From Planctomycetota bacterium (GTDB lineage: Bacteria > Planctomycetota > Phycisphaerae > Phycisphaerales > Phycisphaeraceae): DNA of 16,000 nucleotides. The translations under genes and the position numbers were made by a program. This document shows positions 1 through 16,000 of the stretch, piece after piece. The number at the start of each line of letters is the position of its first letter. Position 1 is the first letter of the stretch. The stretch is from positions 30,762 to 46,761 of the forward strand of contig JBCDKD010000007.1 in assembly GCA_039024275.1 (NCBI GenBank), given 5' to 3'. Below the pieces are notes generated by a model, which did not search any database, had not been told where the DNA came from, and saw only the letters and a list, made by a program, of their open reading frames with translations.

Positions 1-330
1 GAACAGCTTGGCCAGCGAGGCGGCGATCGCGATGTTCTTGACCGCGTTGAGACCAAGCAGGACGATCGCGCGGTTGATCGAGCCGATCTGCCCGGGCAGG
101 CCGTAGAACGCGGAGTTCACAACCTTGAGGATGCGTGCGCCCAGCGCGGGGTCGTTGCTGATGACGTTGTTGAGGTCCTGTGCCGTCGAGTCCGGGTCTT
201 CGACCAGCTTGATGATCTTCATCGTCACCTCGGGGAGCGTGGCGATGTGGCTGATCTCCTGGATCGCGGACTGGACGATCGCCTCGGTCTCGGCAGAGGT
301 GCTGGTGGTGGTCGGCGTGGTATCGGACAT
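1..330 (-). CDS. HDOD domain-containing signalling protein, N-terminal 110 codons only (gene continues past the window start)
   Basis: Absent from the ORF track because it runs off the edge. The reverse complement of 1..330 reads without stops from the ATG (complement of 328..330). Translation: MSDTTPTTTSTSAETEAIVQSAIQEISHIATLPEVTMKIIKLVEDPDSTAQDLNNVISNDPALGARILKVVNSAFYGLPGQIGSINRAIVLLGLNAVKNIAIAASLAKLF. The pattern LPxxxxxxxKxxxLxxDPxxSxxxLxxxIxxDPALxxRxLKxxNSAxYGLxxxIxSIxxAIxLLG is the classic HDOD (PF08668) N-terminal signature. An AGGGAG SD lies at complement 340..345, 9 nt upstream of the ATG. Confidence 0.85.
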   Translation of the reverse strand, partial: MSDTTPTTTSTSAETEAIVQSAIQEISHIATLPEVTMKIIKLVEDPDSTAQDLNNVISNDPALGARILKVVNSAFYGLPGQIGSINRAIVLLGLNAVKNIAIAASLAKLF

Positions 331-423
331 CGGGTACTTCTCCCTGGGCGTAGGTACGGGACGCTAGGGAGTTGATCGACCGAGCGGGTGGGCGACTTAA
401 CGGGTTGTGCGGATTAGGCGGGA

Positions 424-912
424 TTAATCGTTGTGGCCGGACAACCACGACACCAACTGCTCCAACGCGTTTTGATCGACGTCCGAGAAATCGTCGGCCT
501 TATCTGAATCGATATCGAGCACGGCCCAGACAGCGCCTGCTTCGTCACGGACCGGCACGACGATCTCGCTTCTCGTCATTGCGCTGCAGGCGATGTGGCC
601 GGGGAATGCCTCGACGTCGGGGACGGCTTGTGTCGTGCCCGTCTCCCACGCCGTTCCGCAGACGCCCCTGCCTTTGGCGATGCGGGTGCAGGCGATCGGG
701 CCCTGGAAGGGGCCGAGCACGAGCTCATCGCCATGCACGAGGTAGAACCCGACCCAGTGGAAGCCGAGGGCTTGGTACAGCGCGGCGGATACGTTCGCTA
801 GCGTCGCGATCGTGTCCCGCTCGGCCTCGATCATGGCCAGCAGCTGCGGCAGCAACTCACGGTACGTCTCTTGCCTTGGTCGATCGGGCGTGATGGCGAG
901 GGTCTTTGTCAT
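424..912 (-). CDS. msrC: GAF domain protein, free methionine-(R)-sulfoxide reductase (YebR/MsrC family)
   Basis: 162-aa ORF with ATG at complement 910..912. It shows hallmark fRMsr/GAF_2 blocks: HWVGFYL, LVLGPFQGPIACTRIAKGRGVCGTAW, and VPDVEAFPGHIACSAMTRSEIVVPV with conserved Cys positions. Size matches the roughly 160-aa family. The overlapping + strand 173-aa Arg-rich ORF is a shadow. Confidence 0.85.
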   Translation of the reverse strand: MTKTLAITPDRPRQETYRELLPQLLAMIEAERDTIATLANVSAALYQALGFHWVGFYLVHGDELVLGPFQGPIACTRIAKGRGVCGTAWETGTTQAVPDVEAFPGHIACSAMTRSEIVVPVRDEAGAVWAVLDIDSDKADDFSDVDQNALEQLVSWLSGHND

Positions 913-1028
913 ACGCGGCTACCGGCCTGAACGAACACGCCGCAACGATGCGGAGCGGGGAGCGTCTAAAGTCTATACTTAACACCCGGATCCAAACAGT
1001 AGGCGCCCTTACCCGAGCGAGACCAACG

Positions 1029-1682
1029 ATGAAACGGATGACACTGGGAGCCCTCGTCTGCCTCACCGCCGCCATCTTCTGTAGCCTCGCCATCGCCGAG
1101 GATCATGGCGACAAGAAAGAGGATAAGGCCGACGACGCCGGCTGGGTCTCGCTGATCCCCGAAGAAGGCTTCGAGGGCTGGTCCACCAAGGACCTCGACA
1201 CGTATTGGTCCCGCAAGGACGGCATGATCGTCGGCGAGAACGCGGACAAGAAAAACTCAGACCTCTGGACCGACCAGGAGTTCGGCGACTATGAGCTCAT
1301 CGTCGAGTACAAGAACGACACCGAGATGGACTACTACGACAGCGGCGTTTTCTTACGCGGAAAGTCGCACCAGGTCCAGATCGGGATCTCCGGTTCGCTG
1401 CAGGTCGACCTGACCGGCTGCATCTACTGCCCCAAGGACGGCAATGGTGCCTATCCGCAGCAGCCACGCGAGAAGGTTCAAGAAGCCCACCAGAACGGCG
1501 AGTGGAACACGCTGCACGTCGTCACCAAGGGCAAGCAGATCACGACCAAACTCAATGGTGTCCAGATCAACGACTACACCGCGGTGAAGTTCCCCGACAA
1601 GGGCAAGATCGGCCTGCAGCTCCACTCGCGCACGCACATGAATATCTCGTTCAAGACCGTCAAGGTTAAAGAGCTGGAATGA
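1029..1682 (+). CDS. Secreted DUF1080 / 3-keto-disaccharide hydrolase family (PF06439) protein
   Basis: ORF 906..1682 trimmed to ATG 1029, where a signal peptide begins (MKRMTLGALVCLTAAIFCSLAIAED). The rest follows the DUF1080 pattern. Blocks: GWVSLIPEEGFEGW, W..KDGMIVG, LWTDQEFGDYELIVEYK, SGVFLRG..HQVQI, GEWNTLHVVTKGKQITTKLNGVQIND, KGKIGLQLH, and a C-terminal FKTVKVKEL. Confidence 0.85.
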   Translation: MKRMTLGALVCLTAAIFCSLAIAEDHGDKKEDKADDAGWVSLIPEEGFEGWSTKDLDTYWSRKDGMIVGENADKKNSDLWTDQEFGDYELIVEYKNDTEMDYYDSGVFLRGKSHQVQIGISGSLQVDLTGCIYCPKDGNGAYPQQPREKVQEAHQNGEWNTLHVVTKGKQITTKLNGVQINDYTAVKFPDKGKIGLQLHSRTHMNISFKTVKVKELE

Positions 1683-1940
1683 TGGTCGCTTCTTTGATGT
1701 GAGACTGCGCGCGCCTCCGCGGCGGTCGGTCAGGGCTCCGCCCCGACACCCCAAAGGCAAAGTAAGCACTGTTTAGCGGGCGACGCGAAGCGTCCCGTGC
1801 AGATCCTGTCAGATATTTCGAACGGGATGCTTTGCATCCTTAGTGCTTCGTCATGGGTCCATTGTCCCTGCGCTACCGTTAGACTGTTCCTCTTATTTTT
1901 CTCAACGGTCTGTACGGCCCTCAACGCTAGGAGCGGATAC

Positions 1941-3122
1941 ATGGAACGGCAACGCATCGGCATCATTATGAACGGCGTCACCGGCCGGATGGGCACGAAC
2001 CAGCACCTGATCCGCTCGATCGCGGCGATCATCAAGCAGGGCGGTGTGCGCGTCGGCACGGACAAGGTGCTGATGCCCGAGCCGATCCTCACCGGCCGAA
2101 ACGAGAACAAGCTAAGGGCCCTGGCCGAAGCGCAGGGCGTCGCCGCGCAGGGCAAGCCGTTTGCCTACACCACCGATCTGCCCGGTGCCGTGTCGGGCAA
2201 GCACGGCGACTACGACATCTTCTTCGACGCGTCGGGCACGCTGCAGCGCGCCGGCTTCCTCGAGATGGCGTGCCAGTCGGACATGATCAAAGGCGTCTAC
2301 TGCGAGAAGCCGACGGCGACCAAGGCCGACGAAGCGCTCCGCCTCGCGCAGATGGTCCAGCAAGCCGGCAAGAAGAACGGCGTCGTTCAGGACAAGCTCT
2401 GGCTCGCCAGCTTCCGCAAGATCGCCATGCTCAAGGACCTCGGGTTCTTCGGCGACATCCTCAGCGTCCGCGGCGAGTTCGGCTACTGGGTCTTCACCGG
2501 GATGGACCTGGACCAGCCCGCGCAACGCCCGAGTTGGAACTACCGCGAAGAGGATGGCGGCGGGATCATGATCGATATGTTCTGCCACTGGGACTACGTC
2601 ATCCGCAACCTCTTCGGCCCAATTAAATCGCTCGTCGCCTACGGCAACACGGACATCGCTGAGCGCCGCGGCGAAGCCGGCAAGCCCTACAAGGCGACCG
2701 CGGATGACTCGGCCTACGCCATCTTCAAACTCGAAGACGGCACCGTCTGCCAGTTCAACTCGTCCTGGTGCACACGCGTCCGACGCGACGACCTGCTCAC
2801 CGTCCAGGTCGACGGCACGAAGGGCTCGGCGGTCGCCGGGCTGCGCGAGGTCTACACCCAGGCCGCCGCGAACACCCCCAAGCCCGTCTGGAACCCGGAC
2901 ATCCCCCAGCCGATCGACTTCTTCGGCGGCTGGGAGAAGGTCCCCGACAACATCGCGTACGACAACGCGTTCAAGATCCAGTGGGAGCTGTTCCTCCGAC
3001 ACGTCGCGCTGGACGAGCCGTTTGAGTACGACCTGTTCGCCGGGGCCCGGGGCGTGCAGTTGGCCGAGTTGGGGATGCAGAGCTGGAAAGAGAAGCGCTG
3101 GGTGGAGGTTGAGGGGTTGTAG
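1941..3122 (+). CDS. Gfo/Idh/MocA family NAD(P)-dependent sugar oxidoreductase
   Basis: ORF 1797..3122 trimmed to ATG 1941, which is preceded by AGGAG (1929..1933, 7-nt spacer). It has an N-terminal Rossmann strand-loop IGIIMNGVTGRMG, the family EKP motif (YCEKPTA), and a C-terminal alpha/beta oligomerisation region. Length is 393 aa. The antisense 296-aa ORF 2112..3002 is a shadow. Confidence 0.85.
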   Translation: MERQRIGIIMNGVTGRMGTNQHLIRSIAAIIKQGGVRVGTDKVLMPEPILTGRNENKLRALAEAQGVAAQGKPFAYTTDLPGAVSGKHGDYDIFFDASGTLQRAGFLEMACQSDMIKGVYCEKPTATKADEALRLAQMVQQAGKKNGVVQDKLWLASFRKIAMLKDLGFFGDILSVRGEFGYWVFTGMDLDQPAQRPSWNYREEDGGGIMIDMFCHWDYVIRNLFGPIKSLVAYGNTDIAERRGEAGKPYKATADDSAYAIFKLEDGTVCQFNSSWCTRVRRDDLLTVQVDGTKGSAVAGLREVYTQAAANTPKPVWNPDIPQPIDFFGGWEKVPDNIAYDNAFKIQWELFLRHVALDEPFEYDLFAGARGVQLAELGMQSWKEKRWVEVEGL

Positions 3123-3154
3123 GTTTCGGGGAGGTGGTTGAGACTACTCGACCG

Positions 3155-3239
3155 ATCCGGACCTTCGCTGTGCTCAGGACCGGCTTCTCTGAGGTGTATC
3201 TACTAGGAAGCCGGTCCTGAGCGCAGCGAAGGTCCGGAT
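3155..3239. repeat. REP-like inverted doublet (REPIN-like), left: two 33-nt units in inverted orientation around a 19-nt spacer
   Basis: Unit 3155..3187 is ATCCGGACCTTCGCTGTGCTCAGGACCGGCTTC. Unit 3207..3239 is GAAGCCGGTCCTGAGCGCAGCGAAGGTCCGGAT. They are reverse complements with 1 mismatch that is G:U compatible. Each unit also folds on itself (CCGGNCC ... GGNCCGG). The doublet starts 33 nt after the Gfo/Idh/MocA stop, so it could also act as a terminator or mRNA-stabilising hairpin. Confidence 0.9.
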
Positions 3240-3262
3240 GGTTTGTCCATTAAACTGATGTG

Positions 3263-3862
3263 ATGTCTTTCGAGAATTACTGCTGGTGGCACCTCATCCT
3301 CACCTGCCGCGGCCAGTGGCTCCCGGGCGACCCGCGCGGCTTCCGTTCTCGTGAGCACCGCGTCCACAGCAGCGGCGACTACAAAAGCCGTCCACCGCAA
3401 GGCGAACACGCCGGGCTGCACGCGTATCAGCAGGTTCGAAGCAACGAACCGGTCGAAGTCCCGCAAGAGAGCAGGCCGGTTCTTGGTGAAGCGATTATTA
3501 ACAAGTGTGTCGCGACCGAAGCGCCTTGTTTGGTGATCGCTACGGGTCGGGCGCACACGCATTTATTGGCTGCCATGTTCAACGACTGGCAGCATGTCAA
3601 GAAGCAGGTTGGGCGATTGAAGCAGGCCGGCTCGCACGCGATCCGCGAGGCGTTGCCGGGTCGCGTGTGGGGGGATGGGGGAAAGCCGATCCGTGTAACA
3701 GATCAAGCGCATCAGAAAAACGTATTTCGATATATCTCGGAACACGCGCAACAAGAGGGGGCCTGGGTTTGGCGGTATGACGGTGAGGGTTCGGCGATCG
3801 ATCCGGGCCTTCGCTGCGCTCAGGCCCGGCTTCTGGAGAAGTTCTTGCAATCAAAATCGTGA
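3263..3862 (+). CDS. HUH/Y1 single-strand DNA transposase-like protein, REP-associated tyrosine transposase (RAYT / IS200-like Y1_Tnp superfamily)
   Basis: 199 aa from ATG 3263 (the track starts one GTG codon earlier, at 3260). N-terminal strand is WWHLILTCRGQWLPGDPRGF. The HUH motif is AHTHLL (H98-T99-H100, nt 3554..3562). This is followed by VGRLKQAGSHAIRE...VWGDGG..IRVTD and the catalytic-Tyr block VFRYISEHAQ (Y157, nt 3731..3733). That order matches the IS200/RAYT layout: HUH, then xGxxKxxxSxxxR, then LWxxxY/F, then YIxxN/H. The last roughly 20 codons are read-through into the right REP doublet (GLRCAQARLLEK...). Confidence 0.7.
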   Translation: MSFENYCWWHLILTCRGQWLPGDPRGFRSREHRVHSSGDYKSRPPQGEHAGLHAYQQVRSNEPVEVPQESRPVLGEAIINKCVATEAPCLVIATGRAHTHLLAAMFNDWQHVKKQVGRLKQAGSHAIREALPGRVWGDGGKPIRVTDQAHQKNVFRYISEHAQQEGAWVWRYDGEGSAIDPGLRCAQARLLEKFLQSKS

Positions 3863-3893
3863 AGCCGGTCCTGAGCGCAGCGAAGGCCCGGAT
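3801..3893. repeat. REP-like inverted doublet (REPIN-like), right: two 33-nt units of the same family around a 27-nt spacer
   Basis: Unit 3801..3833 is ATCCGGGCCTTCGCTGCGCTCAGGCCCGGCTTC. Unit 3861..3893 is GAAGCCGGTCCTGAGCGCAGCGAAGGCCCGGAT. They are reverse complements with 1 mismatch. They belong to the same family as 3155..3239, differing only at unit positions 7, 16 and 25. In unit 3801..3833, positions 7 and 25 are G and C, which makes the intra-unit 7-bp stem perfect (CCGGGCC/GGCCCGG). Confidence 0.9.
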
Positions 3894-3912
3894 CAAACAA
3901 TATTAAACAACC

Positions 3913-4749
3913 ATGCCCACAACCGACCTATCCAACTGCGCAATCCACACGATGACCAACAAGCCCTGGTCGCTAGCCGAGTGCTGCGAGCACTACGCCG
4001 CGGCGGGCATTGGCGGCATCAGCATCTGGCGCAAAGCCGTCGCGCCCGGAGAGGGCGGCGTCGGGCTTGATGAAGCCGTGAAGATCGTCGAGGGCTCGGG
4101 CCTGGCGGTACCGGCTTACGTGCGCGGCGGGTTTTTCCCCGCGGTCGATCAAGCTGACCGTCAGTCGGCGGTCGACCACAACAAAGTCATGATCGATGAG
4201 GCGGCTGCGCTCGGTGCGGACCAGGTTGTGCTGGTGGTCGGTGCCGTACCGGGGATGCCGCTCGCTGACGCGAGGCAGCACGTCGCGGACGGGATCGCGG
4301 CGTGTGTTGAGCACGCCAAGCAGGCCGGGGTGAAGCTCGCGATCGAGCCGCTGCACCCGATGTACGCCGCGGACAAGAGCTGCATCAACCGCATGGCCGA
4401 GGCGCGGGCGATCTGCGAAGCGATCGGTAGCCCTTGGCTTGGCATCGCGGTGGACGTGTACCACGTCTGGTGGGACCCGGACCTGGCCGAAGAAATCGCG
4501 TTGGCCGGTAAGCTCGGGCTGTTGTTCGGCTTCCACGTCTGCGACTGGCGCGTCGACACCCGGCACCTGCTCACCGACCGCGGCCTGATGGGCGACGGCT
4601 GCATCGACATCCGCGGCATCCGCGCCATGGTCGAGTCCGCAGGCTTCGATGGCTTCAATGAAGTCGAGGTTTTCTCGGAGCAGTACTGGTCGATGAACCA
4701 GCAAGACTATCTCGCGATGATCACCGACCGCTACCGCGAGCACTGCTAA
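3913..4749 (+). CDS. Sugar phosphate isomerase/epimerase, xylose-isomerase-like TIM barrel (AP_endonuc_2, PF01261)
   Basis: 278-aa ORF with ATG at 3913. The layout is typical of the family, with metal-ligand-type blocks KLAIEPLHP (Glu), [12 protein letters not shown] (Asp/His) and FNEVEVFSE (Glu). The antisense 256-aa ORF 3973..4743 is a shadow. Confidence 0.8.
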
Positions 4750-5732
4750 CCGAGCAACGCCTCGAACCTCGGCACCAGCTCGGCCAGCACCTCACGATCA
4801 CTCTCCGGCCGTTTTGTGCTCTGCGGGTGCGTGTCGTCGCAGCCGATCCAGCCGCGGAGCTTCATGAACATCGCCGCGTTGTGCTTGTACGCCGGCACGG
4901 GCCCACGGAAGGCAAAAAAGCCGAGGTACTGCAGCAGGTCGTTGACCTCGTAGAACCCAGCGTCGCCGTCCGCCCAGAGCCGGTCGCGCTTGGCGAAGAG
5001 GTCGGGCGCGAAGGTCGAGAGCCCGAGCAGGTAGTCGCTGCCGTACATGATCATGTCGATGGCCAGGTCGTTGCCGGTGAAGACGTGGAAGCCCGGGCGC
5101 ACCCTGTCGCGCAGTTCAAGCCGGTCCCACTCGAGCCGGCGTGACAGGGAGGAGTGCTTCGCGCCGATGCACTTGGGCAGCTTCATGAGCGATTCATAAG
5201 CGTCCAGCGAGTAGATCTGACCGAAGGGCGCGAACATGCCGCCGAGTTCGAACGCGATGAACCGGTCCGCGTCTTTGGCGAGCTGCGCGTAGGCCGGCGC
5301 GAGGAGCATGTCGTCCAGCTTGGTCAGGCCGAAGGACTGGAAGACGACCGGTTCGCCCTGGTGCTGCAGGACTTCTGCGATGGCGGTTTGGTAGGCGCCC
5401 GGGTTGAAGGTGTCGTCGGGGGTGTCGAAGACGCCTGCCCCCGCGACGAAACGCGCCCCGGCACAAGTATCGCGCGTCCGCCGCAGCGCCTCGACCCGCG
5501 TGGCATCGTCCAGCAGCGGCGCGTAGCCCGTGTCCATGTTGACCGCGGGGACCAGCCCCGCCTCGACCGTGCGCGCGACGTGGGCCTCGAAGCCGGGCCA
5601 GTCGATCGATCCGTCGGCGTTGAACGGGAGCAGCACCGCGGACATACCCAGCGGCTTGCGATTGGGTTGGATCGGTCGGATCGGCATCCGCGAGAGTGTA
5701 ATGGCAGCCGACTTATTCGCGCTGCCCGCCAT
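4746..5732 (-). CDS. Dihydrodipicolinate synthase / N-acetylneuraminate lyase family (class I aldolase-like) protein
   Basis: 328-aa ORF. The ATG at complement 5730..5732 is preceded by GGAGGGGG (complement 5740..5747, 7-nt spacer). This supports the long start over internal Met codons at 5687 and 5645. DHDPS-like blocks include [39 protein letters not shown] and RFVAGAGV. A candidate Schiff-base lysine sits in [10 protein letters not shown]. The canonical GTTGE motif is replaced by NMDTGY, so it is unlikely to be true DapA. Confidence 0.65.
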
Positions 5733-5904
5733 CGATGAGCCCCCTCCGGTAGTAAGAAAAATTCCGTATGGTTCAGATCGTCTTCATCTTGTAACCCCGT
5801 ATAACTGCGCTAATTAGCATCAATCTATCCCTTGAGTAGCTCTAAAATTAGGCAACATGTCGTTAGTGATGCATAAAAAATTAGCGAAACGGGGGCTTAG
5901 GTCC

Positions 5905-5932
5905 TTGCAACGCTCACAGAACTTACTATTTT
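5905..5932 (+). promoter_or_regulatory. Candidate sigma70-type promoter for the glycosyltransferase gene
   Basis: TTGCAA (5905..5910), a 16-nt spacer, then TATTTT (5927..5932), inside the only AT-rich stretch of the window. It would give a 5' UTR of about 160 nt. This is a pattern match only, and promoter consensus in this lineage is unknown to me. Confidence 0.25.
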
Positions 5933-6099
5933 ATCGTTTGGAAGCCGATGCCAGTCAGATCGATGAAGTCTGTCGAGTGTGTCGGCCCCTGGCCTGTTTG
6001 GGATCGGTTGGATCGCGGTTGCTCGAGTGGAGGCGGCTGCGGTGCTACTTCTGCCTTTTTGGGGCATGAGCCGAGCGGTTGGTCTGAAGCGAGAGTGCT

Positions 6100-7527
6100 A
6101 TGCGTGTCTTGATGCTGGGATGGGAGTTCCCGCCTTTTATTACCGGCGGGCTGGGCACGGCCTGCTACGGCCTGACCAGGGCCATGTCGGCGCGCGGCAC
6201 GGAGATCAGTTTTGTCCTCCCGAAACAGGTGGGCAGTGAGTACACCGAACACGTCAAGTTGCTGGCCCCGCAGTGCCGGAGCGCGGAGGCAGGAGACCGC
6301 GCCCCGGCCGCGGTGGCCAGCACCTTCCAGGCCGACCCCAGGCCCACCCCCGTCGACGCCGAGGGCAAGGAGGCCTTCCGCAACGTCGTCTTCAAGGCGG
6401 TCCCCTCCCACATGGCCAGCGTGTACCCCGCCGGGGGGCTGCAGTACGCCGCCAAGGGCACACGCAAGACCGAGGGCATCGGCTTCATCCACAGCAAGCC
6501 GGCATCCCAGAGTGTTGCATCCGAACTCGTCAGCGTGGCCGTCGCAGAGGCCCCCCCGCCCCCCCCGCCCGAGTTCGACTACAGCGGCGACCTGTTCCAG
6601 CAGACGCGCCGCTACGCGGACCTGTGCCTGGACCTCGCCAAGGGTGAAGGCTTCGACCTCATCCATGCGCACGACTGGTTGACGTTCCCCGCTGCGCAAG
6701 CCCTCTCCGAGGCGACGGGCAAGCCATGGGTCGCGCACGTGCACTCGACCGAATTCGACCGGGCCGGCGAAGGCGCGAACGCTCAGATCGCCGAGTTCGA
6801 AAAGCAGGGCGTGCGCTCGGCCCGCCGGGTCATCGCGGTCAGCGAGTTCACCCGCCAGATCCTGGTCAGCCGCTTTGGGCTGGATGAGGACAAGTGCGAC
6901 GTTGTTTACAACGGCGTCGAACGCGTGATCAAGAACGGCACGGAGCGCACCGAGCCGGTGCACCCCACCGCGGGCATCAAGAAGGGCGACAAGGTTGTGC
7001 TCTACCTCGGCCGGGTCACGATGCAGAAGGGCCCGGAGTACTTCATCGCCGCGGCGAAGAAGGTGCTTGAGAAGATGGACAATGTGAAGTTCGTTGTCGC
7101 CGGCTCGGGCGACCAGATCGAGCGAACCATCGAGCAGGCCGCCAAAGCCGGTATCGGCAGCAAGATCACGTTCACCGGCTTCCTGCACGGCGAAGATGTG
7201 CGCAAGGTCTACGAGATGGCGGACGTGTACGTGATGCCCTCGGTGAGCGAGCCGTTCGGCATCGCGCCGCTCGAGGCGATCGCGCACAAGGTGCCGGTGA
7301 TCATCTCGAAGCAGTCCGGCGTCAGCGAGGTGCTGGAGCACGCGCTGAAGGTCGATTTCTGGGACACCCACGACATCGCCAACAAGATCATCGCGGTGCT
7401 TAGACACCCGCCCTTGAGCGCGACGATGAAAGAGCACGCCGACTTGGAAGTGCGCGAGCTGACCTGGGACGGCGCCGCGGCGAAGTGCGAGGCGGTGTAC
7501 GAGCAACTGCTAGGCGCAGCGGTGTAG
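6100..7527 (+). CDS. Glycosyltransferase, GT-B fold (GT4 / archaeal-type glycogen-synthase-like), with a long low-complexity insert in the N-terminal domain
   Basis: 475-aa ORF with ATG at 6100. The N-terminus MRVLMLGWEFPPFITGGLGTACYGLTRAMSARGTEISFVLP has the GGL-type glycine loop. FDLIHAHDWLT is the HxHDW block. The C-terminal Glycos_transf_1 domain contains LGRVTMQKG, FVVAGSGD and YVMPSVSEPFGIAPLEAIAHKVPVI (E-x7-E region). The 526-aa antisense ORF 5926..7506 is a shadow. Confidence 0.8.
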   Translation: MRVLMLGWEFPPFITGGLGTACYGLTRAMSARGTEISFVLPKQVGSEYTEHVKLLAPQCRSAEAGDRAPAAVASTFQADPRPTPVDAEGKEAFRNVVFKAVPSHMASVYPAGGLQYAAKGTRKTEGIGFIHSKPASQSVASELVSVAVAEAPPPPPPEFDYSGDLFQQTRRYADLCLDLAKGEGFDLIHAHDWLTFPAAQALSEATGKPWVAHVHSTEFDRAGEGANAQIAEFEKQGVRSARRVIAVSEFTRQILVSRFGLDEDKCDVVYNGVERVIKNGTERTEPVHPTAGIKKGDKVVLYLGRVTMQKGPEYFIAAAKKVLEKMDNVKFVVAGSGDQIERTIEQAAKAGIGSKITFTGFLHGEDVRKVYEMADVYVMPSVSEPFGIAPLEAIAHKVPVIISKQSGVSEVLEHALKVDFWDTHDIANKIIAVLRHPPLSATMKEHADLEVRELTWDGAAAKCEAVYEQLLGAAV

Positions 7528-7689
7528 CGCGGTGGCACCGCTGATCCTTAGAAGAGGGCTTGTGTTTTTCATCACAATAGCCGCGTTGCTACGCGACGCC
7601 GGGTCCCTGTAACACGTACACCATGCTCGCGGCTATTGCTGTTGATACAGCTTTTAACAGAGCCCGTCGGCTATGCCGATAACACAGAC

Positions 7690-8208
7690 ATGCGCCTTGC
7701 CCTGTATGCCGCTGTTTTGTGCCTGTGTGTCGCCTTGCCCGGCTGCGGGGACCTGTCTGATGTCTGGGGCAACCCGCAGGACCGCGCGAAGAAGGGCCTG
7801 TCCGACTCGGACACCAAGCCTTTCGAGATCGGCCCGGCCAGCGACTGGGAAGAGCCCGGCCTGTACATGGAGTACGCCCACAGCCACGGCGTCGCGATTG
7901 TGTCGGACCACGGCATGCTCGTCGCGCTCTTGCTCGTCGGGCCGGAGACCGGCGCCGAGGTCCGCTGGGACCGAGCCGCCGGGCTGTTCCGCGACACGCA
8001 GAGCGACGACCTGTTCACCCGCGACGGCGTCAAGTGGGGCGGCGCAGACGACCGCCCGTCGCTCGCCCGCTGCCGGATCCGCCACCTCGGCCCGCTCGAC
8101 GACCCGGGTGTCGAACTCGTCGTCGACCCCGGCAAGCTGTTCCGGCAGGAAGAACAGCAGTGGTCCAAGGCCGCGAGCAACCACCTGTTTGTGGATGCGG
8201 AAGACTGA
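7690..8208 (+). CDS. Lipoprotein of unknown function (possible ligand-less Rieske-like fold)
   Basis: ORF 7636..8208 trimmed to ATG 7690, where a lipoprotein signal peptide with lipobox starts (MRLALYAAVLCLCVALPGC|GD). Two long antisense ORFs (7654..8334 and 7671..8318) have shadow-type R/A/G/V-rich composition. See the findings for the Rieske-like spacing. Confidence 0.6.
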   Translation: MRLALYAAVLCLCVALPGCGDLSDVWGNPQDRAKKGLSDSDTKPFEIGPASDWEEPGLYMEYAHSHGVAIVSDHGMLVALLLVGPETGAEVRWDRAAGLFRDTQSDDLFTRDGVKWGGADDRPSLARCRIRHLGPLDDPGVELVVDPGKLFRQEEQQWSKAASNHLFVDAED

Positions 8209-8231
8209 TGGGTTGATTGGAACTTGAAATA

Positions 8232-8297
8232 GCACCGCATATGAGTGCGGTGCCCGAGCCGTGTCATACTTTCGGGCACCGGATTCACATCCGGTGC
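8232..8297 (+). repeat. Two similar 22-nt hairpins (8-bp stems, 6-nt loops) between the lipoprotein gene and the symporter gene
   Basis: Hairpin 1 is 8232..8253, GCACCGCA-TATGAG-TGCGGTGC. Hairpin 2 is 8276..8297, GCACCGGA-TTCACA-TCCGGTGC. Both stems are perfect and share GCACCG...CGGTGC. The first begins 24 nt after the lipoprotein stop and the second ends 13 nt before the symporter ATG. Neither is followed by a T-run. Confidence 0.6.
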
Positions 8298-8310
8298 TGC
8301 TGACAGAGCC

Positions 8311-9864
8311 ATGCCCAACCTGTTCGACAGCCAACTCGCCCTGCTGGACTGGCTGATCCTCGCGGGCTACTTCGTGCTGATCATCACGATCGGTGCGCTG
8401 GCCAGCCGGGGCAAGAACGATGAGCAGGGCTTTTTCCTAGGTGGCCGACGCATGCCCGCGTGGGCGGTGGCGATGTCGTTCGCGGCGACCACGCTGAGCG
8501 CCGCGACGTTCATCGGCGGGCCCGCCGAGTCGTTCAAGACCGACCTGACGCTCCTGTCCTTTGAAATCGCCAAGGTGCTGGGCGCATTGCTGGTCGCGGC
8601 GCTCTTCCTTCCCCCCTTGTTCCGCTCCGGCTGCACCACCGTGTACGGCTACCTGGGCCGGCGCGTCGGCCCGGGCGCGATGCAGGCGGCCAGCGCGATG
8701 TTCCTCTTCGGCCGGCTCCTTGCTTCGGGGGCCCGGCTCTTTATCGCAGGCACCGCCTTCTCGCTCATCTTGTACGGCAACCTCGAAACCGCCAACCTCG
8801 TGCTAGCTATCGTGCTCTTCGGCGTCGTCGGCACGCTGTACACCACGCTCGGCGGGATCAAGGCCGTCATCTGGACCGACACCCTCCAACTGCTCGTGGT
8901 CGTCGGCGCGGTCGTCGTGGCGATGCTCCTGCTCCTGCACGCGATCCCACTGCCCATGAGTGAGATCGTTCACGTGCTGCAACAGGAGCAGAAAACCAGG
9001 CTGCTCGACACCTCGTCCGACCTCTCTAAGGCGACCACGCTCTGGGCGGGCTTGGCGATGACCTTCTTTTTCGCCGCCGCGTTCGGCGCCGACCAGGACA
9101 TGGCTCAACGCCTGCTGACCTGCAAGAGCCTTAAGCAGTCGGTCGGCGCGCTCCTGGGCGCGACGCTGATCGCCCTGCCGATCACGGTGATGTTCATGGC
9201 GACGGGCCTGCTGCTGTACATCTTCTACACGCAGCCCGGCCTGATGGGCGCTGCGGCGCCTGCCGACGCGGTGACCGATCACCGCCAGGCGTACCCACGG
9301 TTCCTATTGAACGAGCTGCCGATCGGCATCAGGGGTGTGGCGATCGCGGGCCTGTTCGCCGCGGCGATGAGTAGCCTCGACTCGGCGATGAACGCGATGG
9401 CGTCCAGCGCGGTGTCCGACCTGATCAACCCGGCCCGCCGGGCACTGAGCAGGTCTGAGGAGAGTGACGAACTCGCGCCGCTCTGGTCCCGCCTGGCCGT
9501 CGTCCTGATGGGGGCACTGCTGACCGCCGCGGCGCTGGTCATGGCGCTGATCTACGACCCCGAGGCCGACACCCTGATCCGCTTCGCGCTGGGCGTGATG
9601 ACCTTTGCCTACGCCGGGCTGATGGGCGTGTTCTTGTGTGTGCTTCTGACCGGGCGCGGCAGCACGGCGAGCGTCATCGCCGCGCTGATCACAGGCATGG
9701 CGGTGATCGCTGCCTCGCGGTACGTGCCGTTGATCAAGAGCTGGCCGATCGCCTGGCCCTACTGGATGGTGATCGGCACGGCGGCGAGCCTCGGGGTCTG
9801 CCTGATCGGTGCGGTGCGCCGTGATCACCCGCCGTATACGAACCGCTCTGCGACGCGTCTATGA
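8311..9864 (+). CDS. Sodium:solute symporter family (SSF/SSS, PF00474) transporter
   Basis: ORF 8245..9864 trimmed to ATG 8311 (MPNLFDSQLALLDWLILAGYFVLIITIGALASRG...). The SSS N-terminal signature is FFLGGRRMPAWAVAMSFAATTLSAATFIGGPAESF. There are roughly 13 hydrophobic segments, and GGIKAVIWTDTLQ and SSLDSAMNA blocks are typical of the family. Substrate is not inferable. Confidence 0.85.
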   Translation: MPNLFDSQLALLDWLILAGYFVLIITIGALASRGKNDEQGFFLGGRRMPAWAVAMSFAATTLSAATFIGGPAESFKTDLTLLSFEIAKVLGALLVAALFLPPLFRSGCTTVYGYLGRRVGPGAMQAASAMFLFGRLLASGARLFIAGTAFSLILYGNLETANLVLAIVLFGVVGTLYTTLGGIKAVIWTDTLQLLVVVGAVVVAMLLLLHAIPLPMSEIVHVLQQEQKTRLLDTSSDLSKATTLWAGLAMTFFFAAAFGADQDMAQRLLTCKSLKQSVGALLGATLIALPITVMFMATGLLLYIFYTQPGLMGAAAPADAVTDHRQAYPRFLLNELPIGIRGVAIAGLFAAAMSSLDSAMNAMASSAVSDLINPARRALSRSEESDELAPLWSRLAVVLMGALLTAAALVMALIYDPEADTLIRFALGVMTFAYAGLMGVFLCVLLTGRGSTASVIAALITGMAVIAASRYVPLIKSWPIAWPYWMVIGTAASLGVCLIGAVRRDHPPYTNRSATRL

Positions 9865-9904
9865 TGCGGTGTTAATACAAGACCCAACCACCCGGAGCAA
9901 ACCC

Positions 9905-10351
9905 ATGAAGCGTCTGCCTGAATACCTGCTGGTCTCTGCCCTGACCGTCGCGGTTATGCTGACGATTGTCCCAATGGGGCAGACCGCGGTCGCGCAGCAG
10001 GATCAGGAAAAAGACGCGACCGAGGTGATCCAGTACGCCATGGCGGTCCTCGGCTCGAACTTCCGACAGATCAGACGGCAGCAGAACAAGCCCGATCAGA
10101 ACCAGGCGAGCGCGGACCTGCTCGCGGAGATGATCGTGGTGTCCGTGGAGTCCAAGCCCTACCTGCCCAAGAGCGCGACGACCGACGACCTGAAACAGTC
10201 CTACCGCGAGCTCGTGAATGAGATGATCATCGTTTTTGCAAAGGCCGAGAACGCGGCCCTGCAGGGCGACAACGAGAAGCTCAAGGAATACCTGCGCGAA
10301 GCCAACGAGGTCCGCGCAGAAGGCCACGAGCTGTTCATCACCGAGGAGTAG
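9905..10351 (+). CDS. Secreted four-helix-bundle protein, cytochrome b562-like
   Basis: ORF 9809..10351 trimmed to ATG 9905, with GGAG about 12 nt upstream. The signal peptide is MKRLPEYLLVSALTVAVMLTIVPMGQTAVAQ. The mature roughly 117 aa parallels E. coli cytochrome b562 as I remember it. AMAVLGSNFRQIRR aligns with NMETLNDNLKVIEK (Met ligand). LLAEMIVVSVESKPYLPK aligns with ALTKMRAAALDAQKATPPK. VRAEGHELF aligns with TRNAYHKKY (His ligand). Confidence 0.5.
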   Translation: MKRLPEYLLVSALTVAVMLTIVPMGQTAVAQQDQEKDATEVIQYAMAVLGSNFRQIRRQQNKPDQNQASADLLAEMIVVSVESKPYLPKSATTDDLKQSYRELVNEMIIVFAKAENAALQGDNEKLKEYLREANEVRAEGHELFITEE

Positions 10352-10442
10352 CGGAAGAACAGCCGCGATGCTACATATCGCAGGCAAAAGATGAAGCGTG
10401 TATCACCGCCCAAGCGATCCGCATCATCCTGGCTGTCGCCGA

Positions 10443-11000
10443 CTAATTCATCGAGGGGTCGCGCGGCATCAGCCTCGGGTTCATCGCGAGCATCGCCAGC
10501 GAACGGTCGATCCCCGTGATCACACGCATCCACAAGCCGTCGTCCGCGTCCGGATCGAAGACGACGTCTGAGTTCGCCCGCGTGACCAGCCAGCCGCCAC
10601 GGTTCAGCTCGCTCTCGAGTTGGCCCGGGCCCCAGCCGGCGTAGCCGACAAAGAAGCTCACCGTATCGAACGGGTCCGACAAGATCTCACGCACGGTCGA
10701 CTCGTCGGTTGTGAAACACACGCCTTGGCACACCTCGACCTGTGCGTGGCCCGGCTTGTCATGCAGCAGCATCAGAGGCCCATCGCACGGCCCGCCACAC
10801 AGCAGCGGCTGGTCCGTCGGGCAGGGCAGCACACTGAGCTGGCCCCACACCTCGTCGACCGGCGTCTGCGTGGGTCGGTTCAAGACCAGCCCCAGCGCAC
10901 CCGCGTCGCTGTGCTCGACCATCAGCACCACCGCGTGCTCGAAGTGCGGGTCGTCCATCGTCGGCGACGCCACGACCAAGCTCCCGGATAATGAATCCAT
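10443..11000 (-). CDS. yqgE: YqgE/AlgH family protein (UPF0301, DUF179)
   Basis: ORF 10443..11270 trimmed to the ATG at complement 10998..11000, with GGAG upstream on the minus strand. The long version would overlap the hrpA start. Family blocks are GSLVVASPTMDDPHFEHAVVLMVEHSDAGALGLVLNRP and FFVGYAGWGPGQLESELNRGGWLV. Length is 185 aa, typical for the family. Confidence 0.85.
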   Translation of the reverse strand: MDSLSGSLVVASPTMDDPHFEHAVVLMVEHSDAGALGLVLNRPTQTPVDEVWGQLSVLPCPTDQPLLCGGPCDGPLMLLHDKPGHAQVEVCQGVCFTTDESTVREILSDPFDTVSFFVGYAGWGPGQLESELNRGGWLVTRANSDVVFDPDADDGLWMRVITGIDRSLAMLAMNPRLMPRDPSMN

Positions 11001-11126
11001 CACAACCCAACTCCAACGCGAGATACGGCAGGCCACGCCAGCATACCACCGCTCCCGCCTGGATAAAATGCTTATTCTTCGTAAGCGCGCGACGTTGCGC
11101 CCCGCCAACCCCGTGCAGCCCCCGCC

Positions 11127-14100
11127 ATGCCCCGCGACCTTGCCCAATCCGCCGAGCTTATCAGCCAAGCGATGGTTGGCGATCGGCACCGCCTCCGCCG
11201 AAGGCTCCGCGCGATCGAGCAGGCTGCGGAGAACGGCAAGCCCTTCGGTCGAAGCCTCGGCAAGCTTCAAAACGCGTTGGACGAGTCGATCGCCCTACGC
11301 AAGCAACGCAGGGCCAACGCGCCGGCGGCGAGTCTGCCGGATGAGCTGCCGATCACCGCGCGTGCAGACGAGATCATGGACGCGGTCCGCGGTCACCAAG
11401 TGGTCGTCGTTGCGGGCGAGACCGGGTCGGGCAAGTCGACGCAGCTGCCCAAGCTGATGCTGCGGATGGGCCGTGGCGTCGATGGGCTGATCGGGCACAC
11501 CCAGCCCCGCCGGCTCGCAGCACGCTCGGTCGCGCAGCGCGTGGCCGACGAGTTGGGCTCGCCGCTCGGCCAGCACGTGGGCTACAAGGTCCGTTTCACG
11601 GACAAGACGAACCCGAAGACCTACATCAAGCTGATGACCGATGGTGTGTTGCTGGCCGAGGCGGCGCGCGACCGGTTCTTCGACAACTACGACACGCTGA
11701 TCATCGACGAGGCGCACGAGCGGTCGCTCAACATCGATTTCCTGCTCGGCCACCTCAGCCAGATCCTGCCCAAGCGCCCCGACCTGCGCGTGATCATCAC
11801 CTCGGCGACGATCGACACCCAGCGTTTTGCGGAGCACTTCGGCACCGCGACCCGTGACGGGCTCGAGCCTGCGCCGGTGATCGAGGTCTCCGGGCGGACC
11901 TACCCCGTCGAGGTGCGCTACCAGCCGATCGAGCCGGACGAGCACGGCGAGGCCGGCGACACCGCCGAGGCCGTGGCCCACGCGATCGGGGGGCTCGGTC
12001 GTCAAGGCGATGTGCTCGTCTTCATGCCGACGGAGCGCGACATCCGCGCGTGCTGCGGCCTGCTCGAGCGCCGCCAGCCCGGCAGCGAGGTCCTCCCGCT
12101 GTACGCCCGGCTCACCAACGCGCAGCAGCAGGCGATCTTCGCCAAGAGCAGCAAGCGCAAGATCGTCGTTGCGACAAACGTGGCCGAGTCATCGCTGACC
12201 GTGCCGGGCATCCGCTACGTCGTGGACACGGGCACGGCGCGGGTGGCCCGGTACTCGCCGAACTCGAAGGTGCAGCGGCTCCCGGTCGAGGCGGTCAGCC
12301 GGGCCAGCTGCGACCAGCGCAAGGGCCGGTGCGGCCGCGTCGGCCCGGGCTTATGCGTGCGGCTCTACTCGGAAGAGGACTTCCTGTCGCGGGACGAGTT
12401 CACGACGCCGGAGATCCTGCGTAGCAACCTGGCGAGCGTGATCCTGCAGATCGAGACGCTGCGGTTTGGTGCGATCCAAGACTTCCCGTTTATCGACCCG
12501 CCCCGGCCGAGCATGATGCGCGATGGGTATAAGACGCTTCACGAGATCGGCGCGTTGACAGCGGATGACTCGGTCAGCGCGCTGGGCAGGCGGCTCTCGC
12601 GCATGCCGGTCGACCCGCGTGTCGCGCGGATGGTCTTGGCAGGCAAGGACGAAGGCGTGTTACAGGAGGTGCTGGTCATCGCCTCGGCGCTGGAGGTGCA
12701 GGACCCGCGTGAGAGGCCGATCGATCAGCAGGGCAAGGCCGACGCCGCGCACGAGCCGTTCGCAGACCCCCGCAGCGACTTCCTGGCGTACCTCAACCTC
12801 TGGTCCTTCTACCACAGACAGAAAGACAAGCTCTCGCACAACAAGCTGAGGAAGGCCTGCAAGCAGAACTATCTTAGTTACGTAAGGATGCGCGAGTGGG
12901 TGGATGTGCATCAGCAGTTGAAGAGGATGGTGCAGGAATTGAAAGTGGGGCAGACATTCCTGTCTGCCTCAGGCCGTAGGCCTGAACACAAGAAGGGTTC
13001 GGCTGCGCCGAACGGCAGACAGGAATGTCTGCCCCACGCTGCTGAGATCACGGACAGTAAAGCCGACGCGATCCACCGCGCGCTCCTGACCGGGCTGCTC
13101 TCCAACATCGCGAACAAGGGCGACGGCTTCGAATACACTGGGGCCGGCGGTCAGAAGCTGCACCTCTGGCCCGGCTCGTCGCTGTTCGCAAGCAAGCCCA
13201 AGTGGGTCGTTGCCGCAGAGCTGGTCGAGACGACCCGGCGGTATGCCCGCACGGCCGGGCGGATCCAGCCCGGCGTGATCGAGCCGATCGCGGGGCACCT
13301 GGTCAAGAAGACGCACAGCGACCCGCGCTGGGTGCGCGAGACTGGCTCGGCGATGTGCAGCGAGAAGGTCTCGCTCTACGGGCTCGTGCTCGTGCACGCC
13401 AGGCCGGTCCCCCTCGCGCGGGTCAACCCTACCGAGGCGAGGCAGATGTTCATCCAACGCGCGCTGGTCGAGGGCGACTGGGACTGCGACCTGCCGTTCT
13501 ACAAACACAACCAGGCGTTGTTGGAACAAGCCAAGGCGACCGAGGCCAAAGCACGCCGGCACGGGCTGGTCGCATCGGATCAGGTGCGCTACGCCTTCTA
13601 CGACGAACGCCTCCCCGAGACGGTCACCGACAGCGCGGCTTTCAAGAAGTGGTACAAGAAAGCCCACCCCTCTCCCCCCGGGGGAGGGGCCGGGGGTGAG
13701 GGGCGAGGCTCGGTCGAGACAGCGGATCGAAGAAAATCGGATCCTTCCGATTCGCCCCTCACCCCAGCCCTCTCCCGTGGGGAGAGGGGGCAAGACCCAT
13801 CAGAACCGCTGTACATGGACCTGCCGATGCTGCTCGCAGAGTCGGCGGAGGATGTCACCGAGCAGGCGTACCCCGACCGCTTGCGCGTCGAGCAGTCGGA
13901 CCACGCCCTCGCCTACACCTTCGACCCCGGCGACGAGCGCGACGGTTTAACCCTGACGCTGCCGCGCGAAGCGCTTGGCCAACTCGATGCGCGGCGGCTG
14001 GGCTGGCTGGTGCCCGGCATGCTCGAGCAGAAGCTGGTCGCGATGATCAAGTCGCTGCCGAAGCCGTTGCGCAAAACCCTGAGCCCGGCACCGGACGCGG

Positions 14101-15251
14101 CGAGGCGGGCGGTGCAAGCGATGCGCTTCGGTGACGGCCCGTTCGAAGACGCCGCCGCCCAAGCGCTCAGCAAGATCGGCGGGCTGAACCTCTCCGTATC
14201 GGATTTTGACTTAAGCGTTTTGCCCGATGCGTTCCGGATGAATGTCCGGGTGCTTGGCAAGCAGGGCCAGACGCTGGCGGAAGGGCGCGACATCAACAAG
14301 GTCCGTCGCAAGCTCGGCGCCGGGGCGCTGCCGAGCTACGCGGGGATGGACGATCCGCGCTGGGGCGCATCACCAACAACCCGCTGGTCCTTCGGCGAGT
14401 TGCCCAAGCACGTCGATACGACACGCAGCGGGGTTGAGCTCCGCGCGTACCCCGCGCTGATCGATGAGGCCGCGGGCGTCGCGCTGCGCCTGGTCGACAC
14501 GCGCGCCAAAGCCCGCCGGCTCACACGCGCGGGCCTGCGTCGGTTGTACTCGTTCGAGGTGCAGCGCGACTTCGCCTGGCGGGCCGACCGCTGGCAGGAC
14601 ATCGACAAGGCCCGGTTGTGGTTTGCACCGATCGGCGACCCGACGAATCTTAAGGATCAACTCGTGCTGCTGATGACCGATCGCGCGTTCCTGTTTGATA
14701 AAGAGGAAATCACGGGCGAGCAGGCGTTCATCACACGGCAGCGCATCGGGCTGCAGCGGCTCGACCTCGCCGAGCGGGAAGTGCAGCGCGTCGTCGGACC
14801 GGTACTGCAGTCGGCCCAGCGTGCAAGGCTTGCAGTGGAGCGTGCCGATTTCCGACAGGCACCGCACCTCAAAGCCGATGTGCGCATCCAGTTAGACAAT
14901 CTGTTGTCGCCGTCGTTTTTCGTTGAAACGCCGTGGACCCGCCTGGCGTCCTACCCCCGCTATTTGGCGGCGGTCGAGCGTCGACTCGACAAGCTGCATC
15001 GTGGCGATGCGTCGCAGGATGTGGCTGCTTTTAAAGTGATCGCGGAGCATTGGAACCGGTATGCAACAACAGCCAGCGCACTACGCGAGCAAGGCGGGGT
15101 CGACCCCGAGTTGGAGCAGTACCGGTGGCTGATCGAAGAGTTCCGCGTGTCGCTGTTTGCCCAGGAGCTGGGCACGAGCGAGAAGGTCTCGCCCCAGCGG
15201 CTCGATCGGCAGTGGGAGAAGGTCACGGGCAAGCCGCTCGGCGGCGGATGA
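11127..15251 (+). CDS. hrpA: ATP-dependent RNA helicase HrpA (DEAH/RHA family) carrying two in-frame palindromic-element insertions
   Basis: 1374-aa ORF. Helicase motifs: GETGSGKSTQLPK (Walker A), IIDEAHERS (DEAH), TSATID, ATNVAESSLTVPG and QRKGRCGRV (motif VI). An HA2/OB region follows (ILRSNLASVILQ; ELVETTRRY). The long HrpA-specific C-terminal region includes KSLPKPLRK and ends with RWLIEEFRVSLFAQELGT. It is co-linear with E. coli HrpA (1300 aa) from the N-terminal coiled region to the end. Confidence 0.95.
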   Translation: MPRDLAQSAELISQAMVGDRHRLRRRLRAIEQAAENGKPFGRSLGKLQNALDESIALRKQRRANAPAASLPDELPITARADEIMDAVRGHQVVVVAGETGSGKSTQLPKLMLRMGRGVDGLIGHTQPRRLAARSVAQRVADELGSPLGQHVGYKVRFTDKTNPKTYIKLMTDGVLLAEAARDRFFDNYDTLIIDEAHERSLNIDFLLGHLSQILPKRPDLRVIITSATIDTQRFAEHFGTATRDGLEPAPVIEVSGRTYPVEVRYQPIEPDEHGEAGDTAEAVAHAIGGLGRQGDVLVFMPTERDIRACCGLLERRQPGSEVLPLYARLTNAQQQAIFAKSSKRKIVVATNVAESSLTVPGIRYVVDTGTARVARYSPNSKVQRLPVEAVSRASCDQRKGRCGRVGPGLCVRLYSEEDFLSRDEFTTPEILRSNLASVILQIETLRFGAIQDFPFIDPPRPSMMRDGYKTLHEIGALTADDSVSALGRRLSRMPVDPRVARMVLAGKDEGVLQEVLVIASALEVQDPRERPIDQQGKADAAHEPFADPRSDFLAYLNLWSFYHRQKDKLSHNKLRKACKQNYLSYVRMREWVDVHQQLKRMVQELKVGQTFLSASGRRPEHKKGSAAPNGRQECLPHAAEITDSKADAIHRALLTGLLSNIANKGDGFEYTGAGGQKLHLWPGSSLFASKPKWVVAAELVETTRRYARTAGRIQPGVIEPIAGHLVKKTHSDPRWVRETGSAMCSEKVSLYGLVLVHARPVPLARVNPTEARQMFIQRALVEGDWDCDLPFYKHNQALLEQAKATEAKARRHGLVASDQVRYAFYDERLPETVTDSAAFKKWYKKAHPSPPGGGAGGEGRGSVETADRRKSDPSDSPLTPALSRGERGQDPSEPLYMDLPMLLAESAEDVTEQAYPDRLRVEQSDHALAYTFDPGDERDGLTLTLPREALGQLDARRLGWLVPGMLEQKLVAMIKSLPKPLRKTLSPAPDAARRAVQAMRFGDGPFEDAAAQALSKIGGLNLSVSDFDLSVLPDAFRMNVRVLGKQGQTLAEGRDINKVRRKLGAGALPSYAGMDDPRWGASPTTRWSFGELPKHVDTTRSGVELRAYPALIDEAAGVALRLVDTRAKARRLTRAGLRRLYSFEVQRDFAWRADRWQDIDKARLWFAPIGDPTNLKDQLVLLMTDRAFLFDKEEITGEQAFITRQRIGLQRLDLAEREVQRVVGPVLQSAQRARLAVERADFRQAPHLKADVRIQLDNLLSPSFFVETPWTRLASYPRYLAAVERRLDKLHRGDASQDVAAFKVIAEHWNRYATTASALREQGGVDPELEQYRWLIEEFRVSLFAQELGTSEKVSPQRLDRQWEKVTGKPLGGG
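12945..13037. repeat. 93-nt palindromic element (perfect 24-bp terminal inverted repeats with nested inner palindromes) inside hrpA, in frame
   Basis: 12945..12968 is GTGGGGCAGACATTCCTGTCTGCC. 13014..13037 is GGCAGACAGGAATGTCTGCCCCAC, its exact reverse complement. The 45-nt centre contains AGGCCGTAGGCCT and GTTCGGCTGCGCCGAAC sub-palindromes. The element starts exactly at hrpA codon 607 and spans 31 codons (VGQTFLSASGRRPEHKKGSAAPNGRQECLPH). Confidence 0.9.
13667..13789. repeat. Nested G/C-rich palindromic element of about 123 nt inside hrpA, in frame
   Basis: The left half 13667..13706 (CCCCTCTCCCCCCGGGGGAGGGGCCGGGGGTGAGGGGCGA) is an imperfect inverted copy of the right half 13752..13789 (TCGCCCCTCACCCCAGCCCTCTCCCGTGGGGAGAGGGG). 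Local hairpins are CCCTCTCCC-GTG-GGGAGAGGG (13768..13788, perfect) and CCCCTCTCCCC-CCG-GGGGAGGGG. Arms 13688..13706 and 13752..13769 pair with each other. The centre contains ATCGGA-TCCT-TCCGAT. Translation is low-complexity: HPSPPGGGAGGEGRGSVETADRRKSDPSDSPLTPALSRGERG. Boundaries are good to about +/-5 nt. Confidence 0.8.
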
Positions 15252-16000
15252 CGAACCTAGAATATGCACCCATGACGATGCGTCTGACCATCCTGCTGCT
15301 CGCCCCTTTGCTGATGCTGGGCTGCGGTGAAGAGCCGGCCATTGAGCGCTACGAGGTGACGCTGCCGGTCGCCTTTGACTGGCCCGAAACCGAGCTGCGC
15401 GAGCAGACCGCCGAGGTAGACGATTTTTCGTGGACCTGGGAGGTCCCCGCGGGCTGGGTCGACGCCCCGGAGGTCCCGGACCAACTCATCGCGGACTACC
15501 GCTTCCCGGGCGCAACCGACCACACGCTGCCCGGCCGGATGACCGTGTCCAAGATCGATGGCGACGCCGGGGGGATCGAGGCCAACGTGCTGCGCTGGCT
15601 CCAGCAGCTCTACGTCACAACGGCGCGGAGCCTGGGCCCGAAAGACAAGATCTCGCAGCCCATGTCCATGGGCGTGGGCGACGCGACCTTCGTCGAGCTG
15701 TATGGCCAGTACCAGGGCGAACACAACCCCACACGCATCTCCGCCGCGATCGTGCAGATCCCCGCGGAAGGCGGCGGCGTGTTCCAGACCTGGTTCTTCA
15801 AGCTCGCCGGCGACGACGCCACGATCGAACAGCACCGCATGGGGATGGCGCAGATGATCCTGACCTTCCGCCCGGCGGGGACGCCGAGGCCTGTGCTGCC
15901 CGGCCTCGACGAGGTCGAAGCGCCCGGGCAAGACCAAGCAGCGCAAGACGGCATCGAACCGGAATCTGACGAAACGGCCGAGCCCACCGACGAACCATGA
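15248..16000 (+). CDS. Lipoprotein of unknown function with an acidic Pro/Glu/Asp-rich C-terminal tail
   Basis: ORF 15050..16000 trimmed. ATG 15248 overlaps the hrpA TGA (ATGA, 15248..15251). Alternative starts at 15272 or 15278 give the cleaner signal peptide MTMRLTILLLAPLLMLGC|GEE with a lipobox. The upstream 66 codons lie inside hrpA in another frame. The stop is at 15998..16000. I recognise no family. Confidence 0.6.
   Translation: MTNLEYAPMTMRLTILLLAPLLMLGCGEEPAIERYEVTLPVAFDWPETELREQTAEVDDFSWTWEVPAGWVDAPEVPDQLIADYRFPGATDHTLPGRMTVSKIDGDAGGIEANVLRWLQQLYVTTARSLGPKDKISQPMSMGVGDATFVELYGQYQGEHNPTRISAAIVQIPAEGGGVFQTWFFKLAGDDATIEQHRMGMAQMILTFRPAGTPRPVLPGLDEVEAPGQDQAAQDGIEPESDETAEPTDEP

Follow-up and report, generated by a model that had tools for sequence, protein, structure and literature searches.

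The window (the whole stretch of DNA analysed here, 16,000 nucleotides long) probably contains a REPtron, with a gene for a RAYT-like HUH-Y1 enzyme that is resident and inherited vertically and has a doublet of its cognate 33-nt REP on each side. The gene is a long-resident member of the known systems in which a domesticated transposase is accompanied by satellite repeats, and its branch of them is hardly described so far. The host is a planctomycete, which agrees with the PVC-type genome suggested in a preliminary description.

To our knowledge, work on REP/RAYT systems has been almost confined to Proteobacteria. The spread of REPs and the reason why hosts retain the enzyme are standing questions of the field.

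The locus and its repeat family

Four copies of one 33-nt unit surround a single open reading frame, in the layout U-U'-gene-U-U' (Table 1). They are exactly where the preliminary description had placed them. The pattern CCGGNCCTTCGCTGNGCTCAGGNCCGG matches at 3157-3183 (+), 3211-3237 (−), 3803-3829 (+) and 3865-3891 (−), and in a control none of 200 shuffled sequences held a match. All four copies are at the gene; there are no further ones elsewhere in the 16-kb window.

Table 1 Features of the locus, in coordinates of the window.
Feature	Position	Strand	Remarks
Gfo/Idh/MocA oxidoreductase gene, upstream neighbour	1797..3122	+	Left side of the conserved junction
REP copy 1 (U), outer left unit	3155..3187	+	Sequence ATCCGGACCTTCGCTGTGCTCAGGACCGGCTTC
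REP copy 2 (U'), inner left unit	3207..3239	−	
Left doublet, copies 1 and 2, tail-to-tail	3155-3239		33-bp hairpin, −46.5 kcal/mol
RAYT-like HUH-Y1 gene, 199 aa plus stop	3263..3862	+	ATG at 3263, stop at 3860-3862
Conserved, family-specific N-terminal module, residues 19-52	3317..3418	+	
HUH motif codons, H98-T99-H100	3554..3562	+	
Putative catalytic Tyr157 codon	3731..3733	+	Predicted helix 148-159; H161 is Y+4
REP copy 3 (U), inner right unit	3801..3833	+	Within the 3' end of the ORF; encodes ..DPGLRCAQARLL..
REP copy 4 (U'), outer right unit	3861..3893	−	Begins at the stop codon of the ORF
Right doublet, copies 3 and 4	3801-3893		
Xylose-isomerase-like TIM-barrel (AP_endonuc_2) gene, downstream neighbour	3913..4749	+	Right side of the junction
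33-nt REP unit			Sequence as written for counting with mismatches: ATCCGGNCCTTCGCTNNGCTCAGGNCCGGCTT

From the Gfo stop (3122) to the TIM-barrel start (3913) is 790 bp, and gene and repeats together take up 739 bp of this, so nearly the whole spacer is indeed occupied. The gene points in the same direction as both of its neighbours. Among the open reading frames of the window, no tnpB was found adjoining it.

The doublets are inverted repeats of 33-34 nt that are 97% complementary, and their arms are separated by 19 and 27 nt. Folded as single strands they form long hairpins of −44 to −49 kcal/mol (z = −12 to −14), and these 33-bp hairpins are very stable on either strand. This is the REPIN format: two inverted REPs with a short spacer, forming one long hairpin. 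Matches to Rfam were confined to sub-threshold microRNA-precursor models, which are simply generic long hairpins, and were discounted.

The unit starts with (G)ATCCGG and ends with CCGGCTT, and the four window copies differ from each other at 1-3 positions. At the foot of the hairpin a GT[AG]G tag was looked for; the 33-nt unit has neither GTAG nor GTGG.

Each unit had also been described as forming its own hairpin, with a compensatory pair in one copy that suggested selection on structure. An 8-bp stem (CCGGNCCT/AGGNCCGG) with an 11-nt loop does exist, but three of the four window copies have a central mismatch in it, and single units fold at −6.1 to −10.4 kcal/mol (z = −1.0 to −1.7), where shuffles do equally well. 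The G/C pair in the stem of copy 3 is real. In 80 copies from related genomes, however, the commonest state of this variable stem position is an A.A mismatch (43/80), and Watson-Crick pairs occur in 30%, versus 18% expected under independence. The small hairpin and its compensatory pair are weak as structural evidence, and selection on structure does not follow from them.

A scan of a genome collection for the unit found at least 120 REP-bearing loci, where the counts per genome are lower bounds. The unit occurs at no fewer than 7 loci in MAG JANQFR01, which also holds a four-REP RAYT locus (L027), and at at least 7 loci in JBCCOP01, 4 in JBMCXL01 and 3 in JBGSTE01. A variant of the unit is found in two complete Phycisphaeraceae chromosomes, at at least 10 and at least 6 loci. 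Among the matches listed, 55 of 61 dispersed copies (about 90%) are intergenic or at gene edges. The REP-bearing loci fetched from sister genomes mostly have one or two copies per 8 kb.

Doublets are dispersed as well, in JANQFR01, JBCCOP01, JBMCXL01 and JBGSTE01. Among the matches listed all of these have the −+ orientation, with a core gap of 18-34 nt, while the RAYT flanks are +−. The inner pair at the gene (U'...gene...U) is head-to-head like the dispersed doublets, and dispersed REPINs therefore look like the inner unit with its gene left out.

The 33-nt repeat thus qualifies as a true REP family: in sister Phycisphaeraceae genomes its copies are scattered, lie mostly between genes and often occur as REPIN-like doublets. 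The flanking units had been called cognate REPs of the gene. This is borne out by their being dispersed and extragenic in sister genomes, and also by their divergence in step with the protein among family members.

For example, a homolog from Algisphaera, 50% identical, has a REP of another sequence, arranged alike and with the same GATCCGG...CGGCTT ends. The layout U-U'-gene-U-U' also recurs at L027, L125 and L127. An inverted repeat brackets the gene at 52 of 63 distinct family loci, a statistic that concerns bracketing inverted repeats only; the automated doublet detector undercounts, and misses the doublets of L027. All through the Planctomycetota, homologs are bracketed by their own, differing palindromes, in the common format (G)AT-hairpin-C(T/G)T.

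The core of the hairpin in the 33-nt REP, GGNCCT-TCGCT(T/G)CGCTC-AGGN'CC, also recurs in Acidobacteriota, Bacteroidota, Proteobacteria and candidate phyla, where it shows compensatory stem changes. This may hint at a pan-bacterial REP superfamily that would be recognised by its loop.

The protein

The 199-aa product is identical to NCBI AAGI37_03185, which is annotated as a hypothetical protein. It carries AHTHLL (with H98 and H100) and VFRYISEH (with Y157), on the basis of which it had been assigned to the HUH/Y1 enzymes of the IS200/RAYT superfamily. The assignment stands, although the proposed check against the Y1_Tnp profile (PF01797) came out mixed. The protein itself scores 13.6 bits (E = 0.073), below the 23-bit gathering cutoff, while 15 of 27 homologs match at E <= 0.01, the best at E = 4e-7. 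Searches of NCBIfam, PHROGs and, as a single sequence, the PDB with the 199-aa protein gave no matches.

A profile of the family has weak matches in the PDB, and these are IS608 and ISDra2 TnpA, aligned on the HUH strand. H98-T99-H100 is on a predicted strand (98-106) and lines up with the HUH of both. In 27 homologs of 41-74% identity, H98, H100 and Y157 are invariant, as are 19 further columns. In HUH-Y1 enzymes the tyrosine is expected on a C-terminal helix, about 58-67 residues past the HUH. Y157 follows H98 by 59 residues on helix 148-159, and this same spacing is found in 141/216 family members.

The AlphaFold model (pLDDT 87, pTM 0.81) has as its top Foldseek match 4ER8, the E. coli RAYT with a REP hairpin, followed by ISDra2, IS608 and IS200 TnpA, with probability 1.00. 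The protein thus has the HUH-Y1 fold, with both the His-x-His and the Tyr of the superfamily kept.

The Tyr motif here is YISEHAQ, and the canonical RAYT motif YxxNP (YI..NP) is absent from the protein, which has YxxxH. In the family Y+4 is H in 138/216 members and Q in 38/216. The N-terminus is the most conserved stretch of the family. Its module reads WLPGDPRGFRSRxHRxHSSGDYxxxPPxGEHxGL, with H32, H35, D39 and H49 among the invariant residues; it is also a region of low AlphaFold confidence.

A typical family member has 170-185 aa. The window protein is longer because of a C-terminal tail that derives from REP sequence, as had been noticed from the letters: REP copy 3 and the doublet spacer encode the final ~25 residues of the protein. 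pN lies well under pS in codons 1-172, and in the tail the two are about equal. The tail would be a by-product of reading through a stop-free REP, and probably not a selected domain.

The history of the junction

The same Gfo/TIM junction holds the gene in four other species-level genomes (L121, L123/L124, L027 and L125, inverted in the last of these). The orthologous copies are only 52-71% identical, and dN/dS over the whole gene is 0.10-0.24, with 0.08-0.37 for the neighbouring genes. The gene has been at this junction since before the divergence of several species, under purifying selection.

It had been proposed that the unit was inserted into an operon, and that related genomes might show the site empty. 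Such a site was found in outgroup L035, where the junction is 25 nt. The insertion is an ancient event and not a recent one, given the synteny in four genomes and the purifying selection. GC3 of the gene is 0.69, versus 0.85-0.88 in the neighbours, and its synonymous divergence is higher than theirs. Occasional replacement, or horizontal exchange, at the site would be compatible with this. There are two RAYT-like paralogs in one or more related genomes, and 'one gene per genome' is thus not a strict rule.

The doublets might instead be mainly structural or regulatory, as mRNA stabilisers, attenuators or protein-binding sites, with the enzyme a host factor that binds or processes REPs and no longer mobilises them. 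This is improbable as the main explanation, yet slightly less so than the other alternatives. The very stable doublet hairpins fit it, as does the long retention of the gene under purifying selection. The locus is co-oriented with its neighbours. At two orthologous loci, L121 and L123, the gene is translationally coupled to TIM, its stop codon overlapping the start of TIM. Published work has proposed such roles for REPs and suggested a host benefit from RAYTs (PMC6006769, PMC5581495).

Against it, scans found no promoter signal at the doublets and no T-run after them. In L123 the left doublet is decaying while the gene is intact, and the outer right REP (copy 4) is present in some close relatives and not in others, being absent at L121 and L123. 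Dispersed copies hardly differ within a genome (0-2 mismatches in 27 nt), and this suggests that they are still being copied.

The doublets had also been thought to act as terminator or stabiliser hairpins. The terminator half of this is not supported: the doublets are followed by no T-run, and transcription must read through at the two orthologous loci where RAYT stop and TIM start overlap. A structural or regulatory role of the doublets and a REPtron are compatible with each other.

It is very unlikely that the locus has become an inactive relic in the genome of the window, where gene and four repeats persist after the REP population went extinct or never expanded. The absence of other copies in the window would fit, as would the differences at 1-3 positions between the four copies and the eroding flanking repeats of L123. 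However, the ORF is uninterrupted and every invariant family residue is intact. 16 kb is also too small a sample, given the sparse loci of sister genomes, and dispersed copies do exist in the closest sampled relatives.

The remaining alternative is an active, autonomous IS200/IS605-type element that recently transposed into a sugar operon, with the flanking hairpins as its left and right ends. The HUH-Y1 fold, the subterminal palindromes at both ends, the empty site in one relative and the lower GC3 are what one would expect of it, and the family is also found at other loci in more distant genomes, besides the inverted cassette of L125. It has very little chance of being right: synteny and dN/dS speak against a recent IS insertion, each end is an inverted doublet of the one unit instead of distinct, directly oriented left and right hairpins, the gene occurs once in the window with no tnpB beside it, and the item in many copies is the short repeat and not the gene, which among the matches listed is at 1 of 120 REP-bearing loci, the orthologous L027.

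The REPtron reading, with its vertical inheritance and low gene copy number, also comes with a candidate mechanism, modelled on E. coli TnpA-REP and IS608 TnpA. In this view the enzyme would act as a single-strand DNA nuclease/ligase of RAYT-like HUH-Y1 type. On single-stranded DNA, such as that of a replication fork, it would bind the REP hairpin in its folded form, with a metal presumably held by H98, H100 and H161, and cleave beside the hairpin by way of a 5'-phosphotyrosine link on Y157. Rejoining of the strands might then excise REP singlets or doublets and re-insert them around the chromosome, while the gene stays put.

Relation to known systems

The locus had been set against systems best known in Proteobacteria. 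Its setting is not unprecedented, since planctomycete RAYT-like genes with flanking repeats are already in PMC3733652 and PMC6006769. The kinds described there, class 3 TnpAY1 and the TIRYTs, are the nearest known ones, as compared by their published descriptions.

Class 3 TnpAY1 (Quentin et al. 2018, PMC6006769) has been reported mainly from Planctomycetes with GC-rich genomes. Its members have a median of 178 aa, with extended N-terminal conservation and marginal PF01797 detection. The length of typical family members, the conserved N-terminus, the planctomycete host and the atypical flanking hairpins are all alike, and the published REPs, taken on the opposite strand, are similar in format (A/T-CCG..hairpin..CGG-CTCG).

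The motifs are different. Published for class 3 are NHVH, W[TA] and YV[VI][AENY]EQ (also given as YV[VI]xEQ), with a REP foot of CnGA (PMC6006769), while the window protein has AHTH, WG and YISEHA, a comparison made at the level of the published motifs. In the family NHVH occurs in 3/216 members and the class 3 Tyr motif in 3/216. Published class 3 REPs flank family genes at 0 of 89 loci; there were three loose matches, none of them at a family gene.

In TIRYTs, or TIRtrons (Di Nocera et al. 2013, PMC3733652), inverted repeats without GTAG flank a tyrosine-transposase gene. Their TIRs are sometimes self-complementary, sometimes overlap the 3' end of the gene, and form moderately abundant families and dimers. 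The planctomycete Rhodopirellula baltica has many such genes and repeats (PMC3733652). The flanking non-GTAG inverted repeats, the dimers and the overlap with the 3' end are all present here as well. The shared TIR motif GGGGWSAS is absent however, and PMC3733652 includes no Phycisphaerae, nor does it describe the 33-nt unit or the four-unit layout.

The E. coli REPtron, TnpA-REP/RAYT (YafM) with flanking REP/BIME (Ton-Hoang 2012, PMC3333891; structure 4ER8, PMC3479197), has the same architecture: one HUH-Y1 gene, inverted copies of a short palindromic repeat on both sides, and a repeat that is dispersed and extragenic (here as judged from sister genomes) and found in inverted, BIME/REPIN-like doublets. 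Its structure 4ER8 is also the best match to the model. The sequences are far apart, at ~11% identity between the proteins and in a planctomycete host. The Tyr motif is YxxxH/Q versus YxxxN(P), there is an extra, highly conserved N-terminal module of ~35 residues, and the REP has no 5' GTAG tag and ends in (G)AT...C(T/G)T.

Pseudomonas REPINs with group 2/3 RAYTs (Bertels & Rainey; PMC5581495, PMC8049555) are similar in that the dispersed unit is an inverted REP doublet with a long hairpin, and that the gene, inherited vertically and kept in synteny, is under purifying selection, with several paralogs per genome possible. Protein class, REP sequence and phylum are different, as is the position of the gene inside an operon, with a 3' end that reads through a REP.

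It is conceivable, if rather doubtful, that the gene represents a large, essentially unannotated, Planctomycetota-centred clade of HUH-Y1 enzymes associated with REPs, with at least 1,248 clusters at 50% identity, most of them without a Pfam call. Such a clade would stand apart from canonical RAYTs, and possibly also from the 24 proteins of class 3. Its defining features would be the invariant, His/Asp-rich N-terminal module (H32, H35, D39, H49), the Y-x3-H/Q motif and non-GTAG REPs of the form (G)AT-hairpin-C(T/G)T.

The locus does not overturn current understanding. It does mean that the REPtron architecture is conserved in Phycisphaerae, around a branch of the enzyme that escapes standard profiles and carries the annotation 'hypothetical'. 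It also explains the recurrent 'DPxLRxAQxRLL'-type peptide tails and the palindromic intergenic repeats in planctomycete MAG annotations. Finally, a single junction here offers a natural series, from an empty site to four REPs, three REPs with translational coupling, and an inverted cassette, which can be used to study how REPs are gained, lost and inverted.

Layout of the locus and class of the protein

Four units of a 33-nt REP-like repeat, arranged as two doublets of inverted units, flank a 199-aa ORF with HUH and tyrosine motifs (AHTHLL, with H98 and H100, and VFRYISEH, with Y157). This is as the preliminary description had it; the observation is real, and the core of its interpretation holds. 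Searching the whole 16-kb window with the unit core pattern CCGGNCCTTCGCTGNGCTCAGGNCCGG gave four matches and no fifth, and none of 200 shuffles matched. In both doublets the repeat finder reports arms of 33-34 nt that are 97% complementary. The spacer between the two neighbouring genes is 790 bp long, of which gene and repeats take up 739 bp.

Features of the window discussed in the text
Feature	Position	Strand	Remark
Gfo/Idh/MocA oxidoreductase	1797-3122		neighbour of the RAYT-like unit
Left inverted repeat	3155-3187/3207-3239		repeat finder; 19 nt between arms
Unit core, copy 1	3157-3183	+	pattern search
Unit core, copy 2	3211-3237	-	pattern search
RAYT-like ORF	3263-3862		ATG 3263, stop 3860-3862; between doublets
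Right inverted repeat	3800-3833/3861-3894		repeat finder; 27 nt between arms
Unit core, copy 3	3803-3829	+	pattern search
Unit core, copy 4	3865-3891	-	pattern search
Xylose-isomerase-like TIM-barrel protein	3913-4749		other neighbour of the RAYT-like unit
Two short hairpins	8231-8298		at start of symporter ORF
Sodium:solute symporter ORF	8245-9864
HrpA-type helicase ORF	11127-15251		1,374 aa
Inverted doublet, 24-nt arms	12945-13037		in frame within helicase ORF
G/C-rich inverted doublet	13668-13790		in frame within helicase ORF

On its own, the window protein stays below the Pfam Y1_Tnp cutoff (13.6 bits, E = 0.073, against 23) and found no match in NCBIfam, PHROG or a single-sequence PDB search. 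Its homologs bear the RAYT-like assignment out. Fifteen of 27 match PF01797 at E <= 0.01 (best 4e-7), and their alignment (41-74% identity) leaves H98, H100, Y157 and 19 other positions invariant. The family profile matches the IS608 and ISDra2 TnpA in the PDB weakly (E about 0.7); the alignment falls on the HUH strand. An AlphaFold model from the family alignment is confident (pLDDT 87, pTM 0.81). Its best PDB match is 4ER8, a complex of E. coli RAYT with a REP hairpin, followed by the ISDra2, IS608 and IS200 TnpA, all with probability 1.00. Given the invariant HUH and tyrosine residues, the PF01797 matches of homologs and this best fold match, the protein is an HUH-Y1 enzyme.

Three features distinguish the family within the HUH-Y1 superfamily. 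The first is an N-terminal module, WLPGDPRGFRSRxHRxHSSGDYxxxPPxGEH, the most conserved part of the protein (H32, H35, D39 and H49 are invariant), modelled by AlphaFold with low confidence. The second is the motifs [T/M]H[A/V]H and Y-x3-H/Q, with an HUH-Tyr spacing of 59 residues. The third is sub-threshold scores, most members falling under the annotation threshold. The exact sequence of the window protein is recorded at NCBI as a 'hypothetical protein' from a Planctomycetota MAG. A word-indexed search found 271 relatives, nearly all planctomycete where the source is named; a minority are annotated with PF01797 or, from COG, as 'REP element-mobilizing transposase RayT'. By exhaustive profile search the family numbers 1,248 clusters (50% identity) at E <= 1e-3, and 582 at E <= 1e-10.

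History of the Gfo/TIM junction

That the element was inserted between the two sugar-catabolism genes had been proposed from the layout. An empty site, with about 25 nt from stop to start, indeed exists in the outgroup L035 (OY771506), where Gfo and TIM are further removed from their window counterparts (71% and 64% identity). The insertion is however not recent, as the gene is found at this junction in four other genomes. It has the same orientation in the closest sampled relative, L121 (JBCCYY01, RAYT 71% identical to the window), in L123/L124 (JBKAGS01, 69%) and in L027 (JANQFR01, 62%); the fourth is L125 (JBCCOP01, 52-55%). Since the gene is shared at the junction and the more distant outgroup has an empty site, the element was inserted once, ahead of the divergence of these species, and inherited from then on. 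The locus is long-resident.

The gene is under selection. Its whole-gene dN/dS of 0.10-0.24 is comparable with that of TIM (0.17-0.25) and Gfo (0.08-0.37). Over codons 1-172, pN (0.15-0.27) is well below pS (0.61-0.82); in the REP-encoded C-terminal tail pN roughly equals pS, which fits a constraint that acts on the repeat as DNA and not on the peptide. Compared pairwise between species, the RAYT-like gene shows more synonymous divergence than the genes beside it; its GC3 is also lower, 0.69 where theirs is 0.85-0.88. Both could reflect weak codon adaptation, or an allele being replaced from time to time.

The repeats at the junction turn over. All four units are present in the window, L027 and L125; the left doublet of L123 is eroding. 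L121 and L123 lack the outer right unit; their RAYT stop and TIM start codons overlap (ATGA; 6560-6600 in both), which makes read-through obligatory there. Compared with these two, the window has 50 nt extra at 3860-3912, namely REP copy 4 plus 18 nt: one REP has been gained or lost among close relatives. In L125 the entire cassette (4901-5604 of that locus, JBCCOP010000037.1) is inverted relative to both neighbours, and the protein is more divergent than these would predict. This suggests that the cassette either flipped between its flanking inverted repeats or gave way to a different allele. L121 holds a second RAYT-like paralog some 6 kb upstream of its syntenic copy (1-158 of the locus, JBCCYY010000030.1; the locus edge shows its N-terminal 46 residues, which are 56% identical), so the family is not strictly single-copy.

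Dispersal, folding and diversity of the repeats

A genome scan with a degenerate core, using one genome per species, listed 120 loci; per-genome counts are lower bounds. Among the loci listed, many come from few Phycisphaeraceae and Planctomycetota genomes. The window-type repeat (GATCCGG...CCGGCTT) was found at no fewer than 7 loci in each of the MAGs JANQFR01 and JBCCOP01, at least 4 in JBMCXL01 and at least 3 in JBGSTE01. A variant (ACCCGG...CCGGCGT) occupies at least 10 loci on chromosome OY763327 and at least 6 on OY771506. Copies within a genome show 0-2 differences in the 27-nt core, and 55 of 61 dispersed copies are intergenic or at the edges of genes (gene prediction used a GC3-calibrated ORF filter). 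Of the 120 loci listed, only L027 encodes a homolog of the protein, and four repeats are arranged around it there just as in the window. The multi-copy entity is therefore the short repeat, not the gene.

The dispersed doublets are all -+ (an inverted unit U', then a unit U); their GATCCGG 'heads' point towards each other, and 18-34 nt separate the two cores. Those flanking the gene are +-, with tails facing, and the locus thus reads U-U'-gene-U-U'. The inner two units, U'...gene...U, form a head-to-head doublet whose spacer is the gene. Judged by geometry alone, the dispersed doublets (REPINs) look like the gene-less form of this inner unit.

When single-stranded, each window doublet forms one long hairpin on either strand (-44 to -49 kcal/mol, z = -12 to -14). 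The hairpin within a single unit (CCGGNCCT, an 11-nt loop, AGGNCCGG) is weaker (-6.1 to -10.4 kcal/mol, z only -1.0 to -1.7), with a central stem mismatch in 3 of the 4 window units. A compensatory G/C pair in copy 3 had been read as a sign of selection on this stem. The pair exists, but within this lineage the argument is weak, because A.A is the commonest stem centre (43 of 80 copies collected from related genomes) and Watson-Crick pairs make up 30%, against 18% expected with independent sides.

The hairpin core GGNCCT-TCGCT(T/G)CGCTC-AGGN'CC is also found well beyond Planctomycetota, often in numerous copies per genome and nested within other repeats. It was seen in Thermoanaerobaculia/Acidobacteriota (L017, L019, L021, L045, L059, L076, L077, L090-L096, L104, L110, L113, L115, L119, L120), Niastella (L054, L056, L057), Alphaproteobacteria (L008, L009, L070) and at two further loci (L058, L108).

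In 43 of 71 such matches the stem centre is Watson-Crick, with compensatory variants among them (C/G, T/A, G/C and A/T all occur). As these cores are mostly paired, and by varied base pairs, the single-unit hairpin itself is probably real. The loop triplet is TTC, TGC or TCC in 39 of the 71 (about 5% expected by chance).

Across the family the enzyme keeps company with its own repeat. The 89 family loci, drawn from metagenomes as well as genomes, include 63 distinct ones in which 200 nt or more of sequence flanks the gene on both sides. In 52 of the 63 (83%) the gene is bracketed by an inverted repeat of 16 nt or longer, where the E-value cutoff applied leads one to expect about 5%. These repeats are diverse in sequence; (G)AT - GC-rich hairpin - C(T/G)T is their recurrent format. 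For about one in four of these loci, as for the window, the downstream repeat falls within the 3' end of the ORF. The L125 homolog (55% identical) has four variant copies with a perfectly paired stem (GGACC...GGTCC), the unit starting within the stop codon (TGATCCGG). At an unrelated locus in the cultured Algisphaera agarilytica, a 50% identical homolog is accompanied by a different palindrome, of 41-47 nt and in four copies; this retains the GATCCGG and CGGCTT ends and a TCGCTTCGCTC centre.

Some other repeats were observed. On OY763327.1, at L126 (4786-4817 and 5576-5653), an AT-rich repeat GAGATTGCTAATCTCTAATTGCTGATCGTTAA, unrelated and additional to the REP variant, also brackets that genome's RAYT homolog. 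In the window, a perfect 24-nt inverted doublet (GTGGGGCAGACATTCCTGTCTGCC and its reverse complement, 45-nt spacer) lies between the HA2 and OB domains of the HrpA-type helicase, to which it adds the peptide ..VGQTFLSASGRRPEHKKGSAAPNGRQECLPH... It is a canonical GT[AG]G-tagged REP, of the same type as a Solibacter subclass 2.7 REP (Quentin 2018 Table S1, PMC6006769). A second, unrelated doublet (CCCTCTCCCCCCGGGGGAGGGG.. / ..CCCTCTCCCGTGGGGAGAGGGG) sits in the DUF3418 region and encodes ..HPSPPGGGAGGEGRG...SPLTPALSRGERG... Together with the 33-nt unit, this makes at least three different palindromic repeat families in the window. Two adjacent hairpins (AGCACCGCATATGAGTGCGGTGCCCGA / TCGGGCACCGGATTCACATCCGGTGCT) are found at the symporter gene.

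Known systems and proposed mechanism

The locus has the same architecture as the REPtron (PMC3333891). Canonical class 2 RAYTs have a GT[AG]G tag and a YxxNP motif; the window system is without both, and its protein is not one of them. The nearest published descriptions are class 3 TnpAY1 (Quentin et al. 2018) and TIRYT/TIRtron (Di Nocera et al. 2013). Class 3 is mainly planctomycete (median 178 aa), with extended N-terminal conservation and atypical flanking hairpins, but its motifs (NHVH, YV[VI]xEQ, foot CnGA) and REP sequences match the window family poorly, the comparison being by published motifs and REPs only (PMC6006769). The TIRYT/TIRtron paper notes that Rhodopirellula baltica abounds in tyrosine-transposase genes flanked by repeats, and it mentions repeats overlapping gene 3' ends (PMC3733652). 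A full-text literature search on REPs in Planctomycetota gave nothing specific beyond these two papers. That we are looking at a large unrecognised RAYT-like clade, with a REP hairpin core common to several phyla, is a tentative and rather doubtful proposition.

By analogy with E. coli TnpA-REP and IS608, the enzyme would bind the folded REP on single-stranded DNA. Y157 would cut next to the hairpin, with H98, H100 and probably H161 holding the metal, and strand rejoining would then move REP singlets and doublets (PMC3333891, PMC3479197, PMC8266576). The conserved (G)AT and C(T/G)T flanks are candidate guide or cleavage positions, and the conserved loop is a candidate recognition determinant. 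There is no T-run at the window doublets. The doublets may affect expression of the operon as well.

Follow-up and report, generated by a model that had tools for sequence, protein, structure and literature searches.

Intragenic REPs and REP dimers were published in 2013 by Di Nocera, De Gregorio & Rocco (BMC Genomics 14:522; PMC3733652), and GTAG-tagged REPs are known from Planctomycetes and Verrucomicrobia (PMC3733652). Intragenic copies are a minority of these repeats, and more than half of them are dimers or grouped repeats encoding 20-30 amino acids. In the HrpA of Opitutus terrae (Oter_0009), REPs were located at residues 662-668 and 1241-1248 (PMC3733652, Additional file 3). A 93-nt palindrome found inside a planctomycetal hrpA gene, termed element A, has the same unpaired GTAG-type head, which in O. 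terrae GTAG-20 is commonly GTGG, the same 6-9 bp stem-loop, and the same arrangement as a dimer in opposite orientation, for which spacers of 20-100 bp are reported (PMC3733652). It differs in that its stem GGCAGACA/TGTCTGCC and loop TTCC are not among the supplementary-file sequences of that paper, and in that the hrpA insert comprises a complete dimer and, inside it, two further hairpins. The likeness to O. terrae HrpA is at the gene level, the REP positions being compared by gene only. The core phenomenon, intragenic REP dimers with HrpA included, is thus already known since 2013, and element A is one more example.

REPINs and their RAYTs are the next described system (Bertels & Rainey 2011, PMC3116915; PMC3337134). 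In the parts of these papers that are drawn on here, a REPIN is two inverted REPs with a spacer forming one long hairpin, like element A; it is non-autonomous, and its movement is ascribed to a RAYT present as a single copy, with the repeats on either side of the RAYT gene. A comparable arrangement exists in the window, meaning the whole 16,000-nt stretch of DNA analysed, where palindromic doublets lie at both ends of a RAYT-family gene (3155-3894). In the same parts REPINs are described as extragenic, lineage-specific, vertically inherited populations, whereas element A is intragenic and putatively translated, and the identical 24-nt arm is found in MAGs whose assignments span at least 10 phyla.

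The likeness to Rickettsia palindromic elements, as they appear through references 13, 14 and 49 of PMC3733652, is behavioural only. In that secondary account they are in-frame, translated palindromes in many genes, repair- and RNA-related ones included, and tolerated as surface segments, but they belong to an unrelated sequence family, CGTC-tagged or longer (RPE-1), in Alphaproteobacteria, and no membership is claimed. Bacterial MITEs in open reading frames (PMC10969869) are likewise small, non-autonomous and able to add peptide segments; a Coxiella MITE paper (PMC5896051), in the portion drawn on, points to effects on proteins. MITEs differ from element A by insertion sequence-matching terminal inverted repeats and target-site duplications, neither of which was seen for it.

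Element A and its place in HrpA

The following features of the host gene and of the element are used below:

11127-15251, plus strand: hrpA, intact, 1374 codons, DEAH-box RNA helicase (TIGR01967, Pfam), host of both insertions
12945-13037, no strand assigned: element A, 93-nt REP dimer of REPIN-type architecture, hrpA codons 607-637
12945-12968, plus strand: left REP unit, head GTGG (12945-12948) and hairpin GGCAGACA-TTCC-TGTCTGCC (12949-12968)
12969-12985, no strand assigned: inner hairpin 1, TCAGGCC-GTA-GGCCTGA, 7 bp
12997-13013, no strand assigned: inner hairpin 2, GTTCGGC-TGC-GCCGAAC, 7 bp
13014-13037, minus strand: right REP unit, exact reverse complement of the left unit, with terminal CCAC (13034-13037)
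13665-13793, no strand assigned: element B, in-frame palindromic insertion of 129 nt, 43 codons, HPSPPGGGAGGEGRG...PLTPALSRGERGQ

The presence of element A in hrpA is confirmed. As the first-pass annotation had described, its 24-nt arms are exact inverted repeats (100% complementary, 45 nt between), its interior contains two further small palindromes, both 7-bp hairpins, and it starts on a codon boundary at codon 607 (11127 + 606 x 3 = 12945), followed by 31 stop-free codons with the peptide VGQTFLSASGRRPEHKKGSAAPNGRQECLPH. Absent from that annotation was that each arm is itself a hairpin, with an 8-bp stem and a 4-nt loop, which decides the classification of the element. The REP unit reads GTGG-GGCAGACATTCCTGTCTGCC. 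Its head conforms to the superfamily form, GTAG or GTRG (PMC3733652), its stem falls within the 6-9 bp of the GTAG superfamily, and two inverted REPs around a 45-nt spacer, forming one long hairpin, constitute the REPIN architecture. Of the proposed MITE/REP-like identity, the REP half therefore stands, as a dimer with a GTGG head, while the MITE half, with its terminal inverted repeats and target-site duplication, does not. In the window the 24-mer occurs at two sites only, even at 3 mismatches (shuffle expectation 0.00); copies can be counted with GTGGGGCAGACATTCCTGTCTGCC, beside the whole 93-mer.

The very stable mRNA hairpin that had been anticipated was recovered by folding: element A RNA has a predicted folding energy of -74.6 kcal/mol, compared with -37.8 +/- 3.8 in shuffled sequences (z = -9.8), its arms are paired with each other in the minimum-free-energy structure, and the stem includes 24 uninterrupted perfect base pairs. 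Because element A is 3 x 31 nt long and open in 4 of 6 reading frames, the hrpA frame is intact, and the in-frame, stop-free state of the element is less special than it seems. The intact frame suggests that the 31 extra residues are translated within HrpA and that helicase activity would be retained; VGQTFLSASGR and QECLPHAAEITDSK are the tryptic peptides predicted from the insert or its junctions.

The hrpA product is an equivalog-level match to TIGR01967 (1439.6 bits, cut-off 722.75), and this match splits, its first stretch stopping at residue 607. The Pfam domains DEAD, Helicase_C, HA2_C, OB_NTP_bind and DUF3418 are all found in it, and it aligns with E. coli HrpA (PDB 6ZWW) across residues 430-790 with an E-value of 4.6e-96. 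The gene order DUF179 - hrpA - hyp - ResB - CcsA is kept at orthologous loci. In the 6ZWW alignment the interval from VKEL to EIHIALL is 12 residues in E. coli HrpA and 42 in the window protein, or 11 with element A removed; the lengths of 15 and 14 in the first-pass annotation were off, although the inference drawn from them, that the added residues match the element in length, holds.

In E. coli HrpA the ratchet helix spans residues 588-607 of a helical-bundle (HB) domain at 498-630 (PMC8325345). A linker placement of the insert was correct, but not strictly one between HA2 and OB, as the loop lies inside the helical-bundle domain, after the ratchet helix. In the AF2 model the insert is predicted coil of pLDDT <50 between two helices (585-604 and 643-660), and it falls in a gap of the 6ZWW alignment, so that surface placement in this loop, as first suggested, is supported. 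In a set of 120 HrpA sequences from Planctomycetota, insertions of 12 or more extra residues were called 47 times in the post-ratchet-helix loop, against at most 7 times at any other site; judged from these calls, the loop is the main length-variable site of the protein.

Element B, further along the same gene, belongs to a family unrelated to element A (CCCCTCTCCCC / GGGGAGAGGGG / GGGGTGAGGGG). Its 39-nt arms are 82% complementary and its RNA folds at -96.8 kcal/mol (z -9.9). Its site is occupied in the orthologues P0022, P0002 and P0003 and vacant in most others, and the same family is found at element A's site (site 1) in P0002, P0003, P0006 and P0012 and probably, from peptide evidence only, in P0013. 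An Rfam identity for element B was rejected, the search returning only microRNA-precursor look-alikes with scores far under threshold.

The repeat family elsewhere and a RAYT-family gene in the window

The 24-mer proved to be dispersed and not unique, occurring at more than 119 loci in genomes and at 44 in metagenomes. Its 20-mer hairpin occurs at 147 or more sites in at least 119 genome loci, for an estimated chance expectation of about 1 match in 596 Gb (the author's own figure). Among the 147 hairpin matches listed, GTGG stands directly 5' in 112 and GTAG in 8, and 17 of the 119 loci listed come from one Planctomycetaceae MAG, CAWGNG01. Doublets with the geometry of element A (REP, small hairpin, spacer, small hairpin, REP') were found at the 44 metagenome loci, with lengths of 86-108 nt. 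Doublets of a related 94-nt subfamily, whose inner hairpins are conserved, recur at several distinct loci, and the arm joined to element A's own inner hairpin gave 0 matches in JGI metagenomes. Two vectors were considered and rejected: a viral one for the 24-mer, which is present in just 3 of 2.9 million viral contigs, and a plasmid one for element A, as no plasmid matched the 93-mer.

Element A's REP was also found in frame in at least 10 other verified genes, for a SNF2 helicase, histidine kinase, UDPGP, ThiD2-ThiE, iPGM, MnmA, TilS, PMT glycosyltransferase, WD40 and TPR proteins. The REP is read in these hosts as VGQTFLSA, GGADIPVC or GRQECLPH. By a crude estimate, 23 of 178 REP clusters (~13%) are intragenic, about 10 of them Pfam-confirmed. 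A protein search with a 47-aa artificial query for the encoded peptide returned 4 weak matches and missed P0022, a method unsuited to the purpose.

The RAYT-family gene and the remaining palindromic elements of the window are as follows:

3155-3239, no strand assigned: palindromic doublet of type D, immediately upstream of the RAYT-like gene, 33-nt arms, 97% complementary
3263-3862, plus strand: RAYT-family Y1 (HUH) tyrosine transposase gene, 199 aa, identified by homologue names, motif and fold match
3800-3894, no strand assigned: type-D palindromic doublet overlapping the last ~20 RAYT-like codons, 34-nt arms, 97% complementary
8231-8298, no strand assigned: type-E palindromic element, intergenic, upstream of an SSF transporter gene, 27-nt arms, 85% complementary

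Homologues of the RAYT-like protein carry the JGI/UniRef name 'REP element-mobilizing transposase RayT'. Of 40 family members, 25 match Pfam Y1_Tnp; taken alone, the window protein stays below the cut (13.6 bits, threshold 23, E 0.073). The HxH motif (H98, H100) and Y157 are invariant across the 40 homologues. The AF2 model (pLDDT 88.4) has 4ER8 as its best PDB fold match (E 1.9e-4, probability 1.00, TM-scores 0.43/0.51), the structure of E. coli TnpA-REP in complex with a REP hairpin, and IS608/ISDra2 TnpA follow. The ORF at 3263-3862 thus combines a predicted Y1 HUH fold with HxH and a catalytic tyrosine, and it is flanked by inverted palindromic repeats, the type-D doublets, from the second of which (left arm) the C-terminal tail IDPGLRCAQARLLEKFLQSKS* of the protein is read. 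In locus L120 the RAYT orthologue has an orthologous type-D copy upstream of it; among the compared loci, type D was seen only beside these two genes. The type-E element is kept at the orthologous place in L120 and L124.

The repeats flanking the window gene are of type D and not element A's REP. A search for RAYTs near REP copies covered 172 sequences (171 loci and the window, 1.27 Mb), using motif regular expressions and phmmer on all ORFs with E. coli RAYT and IS200 TnpA and then the window protein as queries. It returned only the window gene and its L120 orthologue, and no RAYT flanked by element A's REP was found in these 1.27 Mb. By motif and predicted fold, then, the window shows that the source genome encodes a putative member of the enzyme class thought to move REPs, with repeats of another family around it.

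The loop in HrpA orthologues and the competing explanations

Element A is likely to be a REP dimer of the GTAG superfamily, mobile in the RAYT manner and carried as a tolerated, translated passenger in an hrpA loop. The earlier proposal that a mobile palindrome had landed in a tolerant HrpA linker is upheld by the dispersal of the 24-mer and by orthologues without the segment. The 31 residues are not universal and are missing from many orthologues: among those compared, short, non-palindromic linkers were found in P0005, P0007-P0011, P0016, P0017 and P0020, several short-linker orthologues being 70-83% identical. Folded remnants of lost elements were sought in the empty linkers of P0005 and P0007, whose DNA folds no better than shuffles (z = 0.9 and 0.0).

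A selected function, in which the hairpin or the 31-residue peptide was exapted, for example as an RNA structure tuning helicase expression, is considered unlikely, and the same holds for its variants, an RNA sensed by HrpA itself or an extra loop altering helicase behaviour. It draws on the extreme predicted stability of the stem and on the concentration of such elements in this one gene: at least six unrelated hairpin-forming families have been found in the same loop of HrpA across Planctomycetota (unrelated palindromic elements occupy it in L120, L123, L126, L172, L173 and L174), element B is a second insert in the same hrpA, O. terrae HrpA has its two reported REPs, and across ~125 kb of compared loci internal elements were found in hrpA and in no neighbouring gene. 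However, close relatives lack any insert, inserts are decayed or shortened in some lineages (P0003; P0095, z = -3.5), and palindrome-poor genomes have empty hrpA sites too, as at locus L121, with no palindromic element in 24 kb. No Rfam family was matched by element A, and no intrinsic terminator was found on its sense strand. Exaptation as a protein insertion, which the first-pass annotation had allowed, found no support; this REP occurs in many unrelated genes, and the frame in which they read it differs from one to another. A high flux of such elements, together with tolerance, accounts for the pattern. Between the window and locus L124, 0 of 93 nt differ in element A where ~2.3 differences were expected, an excess of conservation that is not significant (P ~0.1).

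A related and still less likely idea is that hairpin-forming repeats insert into the post-ratchet-helix loop by preference, or are kept there by selection, coupling hrpA expression to HrpA activity or to RNase III. If true, a stable hrpA mRNA stem would be resupplied by any palindromic family currently active in the genome, and expression of a ribosome-rescue, RNA-unwinding helicase would be tied to its own activity or to RNase III.

A classical MITE, derived by deletion from an insertion sequence of the DDE type and having matching terminal inverted repeats and a target-site duplication, would account for a short element with perfect terminal inverted repeats dispersed in genomes, but is very improbable here. 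No direct repeat is shared by the flanks ...TTGAAA and GCTGCT... (junctions ...GAATTGAAA/GTGG...CCAC/GCTGCTGAG), nor was a target-site duplication seen at the variant copies in loci L122 and L125. Each 'terminal repeat' is a hairpin with a GTGG head; single copies outnumber exact inverted doublets by 111 to 18 among the hairpin matches listed, which fits REP units and not insertion-sequence ends, and the spacers between the arms of metagenome doublets differ freely in length and sequence.

That the 31 residues are ancestral and were lost elsewhere, their palindromy being incidental, is more improbable again. Linker length does vary everywhere, and four separated branches (window/P0022, P0004, P0015 and P0019) have variants of element A here: P0015 and P0019 have GTAG-GACAGGCA-TTCC-TGCCTGTC, with paired, stem-preserving changes relative to the window arm, and the inner-hairpin-1 core CAGGCCGTAGGCCTGA recurs in a variant element at the same hrpA site of L122. 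Yet the 24-mer is a dispersed repeat of many genomes, the linker ground state is 21-22 residues in Planctomycetia and in E. coli alike, and in the sister lineage P0001 the site is occupied by a palindromic element other than element A. Furthermore, the left junctions of the inserts vary by 0-5 codons among lineages, which indicates separate events. The residual linker is ~10 residues shorter in element-bearing alleles than in 'empty' alleles of the same clade, so the event at the hrpA site may not have been a simple insertion.

An assembly or binning artefact, with a repeat collapsed or mis-joined into hrpA, can be virtually dismissed: the source is a MAG and repeats are classic misassembly sites, but the identical 93 nt stand at the same codon in the independent assembly GCA_039025495.1 from another sample (locus L124, hrpA 97.5% identical), reading frame and flanking homology run on at both sides, and variants occupy the same site in other assemblies.

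Proposed course of events and meaning for HrpA and REP biology

For the REP dimer as a tolerated passenger, the following course is proposed. Two identical REP units, inverted with heads outward and separated by 45 nt with two small hairpins, would form the REPIN-type unit, which may have moved as a single-stranded hairpin by means of a RAYT-type Y1 (HUH) transposase. A copy would then have landed in the hrpA segment for the post-ratchet-helix loop of the helical-bundle domain, where its length and open frames would have kept the reading frame. Because this loop appears disordered and length-variable, the helicase probably tolerates the 31 extra residues, and the insertion would persist as a translated passenger. 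As predicted side effects, the mRNA hairpin of about -75 kcal/mol could slow ribosomes and could draw double-strand-specific RNases.

The result does not change a field. For annotation, it means that VGQTFLSA...GRQECLPH or HPSPxGRGAGGEGRG...SRGERGQ in planctomycetal proteins are translated repeats and not domains, and that such repeats can break profile matches, as in the HrpA model split at residue 607. By the sequence evidence, the post-ratchet-helix loop of HrpA would be freely extendable, which may be useful for protein tagging. For REPIN/RAYT biology, a REP family is added that is not among the PMC3733652 supplementary-file sequences, together with a single loop of one protein in which, across a phylum, six or more unrelated palindromic families have accumulated, and the presence of an identical 24-mer in MAGs of so many phyla fits poorly with a strictly vertical, lineage-specific view of these repeats.

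Anatomy and dispersal of element A

The open reading frame at 11127-15251 (+) encodes an intact HrpA, with a TIGR01967 score of 1439.6 bits (cut-off 722.75) and all of the expected Pfam domains. The palindromic element A (type A) starts exactly at hrpA codon 607 and runs for 31 codons free of stops, and its inverted repeats and inner palindromes were found as the first-pass annotation had described them:

12945-12968 and 13014-13037: arms of element A, 24 nt each, perfectly complementary, 45 nt apart
12969-12985 and 12997-13013: two small hairpins in its spacer, 7 bp each

The 24-mer arm has only these two matches in the window at up to 3 mismatches (shuffle-expected count 0.00). The claimed very stable RNA hairpin is borne out by prediction, the fold being -74.6 kcal/mol against -37.8 ± 3.8 in shuffles (z = -9.8). 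Four of the six frames are open and the length is 3 x 31 nt, so that most insertions of the element into genes would preserve the frame. Decisive for classification, and overlooked at first pass, is that each arm is a hairpin in its own right, GGCAGACA-TTCC-TGTCTGCC, with GTGG immediately before it.

Other copies of the repeat, which the first-pass annotation had proposed to look for, were sought in one genome per species (596 Gb; about one chance match by our own estimate), and the 20-mer hairpin was found in at least 147 copies in at least 119 loci. Among the matches listed, its 5' tetranucleotide is GTGG in 112 of 147 and GTAG in 8, and exact inverted doublets account for 18 copies, the others being single or with a diverged partner. 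A metagenome scan for doublets with spacers of 30-60 nt revealed 44 loci with a shared layout, GTGG-REP, small hairpin, spacer, small hairpin, REP'-CCAC, and lengths of 86-108 nt, most commonly 94 nt. MAGs that carry the unit GTGG-GGCAGACATTCCTGTCTGCC in identical form bear the labels Planctomycetota, Latescibacterota, Hydrogenedentota, Verrucomicrobiota, Lentisphaerae, Gemmatimonadota, Ktedonobacterales, Acidobacteria, Ignavibacteria, Nitrospirales and others; those of Latescibacterota include closed chromosomes, with a conserved ...GAGGAAGCCG..TGTGAGG context 5' of the unit. At locus L140 (3332-3475), the 20-nt REP hairpin forms a head-to-tail array of at least 4 copies with an identical 9-nt spacer (CGAAACAGA) and a 29-nt period, which terminates in an inverted unit, an organisation unlike the usual doublets.

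Candidate intragenic REP clusters, called by a crude test (a spanning open frame plus GC3 excess in the flanks), number 23 of 178 among the matches listed. About 10 host genes were confirmed by Pfam, namely SNF2 helicase, histidine kinase, UDPGP, ThiD2-ThiE, iPGM, MnmA, TilS, PMT glycosyltransferase, a WD40 protein and a TPR protein with two inserts. One or two in-frame dimers of the type-A REP family sit in loops of membrane glycosyltransferase or TPR proteins from other planctomycetes (L096 100-2241 (-); L148/L159 ~6040-6134). A selected RNA or protein function of element A is improbable: the frame in which the REP is read varies among its host genes (VGQTFLSA, GGADIPVC, GRQECLPH and others), which argues that the encoded peptide is not under selection as such.

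GTAG-tagged REPs are defined by a conserved GTAG-type head and a 6-9 bp stem-loop, and occur singly or as inverted dimers spaced by 20-100 bp (PMC3733652). The family of element A fits this definition in head, stem-loop and both modes of occurrence, and shares the inverted-dimer arrangement with REPINs, the name given by Bertels and Rainey to inverted REP dimers of such type (PMC3116915). Of the earlier label "MITE/REP-like", the REP part therefore stands, owing to the GTGG head, arm hairpins and dimer; a classical MITE is quite unlikely, because no target-site duplication was found at element A. An Rfam search of the element returned no matching family, and its sense strand contains no intrinsic terminator.

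The post-ratchet loop of HrpA

An alignment of 33 HrpA homologues (48-98% identity, mostly Phycisphaerae-like MAGs) was combined with a DNA comparison of eight orthologous hrpA loci with conserved synteny. As the first-pass annotation had anticipated, the 31 residues are missing from short-linker orthologues (P0005, P0007-P0011, P0016, P0017, P0020); the linker DNA of P0005 and P0007, the two short linkers with DNA compared, folds no more strongly than shuffles. Against E. coli HrpA (6ZWW), residues 607 and 648 correspond to 612 and 623, and between them 40 residues of the window HrpA are unaligned versus 10 in E. coli; the modal linker among 120 planctomycetal HrpA sequences is 21 residues, near the 22 of E. 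coli. On sequence comparison, element A is an insertion. Without the element, the residual linker of element-bearing alleles is 19-24 aa, close to the 21-22 aa ground state, and the linkers of "empty" alleles from that clade measure 30-36 aa (HrpA residues 596-647 versus orthologues). Two explanations are conceivable: about 10 codons were lost at each insertion, or remnants no longer recognisable as such persist in the "empty" alleles.

AF2 modelling of residues 430-790 placed the insert as coil (pLDDT <50) between helices 585-604 and 643-660, giving modest support to the claimed surface-linker placement, since the model is poor in its OB part. The site itself was refined: by alignment to E. 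coli the preceding helix is the ratchet helix (E. coli 588-607, in the helical-bundle domain 498-630; PMC8325345), which places the insert in the loop that follows this helix, a short way ahead of the OB domain. Insertions of at least 12 extra residues were called 47 times in this loop and at most 7 times at any other site among the 120 sequences, and the loop is, as judged from this alignment, the main length-variable HrpA site in the phylum.

Palindromic elements in the post-ratchet loop (P numbers denote HrpA homologues)
Type A: window, P0022
Variant A', GTAG-GACAGGCA-TTCC-TGCCTGTC: P0015, P0019 (DNA); P0004 (from peptide)
Type B, CCCCTCTCCCC/GGGGAGAGGGG: P0002, P0012 (DNA); P0003, P0006, probably P0013 (peptides); P0095, degenerate copy
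Type C, perfect 26-nt inverted repeat: P0001, sister of the window lineage
Two further families, 25-bp stems: P0077, P0085

Relative to the type A arm, A' carries paired changes that preserve the stem. In other Planctomycetota, unrelated palindromic elements with 25-30-bp stems in this loop lie at L120 11868-11964, L172 ~2295-2380, L173 ~2395-2465 and L174 2295-2567. Where a genome is poor in palindromic elements, its hrpA site is empty as well (L121: none in 24 kb), and across about 125 kb of compared loci all elements outside hrpA are intergenic, except one overlapping a gene's 3' end. The element states are patchy on a neighbour-joining tree, and between lineages the left junction shifts by 0-5 codons, which points to repeated independent events. 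An ancestral segment lost in other lineages is very unlikely. An assembly artefact is effectively ruled out by the identical 93 nt in L124, the orthologous locus of the independent assembly GCA_039025495.1 (97.5% identical).

The gene carries a second insert:

13665-13793: element B (type B), in frame, 43 codons, HPSPPGGGAGGEGRG...PLTPALSRGERGQ, with type-B hairpins, of a family unrelated to type A

Its RNA is predicted to fold at -96.8 kcal/mol (z -9.9). Element B is missing at its site from most orthologues, and its family also occupies the loop of element A in P0002, P0003, P0006 and P0012.

The RAYT-family gene

3263-3862: RAYT-family tyrosine (Y1) transposase gene, 199 aa
3155-3239 and 3800-3894: type-D palindromic doublets of 85-95 nt on both sides of it

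Homologues of the product are named "REP element-mobilizing transposase RayT", and P0125 (locus tag AAGI37_03185) is 100% identical to it. Pfam Y1_Tnp matches 25 of the 40 family members, the window protein alone falling below threshold, and HxH and a Tyr are invariant in the family. Its confident AF2 model (pLDDT 88.4) has as its best PDB match 4ER8, E. coli TnpA-REP bound to a REP hairpin, followed by the IS608 and ISDra2 transposases. The genome thus possesses the enzyme class of RAYTs. The layout is the "REPtron" of PMC3733652, and the downstream doublet encodes the last ~20 codons of the protein. Since the flanks are type D and not type A, the gene is not assignable as the mobiliser of element A; a search of 1.27 Mb of loci turned up no RAYT beside type-A copies, its matches being the type-D-flanked window gene and its L120 orthologue. 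An intergenic palindromic element of a further family, type E, with 27-nt arms, is conserved at the orthologous place, upstream of the SSF transporter gene, in three related genomes (window 8231-8298; L120 7228-7297; L124 3271-3338).

Explanation and novelty

Element A is most likely a REP dimer carried as a tolerated passenger. What the analysis establishes is how the element is built, that it is dispersed in many genomes and present in some orthologues but not in others, that it lies in frame, that its loop is hypervariable and that the window encodes a RAYT-family gene. A RAYT would mobilise the element via a single-strand, hairpin-guided route; the 31 residues would be translated within HrpA, whose helicase activity would be retained despite the insert, and the stem of about -75 kcal/mol may affect translation or hrpA mRNA decay.

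GTAG and CGTC REPs inside genes were reported by Di Nocera et al. 2013, most in Opitutus terrae and Rickettsia conorii, with more than half of the inserts being dimers or grouped repeats, 20-30 aa encoded, and repair and RNA-helicase genes as frequent hosts (PMC3733652). Its Additional file 3 places REPs at residues 662-668 and 1241-1248 of O. terrae HrpA (Oter_0009), so element A is a further instance of a known phenomenon. The type-A REP sequence itself, for which the supplementary files of PMC3733652 gave no match, appears new, as do the repeated filling of a single HrpA loop by members of at least six unrelated families and the identical 24-mer REP in MAGs assigned to at least 10 phyla. 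This spread, seen in the genome scan (L001-L119), may be partly due to mis-binning; with that proviso, it conflicts with the view of REPIN-RAYT systems as lineage-specific and vertical.

Follow-up and report, generated by a model that had tools for sequence, protein, structure and literature searches.

An in-frame palindromic insert in the hrpA gene of a Phycisphaerae planctomycete, an inverted pair of BoxC/PIT/TM_ECO repeats

Introduction

BoxC has been known since the 1990s, when it was noticed as a palindromic repeat of E. coli. The motif, also called PIT or TM_ECO, is known from E. coli and over 260 further prokaryotes (Hoyne & Maher 2000; Holder et al. 2015, PMC4666352); its three-block consensus is that of Holder et al. 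2015 (PMC4666352), whose Table 1 lists E. coli sequences. In E. coli K-12 TM_ECO is reported to be always intergenic (Holder et al. 2015, PMC4666352), and TM pairs of E. coli combine a type A copy (TTA loop) with a type B copy (CCG loop) (PMC4666352). Palindromic repeats are also described inside genes. Rickettsia palindromic elements (RPEs; Ogata et al. 2000, 2002), in the account of them in PMC10969869, are palindromes of ~100-150 bp that lie in frame in unrelated housekeeping genes; once translated, they form additional surface segments that the protein fold can accommodate, and one gene can be hit twice. Intragenic REP dimers, tagged by GTAG/CGTC, encode 20-30 aa inside known proteins, notably in large genes of replication and of repair (Di Nocera et al. 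2013, PMC3733652); their hosts include the PVC superphylum (Opitutus terrae), and some genes carry them twice (PMC3733652). Here, we describe a G/C-rich palindrome within the hrpA gene of a planctomycete and compare it with these systems.

Results

The window, i.e., the whole 16,000-nt stretch of the source genome that was analyzed, carries one copy of the element. The features relevant to this report are as follows.

11127..15251, + strand: hrpA, DEAH/RHA-type RNA helicase of 1374 aa, intact on both sides of the insert
12945..13037, + strand: palindrome at site 1 of hrpA, of a different family, with perfect 24-nt arms GTGGGGCAGACATTCCTGTCTGCC, in frame
13665..13794, + strand: whole repeat unit, CACCCCTCTCCCC ... 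GGGGAGAGGGGGCAAG, consisting of left arm, centre and right arm, ~130 nt
13667..13706, + strand: left arm, BoxC/TM motif in forward orientation, with C-block (13667-13679), G-block (13680-13689), loop CC, G-block GGGGGTGAGGGG (13692-13703) and then CGA
13707..13751, + strand: centre, clade-specific, 45 nt
13752..13794, + strand: right arm, BoxC/TM motif in reverse orientation, TCG-CCCCTCACCCC (13755-13765)-AG-CCCTCTCCC (13768-13776)-GTG-GGGAGAGGG (13780-13788)-GGCAAG

The boundaries of the unit were set by comparing six copies, which come from four genomes and occupy two sites. A first-pass annotation of this DNA had described imperfect inverted halves at 13667..13706 and 13752..13789, and the repeat finder agrees with it within 1 nt, giving arms at 13668-13706 and 13752-13790 of 39 nt each, 82% complementary, at a spacing of 45 nt. 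Each half had also been said to contain its own hairpin, with another one at the centre. The right-arm hairpin CCCTCTCCC-GTG-GGGAGAGGG (13768-13788) is perfect, and a small central hairpin, AATCGGA-TCCT-TCCGATT, is found at 13735-13752; the left-arm counterpart (13668-13689) is present but degenerate in the window, and it is intact in relatives, where the form in lineages L001 and L002 is CCCTCTCCCCACGGGAGAGGG. The palindromic structure exceeds chance by a wide margin: folded as RNA, the element reaches -96.9 kcal/mol compared with -66.8 +/- 4.6 in 200 shuffles (z = -6.6, none of the 200 as stable), which settles the stability check proposed earlier, the DNA fold reaches -48.9 kcal/mol (z = -5.7), and zero matches to the 25-nt arm pattern are expected in a shuffled window. 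A G-quadruplex pattern fits the left arm on the + strand, and G4 patterns are found on both strands of the element. Please note that these hairpin energies are computed values; the arms may also fold as an intramolecular purine-motif triplex, the fold reported for the BoxC/PIT/TM_ECO motif. The Rfam search of the element returned no family at gathering thresholds; microRNA-precursor models (eukaryotic or viral) that came up in a permissive Rfam search were rejected as sub-threshold hits that merely recognise a long hairpin. A scan of 13400-14000 found no promoters or terminators.

The ORF at 11127-15251 matches the Pfam domains DEAD, Helicase_C, HA2_N/C, OB_NTP_bind and DUF3418, and its nearest HrpA orthologues, 86-98% identical, come from Planctomycetota/Phycisphaeraceae MAGs, the 98% level being reached in assembly GCA_039025495.1. 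The DUF3418 match (4e-167) comes in two stretches divided by the insert, with the downstream stretch in frame. Translation and the domains on both sides bear out the earlier statement that the hrpA frame runs uninterrupted through the palindrome, where it reads ...HPSPPGGGAGGEGRGSVETADRRKSDPSDSPLTPALSRGERG...; on the opposite strand, where a PLPxGEGWGEG-type peptide had been pointed out, translation does give LPPLPTGEGWGEG.... The unit can be read without a stop in four of its six frames, the sole stop being a TGA within GGGTGAGGG, so that about 2/9 of random insertions would leave the frame open. The open frame suggests that the insert is translated. In an AlphaFold2 model of HrpA (mean pLDDT 85.7) it appears as coil with pLDDT 34-45, flanked by well-predicted elements, and its peptide is predicted to be a disordered surface loop; both HrpA insertion sites are likewise predicted to be disordered loops.

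Each arm is a copy of the BoxC/PIT/TM_ECO (intrastrand triplex) motif, CCCTCTCCC-loop-GGGAGAGGG-loop-GGGTGAGGG, and together they form an inverted BoxC/TM pair around a 45-nt centre that appears restricted to one clade. With loops of 1-6 nt, the three blocks are perfect in the right arm (13755-13788, minus strand), and the left arm (13667-13703) fits them with 2-3 substitutions. Identity to E. coli sequences amounts to 30-31 of 37 positions for the left arm (TM_ECO type B) and 29-30 of 35-36 positions for the right arm (TM_ECO). The second loops of the two arms are CC(G) and CT, i.e., the inverted pair is present and neither arm is of type A. A blastn search with the right arm found it in 640 of the 5426 E. 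coli genomes, always on the chromosome and with 80-95% identity, and none of the ten matches listed lies under an annotated feature. In genome contigs, a motif pattern search found occurrences in many phyla, with an inverted partner for 44 of 134 matches; its pattern had a 4-nt loop (NNNN), outside which the 3-nt loop (GTG) of the window's subfamily falls. Searching 2.3 Mb of other TM-bearing loci, both bacterial and on viral contigs, gave no match to the centre sequence. The element belongs to kinds already known, the BoxC/TM repeat and the RPE-like coding palindrome, and it is not a new kind of system.

Comparison with orthologues shows that the segment is an insertion into an ancestral 9-codon loop. 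The E. coli protein and 56 of 60 Planctomycetota orthologues have 9 residues in this loop, compared with 50 residues in the window and in P0022, P0002 and P0003; the net gain in filled alleles is 41 codons, i.e., 123 nt, and 2-3 native codons (S-R of K-x-x-S-R-D-x-P-K) are replaced by the unit. The first-pass annotation had proposed an in-frame insertion of a G/C-rich palindromic repeat, with about 41 extra codons (123 nt) relative to the E. coli spacing. The measured distances, start to start, are 86 residues from WYKK to LAYTFDPG in the window HrpA and 45 residues from WWKK to LSYQFEPG in E. coli K-12 HrpA, a difference of exactly 41, and the proposal holds, the segment being missing from E. 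coli and from those 56 orthologues.

The distribution of the element among relatives is patchy. It is absent from L004, the sister of the window (90% nucleotide identity), and only a left-arm remnant is left in L006, with two thirds of the element gone. The same junction position occurs in two non-sister lineages, the window and L001/L002/L006, and the filled alleles are monophyletic in 0 of 200 bootstrap replicates; this and the empty sister would fit independent entry. Import of a filled allele by recombination found no support, the sliding-window identity and the immediate flanks tracking the empty sister and not the filled lineages. We also considered L004 as an excision footprint, where a Q stands at the place of CAA in filled alleles; this is weak, and L004 has both the S codon of the native loop and its x-P-K-x pattern, neither of which is present in filled alleles.

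Between the window and L001/L002, the arms show 93-98% identity and agree at 28 of 28 third codon positions, compared with a gene-wide third-position identity of 65%; the right arm (42 nt) is 97.6% identical to that of L001 and to that of L002. The centre, at 62-69% identity in the same comparison, seems to evolve about as fast as synonymous sites. At the amino-acid level identity is 79-93% in the arms and 40-47% in the centre peptide. A single compensatory pair was found, in the small central hairpin, with no covariation beyond it. These comparisons indicate that the element is maintained as DNA and not as protein, although the near-invariant arms could instead reflect selection for a structure rather than homogenisation. 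Protein-level conservation of the segment in orthologues without the DNA palindrome, which had been named beforehand as the finding that would speak against an inserted repeat, is the reverse of what we observed, i.e., conservation as DNA and absence from most orthologues and E. coli.

In relatives, the family occurs at 2-3 copies per 8-24 kb, of which two lie within hrpA and one is intergenic, and the second hrpA copy of the TM family lies at site 1 (L001, L002, L006 and P0012). In the window, the site-1 palindrome at 12945-13037 differs in sequence from the element and is in frame, as the first-pass annotation had said in calling the two unrelated; across lineages, site 1 is occupied by three unrelated palindromes (the TM family, the window's family and a third). 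Copies of one genome have private variants in common, GATCCGCC/GGGGGCAAG in L001 and GATTCGCC/GGGAGCAAG in L002. Two palindromes within one ORF had been taken to imply either strong filtering or a heavily colonised genome. Colonisation is favored by at least four further palindromic elements in the window and by the multi-copy family, while strong filtering is not required, given four of six stop-free frames and two sites in predicted disordered loops.

Elsewhere, in-frame TM pairs divide Thiolase_N, an ABC_tran domain (ABC ATPase) and a Pol III alpha, and the thiolase reads the repeat in another frame than hrpA, giving SLSPWERAGVRG. An E. coli BoxC pair (hrpB-mrcB) with a centre of 16 nt lies 13 nt past the hrpB stop codon. 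A general link of TM repeats to hrpA or hrpB was rejected, none of the 173 further TM loci, which together span 1.2 Mb, being near such a gene.

Discussion

We consider it probable that a non-coding repeat was captured in coding sequence, i.e., that an inverted BoxC/PIT/TM pair came to sit in an hrpA loop with the frame kept. The ~130-nt unit went into a surface loop of 9 residues where the C-terminal DUF3418 region begins, swapping out 2-3 codons and adding a net 41; hrpA stayed open because four of the six frames of the unit have no stop and its net length is divisible by three. The insert would be translated as a Gly/Pro/Arg/Ser-rich disordered loop that the helicase tolerates, and its peptide is probably functionally neutral. 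The copies in one genome may have homogenised mutually or may derive from one master copy, and the filled, empty and partly deleted alleles would reflect rapid turnover between close lineages.

The spread of the repeat may proceed via some trans-acting or structure-driven mechanism. We know of no transposase for the BoxC/TM motif, and inspection of the window and of ~100 kb of related contigs revealed no cognate autonomous insertion sequence, transposase or mobilising function. The six junction pairs have no consistent direct repeat as a target-site duplication, native codons being replaced and not duplicated; CAAGAC...CAAGAC at site 2 is a doubtful candidate, as it is absent at site 1 and its left CAAG belongs to a conserved Lys codon context. 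What the alleles document is, therefore, insertion, with transposition as a possible route. Random insertion and survivorship alone leave the identical junction in two non-sister lineages unexplained. It is conceivable, if rather doubtful, that within this Phycisphaerae clade the BoxC/TM pair remains actively mobile and target-specific, having entered the same hrpA nucleotide position independently in the window lineage and in that of L001/L002/L006. More speculative is the extension that the pair prefers genes of DEAH/RHA helicases as hosts or has a functional link to them, to which one coincidence contributes, the BoxC pair after hrpB.

Several other explanations have to be weighed against the capture of a non-coding repeat. 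The very stable fold (-96.9 kcal/mol), the G4 patterns on both strands, the invariance of the arms at third codon positions, the two structured elements in HrpA of several lineages and the E. coli BoxC pair 13 nt past the hrpB stop codon would all suit retention of the element for a cis role of its RNA or DNA structure in hrpA, for example a pause in translation ahead of DUF3418 folding, stabilisation of the mRNA, or a feedback in which HrpA resolves the hairpin or G-quadruplex of its own message. However, we hold such a role to be unlikely: the distribution is patchy, with sister L004 lacking the element and L006 two thirds of it, site 1 is occupied by three unrelated palindromes depending on the lineage, hrpA or hrpB lies near 0 of the 173 other TM loci (1.2 Mb), covariation is limited to one pair, and published in vivo tests of PIT/TM motifs gave no promoter, terminator or polymerase effect.

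Exaptation of the insert as protein, with GRGAGGEGRG / SRGERG as an RG/RGG-like disordered RNA-binding loop altering helicase substrate choice, seems slightly less probable again. The thiolase reads the same DNA in another frame (SLSPWERAGVRG), amino-acid identity of the arms (79-93%) is lower than their third-position identity (100%) and drops to only 40-47% in the centre peptide, and the insert is lost or shortened in close relatives, even though the frame is kept in four assemblies across ~18% nucleotide divergence and an Arg/Gly-rich peptide sits on the surface of an RNA helicase. As the relatives are MAGs, repeats often break or mis-join assemblies, and contig L005 stops 24 nt past the element region, we also considered an assembly or binning artefact, i.e., a chimeric MAG join at a repeat; the same insert at the same codon with intact hrpA flanks in four independent assemblies (NCBI, ENA) and the DUF3418 match downstream in frame make this practically negligible.

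BoxC/PIT/TM repeats are among the most widely shared short DNA repeats of bacteria, and the published E. coli picture of them is strictly intergenic. The window and the related loci show that genuine enzymes can harbour the motif in frame, as additional loops of the protein. At defined codons, close lineages either have the insert, cleanly lack it or retain a part of it, and the copies of one genome are homogenised, which provides concrete material for the mechanism of insertion and deletion; if the pair is indeed still mobile, the filled, empty and remnant series at two hrpA loops would be a first handle on how this cross-phylum motif disperses. For annotation, peptides like PLTPALSRGERG or SLSPWERAGVRG within proteins should be taken as repeat-derived. 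The case is relevant to the way in which proteins gain disordered segments from selfish DNA, and as selfish DNA inside a gene it is an interesting case of a kind already known.

Like MITEs (Correia, ERIC/RU, Nezha and others), the element is small and non-autonomous-looking, with long terminal inverted repeats (the 39-nt arms reach tips YTRCAC... / ...GGCAAG), is multi-copy with presence/absence polymorphism and, as MITEs sometimes are, is intragenic. Unlike them, it has no identified target-site duplication or parent insertion sequence, and terminal repeats common to several phyla are unusual for a MITE tied to one transposase. With REP dimers it shares being an intragenic palindromic repeat, of which some hosts carry two. 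REPs have simple hairpin stems, whereas the stems here are purine/pyrimidine-asymmetric and three-block, and no GTAG/CTAC or CGTC/GACG tags occur within 13655-13800. We know of no RAYT link for the BoxC/TM element.

RPEs, compared here by their published description only, resemble the hrpA element as in-frame palindromes in housekeeping ORFs that form a surface segment, a predicted one in HrpA. This likeness is one of behaviour, and a relationship in sequence is not expected. In that description, RPE families occur only in Rickettsia and encode a conserved peptide, whereas the arms of the window element are common to many bacterial phyla and the TM repeat is read in different frames by different hosts.

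The closest system is BoxC/PIT/TM_ECO itself. Common to both are the three blocks CCCTCTCCC / GGGAGAGGG / GGGTGAGGG with short loops, at 80-90% identity with the E. coli copies, the inverted-pair (palindromic TM) configuration, and a local turnover by insertion and deletion in which partial deletions leave a hairpin, as in L006 and the site-1 copy of L002. The differences are that E. coli pairs join type A to type B while both arms here are type-B-like, that the centre is 45 nt and clade-specific in the window compared with 16 nt in the E. coli hrpB-mrcB pair, and that the host is a Phycisphaerae planctomycete; and whereas the E. coli repeats are intergenic, the hrpA copy lies inside an ORF, in frame and presumably translated.

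Structure of the palindrome and its host gene

The G/C-rich palindrome at 13665-13794 lies in the only long ORF that spans it (11127-15251, + strand), assigned to HrpA by Pfam and 8000 homologues. The ORF is uninterrupted across the element, as the first-pass annotation had read it, with the translation ...HPSPPGGGAGGEGRGSVETADRRKSDPSDSPLTPALSRGERG..., and a repeat finder agrees with that annotation on two imperfect inverted halves (13667-13706 and 13752-13789) with hairpins of their own:

13668-13706 and 13752-13790, inverted arms of 39 nt, 82% complementary, spaced by 45 nt
13768-13788, perfect nested hairpin, CCCTCTCCC-GTG-GGGAGAGGG

RNA folding, proposed at that stage as a gauge of stability, gave -96.9 kcal/mol for a 137-nt stretch versus -66.8 +/- 4.6 in dinucleotide shuffles (z = -6.6), none of the 200 shuffles equalling it; as DNA, either strand folds at about -48 kcal/mol (z about -5.7). 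RNAalifold found no informative covariation, because the arms are invariant; the exception is a single compensatory pair within the small hairpin of the centre. Shuffles of the window predict zero matches to the 25-nt arm pattern.

Insertion into a short HrpA loop

The HrpA proteins nearest to the window's are from metagenome-assembled genomes of Planctomycetota/Phycisphaeraceae. Following the WYK helix is a loop (site 2) that has nine residues, K-x-x-S-R-D-x-P-K-x-L, in 56 of the 60 aligned orthologues, and E. coli HrpA has a loop of equal length (VSRETPDL). It has 50 residues in the window and three relatives, P0022 (98% identity), P0002 (82%) and P0003 (81%), while P0006 (locus L006) carries a 10-residue extra piece. 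The segment is thus an insertion in HrpA, as was first proposed from the E. coli spacing; that spacing is confirmed, since, counted from start to start, 45 residues separate WWKK from LSYQFEPG in K-12 hrpA and 86 separate WYKK from LAYTFDPG in the window, i.e., the claimed 41 extra codons or 123 nt. Four independent assemblies speak against an assembly artefact, which is therefore excluded in practice.

At the DNA level the insert position is identical in all filled alleles (those with the insert), two codons past the WYK lysine, and the last insert codon, CAA, occupies the place of the native Arg codon. The insert breaks the Pfam DUF3418 match into two stretches. In an AlphaFold2 model of residues 431-1374 (65 sequences, mean pLDDT 85.7) it has pLDDT 34-45 and no secondary structure, with a confidently modelled helix before it and another confident segment after it; the site of the window's first palindrome is likewise a low-confidence loop.

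Identity of the repeat

Full-text literature searching on the arm sequence pointed to Holder et al. 2015 (PMC4666352), and by sequence the arm is the BoxC/PIT/TM_ECO "intrastrand triplex" motif (TM), CCCTCTCCC-loop-GGGAGAGGG-(TTA or CCG)-GGGTGAGGG. According to that study, E. coli K-12 has 23 copies, always intergenic, with five pairs in inverted configuration; the motif occurs in >260 genomes, its isolated strand forms a triplex in vitro (in vivo not shown), it has no promoter or terminator activity, and it is associated with local instability by insertion and deletion, in which palindromic pairs can be partly deleted. The window arms and the E. coli sequences of that study agree at 29-31 of 35-37 positions, and a blastn search with the right arm matched 640 E. 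coli chromosomes.

The E. coli hrpB-mrcB pair is likewise built as arm-centre-arm, its centre being 16 nt long. In the numbering of Holder et al. it is pair 1+2 (L184, K-12 164300-164900, at about 248-332), beginning 13 nt past the stop codon of hrpB, the hrpA paralogue, and before mrcB. The adjacency is probably coincidence, because none of the 173 other TM loci lies near hrpA or hrpB; there is no general link of the motif to helicase genes.

One genome per species was scanned with an exact pattern whose loop was 4 nt; the window's own copy (3-nt loop) does not fit it, so the scan is silent on the source genome. The matches listed include Alpha-, Beta- and Gammaproteobacteria, Myxococcota, Desulfobacterota, Chloroflexota, Verrucomicrobiota, Planctomycetota, Bacillota and others, and 44 of these 134 have an inverted partner 13-113 nt away. 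Holder et al. (PMC4666352) reported no phage or plasmid association in E. coli. The 3-nt-loop arm occurs in at least 120 IMG/VR viral contig stretches (L185-L264 and beyond), which may be phage DNA proper or prophage host flanks, on 156 plasmid/chromid records (including H12-H26) and in one Leptolyngbya phage. The 45-nt centre is specific to the window's clade; a search of 2.3 Mb of DNA from other TM-bearing loci found nothing that matches it.

In three unrelated genomes (L015 at about 225-368, L016 at about 1660-1806, L031 at about 436-580) a TM arm directly follows a coding end ...RFWNN(D/K)VL..., which we take to be the C-terminus of DUF559/Vsr-like endonuclease genes; a recurrent association is possible.

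Behaviour of the repeat within the clade

Some 760 nt further upstream, a HrpA loop that separates the HA2 and OB domains (site 1) carries the TM unit again (both arms and a recognisably related centre) in related hrpA genes, at the exact place of the window's other palindrome. Three unrelated in-frame families occupy this loop by lineage, and many orthologues have no palindrome there:

12945-13037 in the window, also P0004, P0015 and P0019: GTGGGGCAGACATTCCTGTCTGCC family, peptide GQxFL...RQECL
L001 1989-2109 and L006 11819-11942, also L002 and P0012: TM unit
L004 11868-11964 (window's sister lineage): third family, 30-nt arms, 97% complementary

The two window palindromes are thus unrelated, as the first-pass annotation held. 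Single TM arms lie in intergenic spacers of L006 and L003. The site-1 copy of L002/L003 (L002 3705-3798) is 27 nt short, having lost the second G-block of its left arm, and L006 site 2 (12581-12613) retains the left arm alone, both in frame; these decay products resemble the partial deletions of palindromic TM pairs in E. coli (PMC4666352).

Both L001 copies have private variants in common (GATCCGCC and GGGGGCAAG), as do both L002 copies (GATTCGCC and GGGAGCAAG), and the centres of the two L001 copies are 80% similar, more than those of the L001 and L002 copies at site 2 (77%), which are presumed orthologues. The arms of the window share 93-98% identity with those of L001/L002, with all 28 third codon positions the same, versus 65% third-position identity gene-wide and 62-69% in the centre; arm amino-acid identity is lower than nucleotide identity. 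Constraint or homogenisation therefore acts on the DNA, and the peptide is not its target. This is the reverse of a segment conserved as protein and not as palindrome, the outcome named at first as contrary to an insertion.

In a tree of 1282 ungapped codons (200 bootstrap replicates), the window grouped with the empty L004 allele (90% nucleotide identity) in 100% of replicates, and L001 with L002 in 100%, L006 adjoining; filled alleles were monophyletic in 0/200. Filled and empty alleles are also interleaved in a 34-taxon protein tree. Sliding windows and the immediate flanks showed no imported tract, and no target-site duplication is evident at the insert junctions. Two histories remain: independent gain in the window lineage at the very same position, or an older insertion with clean loss in L004. 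Empty alleles have the native S-R codons, absent from filled ones, and L004 retains S and the x-P-K-x pattern, which would favour independent gain; Q at the Arg position of L004 is a weak hint of older insertion and loss.

Five palindromic elements of four families occur in the 16 kb. The following belong to the others:

3154-3239 and 3800-3894, two copies of one repeat, 33-34-nt arms, 94-97% complementary, GATCCGG[AG]CCTTCGCTG[TC]GCTCAGG[AC]CCGGCTTC, on either side of ORF 3260-3862, apparently intergenic
8231-8298, imperfect palindrome, 27-nt arms, 85% complementary, where ORFs 7636-8208 and 8245-9864 adjoin

In-frame copies in other genes

The 133-nt unit is stop-free in four of six frames, its only stop being a TGA inside GGGTGAGGG; a random insertion of net length a multiple of three would therefore stay open about two times in three. 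In-frame TM copies occur outside hrpA as well. In about 12 soil-metagenome contigs Thiolase_N is split by a TM pair, read in another frame (SLSPWERAGVRG...PHPNPLPKGEG); copies lie within the ABC_tran domain of an ABC ATPase, which has several tandem repeat-derived segments, and between the HHH and OB domains of a DnaE-type Pol III alpha; single arms lie inside a GT4 glycosyltransferase and a SpoIID-like protein.

In-frame TM pairs or arms in enzymes: soil-metagenome loci L130, L149, L156, L158, L159, L160, L166, L169, L173, L177 and L178; plus L096, L111, L147 and L167

A profile of six insert peptides had no match at E <= 1 in a 5.8-billion-protein set and also missed the carriers P0002, P0003, P0006 and P0012; such low-complexity repeat-derived segments appear invisible to it.

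Interpretation and relation to known systems

We consider it likely that a selfish or neutral structured repeat was captured by a permissive, disordered HrpA loop and is translated as filler, its arms kept uniform either through gene conversion between copies or because conserved masters gave rise to recent insertions. A cis-acting RNA or DNA role, including autoregulation of the helicase, seems improbable given the patchy distribution of the element, the fact that unrelated palindromes can stand in for one another at site 1, and the negative published functional tests. That the peptide was exapted as an RG-rich RNA-binding loop is very doubtful, the substitution pattern giving it no support.

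The element is of value for its allelic series at two hrpA loops, which could help explain how the TM motif moves and is lost across phyla. By sequence and architecture the unit belongs to the BoxC/PIT/TM family, but fails its E. coli-based descriptor "intergenic". In its way of working it resembles Rickettsia palindromic elements, and also the intragenic REP dimers that have been reported from large repair genes in PVC bacteria and in Rickettsia. It has no GTAG or CGTC tag. We regard it not as a new kind of system; these are known kinds of repeat in a new host and context.
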